Assembly: GCA_964442775.1 (NCBI GenBank) | Contig: CAYUAO010000002.1 | Coordinates: forward strand, 573-64,572 | DNA length: 64,000 bases | Reading direction: 5' to 3' | DNA from: an uncultured Halothiobacillus sp. | GTDB lineage: Bacteria > Pseudomonadota > Gammaproteobacteria > Halothiobacillales > Halothiobacillaceae | Shown: positions 1 to 64,000 of the stretch, one piece after another | How positions within the stretch are numbered: position 1 is the stretch's first letter | Layout: every line of letters starts with the position of its first letter | Translations under genes and position numbers: made by a program | The notes under the pieces: generated by a model | Database searches by the model: none | The model's input: only the letters and a program-made list of their open reading frames with translations | What the model was told of the DNA's origin: nothing

Positions 1-2512
<2,512 letters not shown>

Positions 2513-2516
<4 letters not shown>

Positions 2517-2995
2517 ACCAGACACCGATGACGGCCGCCGGGGCGGCCAAGCTGGAAGAGGAACTCAAGCGGCTGCGCGGCGTCGAGCGTCCCCGCATCA
2601 TCGCGGCGATCGCCGAGGCGCGCGAACTGGGCGATCTCAAGGAGAACGCCGAATACCACGCGGCCCGCGAGGAACAGGGCTTCGTCGAGGGACGGATCAA
2701 GGAGATCGAGGCCAAGCTCTCGCACGCGCAGATCATCGATGTCACGCGCATGCCGCCGGGCGACAAGGTGATCTTCGGGGCCACGGTCGAATTGCTTGAC
2801 CTGGATACCGAAGAGGAGATCCGCTACAAGCTCGTCGGTGACGACGAGGCCGACATCAAGCAGAACCTGATCTCGATCCACTCGCCCATCGCGCGTGCCC
2901 TGATCGGCAAGTCGGTGGGCGACGAGGTCACGTTCAACGCGCCGGGCGGCACGACGCGGACCTTCGAGATCGTCGAGGTCGAGTACATCGCCTGA
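2513..2995 (+). CDS. greA: Transcription elongation factor GreA (160 aa)
   Basis: The last 160 codons of track ORF 668..2995 read [69 protein letters not shown] 2513 overlaps the carB stop (ATGA). Confidence 0.95.
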
Positions 2996-3004
2996 CGTCG
3001 CTAA

Positions 3005-3347
3005 GGAAACTCTGCACGAATGCCATACCGCTGATGCGCGCCTTGAGCCGGGCAGATGCAAGGCGTTCGTCCGCCGCGGAAGGGTGATTCCCGCATCCTG
3101 GGACGAAACCGAATCGGCAGGACACCGATTCGGCCGGCTCGAACCGGCCCGAAGGGCGAGGTCCAAGGATGGACCTCGCGACGCAGCAGATGCCCGGCTC
3201 AAGGTGCGCCCTGCGGGGCGGCCTGCCGAGCCGCGCGTGCTCGGCGTTGCGTCGTCTTGACGTGGCCACCGGCACGCCGGCGACGCCGCGCCTTGATCAC
3301 GAACGGCTCGCCAGGCCAGAGTGGTATGGCATTCGTGCAGAGTTTCC
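3005..3347. repeat. 343-bp highly structured element bounded by perfect 25-bp terminal inverted repeats (MITE-like or a large structured RNA)
   Basis: GGAAACTCTGCACGAATGCCATACC at 3005-3029 is the exact reverse complement of 3323-3347. A nested imperfect inverted repeat pairs 3036-3059 with 3186-3209 (21 of 24). Internal hairpins lie at about 3109-3133, 3157-3178 and 3225-3245. No convincing CDS lies inside. Confidence 0.6.
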
Positions 3348-3401
3348 CTCATCGGCCGGGTCACGTCGCCGGTCGGACTTCCTTACGCAACCGTTGGATG
3401 A

Positions 3402-4963
<1,562 letters not shown>

Positions 4964-5000
4964 GTCGCCGTCCATTCGGGTGGCAGCCGGCCTGAAACGG

Positions 5001-5033
5001 AAAAGGCCCGCCAACGTGGCGGGCCTTTCTTCT
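5001..5033. terminator. Bidirectional rho-independent terminator between the carrier-protein gene and the convergent ferredoxin gene
   Basis: The GC stem GGCCCGCC (5005-5012) pairs with GGCGGGCC (5018-5025). It is flanked by AAAA on the left and TTTCTTCT on the right, so it reads as stem plus T-run on both strands. Confidence 0.7.
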
Positions 5034-5066
5034 ATCCGGTTTCCGGCCGAGGTGATTACCGATCCA

Positions 5067-5408
<342 letters not shown>

Positions 5409-5903
5409 TTACGCTCGGTTAATCTCGGCCAGTGCCCGAACGACGCCCGGAGGCACGAAATCGGTGACATCGCCGCCGAGGCGGGCGAGTTCGCGCACGA
5501 TGCTCGACGATATGAAGCCGAGATCCTCGGCCGGCGAGAGAAAGACCGTCTCGAGCTCGTGATTGAGGCGACGGTTGATCGCCGCGAGCTGGATCTCGTA
5601 CTCGAAGTCGCTCACCGCTCTCAGCCCACGTACCAGCGCCGTCGCCCCCACCTCGGCAGCGAAGTCCACCAGCAGGCCGTCGAACGAGGCCACCCGGATC
5701 GTGTCGCCGCTGTCACCGATCGCCTCCCGGGCGAGCTCCCGGCGCTTGTCGACGTCGAACAGGGTGCGCTTGCCCGAATCCCCGGCCACCGCGACGATCA
5801 CCTCGTCGAACAGTCTGGCGGCCCGCTGGGCGAGATCGACGTGCCCGTAGGTGATCGGGTCGAAGGTGCCCGGATAGACCGCGATGCGTTTACTGGCTGT
5901 CAT
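5409..5903 (-). CDS. coaD: Phosphopantetheine adenylyltransferase (164 aa)
   Basis: RIAVYPGTFDPITYGHVDLAQRAARLFDEVIVAV with the T/HxGH nucleotidyltransferase motif. The coaD-ferredoxin order matches pseudomonads. Confidence 0.95.
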   Translation of the reverse strand: MTASKRIAVYPGTFDPITYGHVDLAQRAARLFDEVIVAVAGDSGKRTLFDVDKRRELAREAIGDSGDTIRVASFDGLLVDFAAEVGATALVRGLRAVSDFEYEIQLAAINRRLNHELETVFLSPAEDLGFISSSIVRELARLGGDVTDFVPPGVVRALAEINRA

Positions 5904-5939
5904 GGGCGAGCTCCCGGGTGAATCGACGTCCCTTGCGGG

Positions 5940-6725
5940 TCAGGACAGGATCATGTGGATGCCCAGCCCGACGAGCACGAGGGCGAAGATGCGCTTGAGC
6001 GTACGGGCCGGCAGAATCTGCGCGAGTTTGGCACCGATGGGGGCGAACAGCACCGAGAACACCGCGATGCCGATCAGCGCCGGCAGATACACGTAGCCGG
6101 CCGTCATCTCCGGCAGTCCCTCGATCGCCCAGCCGCTGACCACGTAGCCCGCCGCGCCGAACAGCGCGGTGGGCAGGGTCAGCGAGGCGCTGGTCGCGAT
6201 CGCGTTGCGCGCGGTGATGTTGCAGTAGAGGAAGAACGGCGTGGTCATCGCGCCGCCGCCCATGCCCATGATCGAGGCGATCGCGCCGAAGGTGCTCGAC
6301 ACGCCGGTCAGCGGCACGATGCCGGGCAGCTGTCGACTGGCCGGCGGGGTCTTGCCGAAGGCCATCTGCAGCGCCACCGCGATCTCGAGCACGCCGAAGA
6401 CGATCTTGAGAATGCCGCCCGGGAGGTAGTGCGCCACCATCGAGCCGAGTATCGCACCGAACGCCATGCCGGGCGCGAAGCGGGCGAACACGCCCCAGAG
6501 CACGCCGCCGTGGCGGTGGTGGCTGTAGACGGAGGTGATCGAGGCAAACACGATCGCCGCGAGCGAGGTCCCGATCGCGATGTGGACCAGGTGCGGGCCG
6601 GTGATGCCGATGGTCGGGAAGATCATCAGCAGGACGGGGACCATGATAAGCCCGCCCCCGATACCGAGCAGCCCCGCGGCCAGTCCGCCGACCATGCCCA
6701 GTATGGCGAACAGCAGATATTCCAC
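5940..6725 (-). CDS. TauE/SafE (TSUP, DUF81) family anion exporter, polytopic membrane protein (261 aa)
   Basis: Hydrophobic throughout, with the duplicated glycine-rich motifs typical of the family (GLLGIGGGLIMVPVL, IMGMGGGAMTTPF). Confidence 0.8.
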   Translation of the reverse strand: MEYLLFAILGMVGGLAAGLLGIGGGLIMVPVLLMIFPTIGITGPHLVHIAIGTSLAAIVFASITSVYSHHRHGGVLWGVFARFAPGMAFGAILGSMVAHYLPGGILKIVFGVLEIAVALQMAFGKTPPASRQLPGIVPLTGVSSTFGAIASIMGMGGGAMTTPFFLYCNITARNAIATSASLTLPTALFGAAGYVVSGWAIEGLPEMTAGYVYLPALIGIAVFSVLFAPIGAKLAQILPARTLKRIFALVLVGLGIHMILS

Positions 6726-6753
6726 TGGTATGCTCCCTCAGCCGACAGGTATG

Positions 6754-8514
6754 TCAGCGCTTTTTCGGCGGCAACAGGTCCGTGATGGTCCCTTCGGCCA
6801 TCTCGGCGGCGAAGCCGAGGGTTTCCGACAGGGTGGGGTGCGGGTGGATGGTCAGGCCGATGTCCGCCATGTCCGCCCCCATCTCGATGGCGAGCATCGC
6901 CTCGGCGATCAGCTCGCCGGCGTTCGGCCCGACGATGCCGGCGCCCAGCAGGCGATGGGTCTTCTTGCAGAACAGCGCCTTGGTCATGCCTTCATCCCGG
7001 CCGAGGCTCAGCGAACGGCCCGAGGCGGCCCAGGGGAAGGCCCCTTTCTCGTACTCGACGCCCTCGGCCTTGAGCTCCTCCTCGGTCTTGCCGGCCCAGG
7101 CGACCTCGGGATCGGTGTAGGCGACACTCGGGATGCCCATCGGCGTGAAGGCCGACGGCAGGCCGCAGATGACCTCGGCGGCGACCTTGCCCTCGTGCAC
7201 TGCCTTGTGGGCCAGCATGGGTTGGCCGACCACGTCGCCGATGGCGTGGATGTGCTCGACATTGGTGCGCATGCGCTCGTCGGCGGCGATAAAGCCACGC
7301 TCGTCGACCGACACGCCGGCCTTCTCGGCATCGATTTTCTTGCCGTTGGGCGCGCGACCGACCGCGACCAGAATGCGATCGAAAACAGCGGTTTCGGGCG
7401 TTTTCTTGCCCTCGAAGGTCACATGCAGACCGTCCTTCTTCGCCTCGACGTCGGTCACCTTCGCGCCGAGGAAGATGTCCTTGTAGCGTTTCTTGAGGAT
7501 CTTCAGCAGCGGGCGGGTGAGATCCTTGTCGGCACCCGGGATGATGGTGTCGGCCAGCTCGACGATGGAAATCTCGGCACCGAGCGAATCGTAGACCTGG
7601 GCCATTTCCAGGCCGATGATGCCGCCGCCGATCACCAGCATCTTGCCGGGTATTTCCTCGAGCTCGAGCGCGTCGGTGGAATCCATCACCCGCGGATCGT
7701 CGTGCGGGATGAACGGCAGCTTCACCGGCTGGGAGCCCGCGGCGACGATGGCATTGTCGAAACGCACCAGCGTCTCCTTGCCCTCGTCGTCGACCACCTT
7801 GACGTGATGCGGGTCGACGAAGCGGCCATAGCCGCGCACGATCTGGACCTTGCGCTGCTTGGCCAGGGCCTCGAGCCCGCCGGTGAGCTTGCTTATCGTC
7901 TTTTCCTTGAAGCCGCGCAGCTTGTCGAGATCGATCTCGGGCTCGGCGAAGGTGACCCCGTGGTCGCTCATCGAACGGGTCTCGTTGAGGACCTCGGAGA
8001 CGTGCAGCAGCGCCTTGGAGGGAATGCAGCCGACGTTCAGACAGACGCCGCCGATAACGGGAAAGCGTTCGATCAGCACCACCTTCTTGCCGAGATCCGC
8101 GGCGCGGAAGGCGGCGGTGTAGCCGCCCGGGCCGGAGCCGAGCACGCAGACCTCGCACTCCACGTCGGCCTTCTCGTCGGTGGCGGCTGCCGCCGGAGCG
8201 GGAGAGGGCGACTCGTTCGTCGATTCCGAGGATGACTCGGCCGACGCCTCGGCGGTTTCACCCTCGCCACTGCCGGCGGCGGGCTCGTATTTGGCGATGG
8301 GTTTTCCCGTGCTGACCTTGTCGCCCACGCCGACCAGCATCTCGGTGATCTTGCCGGCGGCCGGGGCCGGGACCTCCATGGTCGCCTTGTCGGTCTCGAG
8401 CGTGATCAGCGAGTCCTCGGCCTCGATGGTGTCGCCGGCCTCGACCAGCACCTCGATGATCTCGACTTCGTCAAAGTTGCCGATGTCGGGCAGGTTGATG
8501 GTTTCGATGGTCAT
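6754..8514 (-). CDS. lpdA: Dihydrolipoyl dehydrogenase (E3) with an N-terminal lipoyl domain (586 aa)
   Basis: N-terminal lipoyl domain ([20 protein letters not shown]), an acidic/Ala-Pro linker, an FAD-binding GSGPGGY motif, the redox-active [13 protein letters not shown], and a C-terminal HPHPTLSE dimerisation motif. Confidence 0.95.
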
Positions 8515-8524
8515 CCGGCGCTCC

Positions 8525-9853
8525 TTACAGCATCAGTTCGCGAAGATCGGTGAGCGTGCGCGAGAGCGTGGTCATGAACCGCGCGCCCTCGGCGCCATCG
8601 ATGACGCGGTGATCGTAGGACAGCGCCAGCGGCAGCATCAGCCGCGGCTCGAACTCCGAGCCGTTCCAGACCGGCTGCATGCTCGCCTTGGAAACGCCGA
8701 GGATGCCCACCTCGGGGCCGTTGACGATCGGTGTGAACTGCGTGCCGCCGATCCCACCGAGGCTGGACACCGAGAACGTGCCGCCGGAGAGATCCTCGCC
8801 GGTGAGCTTGCCGTTGCGGGCCCGCTCCGAGATGGCCATCAGTTCCTCGGAGAGTTCGAAGATGCCTTTCTGGTCGACGTCACGCACGACCGGCACCAGC
8901 AGGCCGTTGGGGGTGTCCACGGCGACGCCGAGGTTGATGTACTTCTTAACGATCAGGTTCTCGCCATCGGGGGCGAGCGAGGCGTTCATGTTGGGGAACT
9001 CGCGCAGCACGTGCGCCAGTGCCTTCAACACGAACACCAGCGGGGTCATCTTGATGCCCTGCTTTTCCGCGCGGGCCTTCAGCGACTTGCGGAAGGCCTC
9101 CAGCTCGGTGATGTCGGTCTCGTCGAACTGCGTGACGTGCGGGATGTTGAGCCAGGCGGTCGAGAGATGCTTGCCGGAGAGCTTCTTGATCCGCGACAGC
9201 GGCTTCTCCTCGATCTCGCCGAACTGGGAGAAGTCGATTTCCGGCAGCGGCGGGATGCCCGCGCCGGTGGCGGCACCGCCCTTGGCGGCGCCTTCCATCA
9301 CCTTCTTGATCGCGCCCTCGACGTCCTCCTGCATGATGCGCCCCTTCGGGCCGCTGCCGGAGACGTTGGTCAGGTCCACGCCCAGCTTGCGGGCGAACAG
9401 GCGCACCGAGGGGCTGGCGTGGAATTTCGCGCCGGCGCCCTGGCGGTTGACCGGTGCTTCGGCCGGCGGGGCGGCTTCCTGGGCGGGCTTTTCCTCGGAC
9501 GGAGCGGACGGGGCGGGCTTCTCGGCCTCGACCGACTCCTTCTCGTCCTTCTCCTCCTTCTCGCTCGATTCTTCCGCCTTGGCTTTTTCGTCGGACGGGG
9601 CCTCGGTCTCTTCCTCGTCGGCCTCGATCTCGGCAATCAGGTCACCCTTGTTGAGGGTGTCGTCGACCTTGACCAGCACCTTCTTGATCTCGCCCGAGTA
9701 GGGGGACGGGATCTCCATCGTGGCCTTGTCGGATTCCAGCGTGATCAGCGAATCTTCCTTTTCCACCCGGTCACCGGGCGAGACCAGCACCTCGATGACG
9801 GGGGTGTTGTCGTAGTTGCCGATGTCGGGAAGGGTGATCGACTTGGTGGCCAT
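8525..9853 (-). CDS. aceF: Dihydrolipoamide acetyltransferase (E2) with a single lipoyl domain (442 aa)
   Basis: [15 protein letters not shown]...[20 protein letters not shown] (one lipoyl domain), an acidic linker, the E3-binding segment [16 protein letters not shown], and the catalytic [19 protein letters not shown] 9853 follows GGAGA; the longer track start at 9922 was rejected. Confidence 0.94.
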
Positions 9854-9968
9854 CAGCCTGTCTCCATGAAGCGTTGCGTGCGAGCCCGCCGCCAACGGCG
9901 GGCATCGGTCGAATGGGGCCATGCCACCGGCCGACCAATTCGGTCACCGATGGCGGGCGTGGCGAGTC

Positions 9969-12632
<2,664 letters not shown>

Positions 12633-12872
12633 TCCTCAAAGCTGTCGTTGGGTGCGTCCGAAACCCTTGCAAAGCGCATCATGTCGGGCTTCAGGTGGTC
12701 GCACCGGACCAAAATTTGTGCCTCATTATGCGCGATTCGTTCAATTTTTCCTATGTTCGGGCGCATCGTGAAGCCGTTTCATATCGCGCCAAGGCCGGGG
12801 AGAGCAGGTGGAAATCGCCGTATTGACGCGGTTCGCCGCGCGGTAATCGGGAGATCGAAAAACCCGATGCCC

Positions 12873-12900
12873 TGTCAAGGCGCATCGGTGTCTATATAAT
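12873..12900 (+). promoter_or_regulatory. Putative sigma70 promoter for argG
   Basis: TGTCAA (12873-12878), a 16-nt spacer, then a perfect TATAAT (12895-12900), about 55 nt upstream of the argG start. Confidence 0.4.
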
Positions 12901-12956
12901 GGCGCCCATTCGTGCCAATCCCGACCGCAAACACAAACCCAATTTCAGGAGTTCTG

Positions 12957-14192
<1,236 letters not shown>

Positions 14193-14295
14193 CGGTCGCC
14201 ATCGCGCAATCCGGGAACAGCCCCCGGGGCGCAGACACAGGGACGTCGTCACGTGTCCGCCGGGACGTGTGTGACAGGCAAGGGATTTCCGATAG

Positions 14296-17145
14296 ATGCA
14301 ACGTGTGGCAGATCACGGTGATTTCGTCGCGGGCCGGGTGCGCTCGCCTGCAGGCCGGGACGTGACGCGTTCCCAGGTTGCCCGTGTCGATGGCGTCGGT
14401 TCGTGCGCAGGCTGGGCACGACCGGTCCTGGCCGTCCTGCTTCTCGTCGTCAGCATGCTGCCGGCCGGGATCGCCCCGGCGCTTGCCCAGGCTTGGGCGA
14501 GCGAGGACCGGCTGGTCAGCATCGGCGTGCTCACCATCACCAGCAAGGAAGAGGCCAGGGCCCGCTGGAATCCCACCGCCGACTACCTCAGCCACCGCAT
14601 CGAGGGGACTCGATTCGAGATTCGCCCCCTCTACCTGCAGGAGATGGCACGCGCCGTGCGTCAGGGCGAGTTGCACTTCGTTCACCTCCAGCCCCTGCAG
14701 TTCATCGGGTTGCGCGACGATCACGGGCTCGAGGCCATGGCGACCCGGGTCGTTGACGGGCCGGGTGGTCCGAGCGATCGTTTCGGCTCGGTCATTGTCC
14801 GCCTCGCCGAGCGCCAGGAAATCGGGGACCTGTCCGACCTGCGCGGCACCATTGTCGCCGGGGTGGCGCCCAACGCGCTCGGCGCGTGGATCCTCGGAAT
14901 GGAAGAGATCGAGCGCGCCGGCCTATCGATCGAGGCCGACATCCTGCCCCTGTATGTCGGCCTGCCGATGAGCAATGTGCTGGGCGCGGTCGCCACAGGG
15001 CGGGCGGACGCAGGCATCGTGCGTGCCGATGTGCTCACCCGCGAGGTGGCTGATGGACGCTACTCACCCGACACCTTCACCGTGCTCAATCGCGTCAGCG
15101 AGCCGGGTTACGCGCATCCCCTGTCGACCCGGCTGGTGCCACAGTGGCCGATGGCCGCCACGACGCGGGCCGAGCCGGCCCTGCGCGAGGAGGTCCGCTC
15201 GGTGCTGCTATCGATGCCGAGCGATTCCAGCCCCGCCCGGGCCGCCGGGCTTGCCGGCTGGTCGGACCCGGTCGATTACAGCGACCTGCAGGTGCTCGCC
15301 GATCGCTGGCTGACCCCTCCGATGAGCGTCCTCGACTGGTTGCGGGCGCGGTGGTGGGTGGTCCTGGTGGCGCTGAGCGTGTTGCTCTCGCTGATGCTGT
15401 GGCAGCAATGGCGCGGACGCCGACTCCTCGAACACCGCGAGCGAGAGCACCGGGCCGCCCTGATGGCGATGCACGATGGCGTGGTCACCCTCGACGGTGG
15501 GGGCCGCATCCAGTTCCTCAATCCATCGGCCGAGCGGCTGCTGCCTGCGGACGTCGAGCCGTCGCACGCGATCGGCCAACGCCTGACCGACGTCTTCGCC
15601 CTGAAGATGCGCCACGACGACCACGAGTTTTCACTCGCCGGCATGCTCGACCGCCTGTCGGCCCGCCAGTGGGTGGAATACGCGGTGACGCTGGTGCACG
15701 GCTATCCGCGGCGGGTGCTCAACCTGACGGCGGCCCGGATGAACGGCGGCGTCGACGACGAGCGGGCGCGCCGACTCGTGGTGTCGATGATGGACATTAC
15801 GGAACTCGACCAGACCAGTAGGCAACTTGCCTATCGCGCCACCCACGACGAACTCACCGGCCTTCTGAGCCGCCGCCGGTTTTTCGAGGAGATCGAGTCG
15901 CGGTTGCACGCCGAGGACCCGGAAAAGGGTGCCGAGAAGGGAGCCCTGCTGTGGGTGGACCTGGACCATTTCCGGCTGGTCAACGAAGGCGGATCGCACC
16001 GCATGGGCGACGAACTGGTCCGTCGACTCGCCGGCTACCTGCGGGTGACGTTGCCGGCGAACGTGCCGGTGGGGCGGATGGGCGGCGACGAATTCGGCAT
16101 CTACCTGCCGGCATCGGTCGGCGAGGGGTGGCCGGAGCGTGTATTGCGAGCGATCCGGGATTTCCGCCTCGAGGGGGAGGGCAGGGCCGTTCGGACTTCG
16201 GCGAGCATCGGGGTCCGTGAACTCAAGGGAGGCGGGGCCTACAACGCCGGCACCGTGATCGAGGAAGCCGAGTCGGCCTGCGTGACCGCGCAGAAACTCG
16301 GCGGCAACCGGCTGGTCGTCTTCGAGGAGAGCGGGGCCGAACGTTCCTTGCGACAATCGGATTTCGCCGAACTCAACCGCCTCAAGCAGGCGGTCGAGCA
16401 GGACCAGTTCGTTCTTCATGCGCAGGAGATACACCCGATCGATTCTTCCGCCGCCGGCCCGCGCTTCGAAGTACTCCTGCGGCTGGCCGGTCGGGACGGC
16501 GAGCTGGGTTCCCCGGCTCCGCTGATCGAACTGGCCGAGCGCTTCAACTACATGCCGCAGATCGACCGTTGGGTCGTGCGGCGGGCACTGGCGAGCATGC
16601 ATGAATTACAGGCGTCCCGTCCCGGGACCCCGATTCGATTGTCGATCAACCTCTCCGGGCAGTCGATGAGGGACGGCGAACTGGTCGGGTTCGTCCGCGA
16701 CGAACTGCAACGCAACGGAGTCGAACCGACCAGCCTGTGTTTCGAGATCACCGAGACAGCGGCGATCGGGAATTTCGATCAGGCTGCCGAACTGATTGCC
16801 TCGATACGCGAGCTCGGCTGCGAAGTGGCGCTGGACGATTTCGGTGGCGGGCTGATCTCGTTCGAGTTCCTGCGGCGACTCGAGCCGGACGTCGTCAAGA
16901 TCGACGGCAAGCTCGTGAGTGACATGGAGCATGACCGTGTCGCGGCGGTGATCGTCGAATCGATTCACGACGTGGCGTGGGTCATGGGCGCGCGGACGGT
17001 GGGCGAGTGGGTCGAGACGCCCAGTACGCTCGCGCAGCTCGAACGTATCGGGGTGGATTTCGCCCAGGGGTATCTCCTGCACCGGCCGGAGCCGTTGGCG
17101 GAACGGTTCGCCCGGCCGCTCGGCGCGCTGTCGACCGAGGAATGA
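14296..17145 (+). CDS. Sensor protein: periplasmic PhnD-like substrate-binding domain, TM, PAS, GGDEF (intact), EAL. Predicted c-di-GMP turnover protein.
   Basis: Signal/TM segment, then SIGVLTITSKEEARARWNPTADYLS... (phosphonate-type PBP fold), TM WWVVLVALSVLLSLMLW, a PAS region, GRMGGDEFGIYLP, and an EAL domain (FEVLLRL, DDFGGGLISFEFLRRL, GVDFAQGYLL). The start is uncertain; an in-frame GTG at 14362 is an alternative. Confidence 0.85.
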   Translation: MQRVADHGDFVAGRVRSPAGRDVTRSQVARVDGVGSCAGWARPVLAVLLLVVSMLPAGIAPALAQAWASEDRLVSIGVLTITSKEEARARWNPTADYLSHRIEGTRFEIRPLYLQEMARAVRQGELHFVHLQPLQFIGLRDDHGLEAMATRVVDGPGGPSDRFGSVIVRLAERQEIGDLSDLRGTIVAGVAPNALGAWILGMEEIERAGLSIEADILPLYVGLPMSNVLGAVATGRADAGIVRADVLTREVADGRYSPDTFTVLNRVSEPGYAHPLSTRLVPQWPMAATTRAEPALREEVRSVLLSMPSDSSPARAAGLAGWSDPVDYSDLQVLADRWLTPPMSVLDWLRARWWVVLVALSVLLSLMLWQQWRGRRLLEHREREHRAALMAMHDGVVTLDGGGRIQFLNPSAERLLPADVEPSHAIGQRLTDVFALKMRHDDHEFSLAGMLDRLSARQWVEYAVTLVHGYPRRVLNLTAARMNGGVDDERARRLVVSMMDITELDQTSRQLAYRATHDELTGLLSRRRFFEEIESRLHAEDPEKGAEKGALLWVDLDHFRLVNEGGSHRMGDELVRRLAGYLRVTLPANVPVGRMGGDEFGIYLPASVGEGWPERVLRAIRDFRLEGEGRAVRTSASIGVRELKGGGAYNAGTVIEEAESACVTAQKLGGNRLVVFEESGAERSLRQSDFAELNRLKQAVEQDQFVLHAQEIHPIDSSAAGPRFEVLLRLAGRDGELGSPAPLIELAERFNYMPQIDRWVVRRALASMHELQASRPGTPIRLSINLSGQSMRDGELVGFVRDELQRNGVEPTSLCFEITETAAIGNFDQAAELIASIRELGCEVALDDFGGGLISFEFLRRLEPDVVKIDGKLVSDMEHDRVAAVIVESIHDVAWVMGARTVGEWVETPSTLAQLERIGVDFAQGYLLHRPEPLAERFARPLGALSTEE

Positions 17146-17308
17146 GGATTCGGCCGGGTGTATCGTCGCCCCCGGGGCGCGGTATCGCCCCTGGGGAATC
17201 CTCGGGGCTCCGACCAGGGAGGAAACCGATGGTGACGACGACATGCCGTTGACTGAGACGGACTTCTTCCTCGGGGCCGGGGGGCGACGTGGGGCGTGCG
17301 GTCGTGCC

Positions 17309-19975
17309 ATGTCGCCCCGGGCGACGAGGCGCTGGCCAGTGTTGCTCGCACTGCTGTTCTCCCTCATGGCCGGCGCGATGGCTCCCCGCGCGGAGAGTGC
17401 AGACGGGGCGACAAGGATCGATGTCGGCGTGCTGGCCTACGCGGGCAAGGAAACGGCGGAGGATCGCTGGCAGGCGACCGCCGACTACCTGAGCGAGCGC
17501 AACCCGGGCTACCGCTTCGTGGTCCGACCGCTGTTCCTTTCCGAACTGCACAGCGCATTTGTCCAGGGGCGGCTCGACTTCGTCCTCACGCAACCCCTGC
17601 AGTTCACCGAACTCAAGCGGGCCGGCTCGATCTGGCCGTTGGCGACCCAGGTGACCAAGGGGAACGGCCAGGAGCTGGAACGCCTGGGGGCGGTGATCTT
17701 CACGCACGAGGGCAGCGGGATGGCCTCGCTCGAGGACCTGGCCGGCAGACGGGTCGCCGGCACCAGCCCCAACGCCCTGGGTGGCTGGTTGCTCGGCATG
17801 CAGGCGCTGGACAACGCGGGCCTGGAGGTCGACCACCAGATCACGCCCATATTCACCGGGCTGCCGCTGGAGGCCGTGCTCGACGCGGTGCTCGACGGCC
17901 GGGCCGATGCGGGGGTTGTGAGGGCGAGTTTCTTCCAGCGCTACCTGGAGGCCCATCCCGACAGCGGACTGGTGCCGGTCGGAGCGGCCGAACGCAAGGA
18001 CTTCCCCTATCCCAGCAATACCCCGTTGGTCCCGGAGTGGCCGTTCGCCGCCACCGAGCGGGCGCCCGAGGGGCTCACCGTCCGCGTGGCCGACCAACTG
18101 CTCGAACTCCCGGCGGACGTGGCCTCGCGGGCCGGTATCGCCGGCTGGCGCACGCCACTGGACTATTCCAGCGTCGATCGCCTGCACGGCCAGTGGCTGA
18201 CCGACCCTGTCACCGCCGGCTCCCTCCTGCGCCATTCCTGGCAGTACCTGGTCCTGATTCTCACCGCCGTGCTCGCCCTGTTCACCTGGCAGGCGCGGCG
18301 CGCCACCAGGCGGCTCGGCCTGGAAAAACGCCGGCTAGGTCGGGCCTTTTCCGGGCTGCATACCGGCGCGGTGCTCACCGACGCGTCGGGACGAATCCTC
18401 CTGACCAACCCCGCGGGCGAGGGCTTCGCCCGTAACGGCCTCGAAGGGCGGCTGCCGGGGCGGTCGTTCTGCGAGGTGTTCGATTTCGAGGTCGAGCACC
18501 TGTCACCGCAATGTGCCTTCGATGTCCTGGTCGAGGGACTCGATACCCACGAGACACGCTCGCTCGACGGCGTGATCGAACGTGACAATCAGAGGTTGGA
18601 CGTGAATCTCAGGATCAGTCGTCTCGAGGCCGAGGGGGGCACCCAGGTGCTGGTGTCCATGCTCGACGTGACCGACCTGCGTTCGGCCAACGCCCTGCTG
18701 ACCTACCGAGCCACCCACGATCGACTGACCGGCGTGCTCAACCGGGAGGCGATGGAGGAATTCCTTTCCCAGGCGATGCCCGGGAAGGCGCCGCCGGGCG
18801 AGCCAGTCCACGCCAGTTGCCTGGTCTGGACCGACCTGGACGACTTCCGACTGCTCAACGAGATCGGCACCCGCGACCTGGGCGACCGCATCCTGGCCTC
18901 ACTGGCCAGCCATCTCTCACTCGAACTGCCGTCCGACGCCGTACTGGCGCGGATGGGAGTGGACGAGTTCGCCATCTGGATGCCGCTGGCCAGCCGGGAC
19001 ACCTGCGCCCCGGTAGCCCGCGAGGTGCTCGAGGTCATCCACGCGTTTCGCCTGCCGGACGAGCACGAGCACCTCCGGTTGAAGGCCAGCATCGGCGTGA
19101 CCCGTATCGAAAGCGACGACCTGGTCGCCTCGAAACGTCTCGAGGATGCCGAGCGAGCCTGCCAGAGCGCCCGGCGACTGGGCGGCGACCGGGTGGTGCA
19201 ATACTCCGGCGAGGACACCGAGTTGCAGGAACGGGAACAGCAGATCGAGCGCTACAACGCCCTGCGCGGAGCAATCGCCGAAAACCGCCTCGAGCTTGCC
19301 AGCCAGCGTATCGTGCCCCTCGACCCCGACGCGACCATGATCCATGAAGTCCTGCTGCGCGTCACCGATGCCGAGGGTGTCCTGCGTTTTCCCGGTGAAT
19401 ACATCGAGATCGCCGAGAAACATCACGCCATGGGCGAAATTGACCGCTGGGTGATCCGCCACGGTTGCCGTTGGCTGGCTCGTCAACCGGTGGAAAGCGG
19501 GACGGCGAGCATCAATCTCTCGGCGCATTCGGTTCAGGACCCGGAAATGATCGATTTCATACGCCAGGAACTGGGGCAGTCCGGCGTGGATCCCGGCCGG
19601 GTGGTCTTTGAGATCACCGAAACGGCGGCGATCCTCAATCTCGACCAGGCCGAGCGGCTGATCGGCGCGATGCGCCGGAACGGCTGCCGGTTCGCGCTGG
19701 ACGACTTCGGCGGTGGGTTTCTTTCCTTCGAGTACCTGCGTCGTCTCGATCCGGACATCGTCAAGATCGACGGGCGCCTGGTCGACGACCTGTCGCGCGA
19801 TCCCGTGGCCGCGGTGATCGTGTCGGCGATCGTGCAGGTCTGCCATGTCATGGGGGCCAGGACCGTGGCGGAATGGGTGGAGACCGACGAACAGTACCGA
19901 CAGGTCGTCGACATGGGGGTCGACTACGTACAGGGCTTCCTGCTGCACCGTCCGACAGCGCTGGACCGGGCTTGA
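17309..19975 (+). CDS. Paralogous sensor protein: PhnD-like periplasmic domain, TM, PAS, degenerate GGDEF (GVDEF), EAL
   Basis: Same architecture and collinear motifs as the upstream gene ([71 protein letters not shown]). I chose ATG 17309 ([22 protein letters not shown], signal-like) over the track start at 17243. Confidence 0.85.
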
Positions 19976-20073
19976 AACCCGCTACGCCGGCCGAGTCGCA
20001 AGACACCGCCAGATCACCTAGAGTCTCGCTTTTATCCCTTTTATACGATCGTAACCAATCTGGAGGTCATTCC

Positions 20074-20457
20074 ATGCGCATCCTGCACACCATGATCCGC
20101 GTCAGCGACCTGGAGAAGTCGCTCGCGTTCTACACCGACGTGCTCGGCATGAAACTGCTGCGTCAGCAGGACTATCCCGCCGGCGAGTTCACGCTCGCCT
20201 TCGTCGGCTACGGCGAGGAGAGCGAGACGGCCGTGCTCGAGCTGACCTACAACTGGGGAGAGCACCGTTACGATCTGGGTGACGGCTACGGTCACATCGC
20301 CATCGAGGTCGACGACGTCTACGAGGCCGCGGAGAAAATCCGTGCAAAGGGGGGCGAGATCCTGCGCGAACCCGGTCCGATGAACGCCGGGTCGACAATC
20401 ATCGCCTTCGTCGCCGATCCGGACGGTTACGCCATCGAGCTGATCGGCGCGGATTGA
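20074..20457 (+). CDS. gloA: Lactoylglutathione lyase (glyoxalase I, 127 aa)
   Basis: [47 protein letters not shown]...[11 protein letters not shown]...ELI. ATG 20074 is preceded by GGAGG. Confidence 0.93.
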
Positions 20458-20982
20458 GGGGAAAACGGGCCGCTGTCAAGGCTTGACAGGCGACATTTTC
20501 CACATCACGGCGGGCGCAACCATCGTTGCGCCTTTTTCGTGCACGGCAAATCAGTCGGTTAGCGAGAGACCATTCATAAGATCCTGTTTTACAGGGAATT
20601 CCTCTGGCGTTGGGTTCGCTGGTCAAAAATTACCCAATTGTGTCTCCTCCCTTGTGGGATCGGGAGTTGACGGGTTCTTCCACATACTTATCCACAGTTT
20701 CTGTGAAAAACTCTCGCCGTCGGGATTTCGCCACTTTCGGTCGGGAATCCGACCGTGAAGGGGAGCGTTTCCGGCCGGTCCGAAGCCGGGGTCGAGCGGC
20801 GGACAAGCCGTGGTCGGGTTCTAATGAAGGGGCGGGCCGAAATCGGGATGTCACAATTCAGTGGCAGGATCGTGCCAGAATATATATTCGTCCGCATATC
20901 CGGCGACGTGTCAGCACCCGGAGGTGGACTCCTTGCATTTCAGAAAATCTGGCGGAACCAGGGGAACCAGGGGAGCGAAGAG

Positions 20983-21996
20983 ATGACGATTCGGGTGGGT
21001 ATCAACGGTTTCGGGCGCATTGGGCGACTGGCCTTCCGGGCGCTTGCCGACCGGCCGGAACTCGACATCGAGGTGGTGCACGTCAACGAGATTGCTGCCG
21101 ATGCCGCCTGCATGGCGCACCTGACCGAGTTCGACTCGGTGCACGGTCATTGGGGAAGGAGCATGTGCGGGGAGGGCGACACCCTGACGCTCGACGGGCG
21201 CGACATCCGTTTCACGCAGAGCGAGACGATCGACGGGATCGGCTGGGACCGTTCGGACGTCGACGTGGTGATCGAGTCCACCGGCCGCTGGCGCCGGTTC
21301 GACGAGATCACGCCGCACCTCGAACAGGGGGCGTCGCGGGTGGCCGTCGCCGCACCGGTCAAGCACCCCGACGCGCTCAACGTGGTGATGGGGGTGAATG
21401 AAGATCGATTCGACGCCGCCCGTCACCGGGTGGTGACCGCCGCGTCCTGCACCACCAATTGCCTCGCGCCGCTGGTCAAGGTACTCCACGAAGGCCTCGG
21501 CATCCAGCGCGGCACGATGACCACCATGCACGACCTCACCAACACGCAGGTGGTGGTCGACAAGGGCGACCGCGACTGGCGGCGGGCGCGTGCCTCGTCG
21601 ATGTCGCTCTCGCCGACCACCACCGGCTCGGCCAAGGCGATCGGGGCGATCTTCCCGGAACTCGACGGGCGACTCAACGGGCTGGCGGTGCGGGTGCCGC
21701 TGCTCAACGCCTCGCTGACGGACTTCGTCTTCACCCCCGGACGCGCGACCACGGTCGAGGAGGTCAACGACCTGTTGCGCACCGCGGCGGGAGGCCGGCT
21801 GGCGGGCATCCTCGGCTTCGAGACCCGTCCGCTGGTGTCGGTGGACTACGTCAATGACCCGCGCTCGTCGATCGTGGATGCGCCCTCGACCATGGTGATC
21901 GACGACGAGCTCGTCAAGGTGTTGGCCTGGTACGACAACGAGTGGGGTTATGCCCAGCGGCTGGTCGAGCTGGTCGCGATGATCGGCCGGGACTGA
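20983..21996 (+). CDS. gap: Glyceraldehyde-3-phosphate dehydrogenase, type I (337 aa), of the kind paired with arsJ
   Basis: MTIRVGINGFGRIGRLAFRAL, the catalytic ASCTTNCLAP, and WYDNEWGYAQR. The internal ATG 20983 follows GGGAGCGAAGAG; the upstream part of track ORF 20755 lies in the AT-rich spacer. Confidence 0.93.
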   Translation: MTIRVGINGFGRIGRLAFRALADRPELDIEVVHVNEIAADAACMAHLTEFDSVHGHWGRSMCGEGDTLTLDGRDIRFTQSETIDGIGWDRSDVDVVIESTGRWRRFDEITPHLEQGASRVAVAAPVKHPDALNVVMGVNEDRFDAARHRVVTAASCTTNCLAPLVKVLHEGLGIQRGTMTTMHDLTNTQVVVDKGDRDWRRARASSMSLSPTTTGSAKAIGAIFPELDGRLNGLAVRVPLLNASLTDFVFTPGRATTVEEVNDLLRTAAGGRLAGILGFETRPLVSVDYVNDPRSSIVDAPSTMVIDDELVKVLAWYDNEWGYAQRLVELVAMIGRD

Positions 21997-22016
21997 GACA
22001 CCAACCGGGAGGCACT

Positions 22017-23267
22017 ATGCCCCTTGCCATGAACCAGGCGCTGCGCCACTACCTGACCATCACCGGCAACTACTGGCTGTTCACCCTGACCGATGGGGCG
22101 ATCCGCATGCTGGTGGTGCTGCACTTCTACCAGCTCGGCTACTCGCCGTTCGCCATCGCGATGCTGTTCCTCTTCTACGAGTTCTTCGGCATCGTCACGA
22201 ACCTCGTCGGCGGCTGGCTTGGGGCCCGCATCGGGCTCAACCGCACCATGCAGCTGGGAACCGGGCTTCAGATCGCGGCCCTGCTGATGCTCACCGTGCC
22301 GGACGCCTGGCTCACCGTCGCCTACGTGATGGCGGCTCAGGCGCTCTCTGGCGTCGCCAAGGACCTCAACAAGATGTCCGCCAAGGCGGGGGTGAAACTG
22401 GTCGCCCGGGAGGGCAACGCCCAATTGTTCCGCTGGGTGGCGTGGATTACGGGATCGAAGAACGCGCTCAAGGGCGCCGGGTTCTTCGTCGGTGCGATGC
22501 TCCTGCAAGTCGCCGGCTTCCAGGGAGCGATGGGCCTGCTCGCCGGCCTGCTGGTCTTCGGTCTGCTGATGACCCTCACGCTGCCGGGCGGTTTCGGCGC
22601 GATTCGGGCCCGACCCGGCTTTTCCCGGATGTTCGCCCGCGAACCGCGGATCAACTGGCTTGCCGGGGCGCGCGTGTTCCTGTTCGCCGCCCGCGATGTC
22701 TGGTTCGTGGTCGCCCTGCCGGTCTTCCTAGTCTCGATCGGCTGGGAATTCCACTGGGTCGGCGCCTATCTTGCCCTGTGGGTGATCGGTTACGGCGCGG
22801 TGCAGGCGGTCGCCCCGCGTCTGCTCGGCATGCGCCGACGCCCGGCCCTGGCGGCGGACGATGGCCCCGACGCCCGCACCGCGACGGTCTGGAGCTTTCT
22901 CCTGGTCGTACCGCTCGCCGCCATCCTCGCCGCACTGGCCTCGGGGCTCACTCAGGGTTGGGTGCTCAGTCTGGGGCTCGCCTTCTTCGGCGTCGTGTTC
23001 GCACTCAATTCGGCCACCCATTCGTACCTGATCCTGCGCTATTCGGCGGAGGAGAAGACCTCGATGAACGTGGGTTTCTACTACGCGGCCAACGCCTCGG
23101 GGCGCCTGCTCGGCACGGTGCTTTCGGGGCTGAGCTACCAGTGGATCGGGATCATGGGCAGTATCGGGTTCGCCCTGCTGTTCGTGATCCTCGCCGGGCT
23201 GCTGAGTTCGCGATTGGTCGGGCTCGATCGCCAGGAGTCGGCGGAGGAGGCGATGCCGGAGGCATGA
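22017..23267 (+). CDS. arsJ: MFS permease of the ArsJ type (organoarsenical / 1-arseno-3-phosphoglycerate efflux), 416 aa
   Basis: Polytopic MFS protein immediately downstream of a GAPDH gene. The N-terminal region YLTITGNYWLFTLTDGAIRMLVVLHFYQLGYSPFAIAMLFLFYEFFGIVTNLVGGWLG matches my recollection of ArsJ-family sequences. ATG 22017 is preceded by GGGAGG. Confidence 0.7.
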   Translation: MPLAMNQALRHYLTITGNYWLFTLTDGAIRMLVVLHFYQLGYSPFAIAMLFLFYEFFGIVTNLVGGWLGARIGLNRTMQLGTGLQIAALLMLTVPDAWLTVAYVMAAQALSGVAKDLNKMSAKAGVKLVAREGNAQLFRWVAWITGSKNALKGAGFFVGAMLLQVAGFQGAMGLLAGLLVFGLLMTLTLPGGFGAIRARPGFSRMFAREPRINWLAGARVFLFAARDVWFVVALPVFLVSIGWEFHWVGAYLALWVIGYGAVQAVAPRLLGMRRRPALAADDGPDARTATVWSFLLVVPLAAILAALASGLTQGWVLSLGLAFFGVVFALNSATHSYLILRYSAEEKTSMNVGFYYAANASGRLLGTVLSGLSYQWIGIMGSIGFALLFVILAGLLSSRLVGLDRQESAEEAMPEA

Positions 23268-23345
23268 ACCCCCTGTCGGGCCCGGCATCGTTGGGCTAAG
23301 GTTCTCCTTGGGAAACCCTGCACGATTCGCTGAAGGGGGAACGAC

Positions 23346-24605
23346 ATGTCCGAAGCAGGGGAGCGGAGACAGGAAGGTTACGAACAGGCGCGTGAACTGC
23401 TCAATCAGTGCGCGACCGACGACGGCTTTCTCGCCTCGACGGCGCAGCGGGACAATTATCGACGTATCTGGGCCCGGGATGGGGTGATCATCGGACTGGC
23501 GGGCCTGATGACGGGCGTCGAATCGCTCGTCACCACCATGCGAAAGACCCTCGTGACGCTGGCCGGCAACCAAGGCAGTCACGGGGAGGTTCCCAGCAAC
23601 GTCGACACCGTGACCCACCGGATCAGCTACGGCGGGACCACCGGACGGGTGGACGCCGACCTGTGGTTCGTCATCGGTTGCGCCGAATACTGGCTGGCAA
23701 GCGGCGACGACGCCTTCATCGGAGAGATGCTGCCCGCCCTCGAGCGGGTACGTTTTCTCCTCGGCGCCTGGGAATTCAACGACCGCGGGCTGATCTACGT
23801 CCCCCAGACCGGCGATTGGGCCGACGAGTACATCCAGACCGGCTACATCCTCTACGACCAGTTGCTCTACCTGCAGGCATTGCGCTCGTTCTGCCGCATC
23901 CACCAGCACGTGCACGGCTCGGCCGATCACCAGCTTGAGGACCGCACGGTACGGCTGCTCCACCTGATACGGAGCAACTACTGGTTCAACGGCAACGAGG
24001 GCAGTGAATCGGCGGACGTCTACCACGAGGTGCTCTATCGCAAGGGACACCAGGCAGCATCTCGGCGAGCCTCGAACTACTGGATGCCGTTCTTCTCGCC
24101 CACCGGCTACGGCTACCGCTTCGACGCCTTCGCCAACGTCCTAGTCAGCCTGATGGGTATCGCCGATGTCGCTCAGGCCGATCACGTCGACCGGTACATC
24201 GACGAGATCGTCCCGGACGAACTGCCCTTGCTGCCTGCCTTCCATCCGGTAATCGAACCGGTCGACCGGGACTGGGAGGACCTGCAGGTAATGTTCTCCT
24301 ACAGCTTCAAGAACAACCCCCACGAGTTCCACAACGGCGGACTGTGGCCGATGATCACCGGCTTCTACGTCGCGGACCTGGTTGCACGCGGCCATACCGT
24401 CAAGGCGCGGCGGTATCTCGACGGGATCCATCGGGCCAACGCGTTGCCGATGGACGATCAACCCTGGTCCTTCCCCGAATACGTGCATGGCCGCAAGTAC
24501 ACCGCGGGTGGCAACCGCTGCCAGGGCTGGAGTGCCGCGGCGGCAGTCATGGCCCATCACGCGCTCGAGGGGAAACGTCCATTCCGGATCGACGATGATG
24601 AATGA
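23346..24605 (+). CDS. GH100-like (alkaline/neutral invertase family) (alpha/alpha)6-barrel glycoside hydrolase, 419 aa
   Basis: Collinear with the cyanobacterial InvA-type motifs I recall: NYRRIWARDGV, RVDADLWFVIG, LIYVPQTGDWADEY, LIRSNYWF, FHNGGLWPMITGF, FPEYVHGRKYTAGGNRCQGWSAAA. Predicted acid/base residues lie in GDWADE and PEY. Confidence 0.6.
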   Translation: MSEAGERRQEGYEQARELLNQCATDDGFLASTAQRDNYRRIWARDGVIIGLAGLMTGVESLVTTMRKTLVTLAGNQGSHGEVPSNVDTVTHRISYGGTTGRVDADLWFVIGCAEYWLASGDDAFIGEMLPALERVRFLLGAWEFNDRGLIYVPQTGDWADEYIQTGYILYDQLLYLQALRSFCRIHQHVHGSADHQLEDRTVRLLHLIRSNYWFNGNEGSESADVYHEVLYRKGHQAASRRASNYWMPFFSPTGYGYRFDAFANVLVSLMGIADVAQADHVDRYIDEIVPDELPLLPAFHPVIEPVDRDWEDLQVMFSYSFKNNPHEFHNGGLWPMITGFYVADLVARGHTVKARRYLDGIHRANALPMDDQPWSFPEYVHGRKYTAGGNRCQGWSAAAAVMAHHALEGKRPFRIDDDE

Positions 24606-25488
24606 CACGCTCATGATCTGCACGGATCTCGACCGCACCCTGATTCCCAACGGCCACCAGCCCGAATCCCCCGGTGCGCGCGATCGTTTCACGCGGCTTG
24701 CCGCGGATGCGGCCGTGACCCTCGTCTACGTAAGCGGCCGGGACGAGGGCCTGCTGCGCGACGCGATCGACGCCTACCACCTGCCGGTGCCGGATTTCGC
24801 CATCGGCGATGTCGGCACCACAATCTATCGCGTCGAACCCGCGACCGGCGAGTACCGCTGGACGCCCTGGGGGGAGTGGTACGAGGAGATGGCGCCCGAT
24901 TGGGCCGGGCACGACCGGGGTTTCCTGGCGAATCTGCTCGCGGACATCGCGGGTCTCGAACTGCAGGAACCGGCCAAGCAGAACACCTTCAAGCTCAGTT
25001 ACTACGCACCGGTGGACATCGAATCCGACCGGTTGGTCACCGCCATCCATCGCCGGCTCGACGAGCAGGGCATCCGCGCGAGCGTGATCTGGAGTATCGA
25101 CGAGATGCGGGGCGTCGGGCTGATCGATGTGCTGCCGCAAAGCGCGACCAAGCTCCATGCCATCCGGTTTCTCCAGTCACGGCTCGACGTGACCGACGCC
25201 TCGACGATCTTCGCGGGCGACAGCGGCAACGACCTGCCGGCGCTGGTCAGCCCACTCCCCGCGGTACTGGTCGCGAACGCCCGCGAGGACGTGCGGCAGG
25301 CGGCGGTGCTGGGAGCGCGTGCAAATGGCACGATCGACCGACTCTACCTCGCCCGGGGCGGGTTTCTCGGCATGAACGGGAACTACGCGGCGGGAATCCT
25401 CGAGGGCGTCGCTCACTTTCACCCCTGGGTACGCGACCGGATCGGGTCGGGCGATCCGGTGGGGATGTTTGGTGACGATCCAGGGTGA
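24595..25488 (+). CDS. HAD-IIB hydrolase, sucrose-phosphate-phosphatase-like (297 aa)
   Basis: HAD motif I ICTDLDRTLIP, motif II YVSGRD, and motifs III/IV K...FAGDSGNDLPAL. The start overlaps the upstream hydrolase stop by 11 nt. Confidence 0.65.
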   Translation: MMNDTLMICTDLDRTLIPNGHQPESPGARDRFTRLAADAAVTLVYVSGRDEGLLRDAIDAYHLPVPDFAIGDVGTTIYRVEPATGEYRWTPWGEWYEEMAPDWAGHDRGFLANLLADIAGLELQEPAKQNTFKLSYYAPVDIESDRLVTAIHRRLDEQGIRASVIWSIDEMRGVGLIDVLPQSATKLHAIRFLQSRLDVTDASTIFAGDSGNDLPALVSPLPAVLVANAREDVRQAAVLGARANGTIDRLYLARGGFLGMNGNYAAGILEGVAHFHPWVRDRIGSGDPVGMFGDDPG

Positions 25489-26403
25489 TCAACCGGAGTC
25501 GTTCTCAGCCCTGTCCGCCGAGAGGCGGTCCGCCACGGCGACGAAGGCCTCGGCGAGCGGATTCACCGCCCGCCCGACCGGCTCGATGCGTCCCAGCCGA
25601 CGGGTGGGCAGGGGGGAGGGTGCCGCGACCAGGGGCACCAGCCCCGAGCGTTGCAGGGTGGCCGGTATGACCGCCCAGCCGACGCCGGTCGAGGCGAGCA
25701 CTGCGATCGATTCGAGCTGGTTGATCTCGATCACCGCCGGCGGGGTCAGGTTGCAATCGTCCAGCCAGCGGTCGATGGCCGTGCGGGTGCTGGTCGCCTC
25801 GGCCGGCAGGATCAACGGCAGGCGCTCGCCCACCAGGCGGAGCTCGGCGGATCGTTCGTCGGGGCAATGCCGGGCGGCGACGACTGGCTGCAGGGTTTCC
25901 TCGCGCAACGGCTGCGCCCGTACACGCGGATCGAGTCTTGGCGGGAGGGTGGCATAGGCCAGCGAGACCTCGCCCAGGGCCACCTGCTCGATGGCGCGCT
26001 CGGAGTCGTGGAAACTCAGGTCGAGCAGCACGTCGGGATAACGCGTCGAGAAGGCCTCCAGCACATCGGGAAGCAGGTGCAGGCCGCAGTAGTGGCTCAG
26101 GGACAGCGCCAGCCGGCCACTGAGCCGGTCGCCGCGGTCCTGTACCGCCGCGGCGATGGCCTCCAGCGAGTGGCGCACCTCGCGCACCGCCGGCAGCAGG
26201 CGCTCGCCGCGATAGGTCAGCACCACGCGTTGTCCCATGCGGTCGAAGAGATCGAAGCCGAGGCGATCCTCCAGTTGCGCCAGGCGCTTGGACACCGCCG
26301 GCTGGCTGATATGCAACCGCGAGGCCGCCGCCGAGAACGAGCCGGTTTCCGCCACCGCCAGGAAGGTGAGCAACTGCTGGGTATCCAGATTGAGCGGGTT
26401 CAT
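25489..26403 (-). CDS. LysR-family transcriptional regulator (304 aa)
   Basis: N-terminal wHTH LLTFLAVAETGSFSAAASRLHISQPAVSKRLAQLEDRLGFDLFDR followed by a LysR substrate-binding domain. Confidence 0.9.
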   Translation of the reverse strand: MNPLNLDTQQLLTFLAVAETGSFSAAASRLHISQPAVSKRLAQLEDRLGFDLFDRMGQRVVLTYRGERLLPAVREVRHSLEAIAAAVQDRGDRLSGRLALSLSHYCGLHLLPDVLEAFSTRYPDVLLDLSFHDSERAIEQVALGEVSLAYATLPPRLDPRVRAQPLREETLQPVVAARHCPDERSAELRLVGERLPLILPAEATSTRTAIDRWLDDCNLTPPAVIEINQLESIAVLASTGVGWAVIPATLQRSGLVPLVAAPSPLPTRRLGRIEPVGRAVNPLAEAFVAVADRLSADRAENDSG

Positions 26404-26604
26404 CGATCCGTCTCCACGCGGTTGAGCAGCATAGGGAAGGTCTGCGCGACGCGCATCTCTCTCCGCGGTCTGTCGAGCCGTTCGTACTCAGGGCGCACAT
26501 GCCGATATCCGATTCGCGCCCCGCGCCCTAGTATAACCATTGGGAATGGAGGCCATGCAGATTTTCCATTTTGGTTATTGCCACGGCGCCGCTATGCTCT
26601 CCCC

Positions 26605-27012
26605 ATGACAAACGCTGCCCTCAACGTGCTCGGACTGCCATTGGCGCCATGCTCGACGGATCCGGTGACCGGCTTCTATCGGGATGGCCGCTGCCGGGTC
26701 GGGGCCGAGGACGGTGGGGTGCACGGGGTGTGTGCCGAGCTCGACGAGGCGTTTCTCGATTACACCGCCGCCCAGGGCAACGAGCTGCGCCGACCGATCC
26801 CGGCCTACGATTTCCCCGGGCTGACGGCCGGTGACCGCTGGTGCGTCTGCGCCTGGCGCTGGCGCGAGGCCTTCGAAGCCGGGGTGGCGCCACCGGTGGT
26901 GCTCGCCGCGACGCACCACGAGGCGTTGCGCGTGGTCAAGCTGCGCGACCTGATCGAGCACGCCGTCGACCCGCCTGCCTCGGGACTCGATGACGGCTTC
27001 TACGAGTTCTAG
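26605..27012 (+). CDS. DUF2237 family protein (135 aa)
   Basis: NVLGLPLAPCSTDPVTGFYRDGRCRVGAEDGGVHGVCAELDEAFLDYT...GDRWCVCAWRWREA matches the conserved Cys pattern of DUF2237. It is the last 135 codons of track ORF 25651..27012. Confidence 0.75.
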   Translation: MTNAALNVLGLPLAPCSTDPVTGFYRDGRCRVGAEDGGVHGVCAELDEAFLDYTAAQGNELRRPIPAYDFPGLTAGDRWCVCAWRWREAFEAGVAPPVVLAATHHEALRVVKLRDLIEHAVDPPASGLDDGFYEF

Positions 27013-27098
27013 CGAAAATTGCTCCCGAACTTACTGAAATAAATGAATTAACCCCAGACGGCTACCGAAGCCGACCCGGTTGACCCGGAGGAAACACC

Positions 27099-28502
27099 AT
27101 GGCTGGAAAGACACTCTACGAAAAACTCTTCGACGCGCACGTCGTCCATGAACAGGACGATGGCACCGCGTTGTTGTACATCGACCGCCACCTCGTTCAC
27201 GAGGTGACCAGTCCGCAGGCGTTCGAAGGCCTGCGGCTGGCCGGGCGCAAGCCGTGGCGTCCCGGTGCCATGCTCGCCGTGCCGGACCACAACGTGCCGA
27301 CGACCAATCGCGCCGGCGGCATCGCTGACCCGGTTTCGAGGACGCAGGTCAACACGCTCGATGCCAATTGCAAGGAATTCGGCGTCCAGGAGTTCCCCAT
27401 GGCCGACATGCGCCAGGGCATCGTGCACATCATCGGTCCGGAAGAGGGCTTCACGCTCCCCGGGGCCACCGTGGTCTGCGGCGACTCGCATACCTCCACC
27501 CACGGGGCAATCGGCGCGCTGGCCTTCGGCATCGGCACCTCCGAGGTCGAGCACGTCATGGCGACCCAGACCTTGCTGCAAAAGCGCACCAAGACCATGC
27601 AGGTGCGCGTCGAGGGCGATCTCGGCCCGGGCGTCACCGCCAAGGACGTCGTGCTCGCGATCATCGGCAAGATCGGCACCGCGGGCGGCACGGGCTACGC
27701 GATCGAGTTCGCCGGCTCGGCGATCGAGTCGCTCTCGATCGAGGGACGGATGAGCGTGTGCAACATGTCGATCGAGGCCGGCGCCCGCGCGGGCATGGTG
27801 GCCGTGGACGAGAAGACCGTCGAGTACTTCCGCGACAAGCCGTTCGCGCCTACCGGCGAGATGTTCGAGCGCGCCGCCGAGTACTGGCGCACGCTCAAGT
27901 CCGACCCGGACGCCGAGTTCGACAAGGTGGTCACGCTGGATGCCACCAAGATCGAGCCGCAGGTCAGCTGGGGCACGTCGCCGGAGATGGTCGTTCCGGT
28001 CAACGGTCAGGTGCCTGACCCGGACGCCGAGTCCGACCCGGTCAAGGCCGAGGGCATGCGCAAGGCACTCGCCTACATGGGCCTCGAGGCCAACACGCCG
28101 ATGACCGACATCCGGATCGACAAGGTCTTCATCGGCTCGTGCACCAACGCGCGCATCGAGGACTTGCGCGCTGCGGCCGCGGTCATCAAGGGCGGCCACG
28201 TGGCCGACAACGTCAAGCTGGCGATGGTGGTGCCGGGCTCGGGCCTGGTCCGCGAGCAGGCCGAGAAGGAAGGGCTCGACAAGGTGTTCCTCGAAGCCGG
28301 CTTCGAGTGGCGCGAGCCGGGTTGCTCGATGTGTCTCGCGATGAACGCCGACCGTCTCGAGCCGGGCGAGCGCTGCGCCTCGACCTCGAATCGCAACTTC
28401 GAGGGACGCCAGGGGCAGGGTGGTCGCACCCACCTCGTCAGCCCGGCCATGGCCGCCGCGGCCGCCGTCGCCGGTCACTTCGTCGACGTCCGTCAAGCGT
28501 AA
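27099..28502 (+). CDS. leuC: 3-isopropylmalate dehydratase large subunit (467 aa)
   Basis: [16 protein letters not shown]...[31 protein letters not shown] and [12 protein letters not shown] (aconitase-family Fe-S ligands). Confidence 0.97.
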
Positions 28503-28513
28503 GGAGATTCATT

Positions 28514-29176
28514 ATGCAGGCATTCACCACCCACAAGGGAATCGTCGCGCCGCTGGACCGCTCGAACGTCGATACCGACGCGATCATCCCCAAGCAGTAC
28601 CTGAAATCGGTCAAGCGCACCGGTTTCGGCCCGACCGCGTTCGATGACTGGCGTTACCTCGACCCGGGCGAGCCGGGCATGGATCACAGCCAGCGTCGCA
28701 AGAACCCGGATTTCGTGCTCAACCAGGAGCCGTTCGATCGGGCGACCATCCTGCTCGCCCGCGAGAACTTCGGCTGCGGCTCGTCGCGCGAGCACGCCGT
28801 CTGGGCATTGACTGACTTCGGCTTTCGCGCCGTGATCGCCCCGTCGTTCGCCGACATCTTCTTCAACAACAGCTTCAAGAATGGGCTGCTTCCCATTGCC
28901 CTGAAAGAGAAAGAGGTCGACGCGCTTTTCAAGGCGGTCGACGCGGAACCCGGCCTGGAGCTGGAAATCGACCTGCCGAACCAGTTGGTCAGGGCGCCGA
29001 ACGGCGCCGAATACCGGTTCGAAATCGACAGTTTCCGCAAGAACTGCATGATCGAGGGGCTCGACGACATCGCCCTGACCCTCGAACACGCCGACAAGAT
29101 CAAGGCCTACGAGACTGCCCAGAGGGAAAAGACGCCGTGGCTGTTCAACGACATGCGCGGCAACGTGGGCGGTTGA
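28514..29176 (+). CDS. leuD: 3-isopropylmalate dehydratase small subunit (220 aa)
   Basis: [31 protein letters not shown]...[14 protein letters not shown] 28514 is preceded by AAGGAG. Confidence 0.96.
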
Positions 29177-29204
29177 TCACCCCGAAAAATCGACTGGAAA
29201 AAGA

Positions 29205-30296
29205 ATGCGCAACGCCATGACACAAAAGAACATTCTCGTCCTGCCGGGTGACGGCATCGGCCCGGAGATCACCGAGCAGGCGGTCGACGTCCTCAAGGTC
29301 GTCGCTGACGGCAGTGATCTCGATCTGACGTTTACCGACGGCCTGATCGGCGGCGCGGCGTATGACGCCGAAGGCGAGCCGTTTCCGGAGGTCACGCGCC
29401 GGCAGGCGAACGAGGCGGACGCCGTCCTGCTGGGCGCGGTGGGCAGCCCGCAGTACGACGAACTCGATCGCCCCCTGCGCCCGGAGCGAGGTCTGCTCGC
29501 CATTCGCAAGGAACTGGGCCTGTTCGCCAACCTGCGCCCGGCACTGCTCTACAGCGCGCTGGCGGATGCCTCGTCGCTCAAGCCCGAGGTGGTCTCGGGA
29601 CTGGATATCATGATCGTCCGCGAGCTGACCGGGGGGGTGTACTTCGGCCAGCCGCGCGGCATTCGCGAGGTCGACGGCCAGCGGGAAGGCTTCAACACCA
29701 TGCATTACAACGAGGGCGAGATCGAGCGCATCGGCCGGGTCGCCTTCGAGGCAGCCCAGAAGCGCGGCAAGCGCCTGTGCTCGGTGGACAAGGCTAACGT
29801 GCTCGAGACCTCCGAGCTGTGGCGCGAAGTGATGAACCGACTCGCTCCCGAATATCCGGACGTCGAGCTGTCGCACATGTACGTCGACAACGCGGCGATG
29901 CAACTGGTGCGTGCACCAAAGCAGTTCGACGTCATCGTGACCGAGAATCTCTTCGGCGACATCCTCTCCGACCAGGCCTCGATGCTGTCCGGGTCGATCG
30001 GCATGCTGCCCTCGGCCTCGCTCAACGAGAAGGGGCAGGGCCTCTACGAGCCCAGCCACGGCTCCGCGCCGGACATCGCGGGGCAGGGTGTCGCCAACCC
30101 CATGGCGACAATCCTGTCGGCGGCGATGCTGCTGCGCTACTCCTTCGGCCGCGGCGATCTCGCCGAGCGTATCGAGAATGCCTGCATCGCCGTGCTTGAC
30201 CAGGGCCTGCGCACGCCAGACATCATGCAGACAGGCATGAGCCAGGTGTCCACCGCCGAAATCGGCGAGGCGGTCGTCGATGCCCTCGGCAACTGA
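29205..30296 (+). CDS. leuB: 3-isopropylmalate dehydrogenase (363 aa)
   Basis: [56 protein letters not shown] 29217 is an alternative start. Confidence 0.96.
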
Positions 30297-30440
30297 TCCC
30301 CAATCCATTTCTCGCTTCGATCGTCCGGCGTGATGCGCTAGGCTAGAGCCATCGCATCCAGCGGGTCAGCCCACCGCGTATATGGTCGCTTGCCCGCTCC
30401 ACGATCTGCACCAGACTTCCAATCGCAAGGAGAAACCTTC

Positions 30441-31463
30441 ATGAGCAAGACGGTCGACGTTGCTGTCGTCGGCGCCACGGGCGCCGTTGGCGAGACCATG
30501 CTGTCCATCCTGGCCGAGCGCAATTTCCCTGCCGGCAAGGTCTATGCCCTGGCCTCCGAGCGGTCCGCCGGCAAGAAGGTTGCCTTCGGCAATTCGTTCC
30601 TGACGGTCGAGGATCTTGCGACCTTCGATTTCTCCAAGGTCCAGGTTGGGCTGTTCTCGCCCGGCGGCTCGATCTCCCGCGAGTTCGCGCCCAAGGCCGC
30701 TGCGGCAGGCTGCGTGGTGATCGACAACACCTCCGAGTTCCGCTATGACGACGACGTGCCGCTGATCGTCCCCGAGGTCAACGCCCACGCGATCGCCGGC
30801 TACACCCAGCGAAACATCATCGCCAATCCGAATTGCTCGACCATCCAGATGCTGGTCGCGTTGAAACCGATCCGTGACGCGGTGGGTATCGAGCGCATCA
30901 ACGTCGCCACCTACCAGGCGGTTTCCGGCTCGGGCAAGGAGGCGATCGAGGAACTCGCGACGCAGAGCGCCCGCAAGCTCAACGGCCAGGACGCGGACGC
31001 GGTCGTCTACCCCAAGCAGATCGCCTTCAACGCGCTGCCCCAGATCGACGTCTTCCAGGAAAACGGCTACACGAAGGAAGAGATGAAGATGGTCTGGGAG
31101 ACCCACAAGATCTTCGAAGACGACTCGATCCGGGTGAACCCGACTGCCGTGCGCGTACCCGTGTTCTACGGTCATTCCGAGGCGGTCCACATCGAGACCC
31201 GCGACAGGATCACCGCCGAGCAGGCCACGGAGCTGCTCAGGAACGCGGAGGGCATCGAAGTGATCGACACGCGCCGTGACGGGGGCTACCCGACGGCCGT
31301 GACCGAGGGTGCCGGCCACGACCCGGTATACGTGGGCCGCATTCGGGAGGACATTTCCCATGATCGAGGCCTGAACCTGTGGGTGGTCTCCGACAACGTA
31401 CGCAAGGGTGCGGCGTTGAACAGCGTGCAGATCGCCGAGTGCCTGGTGCGCGACTACCTCTGA
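30441..31463 (+). CDS. asd: Aspartate-semialdehyde dehydrogenase (340 aa)
   Basis: VAVVGATGAVGETML, the active-site NPNCSTIQM, and VSDNVRKGAALNSVQIAE. ATG 30441 is preceded by AAGGAG. Confidence 0.95.
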   Translation: MSKTVDVAVVGATGAVGETMLSILAERNFPAGKVYALASERSAGKKVAFGNSFLTVEDLATFDFSKVQVGLFSPGGSISREFAPKAAAAGCVVIDNTSEFRYDDDVPLIVPEVNAHAIAGYTQRNIIANPNCSTIQMLVALKPIRDAVGIERINVATYQAVSGSGKEAIEELATQSARKLNGQDADAVVYPKQIAFNALPQIDVFQENGYTKEEMKMVWETHKIFEDDSIRVNPTAVRVPVFYGHSEAVHIETRDRITAEQATELLRNAEGIEVIDTRRDGGYPTAVTEGAGHDPVYVGRIREDISHDRGLNLWVVSDNVRKGAALNSVQIAECLVRDYL

Positions 31464-31563
31464 TCTGTGGCACAATCGAGCTCGGATTGGGCCAAAGGAA
31501 GCCGTCGGGATGTCAATCGGGCAATGAGGCCCGTCCTACCGGCACGAGCAAGGAGTCAATGAC

Positions 31564-33960
31564 ATGCGGAAGTTGAGTTTGGTGATTGCGGGGATCCTGG
31601 GCGCCGGGACCCCGTTGATCAGCCAGGCCGCCACCCTTGGCGAGGCCCGGGTGCAGTCCTACTTGAGTGAACGTCTCGACGTGCGGGTGCCGCTGGCGAG
31701 ATCCAGTGACGAACCGCTCGACGAGATCACGGTCAAGTTGGCCCCGCCCTCGTTCTATCGGGAGGCCGGGGTGCCCCTGGAGAACATCACGGGCAACCTG
31801 ACCTTCCGCATCGAGTCGGAGGGTGACCGGGAATACGTGCTGATCGGTTCCAAGCGGCCGATCCGCGATCCCATCCTGAGCATCCTGCTCGAGGTCGACT
31901 CGCCGCAGGGCCGGATGATTCGCGAGTTCAACCTGCTGCTCGACCCGCCATCGACGGATTCGCCCGAAGACAGCCGTAGCGGCGAGGCTTCCTCTTCCGC
32001 CGAACGGCCAGCCACCGATTCCCCCGCAGAGCCTGCTTCGGCTTCCTCGGCGTGGCAGCGCGTCGACCCCGCCACGGACGTCGCCCTCGACGAGAGCCGC
32101 GAGGTCCGGCGGGGTGACACCCTCTACGACATCGCTCGCGATTACGTCAGTGACGCGGACGACGTGCGTCCCATGATGCAGGCCATCATTGACGCCAACC
32201 CGGATGCATTCGTCGATGGGAACGGCAACGCACTGATGGCCGGCGTGGAATTGAAGGTGCCGGTATCCGAAGATGCCCGCGCCGAAACCACCGGGGAAAG
32301 GGGTGACGAAGGCGAAGGGAAGGCCGCGAAGGACCAGTCCGAGGCGGGCACCGAGGAACGGCCGGCCCTCGAACTGATCGAGCCGGAGGAGGAAGATCAG
32401 GGCGACGAATCCAGTCCTCCCGCCCCGACTGAGTTGGGTGGGTTCGGCGATCTCTCCCGCGACGAGCCCCTGGCCGCGATCGGCGAGAGTGCCGGCGACG
32501 AACTGGATGCCTCGGATGAGCGCGAAGCGGCACTGGACCGCGAAGAAATGGAGTCGATCCGCGCCGAGAACGAGACGCTGACCGAACAGTTGGGTGATCT
32601 CAAGGACCAGATCGACTCGGTCAAGGTCGCGGTCGACGAGCGCGACAGCGAAATCGCACGACTTGAAGACGTGGTCGAACAATCCCGCGCCGAACTCGAG
32701 CAGGCCGAAAAGGCCGCCGACAGCTTCTGGGTGGAGTGGGGCAAGTACCTCACGGGGGCGCTCGGGCTGGTGATCCTCGCATTGTTGATCGCCCTGGGTC
32801 TGCGACGTGGTCGTCGTGACGACGAGCCCGCTGTGCCGATGCCGGAGACCGCCGACACCGCGGACAGGCGCACGTTCGAAAACGAGCCGCAGGTCGAATC
32901 GGGTCCGAGCGCCTCGGCGACCGCGGTCGGATCCGCCGCCGCAATCGGGGCGGCTGCCAGCGCGAACGCGGCAATGGCTGAGCCCGACGAAAAGTCCTCC
33001 ACCGGTGGCGACGCGATGAACCCCGAGATGGCCCTCGAGGAGGCCCGGGTGCTCGAATCGTTCAACCTGACTCACCAGGCGGTGGAACTGCTCCAGGACA
33101 GCCTGACCGAGCACCCCGGGCACGAAGGACTTCAGGCAGCGCTGAACCGACTCAAGGGACTCGAGGACGCGGGCCAAGGGTCCGTGCACGGCGCGGCACC
33201 CTCAGTCGCCGAGGACGACATCCCGACAGAGGGGCCCCGCGACTCGACCGGGTTCAACGAGGACACAGATACCTCCGAGTCGACAGGGGAAATCTCGTCC
33301 ACCGCGGATGTTACCGAGTCGACTGAATCGGATCGCCGCCCGGGCGAGGCGCTGGAAAGCCCCGCGCCCGAGAACTGGGACGACGACCTGGACGACATGC
33401 TGGCCACGCCGGAGTCCGAGCCCGCGACTCGGCCGGCCGAAGACGAGCACACGATGGACCTGGACGATTCCTTCGCGCTCGAAACGCCAACAAGCGATGA
33501 AGGCGAGAGGCGCGACCAGGCCGACGAGGGGCTCGACCTTCCGGAAAACGTGACACCGCCGGCAAGCGTCGAGAGCCACGAGGCCCGGGACGCCGAGCCC
33601 GAGCCGGAGCCGCTTGACCTCGACCTGTCCGGTTACGACACGTCAGGCAGCCCGGAGGAGCCCACCGAGACCAGGGGCGAAGAAAGCGGACTGGATCTTG
33701 ATCTGGGCGAACCCGCCTCGTCTCAAGTGCAGGAAGCCGAAGAACGCGAAGTGCCCGAGGAGGCCGAACCGATCGGTGAGTCCGAAGACATGTCCACCGA
33801 CAGCGAGACGGACACCGACACCCGTGTGGGACTGGCGGAGGCCTTCCTGGATGTCGGCGACCGAGAGAGCTTCGACATGATCGAGGCCGAATTGCGGGAA
33901 GAGGGTGCCACCGCGGCGCTGGAACGACTGGAAGAGTTGAAGAAACGCTTCCCCGACTGA
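31564..33960 (+). CDS. fimV: FimV-like peptidoglycan-binding (LysM) type IV pilus assembly / polar hub protein (798 aa)
   Basis: Signal peptide, the FimV N-terminal domain (VQSYLSERLDVRVPL...EFNLLLDPP), a LysM-like segment (RRGDTLYDIARDY), one TM (ALGLVILALLIALGL), a long acidic low-complexity region, and the C-terminal FimV motif (VGLAEAFLDVGDRESFDMIEAELREEG). The leuB-asd-fimV order matches Pseudomonas. Confidence 0.85.
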   Translation: MRKLSLVIAGILGAGTPLISQAATLGEARVQSYLSERLDVRVPLARSSDEPLDEITVKLAPPSFYREAGVPLENITGNLTFRIESEGDREYVLIGSKRPIRDPILSILLEVDSPQGRMIREFNLLLDPPSTDSPEDSRSGEASSSAERPATDSPAEPASASSAWQRVDPATDVALDESREVRRGDTLYDIARDYVSDADDVRPMMQAIIDANPDAFVDGNGNALMAGVELKVPVSEDARAETTGERGDEGEGKAAKDQSEAGTEERPALELIEPEEEDQGDESSPPAPTELGGFGDLSRDEPLAAIGESAGDELDASDEREAALDREEMESIRAENETLTEQLGDLKDQIDSVKVAVDERDSEIARLEDVVEQSRAELEQAEKAADSFWVEWGKYLTGALGLVILALLIALGLRRGRRDDEPAVPMPETADTADRRTFENEPQVESGPSASATAVGSAAAIGAAASANAAMAEPDEKSSTGGDAMNPEMALEEARVLESFNLTHQAVELLQDSLTEHPGHEGLQAALNRLKGLEDAGQGSVHGAAPSVAEDDIPTEGPRDSTGFNEDTDTSESTGEISSTADVTESTESDRRPGEALESPAPENWDDDLDDMLATPESEPATRPAEDEHTMDLDDSFALETPTSDEGERRDQADEGLDLPENVTPPASVESHEARDAEPEPEPLDLDLSGYDTSGSPEEPTETRGEESGLDLDLGEPASSQVQEAEEREVPEEAEPIGESEDMSTDSETDTDTRVGLAEAFLDVGDRESFDMIEAELREEGATAALERLEELKKRFPD

Positions 33961-33988
33961 CGTGTCGGTCGTGGCACAGCGAGGCATG

Positions 33989-34014
33989 GGCCCACCGGGA
34001 CGGTGGGCCTTTTA
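33989..34014 (+). terminator. Rho-independent terminator after fimV
   Basis: The stem GGCCCACCG (33989-33997) pairs with CGGTGGGCC (34001-34009), followed by TTTTAG. Confidence 0.7.
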
Positions 34015-34083
34015 GTTGCTATCGTCCGAAGGCAATACCGGATTCCACCGGTCCGGCGGGCTGGCGGAGAACAAGGAGGCACG

Positions 34084-34115
34084 AAAAAGGCCGATGACTC
34101 ATCGAGTCATCGGCC
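34084..34115 (-). terminator. Rho-independent terminator after tRNA-Leu (minus strand)
   Basis: On the minus strand it reads GGCCGATGACTC-GAT-GAGTCATCGGCC followed by TTTTT, about 18 nt downstream of the tRNA 3' end. Confidence 0.8.
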
Positions 34116-34133
34116 TTGTCCGGTATGTCCATC

Positions 34134-34218
34134 TGGTGCCCAGGAGAGGACTCGAACCTCCACGGATCTCTCCACTAGTACCTGAAACTAGCGCGTCTAC
34201 CAGTTCCGCCACCTGGGC
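34134..34218 (-). tRNA. tRNA-Leu (anticodon CAG), 85 nt with a long variable arm and encoded CCA
   Basis: The reverse complement reads GCCCAGGTGGCGGAACTGGTAGACGCGCTAGTTTCAGGTACTAGTGGAGAGATCCGTGGAGGTTCGAGTCCTCTCCTGGGCACCA. The anticodon arm is CTAGT-TTCAGGT-ACTAG. Confidence 0.95.
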
Positions 34219-34228
34219 AACGCGGCGC

Positions 34229-34257
34229 ATATTAGGAATCCTGGAAGGGGCTGTCAA
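34229..34257 (-). promoter_or_regulatory. Sigma70 promoter of tRNA-Leu
   Basis: The minus strand reads TTGACA, a 17-nt spacer, TAATAT, then the GC-rich discriminator GCGCCGCG just upstream of the mature 5' end. Confidence 0.7.
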
Positions 34258-34259
34258 CA

Positions 34260-34787
34260 GTGAACGCAAAAAAAACGCCGATCTTGACCCTGCGCGTCCT
34301 CGCGCCGGAATCCCGCCGGGCAGCGGCCGAGGACGACAAGCGCCTGATTGCCTGTGAAAAACTGCACAGCGATAGGGCACGACTGACCGCGTTCCTCGGT
34401 CCCGTGGAGGCCGTGGAGACAGTTGCGGTCCCCGCGGGGGCGGCGACTCGCGAGATGGACGTCGACGACCTGATTGGGGAGGCCGGCAGTACGGATGCCG
34501 GGCTGATCGAGTTGGTCGTGGAGATCGATGACGAATGGCCCGATGGAATATCGCCGATGCTGGCGGCGTTACGCGACCGCCTCAATCGACCGCTGCTGGT
34601 GCATTTCGGCTCGGGGCATCCGATCGGCGGTACGCTTGACCGGGAGATGGTGTCGCTGGGGTTCACGCGGCAAGCCGGCGACGAGCCGTTGTACCTTTTC
34701 GATATCGAGACCTACAAGCACACACCGGACTGGCTGAACGCGCGCCACTGGGCGAACCCCGAGCTGTGGGGCAAGTACCGATGGTGA
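34260..34787 (+). CDS. Conserved hypothetical protein (up to 175 aa; start uncertain)
   Basis: Track ORF with a GTG start. The C-terminal half looks like a folded domain and ends in a Trp-rich tail: YLFDIETYKHTPDWLNARHWANPELWGKYRW. I cannot assign a function from sequence. Confidence 0.5.
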   Translation: MNAKKTPILTLRVLAPESRRAAAEDDKRLIACEKLHSDRARLTAFLGPVEAVETVAVPAGAATREMDVDDLIGEAGSTDAGLIELVVEIDDEWPDGISPMLAALRDRLNRPLLVHFGSGHPIGGTLDREMVSLGFTRQAGDEPLYLFDIETYKHTPDWLNARHWANPELWGKYRW

Positions 34788-35126
34788 CGACGTCTCGAAC
34801 GGGATGCCGCCTCGGCGTGGAGGGGCGTGCTTGAGCACTGCGGTGCGCACCGGCTGGTCAGCGGCCTGTCCGGCCACCGAGTCGTCCACCCTTGGACGGT
34901 ATTTAACATAATATGTATTCTGCGCAAGGCAGCGCATCCCATGGCAAGCCTTCCGAGTGATTGCATCAGCGATGCTCAAATGTCGCTCCGGAACCCCGAT
35001 TGCTAAGACATTGTCCACTTGGTACGGCACCTGCCGAACATGCCGCCCGACAGTTGCACTACAATGGTCGCCGATCGGTCTGCTCGAATGCAGGCTGAAT
35101 GAATTCACCGTTTCGACAGGCCCGCC

Positions 35127-36896
35127 ATGCGTCCGATCTCGTCCGCTGCATTGATTCTGGGAATGAGCCTCGTGGCCCTCGGCTCCGGTTGCTCGATCAG
35201 CCCGGCCGACGAGCCGGCGGCTGACGGCAAGGCCGAGCCGACCCAACCCGGTTCGGTGACTCGCGATATCGAGGCATCCGAAAACGGTCCGATCTTTCAC
35301 GTGCTGGCCGGCGAGTTTTACGGTCGTGACAAGCAGTACGATCAGGCCGCCTCCCATTACGCCGAAGTCGCCCGGGACAGCGATGATCAGGCGCTGCTCG
35401 AACGCGCGATCCAGGCGGCCATCTTCGCCGACCGGTTCGACCTGGCGCAGGAGATGGCCGAGCGCCTGCGGAACGTTTCGCCGGACAGTGCCCGCGCTGC
35501 GGCCGTGATGATGATCTCGTCGCTCGAGCTGGGCGAAACCGAACAGGCCGACCGGGCCCTCAACCAGTGGCTTGAATCGGATTCGGCCAATGTCGAGAAG
35601 ATCTTCAACGAGACCGGACAGTACCTGCAGAAAAGCCTCGACCGCGATCGCGCCATCGCCTACACCGAGCACCTGGCCGAACGCTTTCCCCGCCAGTACG
35701 AGGCGCAGATGGTCGTCGCAAAATTGGCACTTTCATTCGGTGAAATGTCGCTCGCCCGCGAGGCGTCGGACCGGGCGATCTCGCTGCGTCCGGACAAGAC
35801 CGACGCCTACGATCTGGCCATGGTGATCGCCAACCGGGACGGGGACGTCGATCAGGCGATCCGCGTGCTCGAGAAGGCCCATGGTCGCTTTCCCGAAAAG
35901 GGACGTTACGCGAGTGGCCTGATCGAGGCGCGGCTGGCCGCGGGCGAGCGTGAAGGGGCCCTCGCCCTGCTCGAACGCAACCTGGAAAAGCGAACCGAGG
36001 ACCCCGAGCTGCTGCGCAACCTGTCGTTGTTCGCCTTTCGACTGGATCGGCCGGACCTGGCCGAACAGGCATTGAGCCGCCTCGAAGAACTGCCGGGCCA
36101 GTCGGACATGGTCCATCTCATCCGCGGTCGCGTCGCCCTGGAACAGGAGGACGTCGCCGCCGCCGAGGACGCGCTGTCCAGGATCAGCTCGCGCAGTGAA
36201 CACTTTGCCAGTGCGCAGGTTTTGCTCGCCGCCGCGCGGGTCGACCTTGGGGAGCCGACCGACGCCGTACGTGGACTGGAAACCGCCCTGCTCGCCGAGG
36301 CCATCGACGATGCCGACCGACAGCAGCTCACGCTGGCACTCGCCTCCACGCTGGCAGAAACCGGGCGTTTCGAGGAGAGCCTCGAAATTGCCGAACAGGC
36401 CGCCGAGACCTGGCCCGACGCCCACGACTTTCGCCTGCAGAAGGCCATGACGCTGTTCGCCCTCGGCGAGTCCGGCGACGCGAAAGACGTGCTGCGCGAG
36501 GTCATCGAACGCGACCCCGAAAACGCTCCGGCCATGAACGCGCTGGGCTACACCCTGGCGGACGAAGACCGCAACCTCGACCAGGCCGAGGACCTGATCC
36601 AGCGCGCGGTGAACATCGACCCGGACAATCCGGCCTATCTGGACAGCCTCGGGTGGCTCCGGTACCGCCAGGGCCAGCTCGGCAAGGCCCTCGAGGCATT
36701 GAGGAGCGCCTTTCGCAGCGCCCCGAACGCCGAGATCGGCGCCCACCTAGGCGAGGTCCTCTGGGCCGACGGGGAACGCGATGCGGCGCGCGAGGTATGG
36801 CAGGACGCCCTCGAGCTCGATGCCGGTGACTCGACACTGCTGGACACCCTCCGTGAGTACGCGCCGGCGATGTTGCCTGCCAACGGACAGCCGTGA
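35127..36896 (+). CDS. TPR-repeat lipoprotein (589 aa)
   Basis: Lipobox LVALGSGC near the N-terminus and many TPR-like repeats. It sits immediately upstream of lolB-ispE, like the TPR gene in Pseudomonas. Confidence 0.8.
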   Translation: MRPISSAALILGMSLVALGSGCSISPADEPAADGKAEPTQPGSVTRDIEASENGPIFHVLAGEFYGRDKQYDQAASHYAEVARDSDDQALLERAIQAAIFADRFDLAQEMAERLRNVSPDSARAAAVMMISSLELGETEQADRALNQWLESDSANVEKIFNETGQYLQKSLDRDRAIAYTEHLAERFPRQYEAQMVVAKLALSFGEMSLAREASDRAISLRPDKTDAYDLAMVIANRDGDVDQAIRVLEKAHGRFPEKGRYASGLIEARLAAGEREGALALLERNLEKRTEDPELLRNLSLFAFRLDRPDLAEQALSRLEELPGQSDMVHLIRGRVALEQEDVAAAEDALSRISSRSEHFASAQVLLAAARVDLGEPTDAVRGLETALLAEAIDDADRQQLTLALASTLAETGRFEESLEIAEQAAETWPDAHDFRLQKAMTLFALGESGDAKDVLREVIERDPENAPAMNALGYTLADEDRNLDQAEDLIQRAVNIDPDNPAYLDSLGWLRYRQGQLGKALEALRSAFRSAPNAEIGAHLGEVLWADGERDAAREVWQDALELDAGDSTLLDTLREYAPAMLPANGQP

Positions 36897-36958
36897 TTCA
36901 CGACAGTCCCCCGTCCACGTCGACCATCCACCCTTCGAAAGCAGCCCCGTCCTGACCC

Positions 36959-37618
36959 ATGCCTGTCGACCTTTCTCGCTTCAGCCTGCTGCGACTCCCC
37001 GCCCTGTTCGCCGCGATCGCCCTGCTCGCCGGCTGCGCCTCCCTGGTGGATACGCGCCCTGCCGATCCCGCGACCGAGGCGCAACTGGCGGCATGGGAGT
37101 CGCACGAACGACAACTGGAATCCATGTCGGACTGGGGCTTCGAGGGCCGGGCGGCCATTCGATCCGGGGTGACCGGTGGCAGCGTCCGGGTCGAGTGGAC
37201 GCAAGTGGGCACCGTCACGTCGCTCGCCCTGAGCGGTCCCTTCGATACCGGCCGCCTAGCCATGACCGGCACTCCGGACCACATGTTGCTGACCGACGGC
37301 GACGGCAATCGGCGCATGACCGACGAGCCCGAAACATTGCTTGAGGAGCAGACCGGCTGGCGCATCCCCCTCGCCACGCTGCCTCGCTGGATACGCGGCC
37401 TGCCCAGCGACTCGGTCGACGCCCTTTCACCGGACGACTTCCGGCTCGACGATGACGGTCGACTGGCGAATTTCAGCGATGACGGGTGGGATGTGGAATA
37501 CGATCGATACCGTGACGTCGGGCGAGCGGCCCTGCCCCACTTCGTCGAGCTCCGTCACGACGGGATGCGCATTCGGATTGTGGTCGACGACTGGGATGCG
37601 GGCACTTCATCCCCATGA
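36959..37618 (+). CDS. lolB: Outer-membrane lipoprotein receptor LolB (219 aa)
   Basis: Lipobox ALLAGCAS. Size and position between the TPR gene and ispE fit LolB, as does WGFEGRAAIRSGVTGGSVRVEW. Confidence 0.8.
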   Translation: MPVDLSRFSLLRLPALFAAIALLAGCASLVDTRPADPATEAQLAAWESHERQLESMSDWGFEGRAAIRSGVTGGSVRVEWTQVGTVTSLALSGPFDTGRLAMTGTPDHMLLTDGDGNRRMTDEPETLLEEQTGWRIPLATLPRWIRGLPSDSVDALSPDDFRLDDDGRLANFSDDGWDVEYDRYRDVGRAALPHFVELRHDGMRIRIVVDDWDAGTSSP

Positions 37619-38538
37619 CCGCTCGACCACTCGAACCGGGGAGCCCGCAGGCCTGGATGCGCGCCGGTTGCAAGCTCAATCTCTACCTGCACGTCAATGC
37701 GCGTCGGCCCGACGGTTATCACGAACTGCAGACCTTCTTCGAACTGCTGGACTACGGTGACGAACTGAGTGTCGACAGCCGTCACGAGGACATTCGTGTC
37801 CAATGGGTCGCGGGTGATGAATCCATCGAAGGCAGGCCGGCCGATCCGCAGCACGACCTGCTCTACAAGGCGGCGGCAAGGTTGCGCGAAGAATCCCTTG
37901 ACGTTCGATCCGCGAAACGACCCGCGCCGGGGGTGCACGTCACACTCAGGAAACACGTGCCGGTCGGCGGCGGGCTCGGCGGCGGTTCGGCCGCGGCCGC
38001 CTGCCTTCTGAAGATGCTGAATCAAAGCTGGGGCCTTCATCTCCCCATTGACAGGCTCGCCGGGATTGGGCGCGAGTTGGGGGCCGACGTGCCGGTGTTC
38101 ATCCACGGCCGGAGCGCCACGGCCCACGGCGTGGGCGAACGACTGCAGCCGGGCGTGGCCGGTCAGACCTCCGGCACCTACCTGGTATTGATCCTTTCCC
38201 TGTCCTCCCCCACCGCGAATCTTTTCGCCGCCGACGAACTCGACCGCGACCGGCCCAAGTGTCCCGATGCCGAGCTGCTCGAACACTGGCGCGAGCTCGG
38301 GACGAACGTGTTCGAGCCGATACTTCTGGCGCGCCATCCGGACATGGCGGCGCTGCTCGCCGATCTTCGCGCCGAGACGGGTTTCGGCCGGGTGACCGGG
38401 TCGGGGTCCTCGCTTTTCGCCCCGGTAACCAGCGCCGACGAGGGACGCCGGATCGCGGAAGAACTGGCCTCCCGGCACGCGATCCTGCGCCGCCATTTCG
38501 TCGCCCGGCGGCTCTCTCACTCCAGATCAGCGACTTAG
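37615..38538 (+). CDS. ispE: 4-diphosphocytidyl-2-C-methyl-D-erythritol kinase (307 aa)
   Basis: GHMP kinase motifs (KLNLYLHVNARRPDGYHELQT, PVGGGLGGGSAAAA). The start overlaps the lolB stop (ATGA). Confidence 0.92.
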   Translation: MTARPLEPGSPQAWMRAGCKLNLYLHVNARRPDGYHELQTFFELLDYGDELSVDSRHEDIRVQWVAGDESIEGRPADPQHDLLYKAAARLREESLDVRSAKRPAPGVHVTLRKHVPVGGGLGGGSAAAACLLKMLNQSWGLHLPIDRLAGIGRELGADVPVFIHGRSATAHGVGERLQPGVAGQTSGTYLVLILSLSSPTANLFAADELDRDRPKCPDAELLEHWRELGTNVFEPILLARHPDMAALLADLRAETGFGRVTGSGSSLFAPVTSADEGRRIAEELASRHAILRRHFVARRLSHSRSAT

Positions 38539-38580
38539 CCTCGCACCGGCCGGTGCCGGCAAAAAAACCGCCTTGGGGCC

Positions 38581-38609
38581 TTGGCAAACCCGGATCGCTT
38601 GGTTAAGAT
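38581..38609 (+). promoter_or_regulatory. Sigma70 promoter of tRNA-Gln (and probably prs)
   Basis: TTGGCA (38581-38586), a 17-nt spacer, TAAGAT (38604-38609), then the GC-rich discriminator GCGCACC. The tRNA starts at 38626. Confidence 0.6.
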
Positions 38610-38625
38610 GCGCACCTCTTTCGAA

Positions 38626-38702
38626 TGGGCCGTCGCCAAGTTGGTTAAGGCACCGGATTTTGATTCCGGCATTCGCAGGTTCGAATCCTGCCGGCCCAGC
38701 CA
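38626..38702 (+). tRNA. tRNA-Gln (anticodon UUG) with encoded CCA
   Basis: TGGGCCGTCGCCAAGTTGGTTAAGGCACCGGATTTTGATTCCGGCATTCGCAGGTTCGAATCCTGCCGGCCCAGCCA. The anticodon arm is CCGGA-TTTTGAT-TCCGG. Confidence 0.95.
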
Positions 38703-38719
38703 AATAACCGGCGAGACCG

Positions 38720-39679
38720 ATGTCAATATCACGCTCCCTGATGGTCTTCACGGGCAACGCGAATCGGCCACTGGCCGAACGGGTTGCGGAAAGCCTTGAC
38801 AGCCAGCTCGGACAGGCATCGGTAACGCACTTCTCGGACGGCGAATCCGCCGTCGAGCTCCTGGAAAACGTCCGCGGTCGCGACATCTTCGTCATCCAGC
38901 CGACCTGCGATCCGACGAACGAACACGTCATGGAGCTCATGCTGATGACCGACGCCCTGCGTCGGGCCTCGGCTCACCGCATCACCGCGGTCATCCCCTA
39001 CTTCGGCTACTCCCGTCAGGACCGTCGCGTCCGCTCTTCTCGCGTTCCGATCAGCGCCAAGGTGGTCGCGAACATGCTGCAGAGCGGTGGCGTGGATCGC
39101 ATCCTGACCGTCGACCTGCACGCCGACCAGATCCAGGGCTTCTTCGACATCCCGGTCGACAACGTCTATGCCTCGCCCATCCTGCTGGGCGACATCTGGC
39201 GCCAGAAGTACGAGGATCTGATCGTCGTCTCGCCCGACGTGGGCGGCGTGGTGCGCGCCCGTGCCGTGGCCAAGCGCCTCGACGACGCGGACCTGGCCAT
39301 TATCGACAAGCGCCGCCCGCGGGCGAACGTCTCCCAGGTGATGCATATCATCGGCGAGGTCAAGGGCAAGACCTGCGTGCTGGTCGACGACATGGTCGAC
39401 ACCGCGGGCACGCTCTGCAAGGCCGCCGACGCCCTTAAGAAGCATGGTGCGCGCAAGGTGGTGGCCTACTCCACCCACGCCATCCTCTCCGGCAAGGCCA
39501 TCGAGAACATCGAGGCCTCCTCGCTTGACGAACTGGTGGTGACCGACACTGTGCCGCTCAAGCCCGAGGCCGAGGCCTGCGAACGCATCCGGGTGCTTTC
39601 CGTTGCCGGCATGCTCGCCGAGACTATCCGCCGCATCCACACCGACGAGTCCGTCAGCTCGCTCTACAACGACGACTGA
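38720..39679 (+). CDS. prs: Ribose-phosphate pyrophosphokinase (319 aa)
   Basis: [43 protein letters not shown] and [13 protein letters not shown] (PRPP-binding). Confidence 0.96.
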
Positions 39680-39869
39680 CCGGGCAGGAAAGTCGTCCCT
39701 CCGCCCTTCCTCCTGACCGGGTTTCCCTGTACAATTCGCGCGCCACTCGAACCGATCGGGTGGCGCGCGTCGGTTGTGGGCTTGGTCGCGGGCCGCAACC
39801 GTACATCAGACGCCGGGAGTCGGCCTAGACGTCGCCCCGGCGGTTTTCATTTCTGGAGTGGACCCAATC

Positions 39870-40520
39870 ATGTCTCAAGAAAATTTCAAGATTGAAGCGT
39901 CCGTTCGCGATGACCTGGGGAAAGGTGCGAGCCGCCGCCTGCGTCGCGAAGGGAACATCCCGGCAATCGTCTACGGTGGCAAGAAGCCGCCGGTCTCGCT
40001 GACCATCAACCACAACGAGCTCCTGAAGCACCTCGACCACGAGGCGTTTTTCTCGCACATCCTCGAGCTCGATATCGACGGCGAGACCGACGAGGTGGTC
40101 CTGCGTGACCTGCACCGTCACCCGTACAAGACCACCGTCGTGCTGCATGCCGACTTCCAGCGCATCACCCGTGGTCAGAAGATGCGCATGCATGTGCCGC
40201 TGCACTTCGACAATCGCGAAGAGAGCAAGGGCGCGAAGGCCGGTGGCGTGATCAGCGTGATTCACAACGAGATCGAGATTGAGTGCCTGCCGCGTCAGCT
40301 GCCGGAATACCTCACCATCGATCTGGCCGACCTGGACGTCAACGAGTCCATCCACCTCTCGGAGATCACGCTGCCGGAAGGCATCAGCATTCCGGAGCTC
40401 GCGCTGGGCGAAGAGCACGACGTGGCCGTCGTCGCGATTCACCCGCCGAAGGTGGAGAAGGAACCGGAAGAGCAAGAGGCAGCCGGCGACGAGGAAGAGA
40501 CGGGCGGCGAAGAAGCCTGA
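39870..40520 (+). CDS. rplY: 50S ribosomal protein L25 / general stress protein Ctc, long form (216 aa)
   Basis: GKGASRRLRREGNIPAIVYGGKKPPVSLTINHNEL with an acidic C-terminal tail. ATG 39870 is preceded by GGAGTGG. Confidence 0.93.
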   Translation: MSQENFKIEASVRDDLGKGASRRLRREGNIPAIVYGGKKPPVSLTINHNELLKHLDHEAFFSHILELDIDGETDEVVLRDLHRHPYKTTVVLHADFQRITRGQKMRMHVPLHFDNREESKGAKAGGVISVIHNEIEIECLPRQLPEYLTIDLADLDVNESIHLSEITLPEGISIPELALGEEHDVAVVAIHPPKVEKEPEEQEAAGDEEETGGEEA

Positions 40521-40545
40521 ACCTTTCCTAACGCGCCCTGCAGAA

Positions 40546-40572
40546 CCCCGATCGCTTTGATCGGGGTTTTTT
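40546..40572 (+). terminator. Rho-independent terminator after rplY
   Basis: CCCCGATC-GCTTT-GATCGGGG followed by TTTTTT. Confidence 0.8.
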
Positions 40573-40621
40573 CGTTTTGGGCCGGATGAGAGCACCTCCG
40601 GCTATGCGATAATCCGCGCCC

Positions 40622-41206
40622 ATGAGTATCAAGCTGATCGTGGGACTGGGCAATCCCGGGCAGAAGTACGACAACACTCGTCACAACGCCGGATTCTGGG
40701 CTGTAGACGCCATCGCCGAGGCCCTGGGCGCTCGCTGGACCGAGGAGCGAAAGTTCAAGGGTTCAGTCGCCCGGGTGATGGTCGGCGGTGTCGATCTGCG
40801 CCTGCTGCGTCCGGACACCTTCATGAACCGCTCGGGCCAGTCCGTCGGCCCTCTGGCGCAGTTCTTCAAGATCGCCCCGGAAGAGATCCTCGTGATCCAC
40901 GACGATCTTGACCTGCCGCCCGGGCGCATGCGTCTGAAATGCGGTGGTGGGCACGGCGGCCACAACGGGCTCAAGGATATCCAGGCCACCATGGGCAGCC
41001 CGGATTTCTGGCGCCTGCGCATCGGCGTGGGCCATCCGGGGCACCGTGACGCCGTGGTCGGCTACGTCCTGACCAGCGCCCCCCCGGACGAACGCCGGCT
41101 CATCGACGATGTCGTGATCGAGGTCCGACACCTGGCGCCCGACCTGGTCCACGCGGACGAGACGGCAATGAGACAAACCATCAACAGCTATCGACCGCCT
41201 TCCTGA
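40622..41206 (+). CDS. pth: Peptidyl-tRNA hydrolase (194 aa)
   Basis: LIVGLGNPGQKYDNTRHNAGFW, MNRSGQSV, HDDLDLPPG and GGHGGHNGLKD. Confidence 0.96.
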   Translation: MSIKLIVGLGNPGQKYDNTRHNAGFWAVDAIAEALGARWTEERKFKGSVARVMVGGVDLRLLRPDTFMNRSGQSVGPLAQFFKIAPEEILVIHDDLDLPPGRMRLKCGGGHGGHNGLKDIQATMGSPDFWRLRIGVGHPGHRDAVVGYVLTSAPPDERRLIDDVVIEVRHLAPDLVHADETAMRQTINSYRPPS

Positions 41207-41279
41207 ATCGCGACGGTCTTCCCGACATCACGTGGCCGCCCTGCCCGGCCACCCCCGACACTGAATCAACGGAGTCCCT

Positions 41280-42374
41280 ATGGGTTTCAACTGTGGCATC
41301 GTGGGCCTGCCCAACGTCGGCAAGTCCACCCTGTTCAATGCGCTCACCAAGGCCGGCATCCAGGCCGCCAACTACCCGTTCTGCACCATCGAGCCGAACG
41401 TGGGCGTCGTCGCGGTTCCGGATCCGCGACTCGACCGGCTGGCCGAAATCGTCAAGCCCGAGCGTGTCATTCCGACCAGCATGGAATTCGTCGACATCGC
41501 GGGGCTCGTCGCCGGCGCCTCCAAGGGCGAAGGCCTGGGCAACCAGTTCCTCGCCAATATCCGCGAGACCGACGCCATCGTGCAAGTCGTGCGCTGCTTC
41601 GCCAATGACGACGTGATTCACGTCGCCGGCAAGGTCGACCCGGCCGCCGACATTGAAGTAATAAACACCGAGCTGGCCCTGGCCGATCTCGACACCGTGC
41701 AAAAGGCCGTCGAACGGCTGACCAAGCAGACCAAGTCCGGCCAGAACAAGGACGCGGCGGCCAAGCTCGAACTGGTCAAGGAAGTCGCCGAGGCGCTTGA
41801 CGAAGGTCATTCGGTGCGCAGCATGAAGCTCGATGCCGAAAAGCTCGCCCTCCTCCACGACCTGCACCTGCTGACGGCCAAGCCGCTGATGTTCATCGCC
41901 AACGTCGACGAGAACGGATTCGAGAACAATCCGTTCCTGGACCAGGTGCGGGAGCTGGCAGCACGCGAGGGCGCGACCGTGGTGCCGGTCTGCGCGACCA
42001 CGGAAGCCGAGCTGATCGACCTGGAGGGCGAGGACAAGGCAATGTTCCTCGACGAGATGGGCCTGGACGAGCCTGGCCTCGACCGGGTGATCCGGGCCGG
42101 TTACGAACTCCTCGGTTTGCAGACCTACTTCACCGCAGGCGTCAAGGAAGTGCGTGCCTGGACCATCAAGCGGGGCATGACCGCGCCGCAGGCCGCCGGC
42201 GTGATCCACACGGATTTCGAAAAAGGCTTCATTCGCGCCGAGGTGGTCTCCTACGACGACTTCCTCGCCTGTGGCGGCGAACAGGGGGCGAAGGAGGCCG
42301 GGAAGTGGCGGCTCGAAGGCAAGGATTACGTCATGCAGGAAGGGGATATCGTGCATTTCCGCTTCAACGTCTGA
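41280..42374 (+). CDS. ychF: Redox-regulated ribosome-binding ATPase YchF (364 aa)
   Basis: [18 protein letters not shown] (P-loop), [22 protein letters not shown], and a C-terminal TGS-like domain ([31 protein letters not shown]). Confidence 0.96.
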
Positions 42375-42414
42375 AACGACGCCGAACCGGGCGTGAAAAG
42401 GCGCGCTGACAGGG

Positions 42415-42443
42415 TTGACAACCCCGTGGGGAATCCCGATAAT
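42415..42443 (+). promoter_or_regulatory. Sigma70 promoter of tRNA-Met
   Basis: A perfect TTGACA (42415-42420), a 17-nt spacer, GATAAT (42438-42443), then the GC-rich discriminator GCGCGCC. The tRNA starts at 42457. Confidence 0.7.
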
Positions 42444-42456
42444 GCGCGCCTCGCTT

Positions 42457-42533
42457 GGCTATGTAGCTCAGCTGGTTAGAGCACGGCACTCATAATGCCG
42501 GAGTCGGTGGTTCGAATCCACCCATAGCCACCA
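42457..42533 (+). tRNA. tRNA-Met, elongator type (anticodon CAU), with encoded CCA
   Basis: GGCTATGTAGCTCAGCTGGTTAGAGCACGGCACTCATAATGCCGGAGTCGGTGGTTCGAATCCACCCATAGCCACCA closely resembles E. coli elongator tRNA-Met. A lysidine-modified tRNA-Ile2 cannot be excluded from the sequence alone. Confidence 0.9.
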
Positions 42534-42549
42534 CAAAAAATCTGAAAAC

Positions 42550-42587
42550 AGCGACTTGCGGGCTTACTGCCCGGGTCGCTTTTTTTG
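42550..42587 (+). terminator. Rho-independent terminator after tRNA-Met
   Basis: Compound hairpin with outer stem AGCGAC/GTCGCT and inner stem CGGGC/GCCCG, followed by a T7 run. Confidence 0.8.
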
Positions 42588-42646
42588 TGCGCGGAATCAT
42601 TGTGGTGGGGTCTTGCTCCTACCCCGGTGACTGGACAGGTGTCTGC

Positions 42647-43312
42647 ATGACGGGATTCGGCAATCTGCACTGGGTCGAACTGATCGGTCACCTCGGCTAC
42701 GTGCTCACCCTTGCGGCATATCTGGTCAGCGACATGATTCGCCTGCGGGTTCTGGTAGCGCTCGCGTCGGCCGTGATGCTGTTCTACTTCGCCTTTGCCA
42801 CCGGTAACGTGTCATGGACTCCGTTGATCTGGATGGCGATATTCCTCGCCGTGAACCTGGTATGGGTGGTGGTACTCCTGCGCCAGCAACGCGCCATCCG
42901 CTTCACCGAGGAAGAGCGCGAACTGCACGACACGCTGTTCCGAGAGCTGAGTGCCCTGGAGTTCCTCAAGCTGCTGCGTGCCGGTCGCTGGGAAAGCGTG
43001 TCGACGGGCACGGTACTCACCCGCGAGGGCGAAACGGTCGAGGACCTCGTGCTGCTGGTGGAGGGAACCGCGGAGGTGCAGCGGAACCGGCGCGAACCGG
43101 TCCAGGTGCGTTCCGGGGCGTTGATCGGCGAGATGAGTTTCATCGAACACCGCCCTGCCACGGCGACAGTCAGCACCACCCTGCCCTCGCGACTGCTGGT
43201 ATGGAACCAGGCCCGGTTGAACGACCTGTTCCGGCGCAACCCCTCCATGCGTGCCCCGGTGATGTCCGTCATCGGACAGGACCTCAGTCGTAAACTGGCC
43301 GTGCACTCGTGA
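42647..43312 (+). CDS. Membrane protein with about 3 N-terminal TM helices and a C-terminal cyclic-nucleotide-binding (CAP-family) domain, 221 aa
   Basis: TM segments LIGHLGYVLTLAAYLV, VLVALASAVMLFYFAF and LIWMAIFLAVNLVWVVVLL, then a cNMP-binding beta-roll with the phosphate-binding-cassette-like GALIGEMSFIEHRPATATV. I chose ATG 42647 over the track GTG at 42587, which overlaps the terminator. Confidence 0.75.
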   Translation: MTGFGNLHWVELIGHLGYVLTLAAYLVSDMIRLRVLVALASAVMLFYFAFATGNVSWTPLIWMAIFLAVNLVWVVVLLRQQRAIRFTEEERELHDTLFRELSALEFLKLLRAGRWESVSTGTVLTREGETVEDLVLLVEGTAEVQRNRREPVQVRSGALIGEMSFIEHRPATATVSTTLPSRLLVWNQARLNDLFRRNPSMRAPVMSVIGQDLSRKLAVHS

Positions 43313-43883
43313 AATGCGCGGCGCGGTCGCGTGCCGCCCTCGGTCGGACAGACTGCACCCGTGGCCAACCATGGGCCGCCTCACGCTTGCGCCTCGGATC
43401 GGCCAGTCGAAGCACGGTGATCTCGAAATCCATGAGCCGTGGCGATAGTTGGCGGCGGCAAGATCGCGCATCCGCGATTGCCGCGCTCTGGCCCGCCTAC
43501 GGTTCAACCGCACGGCAATGAATCCACGCTAAAGATTCCTCGCCGACTCGTCCCCCGGGCACACCGGGACGTTCGGCGGATTCGCGAGCACATCGCCATC
43601 CCTGTGCTGGCCCGGGATTCGAGCCGACCCTCGATAGGGCGGCCGATTGCCGATTCCCGCCGGAACAATGCGGAACATTTCGCGCTTTTCCCTCCAATCC
43701 AAGGGGGACTGCTGGCAGAATCCGCCGGAATGCGCATCGGCCCTGCCGAAACGACGTCTCGGCATCGGCAAGACCGCGTTCCGCGTCCGGATTGGTGATT
43801 CGGCGCGAAATTGCCTTTAAAATGCCGGGGTCTTTCGAGGCGACGAGCGCCTCGACCAAGGCCACCAACTGGAACGGATCACC

Positions 43884-44249
43884 ATGGAAAAGCACATTCT
43901 TCTGGTCGAAGACAACGAGATGAATCGGGACATGCTCTCCCGGCGGCTGAAACGCAAGGGATTCACCGTGTCAGTTGCCATGGACGGGCGTCGTGGCGTG
44001 GACATGGCGCACGAGATCAAGCCCGACATCATCCTGATGGACATGAGCCTGCCGGTGCTCGATGGCTGGGACGCAACCCGGGAGATCAAGGCCGACGACT
44101 CGATCTCGTCCATTCCGGTAATCGCGCTGACCGCCCATGCAATGGCGAGCGACCGCGACAGGGCGCTGGATGCCGGTTGTGACGACTTCGACACCAAACC
44201 AGTCGAACTCCCGCGCCTGCTGGAGAAGATCGAAAGGATTCTTGGTTGA
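43884..44249 (+). CDS. Stand-alone CheY-like response regulator receiver (121 aa)
   Basis: ILLVEDNEMNRDML...DIILMDMSLPVLDGW...PVIALTAHA...DDFDTKP carries all the receiver signature residues. Confidence 0.92.
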   Translation: MEKHILLVEDNEMNRDMLSRRLKRKGFTVSVAMDGRRGVDMAHEIKPDIILMDMSLPVLDGWDATREIKADDSISSIPVIALTAHAMASDRDRALDAGCDDFDTKPVELPRLLEKIERILG

Positions 44250-44299
44250 GCAACGCTCCCTCGACGTTTCCCCTCCCACGCATCGAAAAGGACCAACCG

Positions 44300-45529
44300 A
44301 TGCCGATCGTTCAACGGACTTTCCCACTTTCCTGCACTGCCATCGCCCTGGCCCTGCTGTTCTCCTTCACTCTGTCTCCTGCCGTCACGCAGGCCGCCGA
44401 ACCCGGAGCCGACGAGGACGCGTCGACGGATGTCGACGCACTCCGGGAACGCCTGAAAAAGCGTCGCCAGGCGGACGAGTCGGACAACCGCTTCAAGCCG
44501 CGCTTCTCCGGGTTCATAAACGCCGGGGTCAGCCACGACCCCGATGGGACCGGTTATTCCGCCCAGGATGGCGACACGGATTTCGAGCTCAACAGCCTCG
44601 CGGGGCTGCAGGGCCGGTTCGAACTCGGCGAGTCGACCAATGTGACCGTCCAGGGCGTGGCTCGCGGCGCCGACGAGTGGAAACCCGAGATCGAGTGGGC
44701 AATGCTCTCGCACGGCTTCGATAACGGCCTGACAGTGCGTGCCGGCCGTCTGCGGGTGCCGCTGTTCATGTACTCCGATTACCTGGAAGTGGGTTATGCG
44801 CAACCCTGGGCGCGACCACCACAGGAAGTCTACGGAATGGTGCCCATCTCCAGTTTCAACGGCGTCGACGCGATCCACGAGCACTCCCTGGCAGGCGGTA
44901 CCCTGAGCACACAGGCGTTCGCCGGGGCCACGGAAGACGAGTACCGATTCACTTCGGATACCGAAGTGGATTTCGAGCTCGACAACCTTTTCGGTGGCTC
45001 GATCGCCTGGACCGACGACAGGCTCACCCTTCGCGTTAACGCCGCCCGGGCGGACGTCCGCATGCAGGAACCCGAGTTCCGCCCGGCGCTGGATGTCGAC
45101 GACTCGGGTTGGTTCGCCGGCGTCGGGGCCCGCTGGGAGACCGGCGACTGGTTCGTTGTTGGCGAACTCACGCGCATCGAGGTCGACTCGCCGCAATACC
45201 CGGACACGGATGCCGGATACCTGTCCGCCGGTCACCAACTGGGACCGACGGTGCCTTACCTGACCCTTGCCGCGGTCGAGTCCACGGACGATGCGACGCG
45301 CGCCGGTACCCCCATGCAGGCGTTCGACATGCAACGACACGCCGTCACGCTCGGCGCGCGCTGGGACGTGATGCCGAAAGTGGCGGTCAAGGCCGAGATC
45401 ACGCGCGCCGACGGCCTGTCGGGCACCTGGGGAGGGCTCGGGAGCAACCTCGATTCGATGATGGAGCGTGGTCGGTTCGTGCATGACGACGCCACGATCG
45501 GCACGTTGTCCGTCCACGCGGTCTTCTGA
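44300..45529 (+). CDS. Predicted outer-membrane beta-barrel (porin-like) protein, 409 aa
   Basis: Signal peptide MPIVQRTFPLSCTAIALALLFSFTLSPAVTQA-AEP, alternating amphipathic beta-strand patterns, and a C-terminal aromatic residue (LSVHAVF). ATG 44300 is preferred to the track TTG at 44246. Confidence 0.65.
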   Translation: MPIVQRTFPLSCTAIALALLFSFTLSPAVTQAAEPGADEDASTDVDALRERLKKRRQADESDNRFKPRFSGFINAGVSHDPDGTGYSAQDGDTDFELNSLAGLQGRFELGESTNVTVQGVARGADEWKPEIEWAMLSHGFDNGLTVRAGRLRVPLFMYSDYLEVGYAQPWARPPQEVYGMVPISSFNGVDAIHEHSLAGGTLSTQAFAGATEDEYRFTSDTEVDFELDNLFGGSIAWTDDRLTLRVNAARADVRMQEPEFRPALDVDDSGWFAGVGARWETGDWFVVGELTRIEVDSPQYPDTDAGYLSAGHQLGPTVPYLTLAAVESTDDATRAGTPMQAFDMQRHAVTLGARWDVMPKVAVKAEITRADGLSGTWGGLGSNLDSMMERGRFVHDDATIGTLSVHAVF

Positions 45530-45599
45530 TCACGCCGAGCCGGACGAGCACGGACAAAGCGACGCCGGCACAGCCACGCCGGCGACAGTGGAGGTAAGG

Positions 45600-46118
45600 A
45601 TGACAGTTTCAATGGCCACCGGGCTTATGCTCGCGCGGATCCGTCGATACCCGCCGCACCACAGGCGGCAGTCTCTCCGGTCATGCCGCCAAGCCGGGAA
45701 CCGTCTGTTTCCCTTGGCAGTTCTGCTCGTCGTAATGGCGGCCAGTCCCCTGGCGGCACGGGCCGAGCCCTTCGTGGTGATCACTCACCCGGACGCCGCG
45801 CAGGAACTGGACAAGGACGATATCCGCGAGATCTACCTCGGGCGACGCGAGGACTGGGTGCCCCTGGAATTGCTCGAGGGCAATCCCCTGCGTGAACGAT
45901 TCCACGAGGAGATCACCGGGCGCACGAACGCCCAGCTGCGGTCGCACTGGTCGCGCCAGGTCTTCACGGGGCGCGGCTACCCACCCGAGGAGATCGAGAA
46001 GGAATCCGAGGTCATGCTCTTGGTCAGCGAAGAGCCCGCGGCCATCGGTTATGTGAGCGAGGATGCCGTATCCGGTGACGTGAAGGTCGTCTACCGGGAT
46101 GATGAATCGAAGGATTGA
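45600..46118 (+). CDS. Small secreted periplasmic-binding-protein-like (PstS/PBP_like_2-type half domain) protein, 172 aa
   Basis: A hydrophobic signal-like segment [22 protein letters not shown], then [29 protein letters not shown]...[13 protein letters not shown]...[13 protein letters not shown], which resembles phosphate-type PBP fragments. ATG 45600 is preceded by GGAGGTAAGG. The exact start is uncertain. Confidence 0.55.
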
Positions 46119-48498
46119 TGTCAACGCGATGACAGGGACCGTCCAGAAAGTCACCATGCCCCATCTGCCCGAGCGGCTACCGATCCGCTGCTCTATCCGC
46201 CGACGCGTGAACGTCGCCATCACGCTCGCCCTCGGGGCGCTGCTGGCGTTTCTCGTCGTGGTCTACTGGGTCACCACCAGCAATGAACGATTGCTGACCT
46301 CGATCGAAACCGCGCAGTTTCCGGCCCTCGACCACCTCGAGCGCAACCAGGTGCGCCTCAAGGGAATACGTGATTCCTTCGAACTGGGTGTCACGACGGG
46401 CGAGTCCGCCCTGCTTGGCCAGGCGTCTCAAAACTATGAACGCTTGCAGGACGACTTCGACGCCCTGGAGACCAATCCCAGCGTCGACCACGAGGGACTG
46501 GACCGGACTCGTGGGGAGATAGAAGCCTACTTCCAGGCCGGTGAATCGGTAGCGCGGCGCATTATCGAGGAAGGTGTCTGGGACGGCGTCAGCGACGATG
46601 TCAAGGCGATGAACGAGGCCTACTCCCGGGCGAGCGCTTCGCTCGAGGGAATGGGAGAAGCGAGCCGCAAGCGTTTCAACGACAGTCTCGAAACAGCCGG
46701 GGACAACGCCGAGACCGGCCTTTTCTGGGGGATGGTTCTCGGTTTGCTGACACTCGCCGCGTCGGTGCTGGTCGCCCTGACGGTACGCTTCGTGGTCGAT
46801 CGCCTCGTCGGGGCGAGCCGTTTCCTTGACAAGCTCTCGGATGATCTCGATCTCGACGAGCGCATGCCCGAGAAGGGCAGCGACGAAATGACCAGGCTGT
46901 CTCATTCGTTCAACCAGTTACTCGACCACCTTCAACGCTCCCGTGAGGAACTCACGGCCGCCAAGGAACAGGCCGAAGAGGCCAACCGGACCAAATCGGC
47001 CTTCCTTGCCAACATGAGCCACGAGTTGCGCACTCCGCTCAACGCGGTGATCGGCTACTCGGAAATGCTCTCCGAGGACGCCGAGGATGCCGGGGCGGAA
47101 GACCTGATCCCGGACCTGAACAAGATCCAGGGCGCGGGGCGCCATCTGCTCGCGCTGATCAACGACATCCTCGACATATCCAAGATCGAGGCGGGCAAGA
47201 TGGACGTGCACCTCGAGGCCATCCCGCTCGACCAGGAAGTCGAGCAAGTGATCCACACCGCTGAGGCACTGATGGATCGCAACGACAATCGCCTGGTGAC
47301 ACGGATCGAACCACTGGGCGAGTGGCGGACGGATGCGACCAAGCTGCGGCAGATCCTGTTCAACCTGCTCTCCAATGCTGCGAAGTTCACCGAGAACGGC
47401 GAGGTGCATCTCCAGGCGCGACGCAGGCACGAAGCGGGTGGAGAGTGGCTTGAGTTCGTGGTGAGCGACAGCGGCATCGGCATGACCGAGGAACAGCTGA
47501 GCCGACTGTTCCAGGCCTTCAGCCAGGCGGACTCCTCTACCACGCGCAAGTACGGCGGCACCGGGCTGGGCCTGGCGATCTCGCAGAGTTTCGCCCGCAT
47601 GCTGGGGGGAGACATCACCGTCGAGAGCGAACCGGGTGAAGGCACCACCTTCCGCCTGTGCATCCCACCCGACGACCAGTTGACTTCCGACGAGCAGATC
47701 GCGCCCGCCATGCCGGCTGCGAGCGGATCGGCACAGGCAGGCGGGCACACCACCGGCGAGAACGCGACGATCCTGGTGGTTGACGACGACCCCACCGTGC
47801 GCGACATCCTCACCCGTCAGTTGGCCCGTGCCGGCTACGAGGTATTGCCGGCTTCCAACGGCGAGGATGCCCTGGAGATCGCACGACGTTTCCGTCCGGC
47901 CGCCATCACGCTGGATGTCATGATCCCCGGTCGTGACGGCTGGAGCGTGCTCGGCGACCTCAAGGCCGATCCCGAGACGCGCGACATCCCCGTGGTGATG
48001 ATCACCATGGTCGACGACCGCGAACGCGCCTACACGCTCGGAGCGGCGGAGTACCTGAACAAGCCCATCGACCGCGGAGCACTCCTGGAGATCATGGGCC
48101 GCCTCGGACAGGGCCCTGCCCGGGTTCTTCTGGTCGAGGACGATCCGGACACGCGGGACATGACCCGCCGCTCCCTCGAAAGGCACGGGCACCAGGTGAT
48201 CACGGCTCGAGACGGCTTGGAGGGACTCTCCTCGCTGGAGGAGGCCTCGAGACTTCCGGACGTGATCCTCCTCGACCTGATGATGCCCAACATGGACGGT
48301 TTCACCTTTCTCGATCGACTTGAGGACACCAGGTGGCGGGACATTCCCGTCGTGATCGTCACGGCCAAGGATCTCGACGAAGAGGAACGCTCCTACCTGA
48401 ATCACCGCGTAAACCAGACGATCGCCAAGGAAGGCAACGTCGATCTCCACGCCGCTCTCGAGCAGATCATCGCGCCGGCCCGGAGACAGGGTCCATGA
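46099..48498 (+). CDS. Hybrid sensor histidine kinase: TM, periplasmic helical sensor, TM, HAMP, HisKA, HATPase_c, REC, REC (799 aa)
   Basis: TMs [18 protein letters not shown] and [22 protein letters not shown]-box [19 protein letters not shown]-box [12 protein letters not shown]-boxes DSGIGM and GGTGLGLAI. Two receivers (ILVVDDDP...[12 protein letters not shown]; VLLVEDDP...[12 protein letters not shown]). Later in-frame ATGs at 46129 and 46156 are alternative starts. Confidence 0.92.
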
Positions 48499-48632
48499 GC
48501 ACGGACCAGCAGGCGAACATGGTATCCACGCTCCATTTCTCGTCCCCCCTCGCGATGGTGGCCTCGGTCGACCCAAAGCCGACCGGCCGGGGACACCGGG
48601 GACAACCGGAGCTCAACGGGAGCGTGACATGA
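48495..48632 (+). CDS. Candidate 45-codon small ORF bridging the kinase and cyclase genes
   Basis: It is below the 60-aa track cutoff. It reads [45 protein letters not shown]. Its ATG overlaps the kinase stop (ATGA at 48495-48498) and its stop overlaps the cyclase ATG (ATGA at 48629-48632). 38 of 45 third positions are G or C (counted by hand). Confidence 0.4.
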
Positions 48633-50263
48633 CCGACAGATGGACCAGCGAGGCCGCGCTCGCGAGTGTGCGCCACGATCTTCTCGCCCCGGCCAACGCG
48701 ATTGCCGGGTACGCCGACCTGCTGATCGAGGATGCGCCCACGTCGATGGACGCCGATCTCCTGGACGATCTCCAGCGGATCCAGGATGCATCGCGCACGC
48801 TGCTTTCGCTTGCCGACGAGCTGCTGTCGGCCGACCGTATCACGGCGATGGCCGACCAGGGAGGGGATCAGGCTTCCATCGAGGCACGCGTTCGGCATGA
48901 CCTGCGCAATCCGCTCTCGGCGATCCGCGGATACGGTGAAATGATGCTCGAGGAACTCGACGACTCGAACGACGAGTCACTTGGCGAGCTGTCGGAAGAT
49001 CTGCGCCACCTGCTCGAGTCCACCGACGCCCTGCTCGACCAGCTCGAGGCGATCGTGGACTTTTCCGGCGACGGTGGCGCCGGACGGGACGAGGACCTCG
49101 ACCTGCAGGCCATGGCCGCCGAACTCGCAGAGAGCATTCGGCCGAGCGATCGCTCGGCGCACGACCAGGTGGAACCCGGACGCATCCTGCTCGTGGAAGA
49201 CAACGAGTCCAATCGGGCCCTGCTGGCCCGGCGGCTGGAAAAGGCCGGACACACGGTGGTGCAGGCTTCCGACGGCCAGGAAGCGCTAGACGCGCTGGCC
49301 AGGGAGGAAGGTTTCGACCTGGTGTTGCTCGACCTGATGATGCCCGGCATCAACGGCTTCGAAATTCTGATGCGCATCAAGCGCAACCCGTCGCTACGGT
49401 ACCTGCCGGTGATCATGATCTCGGCCCTGCGTGAAATGGGCAGCATCGTGCGCTGCATCGAGGCAGGCGCGGACGACTACCTGCCCAAGCCGGTGAACAA
49501 CACCCTGCTGTTCGCCCGGCTGGACGCCTCGCTGGCGCGCAAGCAGGCACAGGACCGTGAGCGCCGCTACCTGGAGCGCATCGAGGAGGAAAAGGCCAAG
49601 AGCGAGTCGCTGTTGCGCAACATCCTGCCGGAGACCATCGTCGAACGCCTGCACCGGGGCGAGACAGTCACCGCCGACCAGTTCGACGAGGTCACGGTGG
49701 TGTTCACCGACATCGTCGGCTTCACCCGGCTGTCCTCGCGTACCGCCCCCCGGGACATGGTCTCCCGGCTGAACCGTCTGTTCTCGGCCTTTGACCGGCT
49801 CACCCATGAACACGGCGTGGAGAAGATCAAGACCATCGGCGATGCCTACATGGCCGCCGCGGGCCTCCCGGAACCGTGCGAGGACCATGCCCGGCGGGCC
49901 GCGCGACTGGCGCTGGGCATGCAGGAAGCGGTCGCACGCATCAATCGCGATCTGCCGGAGCCGTTCGCCATTCGCGTGGGCATGCACAGCGGCCCGGTGG
50001 CGGCCGGCATACTGGGCACTCACAAGTTCGTCTACGACATCTGGGGCGACACCGTGAACCTCGCGTCGCGACTGGAAAGCTCCGCCCAGCCGAGCACCAT
50101 CTGCCTGTCGGCGGAGACACGGGACTGTCTTGCCGGGCGATTCCGTACCGAATCGCTGGGCGAGCGCGAGCTCAAGGGCAAGGGACGGGTGGCGGTACAT
50201 CGCCTGATCGCCGAGGAAATGAACGGCGCCGACGTGGCGCCGGCCAACGAGGACACACCATGA
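48629..50263 (+). CDS. Two tandem DHp/HisKA-like phosphoacceptor domains (no ATPase domain), REC, and a class III adenylate cyclase catalytic domain (544 aa)
   Basis: H-boxes VRHDLLAPANAIAGYADLL and VRHDLRNPLSAIRGYGEMM. Receiver ILLVEDNESNRALL...LLDLMMPGINGF...DDYLPKP. Cyclase VTVVFTDIVGFTRLS, EKIKTIGDAYMAAAG and FVYDIWGDTVNLASRLES, i.e. the Lys/Asp substrate pair that specifies ATP. Confidence 0.88.
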   Translation: MTDRWTSEAALASVRHDLLAPANAIAGYADLLIEDAPTSMDADLLDDLQRIQDASRTLLSLADELLSADRITAMADQGGDQASIEARVRHDLRNPLSAIRGYGEMMLEELDDSNDESLGELSEDLRHLLESTDALLDQLEAIVDFSGDGGAGRDEDLDLQAMAAELAESIRPSDRSAHDQVEPGRILLVEDNESNRALLARRLEKAGHTVVQASDGQEALDALAREEGFDLVLLDLMMPGINGFEILMRIKRNPSLRYLPVIMISALREMGSIVRCIEAGADDYLPKPVNNTLLFARLDASLARKQAQDRERRYLERIEEEKAKSESLLRNILPETIVERLHRGETVTADQFDEVTVVFTDIVGFTRLSSRTAPRDMVSRLNRLFSAFDRLTHEHGVEKIKTIGDAYMAAAGLPEPCEDHARRAARLALGMQEAVARINRDLPEPFAIRVGMHSGPVAAGILGTHKFVYDIWGDTVNLASRLESSAQPSTICLSAETRDCLAGRFRTESLGERELKGKGRVAVHRLIAEEMNGADVAPANEDTP

Positions 50264-51198
50264 CCGACGACCGAGACGACGCCAAGGACATCACCATGAT
50301 GCGTGACTGGACCCTGATCCAGCACGGCATCGATCGGCTCTCACAGGGGATCTGCGTCTTCAACGGGGATTTTCGCCTCGCACTGTTCAACCGCAATTTC
50401 CTCGACCTGCTCGACTACCCGGAATCCCTGATCCGCATTGGCCTGCCCTTCGAGGAGCTGCTGCGCTTCAACGCCGAACGGGGCGAGTTCGGACCGGGCG
50501 ACACCGAGATGCTCGTCCGCGAACGACTCGATCTGGTACGCAATGCCACCGAACCGCACTGCTTCGAACGCACCCGCCCCAACGGCACGGTACTCGAAAT
50601 CAGCGGTGGCCCCCTGCCCAACGGCGGCTTCGTCTCGATCTACACCGATGTGACCGAGCGAAAGACCCTCGAGGATCGCCTGCGATTCATGGCCACACGC
50701 GACAATCTCACCGGCCTGTACAACCGCGGGCACTTCTTCGAACTGGCCGAACAGGAGCTCGAACGCGCGCGACGCCGGGATCATTCCGTGGCGGTCGTCA
50801 TGCTCGACGTCGACCACTTCAAGCAGTTCAACGATCGCTACGGCCACGCCACCGGCGATGCCGTTCTACGCCTGCTGGCCGACACCCTGAAGGAGAGCCT
50901 GCGCGGTCACGACATCCCCGCCCGCTTCGGCGGTGAGGAGTTCATCGCCCTGCTCCCGGAGACCGAGCCGCCGGAAGCGCGCGACGTAGCCGAACGCCTC
51001 CGTACCCATATCGAGGCGACCCCGCTGACAACCGAGGATCACGGCGTGCTGCGGATCACGGCGAGCCTCGGGGTGAGTTGCGCCAGGGGCGGGGCGATCC
51101 CCTCCCTCGACACCTTGCTCGAACAGGCCGATCAGGGCCTGTATCGCTCCAAGGAGGCCGGGCGCAACCAGGTAAGCTGCATCGACGACCCGGCCTAA
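50260..51198 (+). CDS. PAS-GGDEF diguanylate cyclase with an intact active site and I-site (312 aa)
   Basis: An N-terminal PAS-like domain (GICVFNGDFRLALFNRNFLDLLDYP...GGFVSIYTDVTERK), then RDNLTGLYNRGHF and RGHDIPARFGGEEFIALL (RxxD five residues before GGEEF). ATG 50260 overlaps the cyclase stop (ATGA). Confidence 0.9.
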   Translation: MTDDRDDAKDITMMRDWTLIQHGIDRLSQGICVFNGDFRLALFNRNFLDLLDYPESLIRIGLPFEELLRFNAERGEFGPGDTEMLVRERLDLVRNATEPHCFERTRPNGTVLEISGGPLPNGGFVSIYTDVTERKTLEDRLRFMATRDNLTGLYNRGHFFELAEQELERARRRDHSVAVVMLDVDHFKQFNDRYGHATGDAVLRLLADTLKESLRGHDIPARFGGEEFIALLPETEPPEARDVAERLRTHIEATPLTTEDHGVLRITASLGVSCARGGAIPSLDTLLEQADQGLYRSKEAGRNQVSCIDDPA

Positions 51199-51238
51199 GC
51201 ATGCCCAGGGCAAGAAATCCGTAGAGGAAACGGTCGAC

Positions 51239-51997
51239 ATGAAGATTCGGATACTCGGCGCCGGCGGCAGCATGGCGAACGGACGGCTCAGCACCTCGAT
51301 CCTCATCGACGACACGCTGTTGATCGACGCCGGAACGGGGCTGGCCAGCCTGAACGTCGACGAGATGCTCGGCATCCGGGAGGTGTTTCTCACCCACAGC
51401 CATATCGACCACGTCGCCGCCCTGTCCGCGCTGGGCGACATGCGTCTGGGCCGGGAGCGCCCCCTGCGGCTGCACGCCCACCCAGAGACCCTCGCCGCGC
51501 TCGAGCGACACTTCTTCAACAACGTCCTCTGGCCCGATTTCACCGCCATACCCAGCCGGCAGGAACCGGTCTTTCAACCGGCACCGATGAGACCCGGCCA
51601 GGTAGTGGTGGCCGAAGGCGTGACCCTGACCGCCTTCCGCGCCGAACACCCGGTGCCGGCGCTGGGCTTTCATGTCCAGGATGGCGCCACCTCGATGGTG
51701 TTCTCCGGTGACACCGGTCCCGGTGGCGAGATGGTCGACGTGCTCCACTCGCACCCGGTCCCCGACCTGTTGATCGTCGAGTGCGCGTTCCCCGATCGCA
51801 TGGCCGAGATCGCCCGTCTGGCCGGACATTACACCCCGAGCCCGCTGGCCTTCGATCTCGCCGCCATTCCCCGGCCGCGGCACACCGCGATCACCCACCT
51901 CAAGCCGGGACTCGAGGACGAGATCCGACGCGAGTGCCGCGAACACGACCTCGACCATGTCACCTTTCTCGATGACGGAGAGATTTTCCGGCTCTGA
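51239..51997 (+). CDS. MBL-fold hydrolase resembling class II 3',5'-cyclic-nucleotide phosphodiesterases (252 aa)
   Basis: MKIRILGAGGS...LLIDAGTG...FLTHSHIDHVAAL (HxHxDH), later FSGDTGP and a C-terminal H in ITHLKP. The size and motif order are those I associate with the CpdP/PDE1-type family. A generic MBL hydrolase cannot be excluded. Confidence 0.55.
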   Translation: MKIRILGAGGSMANGRLSTSILIDDTLLIDAGTGLASLNVDEMLGIREVFLTHSHIDHVAALSALGDMRLGRERPLRLHAHPETLAALERHFFNNVLWPDFTAIPSRQEPVFQPAPMRPGQVVVAEGVTLTAFRAEHPVPALGFHVQDGATSMVFSGDTGPGGEMVDVLHSHPVPDLLIVECAFPDRMAEIARLAGHYTPSPLAFDLAAIPRPRHTAITHLKPGLEDEIRRECREHDLDHVTFLDDGEIFRL

Positions 51998-52016
51998 GCG
52001 ACCTCGATTCGTCGTT

Positions 52017-53615
52017 TCACCGTTCCTGCCGCAGGTTTGGCCGCCGATGCCCACGGTTTGACCGGAGCACGGCCAGCGCGAGCAGCACCAGCATCGTGAT
52101 GGCCACCGGCCACTCCCCGAGGCGTGCCAGAGGGGTTGCACCACCGCGCGGAGCGACGTTCTCCGTCAACGTGCCCCGTTCGCCCGTGCCCAGGGAGGAA
52201 ACGACGCGCCCCCGGTAGTCGACGAAGGCCGAAATCCCGGTGTTCGTCGAACGGATAAGCGGTCGGCGATACTCGATGGCCCGCGCCCGGGCCATCTGCA
52301 GATGCTGGTGGGGCGAGAAGCTCTCGCCGAACCACGAATCGTTGGAAACCGTTACCAGCAGGTCGGCGGCGTGGATCGTTCCCCGGATATCGCGGGAGAA
52401 ATCGGCCTCGAAACAGATCGACGCGCCCAGCGTGACCTCCCCGACACGCAGGGGCGACTGGACCGCCGTGCCGGGACTGAGGTCCGACATCGGCACCTCG
52501 AACAGCCACGGCATGCGCTCGATCAGGCCCCGCAACGGAAAGTACTCGCCGAATGGCACCAGGTGGCGCTTGCGATACTCGCCCGCCGCAGCGGGGAACC
52601 CCAGCAGGGTGTTGTAGTAGCGGCCGTCCGAATCGCGCGAGAAGGTGCCGGCCAGCAGGGTGAGATCGCGTTGCCGCGAGAGGGTGTCGAGTTCCTCGCG
52701 CAGTTCGGGGAGATCATCGATCACCCGCGGGACAGCCGTCTCGGGCCACACGACCAGGTCGAGATCGGGAAGCGAATCGGTCAGGTCGCGATAGGTATCG
52801 AGGGTGCGCTGGAAGTAATCCGGATCGAATTTCTGCATCTGCGCGATATTGCCCTGCACGATGCCGACCGACAGCGGCGGCCCGGCGACCCGGGACCACT
52901 CGATCGCGCGCAGCGGCAGCGAGGCGAGAAAAATCGCCGCCATAACGGCGACAGGCGCCAGCCAGCGCCTCCAGTCCGGCCCGTGTATCCCCACCTGCGC
53001 GGCCAGGTGCCAGAGGCCCACGGCCAGCGCCAGGAGGATCGCCGTCACCCCGTACTCGCCGAGTATCGGCAACCAGCCGACCAGCGGGCCATCCACCTGG
53101 CTGATGCCGAGATTGAGCCAGGGAAATCCGCCGAAAAGCCAGCCGCGCAGCGCCTCGATCAGCACCCAGCTCGCCAGGAACGCCGCGGCGCGGAGCGGCC
53201 AGCGGGAATCCGGCGTGACGCGCACGGCCAGCCAGGCCGCGACCGCCGGGTAGAAGGCGAGCACCATCACGAACGCCGCGGTCACCAGCGCCGCCAGCGG
53301 CGCGACGATGCCGCCGAAAAGGGTGAAGCTCTCGTAGACCCAGCTCACCCCGAGGCCGAACTGGCCCAGCCCGAACCACCAGCCCAGACGGAACGCCCGG
53401 GCCGGGCTGCAACGGCGAATCAGCGCGAACAGGATGGCAGGCGCGAGGACCGCCGCCGGCCAGAACGCGAACGGGGCAAAGGCCAGAACCAGCGTGGCGC
53501 CCGCGACCAGGGCGAGCCCGCTGCCGAGCCAGCCGTTCAGGCGATCCGGGATCGCCTGGCGGTCGCCGGGGCGATCAGCGCCGGCCCGATCAGCCCTCCT
53601 CGGCCGGCGACCCAT
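52017..53615 (-). CDS. lnt: Apolipoprotein N-acyltransferase (532 aa)
   Basis: A polytopic N-terminal half plus a C-terminal nitrilase-like domain (VVWPETAVP, SICFEADFS, NDSWFG). It follows corC as in enterobacteria. The ATG at 53615 overlaps the corC 3' end by 26 nt, so the true start may be internal. Confidence 0.92.
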   Translation of the reverse strand: MGRRPRRADRAGADRPGDRQAIPDRLNGWLGSGLALVAGATLVLAFAPFAFWPAAVLAPAILFALIRRCSPARAFRLGWWFGLGQFGLGVSWVYESFTLFGGIVAPLAALVTAAFVMVLAFYPAVAAWLAVRVTPDSRWPLRAAAFLASWVLIEALRGWLFGGFPWLNLGISQVDGPLVGWLPILGEYGVTAILLALAVGLWHLAAQVGIHGPDWRRWLAPVAVMAAIFLASLPLRAIEWSRVAGPPLSVGIVQGNIAQMQKFDPDYFQRTLDTYRDLTDSLPDLDLVVWPETAVPRVIDDLPELREELDTLSRQRDLTLLAGTFSRDSDGRYYNTLLGFPAAAGEYRKRHLVPFGEYFPLRGLIERMPWLFEVPMSDLSPGTAVQSPLRVGEVTLGASICFEADFSRDIRGTIHAADLLVTVSNDSWFGESFSPHQHLQMARARAIEYRRPLIRSTNTGISAFVDYRGRVVSSLGTGERGTLTENVAPRGGATPLARLGEWPVAITMLVLLALAVLRSNRGHRRPNLRQER

Positions 53616-54492
53616 CCGACTCCTCGCTCGGGACGAAATCGAGCTTGGTCACCAGCAGCAGGTGCAGGCGACGCCGGTCGGCCCCCAGGACCTTGAACTC
53701 GTACTCGCCCAGGCGGGCGACCTCGCCCCGACGCGGCAGATGCCCCAGGGTGTTCGATACCAGCCCGCCGATGGTGTCGTACTCGTCGTCGGAAAAGTCG
53801 GTGCCGAACACCTCGTTGAACTCGCCGATCGGGGTCAGCGCGCGGACGGTGTGGCGCCGCGGCGCCTGCTGGCGGATATTCACGCGCTCCTCGACGTCGA
53901 ACTCGTCGTCGATGTCGCCGACGATCTCCTCGAGGACATCTTCGATGGTCACCAGGCCCGCCACCCCGCCGAACTCGTCCAGCACGATCGCCATGTGCGT
54001 CCGCGTGAGGCGGAACTCGGCCAGCAAGGCATCCAGCCGCTTGCTTTCCGGCACGAACATCGGGGTACGCACCAGTTCGAGGAGGTCGAAACTCGACTCA
54101 CGGCCGTTTTCCTCGAAATTGGCGTAGAAGCGCAGCAACTCCTTGACCAGCAGGATGCCGATCACCTCGTCACGATTGCTGCGAATCACCGGGTAGCGCG
54201 AATGGCCGGTCTCGATTGCCGCCGAGAGGAGTTCCGGGAGAGTGGTGCCCTCTTCGATCACGTCCATCTGCCCGCGCGGGACCATGACGTCGCGCACGCG
54301 CAGGTCGTGGAAGTCCAGCACCGAATCGATCAGTCCGCCGGTGGACACCGGAAACACTTCCGATTCGGTGGCCTGGCGCACCAGGGACTTCATCTGTTCG
54401 ACCGAACGCACCTGGCAGGGGCAGAATCGAGTCTTGAGGCGTTGCCAGAAGGATACGCGCGGCGCGTCCGTACTAGGAGGTTCGTCTTCCAT
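53590..54492 (-). CDS. corC: CBS-pair / CorC_HlyC domain magnesium-cobalt efflux-associated protein (300 aa)
   Basis: VRDVMVPRGQM, tandem CBS domains, a C-terminal transporter-associated domain, and the position between ybeY and lnt. Confidence 0.9.
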   Translation of the reverse strand: MEDEPPSTDAPRVSFWQRLKTRFCPCQVRSVEQMKSLVRQATESEVFPVSTGGLIDSVLDFHDLRVRDVMVPRGQMDVIEEGTTLPELLSAAIETGHSRYPVIRSNRDEVIGILLVKELLRFYANFEENGRESSFDLLELVRTPMFVPESKRLDALLAEFRLTRTHMAIVLDEFGGVAGLVTIEDVLEEIVGDIDDEFDVEERVNIRQQAPRRHTVRALTPIGEFNEVFGTDFSDDEYDTIGGLVSNTLGHLPRRGEVARLGEYEFKVLGADRRRLHLLLVTKLDFVPSEESDGSPAEEG

Positions 54493-54583
54493 TGGTCTCT
54501 TCGAGGATTGGTTGAGAAAAGCGGTGAATCAGCTGGATACGATCGAAACCGGAGGTCGTTTACACGAAAGCGGGTCCGATGGT

Positions 54584-55066
54584 TCAGGCATAGGGATCGG
54601 GGTGACCCAACGAGGCAAGCGCACGGATTTCGATCGATTCCATCCGGTCGGCCTCCTCGTCGGTGAGGTGATCATAGCCCAACAGGTGCAAAATCCCATG
54701 CACCACCATGTGGGCATGGTGGGCGCGCCGGCTCTTGTCCTGCTCGGCGGCCTCGGCCTCGACCACCGCGGGACAGATGACCAGGTCGCCCAGGTACGCC
54801 GGTAACCCGGGCTCCACCGGTTGCGGCAGACCGGGTTCGACGCTCGCCGGGAACGACAGCACATTGGTGGGCCTGTCCTTGCCGCGGAACTGCGCGTTGA
54901 GATCGCGGCTCTCTTCGGGCTCGACATAACGGACGGTGACCTCTACGCCATCGGCGGCACCCACGCCCGCGCCACCGAGGCAGGCCTCGATCCAGTCGGC
55001 CAGCGAGGCGCGCGACGGACAGCGACGCGACGTCGCCCGCTGACGATCCACGATCGCGCGGGTCAT
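54584..55066 (-). CDS. ybeY: Endoribonuclease YbeY, rRNA maturation factor (160 aa)
   Basis: The zinc motif HMVVHGILHLLGYDH, plus the phoH-ybeY-corC order. Confidence 0.94.
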   Translation of the reverse strand: MTRAIVDRQRATSRRCPSRASLADWIEACLGGAGVGAADGVEVTVRYVEPEESRDLNAQFRGKDRPTNVLSFPASVEPGLPQPVEPGLPAYLGDLVICPAVVEAEAAEQDKSRRAHHAHMVVHGILHLLGYDHLTDEEADRMESIEIRALASLGHPDPYA

Positions 55067-56031
55067 GCGCTGCCGCCACCCCGCGCCTCGTAGGCGTCGA
55101 TGATTCGCTTGACCAGCGGATGACGCACCACGTCACGGCTCTGGAAGAAGCTGAACTTCACGCCCTCCACCTCGCTGAGCATGTCGATGGCATGTCGCAG
55201 GCCTGAGGTCACCCCCTTGGGCAGGTCGACCTGGGTGATGTCGCCCGTGACCACCGCCGAGGTGCCGAAGCCGATCCGGGTCAGGAACATCTTCATCTGC
55301 TCGATGCTGGTGTTCTGCGCCTCGTCGAGGATGACGAACGACTCGTTGAGCGTGCGCCCGCGCATGAACGCCAGCGGCGCGACCTCGATAACATTGCGCT
55401 CGATCAGGCGGTTGACCTTGTCGAAGCCCATCATCTCGTAGAGGGCGTCGTACATCGGTCGCAGGTACGGATCGATCTTCTGCGCGAGATCGCCGGGGAG
55501 AAAGCCGAGCTTCTCGCCCGCCTCGACCGCCGGGCGGACCAGCACGATGCGCTGGACGGCACCGCGTTCGAAGGCGTCGATGGCACTCGCGACCGCCAGA
55601 TATGTCTTGCCCGTCCCGGCCGGGCCGATGCCGAAGTTCAGATCCGATTCGCGGATCGCCTTGAGATACTGGATCTGGCGGTTGCCCCGGCCGCGAACGA
55701 TACCTCGCAACGTCTTGATCATTACCTCGTCGCCCGGCGGCGGGGGCGCATCCTCCATGCCGGCCTGCTGCATGCCCAGGTTGACGCGCTCGGGATCGAT
55801 CACCTGGTTTTCGCTGAGCTTGTAGAGGTCGGCCAGCAGGGTCTCGACCTGGTCGGCGACCACGCCCGGGCCGACCACGGCGAACAGGTTGCCCCGGTGG
55901 TTGATCTCCACGCCGAGACGGCGCTCGATCATGCGCAGGTGCTCGTCGAAGGTTCCCGCGAGGTTCGCCAGCCGTTCGTTGTCGGCGGGCTCCAGGGCGA
56001 ATTCGAGGCGTTCGGCTTGTGTTTCGGTCAT
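55063..56031 (-). CDS. ybeZ: PhoH-like ATPase YbeZ (322 aa)
   Basis: The P-loop GIGPAGTGKTYLAV and FVILDEAQNTS. Its stop overlaps the ybeY start by 4 nt. Confidence 0.93.
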   Translation of the reverse strand: MTETQAERLEFALEPADNERLANLAGTFDEHLRMIERRLGVEINHRGNLFAVVGPGVVADQVETLLADLYKLSENQVIDPERVNLGMQQAGMEDAPPPPGDEVMIKTLRGIVRGRGNRQIQYLKAIRESDLNFGIGPAGTGKTYLAVASAIDAFERGAVQRIVLVRPAVEAGEKLGFLPGDLAQKIDPYLRPMYDALYEMMGFDKVNRLIERNVIEVAPLAFMRGRTLNESFVILDEAQNTSIEQMKMFLTRIGFGTSAVVTGDITQVDLPKGVTSGLRHAIDMLSEVEGVKFSFFQSRDVVRHPLVKRIIDAYEARGGGSA

Positions 56032-56176
56032 TTGAGGACCTCGTCAAAGCGTCGCGAGCGGCTCGAGTGCAAGGAGCCGCGCAGTGAGCGACGAGACATA
56101 TCGACTAGACAGGTGAGGAGCGAACGGGCACGTGACGCCGCAATCGAGCCGCGCAGCAGCTTTGTCGGGGTCCTCA

Positions 56177-57598
56177 TCAGGCTGCCACCAGGTTGCGTGC
56201 CTTGGCCCGCTCGCGGTCGCTCGGGTGGATGTCGACGAACTCCCCGCGCAGGGAGTTGGGATTGACCTGCGTGATCTCCAGGTCGACGAACAGGCCGACG
56301 AGGCCCGGCCGGCCGCGGAAGATCACGCTGCGGTTGTTCTCGGTCTTGCCCATCAGCTCGTTGGGGTCCTTCTTCGACGGCCCCTGCACCAGCACGGTCT
56401 GCGTGGTCCCGAGCATCGACCGGGAGATCTCCTGCTCGAACTCGGTGATACGCGACTGCAGACGCTTGAGGCGGGCCTTCTTGATGTCCTCGGGCTGATC
56501 ATCCGGCAGGTTGGAGGCCGGCGTGCCCGGGCGCGCGCTGTAGATGAAGGAAAACGAGTGGTCGAAGCCGATGTCCTCGATCAGCTTCATGGTCCGCTCG
56601 AAGTCGTCGTTCGTCTCGCCGGGAAAGCCCACGATGAAGTCGGACGAGATCGAGATGCCCGGGCGCGCCTCGCGCAGCTTGCGGATCTTCGACTTGTACT
56701 CCATCGCGGTGTGGCCGCGCTTCATCAGCGCGAGCACCCGGTCGGAACCCGACTGCACCGGCAGGTGCAGGAAGCTCGCCAGCTCCGGGACGTTGCGGTA
56801 GGCCTCGATCAGGCGGTCGGTGAATTCCACCGGGTGCGAGGTGGTGAACCGGATGCGGTCGATGCCGTCGATCTGGGCGACGACTTCGATCAGCAGCGCC
56901 AGATCGGCGATCTGGCCGTCGTGCATCGGCCCCTGGTAGGCGTTGACGTTCTGCCCCAGCAGGTTCACCTCGCGCACGCCCTGCTCGGCCAGGTCCGCCA
57001 CCTCGGCGACCACGTCGTCGAAGGGTCGCGAGATTTCCTCGCCGCGGGTGTAGGGCACCACGCAGAAGGTGCAATACTTCGAGCAGCCCTCCATGATCGA
57101 GACGAACGCCACCGGGCCGTCCGCGCGCGGGTCGGGCAGGTTGTCGAACTTCTCGATTTCCGGGAAGGAGATGTCGACCACCGGCTTCCGCTCGGCCTCG
57201 ACCACCGCGACCATCTCCGGCAGTCGGTGCAGCGTCTGCGGGCCGAAGACGATGTCGACGAACGGAGCGCGCTCGCGGATCGCCTCGCCTTCCTGGCTGG
57301 CCACGCAGCCGCCCACACCGATCACGAGATCCGGGTTCTTCTCCTTGAGCGGACGCCACTGTCCCAGTTGCGAGAACACCTTCTCCTGAGCCTTCTCGCG
57401 GATCGAGCAGGTGTTGAGCAGGATCACGTCGGCGTCGGCCGGGTCGCTGACCGGGTGGAAGCCACTCGAGACACCGAGCACGTCGGCCATCTTGGCCGAG
57501 TCGTACTCGTTCATCTGGCAGCCCCAGGTCTTGATGTAGAGCCGCTTGCCGGCCCCGTCGGTGGGCACGGATGTCATGTCGGTGGCTGTCGTCGTCAC
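56177..57598 (-). CDS. miaB: tRNA-2-methylthio-N6-dimethylallyladenosine synthase (radical SAM methylthiotransferase)
   Basis: [15 protein letters not shown], the radical SAM motif [12 protein letters not shown], and a TRAM domain at the C-terminus. I chose GTG 57598, which is preceded by GAGGA; ATG 57577 is an alternative. The track start at 57682 looks too long. Confidence 0.93.
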
Positions 57599-57854
57599 GT
57601 GAACGAATTCCTCGTCATATCCGGCTATCGAAAAAGGGGAGGAAAGATAGCAGAAAACGCGGGCAAATCGAAGCGGAGACAAGGACTTGAGCCACCCGCT
57701 CGGACTCGCTCCGGGCCCGATCCCCGAGCCGTGCCGTCGGACTTGAAAAAACCGTACCGGTTTAGTACTTTTATAGCAGTTACCCGGCGCCGGCGTGCCT
57801 CTCCATCGATGGCGGCGGAACCGGGATTCCCGACCGCCACCCGCGGAGGCAGTG

Positions 57855-58373
57855 ATGTTGAAGATCAGCCGACTCAGCGATTACGCGATCGTGCTCCTGA
57901 CCGCGCTGGCCGGCGATCCGCGCGAGAAACCCGGCGACCAGCGGGCGAATGCCCGTGCGCTGGCGGAGCGTACCGGTATCAACATGCCCACGGTGGGCAA
58001 GCTCTTGAAGCTGCTCAACGGCGAGGGCATCGTCCAGTCGCGCCAGGGGCGCAGCGGCGGTTACTTCCTCGCCCGTCCGGCGGCGGAGATCACGCTCGCG
58101 GAGATCATCGAAGCCATCGACGGCCCGATCGCGATGACCGACTGTTTCCGTCCGGACCACGACTGCGCGATGAAGGGCGACTGCGCCGTGCGCCCCCACT
58201 GGGCGGCGATCAACCGGGGCGTGCATGCCCTGCTCGACGCCACCACGCTGGCCGACATGACCCGTTCCGTCGACGACGAGCCGATCCCGGACCGGGTGCC
58301 GGTGTGGTACGAACGCTCGCGCGGCGGCGAGCTGATGGACGCCGGCGACGGCTCGCGCAGCGGCGCCTCCTAG
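57855..58373 (+). CDS. Rrf2-family regulator of the SUF operon (gammaproteobacterial SUF regulator type, 172 aa)
   Basis: [19 protein letters not shown]...[40 protein letters not shown], plus the Cys cluster [22 protein letters not shown] 57855 is preceded by GGAGG. It lies directly upstream of sufB. Confidence 0.85.
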
Positions 58374-58448
58374 AACGGATTTTGCACTCGAACAGCGCCG
58401 AGCCGGCAAGACCGGCCGGCAACCAGCCTTCGACCAGGTGACAACGAC

Positions 58449-59921
<1,473 letters not shown>

Positions 59922-59982
59922 TCCGCGGAAAACCACGAATTATCCATTGGTTACCCGAACAATTTATCGAGGCATCTGAAAC

Positions 59983-60734
<752 letters not shown>

Positions 60735-60738
<4 letters not shown>

Positions 60739-62029
60739 TGCGCCAAGGGCTTCCCGACTGGCTGAAGACGGCCATGCCGGAAACGGCGGCCGCCCCGGAA
60801 GGCATCGCACGCGGCGCCCGCGAGCAGATCGAAGCGCTCGGCCTGCCCGGTCGGCGTGACGAGGAATGGCGCTGGACCAACCTGCGCGCGATTCAACGTG
60901 GCCAATTCAACATCCCGGCAGGTGTGGGCGCGGACATCGAACCGGCCATCCGCCTGCCGCTCGACCACCCGCTGCGCCTGCGCTTTATCGACGGCGTGTT
61001 CCAGGGCGTGCCGGACGACGCCCCCGAGGGCCTGACCCTGACCGCCCTGGCCGACGCCGACGAGGCCACTCGCCAGGCGGCGTTCTCGCCCAAGCCGGCG
61101 CCGAGCGTCGACAACCCAAATGATGCTTTGGTGACGCTGAACACGGCGATGGCAAGCGAAGGCGTGGTGATCGACGTCGCGGCCAACGCCATCATCGAGC
61201 GCCCGATCGTGATCGAGTGGCTCGACGGGGCCACCGAGTCGGTGATGAGCCACCCGCGCGTACTGGTCCGCTTGGGGCAAGGCGCTGCCGCCACGGTCAT
61301 CGAGCACATCGAGACCGTCGGCGAACAGCCGGCCTGGCGCAACAGCGTGATCGTCTCGACGATCGGCGCCAACGCCGCCCTCACCCACATCGCCCTGGGT
61401 CTCGACGGCGCCTCGCGCCTGGCGACCGAACGCAGCTTCGCCTCGCTCGAGCGCGACGCTCGCTACCACAGCTACAACGTGCAGCTCGGCGGGCAGATGA
61501 TCCGCCGCGAGTACGACGTCCACGTCGGCGGTTCGGGCGCGCACACCGACCTGATCGGGCTGATGATGCCCCGCGGCAGGCAGGTGCTGGATACCCACAC
61601 CCGCATCACGCACGCGGCCGCCGACACCACCAGCAACGAGCACTACCGCACCATCGCCGACGACGCCGGCCGCGGCATCTTCAAGGGCCGCATCCTGATC
61701 GAACAGGACGCCCAGCGGATCGAGGCCTACCAGTCGAGCAACAACCTGATCCTGTCGGACAACGCCGAGATCGACGCCAAGCCCGAACTGGAGATCTACG
61801 CCGACGACGTCAGTTGCTCGCACGGCGCGACCATCGGCCGACTCGACGAGGAGGCCCTGTTCTACCTGCGCACGCGTGGCGTACCGCTGGCGGAGGCACG
61901 CGGGCTGCTGATCGCCGGCTTCGCCCAGGAGGTGATCGACGAGATCCCGCTGGTCGAGCTGCGTGACTGGCTGACTGTCCGCCTCGAGACCCGCCTCGGC
62001 GAGCAGGATCTCACCGGCACCGAGAACGC

Positions 62030-62033
<4 letters not shown>
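60735..62033 (+). CDS. sufD: Fe-S cluster assembly protein SufD (432 aa)
   Basis: A beta-helix SufB/D family C-terminus (LELEIYADDVSCSHGATIGRLDEEALFYLRTRG). It overlaps the sufC stop and the sufS start by 4 nt each. Confidence 0.93.
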
Positions 62034-63274
<1,241 letters not shown>

Positions 63275-63303
63275 CCAAGCCTGGAGAACGTACCGTGGAA
63301 CCG

Positions 63304-63840
63304 ATGGAACGCATTCGCCTTGCCCGAGACGTGGTCTGCACCATGGTGCCGTCGGGGCAGAAGGTGCTCGCCTCCAAGGACACGCCCGTCGAACTGATGC
63401 AGGCCCTGGGCGGCAGCTTCACCATCAAGGCACGCGGCCACCTGCTCCGCGTCGAGGGCAAGGACGCCGACGCGCTCGGCAAGGAGCCGCCCCCGCAACC
63501 CGAGTTGCCGGAGAACGCCTCCGACAAGGAGGTCGAGGAAATGGTCTGGGAACAGCTGCGCGGCGTGTTCGATCCGGAGATCCCGATCAACATCGTCGAC
63601 CTGGGACTGGTCTACAAGGTCAACGTCGAATCGCTGCCGGTCTCCGGGCGTCGGGTCGAGGTCGACATGACCCTGACGGCGCCGGGCTGCGGCATGGGCG
63701 GCGTGATCGCCTCGGACGCGCACCAGCGGATCATGGAGATCCCCACCGTCGAGGAGGCCGCGGTCGAACTGGTCTTCGACCCGCCCTGGAGCCGCGAGAT
63801 GATGTCCGACGAGGCGAAACTCGCCACGGGCATGTTCTAG
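63304..63840 (+). CDS. sufT: SUF-associated Fe-S assembly protein, long SufT type (DUF59/MIP18 domain with an N-terminal extension), 178 aa
   Basis: A C-terminal DUF59 core (VFDPEIPINIVDLGLVY...MTLTAPGCGMG). An in-frame GTG at 63295, with GGAGA 7 nt upstream, is an alternative start. Confidence 0.8.
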   Translation: MERIRLARDVVCTMVPSGQKVLASKDTPVELMQALGGSFTIKARGHLLRVEGKDADALGKEPPPQPELPENASDKEVEEMVWEQLRGVFDPEIPINIVDLGLVYKVNVESLPVSGRRVEVDMTLTAPGCGMGGVIASDAHQRIMEIPTVEEAAVELVFDPPWSREMMSDEAKLATGMF

Positions 63841-63891
63841 CGGCGCGGAACGAATAGAATTTTGACAAATCAAACTCTTGAGAAACCAATC

Positions 63892-64000
63892 GTGAGCGAA
63901 TCACTCGACGACAACTGGATCCGGGTCTGCGAGCAGCGCGAACTCGCCCCGGGTGAGCGCCGCGTGGTGGAAGGGCCGGATGTCGACATCCTCGTGGTCA
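63892..64000 (+). CDS. Probable Rieske [2Fe-2S] ferredoxin-like protein, 3'-truncated by the window edge
   Basis: A GTG at 63892 opens VSESLDDNWIRVCEQRELAPGERRVVEGPDVDILVV, the typical N-terminus of the small Rieske proteins found at the end of suf operons. Only 36 codons are visible. Confidence 0.45.
   Translation, partial: MSESLDDNWIRVCEQRELAPGERRVVEGPDVDILVV

Follow-up and report, generated by a model that had tools for sequence, protein, structure and literature searches.

A composite signalling islet beside a tRNA-Met gene in an uncultured Halothiobacillus sp., with a proposed multistep phosphorelay and cAMP as its likely output

Gene content of the block

We analysed a window of 64,000 nucleotides from an uncultured Halothiobacillus sp. 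related to Guyparkeria, a sulfur bacterium (contig CAYUAO010000002.1, positions 573 to 64,572). An earlier note on this DNA had described eight ORFs on the plus strand, several of them joined by ATGA overlaps; all eight (8/8) are present at the coordinates listed below, and the overlaps are real in the DNA. A Pfam scan of the products, together with extra checks for the PBP-like protein, bore out the domain calls: a receiver (REC), a porin-like outer-membrane protein (OMP), a PstS-like protein, a HAMP-HisKA-HATPase-REC-REC kinase, a HisKA-HisKA-REC-class IIIa cyclase, a PAS_7-GGDEF protein (DGC) and an MBL hydrolase. These genes occupy a 9.6-kb block that starts at the 3' end of a tRNA-Met gene and is missing from sister Guyparkeria genomes, and synteny with the sister Guyparkeria contigs is lost exactly at this 3' end. 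In a close relative, the L081 contig likewise opens with the 3' part of tRNA-Met, directly 5' of the receiver gene. Judged from these comparisons, the block is passed on or lost as a whole, an indel beside tRNA-Met; neither an integrase nor an att repeat was found for it. The block also contains a gene at 42647-43312 that the earlier note overlooked. The features are as follows:

42457..42533, + strand: tRNA-Met (CAT), marking the left edge of the 9.6-kb indel block (ARAGORN, Rfam)
42647..43312, + strand: Popeye-like cNMP-binding membrane protein (Pfam, TM scan)
43661..43721, + strand: candidate upstream regulatory element (conserved in window, L172 and L081)
43884..44249, + strand: DivK-like single-domain response regulator, SDRR (Pfam Response_reg)
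44300..45529, + strand: porin-like outer-membrane beta-barrel (Pfam Porin_4, signal peptide)
45600..46118, + strand: secreted single-lobe PstS-type protein, half-PBP (AF2 model, Foldseek)
46099..48498, + strand: membrane hybrid histidine kinase (Pfam, TM scan); start may be 46129
48495..48632, + strand: 45-codon ORF, kinase-cyclase spacer, probably no conserved gene
48629..50263, + strand: response-regulator adenylate cyclase (Pfam, alignment)
50260..51198, + strand: PAS_7-GGDEF diguanylate cyclase (Pfam, NCBIfam, motifs)
51239..51997, + strand: MBL-fold hydrolase, putative cyclic-nucleotide phosphodiesterase (Pfam); closes the block, convergent with lnt

The L172 and L081 contigs both show the order REC-OMP-PBP-HK-AC(-DGC), with proteins 60-96% identical to the window's despite diverged intergenic DNA, which on sequence grounds makes the cluster more than chance. 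Seven ORFs are real genes; the eighth, the 45-codon ORF, has no homologue in either close relative, L081 or L172. The kinase-cyclase spacer that it fills measures 130 nt in the window, 111 nt in L172 and ~40 nt in L081, and the L172 spacer DNA is unalignable although its neighbours are 85-96% identical, the ORF there encoding an unrelated peptide. The 45-codon ORF is probably not a conserved gene; with its coding-like GC3 of 0.83, a lineage-specific peptide is possible. The kinase start may lie at M11 (46129), matching L172, in which case the previously reported 20-nt overlap with the half-PBP gene, which holds for the 46099 start, becomes a 10-nt gap.

Three layers make up the cluster: a core trio (kinase, single receiver and cyclase), an input pair (OMP and half-PBP) and accessory DGC, MBL and Popeye-like genes. 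Overall, we lean modestly towards reading it as a composite signalling islet around a multistep phosphorelay with cAMP as output.

The core trio and a possible phosphorelay

The kinase comprises a TM segment (residues ~35-62), a ~145-aa periplasmic helical domain, a second TM segment (~206-239), HAMP, HisKA, HATPase, REC1 and REC2 (Pfam, TM scan). Its predicted phospho-sites are His308 (HisKA), Asp606 (REC1) and Asp726 (REC2), with the acceptor residues retained by 24-27 of 27 orthologues. The single receiver (Response_reg 4.5e-27, acceptor Asp53) is 57-76% identical to the receivers of the 34 trio loci described below and ~35% identical to paralogous receivers. In the cyclase, Pfam identifies two HisKA stretches, a REC and Guanylate_cyc (9.5e-59), arranged as a pseudo-DHp hairpin (H16), a canonical DHp (His90), REC (Asp235), a coiled coil with cyclase-transducer element, and the class IIIa domain. 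Acceptor residues are present in all four receivers of the block, and Pfam finds no HPt domain in it. An alignment of 18 cyclases (A1) shows H90, D235, D361, K401, D405, D470, N477 and R481 to be invariant; at the H16 position 15/18 have Gln, the L081 protein included, so the earlier count of three His-containing DHp domains was an overstatement. The canonical DHp hairpin bears an H-D-x-x-N motif and matches the DHp of EnvZ and HK853, but has no ATPase domain; because the protein holds none, the cyclase must be phosphorylated in trans. The class IIIa domain has all catalytic residues and the ATP-specifying pair Lys401/Asp470, and its nearest structures are mammalian membrane adenylate cyclases and bacterial adenylate cyclases such as 4p2x and 7yz9.

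Of 80 genome loci, 34 carry a kinase, a DivK-like single receiver and a DHp-REC-output protein as a linked set of at most 6 kb, in five gene orders. These loci belong to Alpha- and Gammaproteobacteria, Armatimonadota, Acidobacteriota, Cyanobacteria, Verrucomicrobiota and Chloroflexota. The output after DHp-REC may be a cyclase, GAF-PAS-cyclase, PP2C, kinase core or Ser/Thr kinase, and His90 is present also in the last three variants. One protein, P0043, is a natural receiver-DHp-REC-cyclase fusion whose N-terminal receiver is 71% identical to the window's single receiver. Four Halieaceae loci examined (L020, L023, L025 and L027) have a non-hybrid kinase and retain the single receiver and a His-containing DHp-REC-cyclase. 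Eight or nine trio loci have no DHp at all, only a REC-cyclase with a hybrid kinase, so a His relay cannot be essential to the trio. The linkage and the P0043 fusion back the earlier idea of a unit running from kinase to single receiver and cyclase, and these comparisons support the kinase, single receiver and DHp-REC-cyclase as a functional unit; co-occurrence with the trio did not extend to the DGC (3' of the cyclase only in L081) or the MBL gene. Full-text literature searches found no description of the trio or of the OMP/half-PBP module. Within the reach of these searches, the earlier statement that the gene set matches no named system holds, and the trio is widespread yet apparently unstudied, as is the OMP/half-PBP sensor pair.

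From sequence and analogy, we propose a path from envelope signal through kinase, receiver(s), His90 and Asp235 to cAMP, a scheme that we regard as marginally probable. An envelope signal would be perceived by the OMP and the single-lobe PstS-like protein and passed to the periplasmic helical domain and HAMP of the kinase. The kinase would autophosphorylate at His308 and hand its phosphate to a receiver, the single receiver being the likeliest shuttle and the kinase's own two receivers possible intermediates or sinks. The phosphate would then reach His90 of the cyclase DHp, in the role of Spo0B, ChpT, PhyK and PhyT elsewhere, and finally Asp235 of the cyclase receiver, which would switch the dimeric cyclase via the coiled coil and transducer element. 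The DGC would add c-di-GMP synthesis under separate PAS input, the MBL hydrolase signal termination and the Popeye-like protein a candidate cAMP receptor, all three without phospho-control. The P0043 fusion, the Halieaceae plain-kinase loci and the lack of an HPt in the block speak for transfer through the DHp; a point against the scheme is that both kinase receivers are intact, so more than one Asp could be the intermediate.

A tenable but rather unlikely alternative is a branched two-component system like DivJ/PleC-DivK-PleD, with no His relay. Here the kinase would phosphorylate the single and cyclase receivers directly, and the cyclase DHp would be a dimerisation scaffold, a dock for the phosphorylated single receiver (as DivL for DivK~P) or a dedicated phosphatase. 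The loci without a DHp, which retain hybrid kinase, single receiver and REC-cyclase, are consistent with this, and in NCBIfam the single and the cyclase receiver both match PleD best. Class III cyclases function only as dimers, which a DHp would bring about; H-D-x-x-N doubles as the phosphatase motif in HisKA kinases; and the cyclase's pseudo-DHp hairpin resembles, by eye, the kinase's DHp. However, His90 is invariant in 18/18 cyclases and kept in the PP2C, kinase-core and Ser/Thr-kinase output variants, whereas DivL-type docking needs no His; loci with non-hybrid kinases keep both single receiver and DHp; and in P0043 the receiver lies directly N-terminal to the DHp, as in REC-HPt modules.

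The relay through His90, which we prefer, resembles several known systems in part. In KinA-Spo0F-Spo0B-Spo0A of Bacillus and in CckA-ChpT-CtrA, phosphate passes His-Asp-His-Asp, the second His lying on a kinase-inactive DHp-like four-helix bundle. The same order is proposed here, and the Halieaceae variants, with Spo0F/Spo0B logic because a plain kinase, single receiver and His-containing DHp-REC-cyclase are kept, are formally identical. Unlike these relays, the window's system joins the second-His domain and the final regulator in one protein, its kinase has two receivers of its own, and the output is enzymatic rather than DNA binding. In DivJ/PleC-DivK-PleD, one kinase serves a DivK-like receiver and a receiver-controlled nucleotide cyclase, both of which have counterparts here, but PleD has a GGDEF output and no DHp, and the system is without OMP/PBP input. 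Transfer from receiver to DHp-protein to receiver is described for MrrA-PhyK-PhyR in Caulobacter (PMC5964349) and, with Pak, for SdrG-PhyT-PhyR in Sphingomonas melonis (PMC5898713). The path proposed here from sequence likewise runs from kinase to single receiver, DHp-type phosphotransferase and terminal receiver. There is no sequence orthology between these systems and the window's: theirs have a separate HWE/HisKA2 phosphotransferase and partner switching (PhyR) as output, whereas the window's DHp is HisKA-type, ATPase-less and fused to the terminal regulator, with a class III cyclase as output. Cyanobacterial CyaC (Kasahara and Ohmori 1999, J Biol Chem 274:15167, cited in PMC1183210) is a class III cyclase activated via phosphorylation of an adjacent receiver after His autophosphorylation. 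It shares with the window's protein a class III adenylate cyclase beside a receiver, but holds a complete kinase (DHp and ATPase) in one polypeptide, whereas the window cyclase is ATPase-less.

The outer-membrane and half-PBP pair

The OMP scores exactly at the Porin_4 gathering score (27 bits), has a signal peptide and ends in Phe; its orthologues, at 25-32% identity and E 1e-24 to 1e-38, directly precede the half-PBP gene in every case examined. The window's half-PBP itself has no Pfam match, while PBP_like_2 is matched by 13/50 members of its family, which numbers 4950 representative clusters. Its AlphaFold (AF2) model (pLDDT 94) matches one lobe of PstS-type binding proteins (Foldseek; query-normalised TM-score 0.65-0.68), with a mature length of ~115 aa. 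The former 'PBP-like' call is right as to fold, but the protein is only half a PBP. The L172 protein shares its N-terminal extension, an argument for the start at 45600; the family consensus (A3, judged by eye) is without the Ser-Gly-Thr anion-binding motif of PstS.

The pair recurs in marine Gammaproteobacteria. We found orthologous pairs in eight other contexts, where their neighbours include HAMP chemoreceptors, membrane receptor cyclases or this kinase; in 6/8 the pair adjoins a chemoreceptor or receptor cyclase, and in 2/8 it has no transducer next to it. A BlaR1-type transducer, a sensor protease, also occurs fused to the half-PBP domain. The pair is plausibly a sensory input, as had been suggested for an outer-membrane channel with a binding protein. 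It is distinctly unlikely that it is instead a nutrient or ion uptake device, merely co-regulated with or neighbouring signalling genes. A porin with a PstS-like fold does suggest anion uptake, the family is annotated in databases as 'phosphate ABC transporter substrate-binding protein', and the two contexts without an adjoining transducer fit this; however, no ABC permease or ATPase adjoins any pair examined, a single lobe would be unable to close around a ligand as transport SBPs do, and the six transducer contexts and the BlaR1-type fusion argue for signalling. Chemoreceptors have no role in regulating transcription, so their adjacency to the pair points to input.

Sensory input, the preferred reading, has partial parallels. 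In YfiBNR, YfiB is an OmpA/Pal-like lipoprotein, YfiR is no PBP lobe and YfiN is itself a DGC. In Sinorhizobium meliloti, NsrA acts with CHASE2 receptor cyclases (PMC7529298). Both systems, like the window's, have three tiers (outer-membrane protein, periplasmic or extracytoplasmic element, inner-membrane second-messenger enzyme), but neither is homologous to it. In PstS-CtpL, LuxP-LuxQ and TorT-TorS, a periplasmic binding protein activates a TM receptor with a helical periplasmic domain, CtpL's partner being PBP_like_2 (PMC8050422). Those binding proteins are two-lobed and usually shared with a transporter, and the same review makes no mention of outer-membrane partners; the window's is a single lobe, always accompanied by a dedicated porin-like OMP and no transporter.

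Accessory genes and the upstream element

The DGC start overlaps the cyclase stop by ATGA, and the protein carries an intact RxxD I-site (RGHD, residue 215) ahead of its GGEEF (residue 224). In L081 the start of a DGC, 82% identical, follows the cyclase, and the PAS_7 domain is 31-42% identical to sensor domains of Alphaproteobacteria trio kinases. The MBL protein matches Lactamase_B_2 and PDEase_II (Pfam), the latter at 35.6 bits against a cut-off of 23.7 and over residues 45-108 only, with a class-II-PDE-like metal motif, HSHIDH, at residue 53. It aligns end to end with NCBIfam cyc_nuc_deg_phdiest at only 34.6 bits against a cut-off of 400, and in the PDB it matches yeast PDE1 (4ojv) at 8e-8. 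It is a probable, putative cyclic-nucleotide hydrolase.

The DGC and MBL genes are probably co-transcribed with the cyclase operon, but the full circuit of the earlier note, in which eight genes would place cAMP, c-di-GMP and cyclic-nucleotide degradation under the relay, is in our view very unlikely. The genes share a strand, with the cyclase-DGC overlap, a 40-nt gap before MBL and no convincing internal terminator; the block is kept or lost whole, L081 has the DGC after its cyclase, and GGDEF genes adjoin the trio cyclases in L018 and L019. Against this, Pfam finds no receiver or other phospho-acceptor domain in the DGC and MBL proteins, neither gene occurs in the 34 trio loci (unrelated GGDEF neighbours aside), MBL homologues (at most 44% identical) are not cyclase-linked in 80 metagenome loci, and the 45-codon ORF is unconserved. 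Relay control of c-di-GMP synthesis and cyclic-nucleotide degradation is thus unsupported.

The Popeye-like protein (cNMP_binding 1.6e-12, POPDC1-3 1.4e-11; Pfam) has ~3 TM helices and a cNMP-binding domain, which make it a candidate cAMP receptor. A homologue, 35% identical, lies immediately 3' of the trio cyclase in L008; the L081 contig has no Popeye-like gene between tRNA and receiver gene. A Pycsar-like anti-phage module of cyclase, cNMP-binding TM effector and MBL cNMP hydrolase is hardly credible. In its favour, the block is an accessory islet beside a tRNA, and PADLOC gives weak domain matches, at 37-39 bits for the cNMP-binding domain (to PycTIR effectors) and 48 bits for the cyclase (to PycC). 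Against it, these matches show generic homology at the level of domains; the cyclase belongs to class IIIa, is under receiver control and is ATP-specifying (Lys401/Asp470); L081 has no TM-cNMP gene at this site; the MBL protein received no Anti-Pycsar_Apyc1 assignment from Pfam; and neither integrase nor att repeat was found.

Ahead of the composite islet's receiver gene, a direct repeat, CGGAACA-N3-CGGAACA (43661-43677, + strand), and TGGCAGAAT (43713-43721, + strand) are the sole stretches conserved in the window, L172 and L081, the surrounding intergenic region having diverged; Rfam gave no match within 43250-43950. The two are candidates for an activator site and an extended -10 of the operon. 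The Popeye-like gene lies 570 nt upstream of this promoter-like element.

The indel block and its genes

The window's YchF groups with Guyparkeria spp. in a cluster defined at 90% identity. In three sister Guyparkeria contigs (L173-L175), lnt comes directly after ychF and tRNA-Met. DNA synteny between the window and these contigs breaks off exactly where tRNA-Met ends (42533, its 3' end) and restarts at 52159, inside lnt; the intervening 9.6 kb (42534-52158), which are missing from the sister genomes, therefore constitute an indel block. A tRNA-associated genomic island would typically sit at a tRNA 3' end and bring an integrase, a direct repeat of the tRNA end on its far side and a deviant composition. 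The block has the position, its GC content is like that of the surroundings, with no compositional deviation, and a search at the block for an integrase or an att-type direct repeat of the tRNA end found neither. Two contigs of close relatives, L172 and the more distant L081, carry the cluster in the same order; both end before the position of the MBL gene, and the right end of the cluster can be compared as far as the diguanylate cyclase start, in L081. The block holds a Popeye-like gene first, then seven real cluster genes.

Features of the block (window positions)
42647-43312, + strand: Popeye-like cNMP-binding membrane protein; about three TM segments and a cNMP-binding domain; missed in the earlier note
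43661-43677, + strand: direct repeat CGGAACA-N3-CGGAACA, shared by the window, L172 and L081
43713-43721, + strand: conserved TGGCAGAAT, shared by the same three sequences
43884-44249, + strand: single receiver (REC, SDRR; Pfam)
44300-45529, + strand: porin-like outer-membrane protein (OMP); Porin_4 at 27.0 bits, exactly the gathering score; signal peptide, C-terminal Phe
45600-46118, + strand: half-PBP, a single-lobe PstS-type protein; no Pfam match of its own, called from a family HMM and a structure model
46099-48498, + strand: hybrid kinase, HAMP-HisKA-HATPase-REC-REC (Pfam)
48629-50263, + strand: receiver adenylate cyclase with two HisKA stretches, REC and class III cyclase (Pfam)
50260-51198, + strand: PAS_7-GGDEF diguanylate cyclase (DGC); GGDEF 1.2e-47, GGEEF at residue 224, RxxD I-site intact
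51239-51997, + strand: MBL-fold protein; HSHIDH motif, class II phosphodiesterase match

The earlier note had described eight plus-strand ORFs from the single receiver to the MBL gene. All eight lie where it placed them, the ATGA overlaps between ORFs are real, and HMM scans with Pfam and NCBIfam back its domain assignments (cyclase, GGDEF and others), the half-PBP itself being without a Pfam match. One of the eight, a 45-codon ORF in the kinase-cyclase spacer (48495-48632), is probably not a conserved gene, having no counterpart in L172 or L081. In L172, with neighbouring proteins 85-96% identical, the spacer is an unalignable 111 nt, and the peptide read from its ORF is unrelated; the L081 spacer measures ~40 nt. 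The GC3 of the ORF (0.83) is coding-like, and a lineage-specific peptide is conceivable.

L081 starts with the same tRNA end and continues straight into the receiver gene, with no cNMP-binding gene between; this adjacency indicates, on sequence grounds, that the site is old and that the cNMP-binding gene was gained or lost later. Across the 570 nt 5' of the receiver gene, only the CGGAACA repeat and TGGCAGAAT are kept in the window, L172 and L081, which makes them candidates for an activator site and a promoter with an extended -10 element. A sigma-54 reading of TGGCAGAAT was rejected, the spacing to the GC element being wrong in all three sequences (by eye). Rfam searches found no riboswitch or sRNA 5' of the operon, either with the gathering cut-off across the entire window or in E-value mode over 43250-43950.

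Kinase, single receiver and cyclase

The kinase has two TM segments around a periplasmic stretch of ~145 residues, and its catalytic core matches HisKA at 1.8e-19 and HATPase_c at 2.3e-31 (Pfam). His308 is kept in 27/27 orthologues; in each of the two kinase receivers the Asp acceptor, with its Thr/Ser and Lys, is kept in 24-27 of 27. Three receivers, each with an Asp/Thr(Ser)/Lys set, are candidate intermediates: the single receiver (Asp53), kinase REC1 (Asp606) and kinase REC2 (Asp726). The kinase lacks an HPt domain, as does every other protein of the block. As DNA, the first 58 nt of the single receiver (43895-43952), kinase REC2 (48123-48180) and the cyclase receiver (49183-49240) are 62-79% identical; the sequences are consistent with a shared origin of the single receiver and the cyclase receiver.

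The N-terminus of the cyclase protein is a canonical HisKA DHp hairpin matching EnvZ and HK853, with an H-D-x-x-N motif and an invariant His90; the protein has no Pfam match to HATPase_c. Since CyaC carries a kinase ATPase in the same polypeptide as its cyclase, the window cyclase is not CyaC-type. The earlier note had read two His-containing DHp domains in tandem. One of them stands, as His90 is the only invariant H-box His among 18 aligned cyclases, but the His of the first H-box is found in the window and L172, with Gln at this position in 15 of the 18, the L081 protein included. The corresponding pseudo-DHp hairpin (48629-48850) resembles the kinase DHp (46990-47200), the two having D-L-x-[RK]-I-Q-x-A-x-R-x-L-L-x-L in common in helix 2 (by eye). 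In relatives with a PP2C output, the His is carried by the pseudo-DHp-type hairpin (by eye).

The catalytic domain contains the complete class IIIa set, comprising two metal Asp, the Lys401/Asp470 ATP-specifying pair and the transition-state Asn/Arg, and residues D361, D405, K401, D470, N477 and R481 are invariant in the 18-sequence alignment. A coiled-coil transducer element, LLRNILPETIVERL, lies at residue 328 between the receiver and the cyclase domain. In the PDB, the cyclase domain comes closest to membrane adenylate cyclases of mammals and to bacterial structures of this enzyme, 4p2x and 7yz9 among them.

A DHp-REC-cyclase layout is very widespread: all of the top 120 database matches have it, at ~50% identity. 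We scanned a collection holding one genome per species (185,579 species), and among the best 80 loci the trio of kinase, single receiver and (DHp-)REC-output protein lies within 6 kb in 34. The three genes follow one of five orders and, with few exceptions, share a strand. In these 34 loci, identity to the window is 43-56% for the kinase catalytic core and 56-76% for the single receiver. The trio loci come from Alpha- and Gammaproteobacteria, Armatimonadota, Acidobacteriota, Cyanobacteria, Verrucomicrobiota and Chloroflexota, and the output that follows DHp-REC varies among cyclase, GAF-PAS-cyclase, PP2C phosphatase, kinase core and Ser/Thr kinase. One protein, P0043, is a natural fusion with the single receiver N-terminal to DHp-REC-cyclase; its fused receiver is 71% identical to the window single receiver, and its internal receiver 37%. 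The kinases of four Halieaceae loci (L020, L023, L025, L027) stop directly behind the ATPase domain, and these loci retain the single receiver and a His-containing DHp-REC-cyclase.

The most economical reading of these sequences is a His-Asp-His-Asp relay, in which phosphate would pass from kinase His308 to a receiver Asp, then to His90 and to Asp235 of the cyclase, and would thereby activate the cyclase. The sequences contain a predicted autophosphorylating kinase, candidate intermediate receiver Asp residues and a second His on an ATPase-less DHp, and the P0043 fusion and the plain-kinase variants speak for the single receiver as the shuttle. The proposed relay of the trio would mirror that of Spo0F/Spo0B. 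It would equally mirror MrrA-PhyK-PhyR (PMC5964349) and SdrG-PhyT-PhyR (PMC5898713), in both of which a relay from receiver to DHp protein to receiver has been demonstrated. Eight or nine trio loci are DHp-less, encoding REC-cyclase only together with a hybrid kinase in every case; the relay is thus dispensable to the trio, and therefore a branched scheme like that of DivJ/PleC-DivK-PleD, in which the DHp would serve as scaffold, docking site or phosphatase, stays a serious rival to the His-Asp-His-Asp relay.

The OMP and half-PBP pair

The OMP has the profile match, signal peptide and terminal aromatic residue of a Porin_4 protein, and its orthologues elsewhere are also called Porin_4, making it a putative channel. 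For its partner, the earlier note's designation as PBP-like is right as to the fold, which family HMM matches and a structure model back, but the protein amounts to one lobe, half a binding protein. The model (50-sequence input, pLDDT 94) fits a single lobe of PstS-type phosphate-binding proteins, with TM-scores of 0.65-0.68 query-normalised and 0.33-0.37 target-normalised, and spans ~120 of ~250 target residues, corresponding to one lobe and not to two around a ligand cleft. At the Ser-Gly-Thr anion loop of PstS, the family consensus reads D-L-x-E-x-x-x-x-R (by eye). As modelled, the half-PBP would be without the two-lobe form and the SGT loop of a PstS-type binding protein. An exhaustive HMMER search places 4950 representative clusters in the family, mostly stand-alone proteins of 130-145 residues, compared with three relatives in a word-indexed search; PBP_like_2 is matched by 13/50 family members.

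Co-conservation of the cluster, which the earlier note had taken as one unit, holds in part: the OMP and half-PBP genes are kept in L172 and L081, and the DGC start in L081, but OMP and half-PBP are absent from the other trio loci. An orthologue of the window OMP (25-32% identity, E 1e-24 to 1e-38) lies ~10 nt 5' of a half-PBP gene in eight other contexts, including Shewanella, Saccharophagus, Thalassolituus, Bacterioplanoides and Pseudoalteromonas. The neighbour of the pair is a HAMP chemoreceptor in four of these, a two-TM class III receptor cyclase in two and nothing obvious in two, and no ABC transporter genes lie beside the pair in any of the contexts examined. The sensor region of the window kinase bears a faint likeness (E 6e-6) to that of a Shewanella chemoreceptor.

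Several loci carry extra copies. The pair is tandemly duplicated in two contigs (L089:3823-7181 and L091:3763-8555), and in a third (L084) an additional half-PBP gene lies between chemoreceptor and OMP. A BlaR1-type Peptidase_M56 membrane sensor (P0125, 744 aa) has two half-PBP domains at its C-terminus; two-copy tandem half-PBP proteins also exist, and further tandem or fused forms are P0140, P0151, P0163 and P0233. These two-copy forms hint that half-PBP lobes may pair up. A 2021 review of binding-protein signalling describes PstS-CtpL and like cases and makes no mention of an outer-membrane partner or of a single-lobe form (PMC8050422). In Pseudoalteromonas, an Anti-Pycsar_Apyc1-type MBL gene (L176:7583-8521) lies 2 kb from an OMP/half-PBP/chemoreceptor group, which is probably a coincidence; the window MBL protein has no match to the Pfam Anti-Pycsar_Apyc1 family.

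Combined reading and accompanying genes

Phosphorelays to second-messenger enzymes are already known, CyaC and PleD among them, and every single domain in the block is ordinary. In agreement with the earlier note, which recognised no named system here, we found no description of the trio or of the OMP/half-PBP pair in the full-text literature, mostly outside subscription journals, an absence that is not proof. What appears to be undescribed is, first, the conserved cassette formed by the trio, in which the terminal regulator has a proposed phosphotransferase DHp fused to it, and second, the OMP/half-PBP pair as a portable input. We tentatively propose, as a reading with the odds somewhat against it, that two undescribed and widespread modules meet in the block, a trans-envelope sensor and a pan-bacterial phosphorelay cassette. 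The first would consist of a dedicated porin-like OMP and a single-lobe PstS-derived periplasmic protein, with chemoreceptors, receptor cyclases, histidine kinases and BlaR1-type proteases as its interchangeable partners. The second would consist of a kinase, a DivK-like shuttle receiver and a response regulator with a fused ATPase-less DHp phosphotransferase, with cyclase, PP2C, kinase core and Ser/Thr kinase as swappable outputs; its DHp and the adjacent pseudo-DHp hairpin possibly fold as an intramolecular four-helix bundle.

If the relay is true, thousands of proteins annotated as 'adenylate/guanylate cyclase domain-containing protein' or 'response regulator' would form one phosphorelay class, and its built-in phosphotransferase would give cAMP signalling a testable upstream pathway in many non-model phyla. 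Should the OMP/half-PBP pair prove to be a sensor, Gram-negative bacteria would have a new route by which events at the outer membrane reach chemotaxis, cAMP and two-component signalling, and the ~5000 family clusters that now bear a mistaken phosphate-transport label would have to be re-annotated. The islet offers both modules wired together in one convenient natural construct, with cAMP and c-di-GMP as read-outs that are easy to measure.

The earlier note had further proposed that the relay controls the DGC and the MBL enzyme; nothing points to this, and co-transcription is the most that can be claimed. The dual-messenger circuit is the least supported part of the picture, the better-supported parts being widespread modules and not a unique system. 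The DGC has the motifs of a diguanylate cyclase, with RGHD five residues before the GGEEF at residue 224, and L081 has a DGC start, 82% identical, after its cyclase. Its PAS_7 domain (50260-50680) is 31-42% identical to N-terminal sensor domains of Alphaproteobacteria trio kinases, and 36-42% to those at L003:8076-8432, L008:3775-4152 and L009:8083-8421, which lie directly N-terminal to the kinase catalytic core; the window-lineage kinase has a TM/HAMP sensor in place of this PAS_7-like sensor. The only GGDEF neighbours in the 34 trio loci are unrelated ones, in L018 and L019. YfiBNR was rejected as an identity for the cluster: that system combines the OmpA/Pal-like lipoprotein YfiB, periplasmic YfiR and the PAS-HAMP-GGDEF protein YfiN, whereas in the window only the GGDEF domain matches (128.7 bits vs an NCBIfam cut-off of 325 for DgcN/YfiN), next to a porin-like OMP and a PBP lobe in the periplasm. 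A Pycsar defence system, in which a stand-alone pyrimidine cyclase acts with a cNMP-activated effector, was likewise rejected, since the window cyclase is receiver-fused with purine-specifying residues and the PADLOC matches are weak, generic domain-level ones.

The assignment of the MBL protein as a putative cNMP phosphodiesterase draws on its HSHIDH motif and on a match to PF02112 (class II 3',5'-cNMP phosphodiesterase) of 35.6 bits vs a cut-off of 23.7, but this match is local (64 of 340 profile positions), and the NCBIfam model cyc_nuc_deg_phdiest, matched end to end, scores 34.6 bits vs a cut-off of 400. RNase Z models score equal to or above the cNMP-phosphodiesterase models. The 34 trio loci contain no MBL homologue; in 80 metagenome loci (<=44% identity) none of its homologues is linked to a cyclase, and the scan returned no close relatives. 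In the Popeye-like protein, the phosphate-binding cassette reads GEMSFIEHRPATATV, with the Arg displaced relative to the canonical P-R-[AS]-A (by eye). A homologue of this protein (35% identity) is encoded directly 3' of the trio cyclase in the Dongiaceae contig L008 (8204-8836), the one independent pointer to the Popeye-like protein as a putative cAMP receptor.
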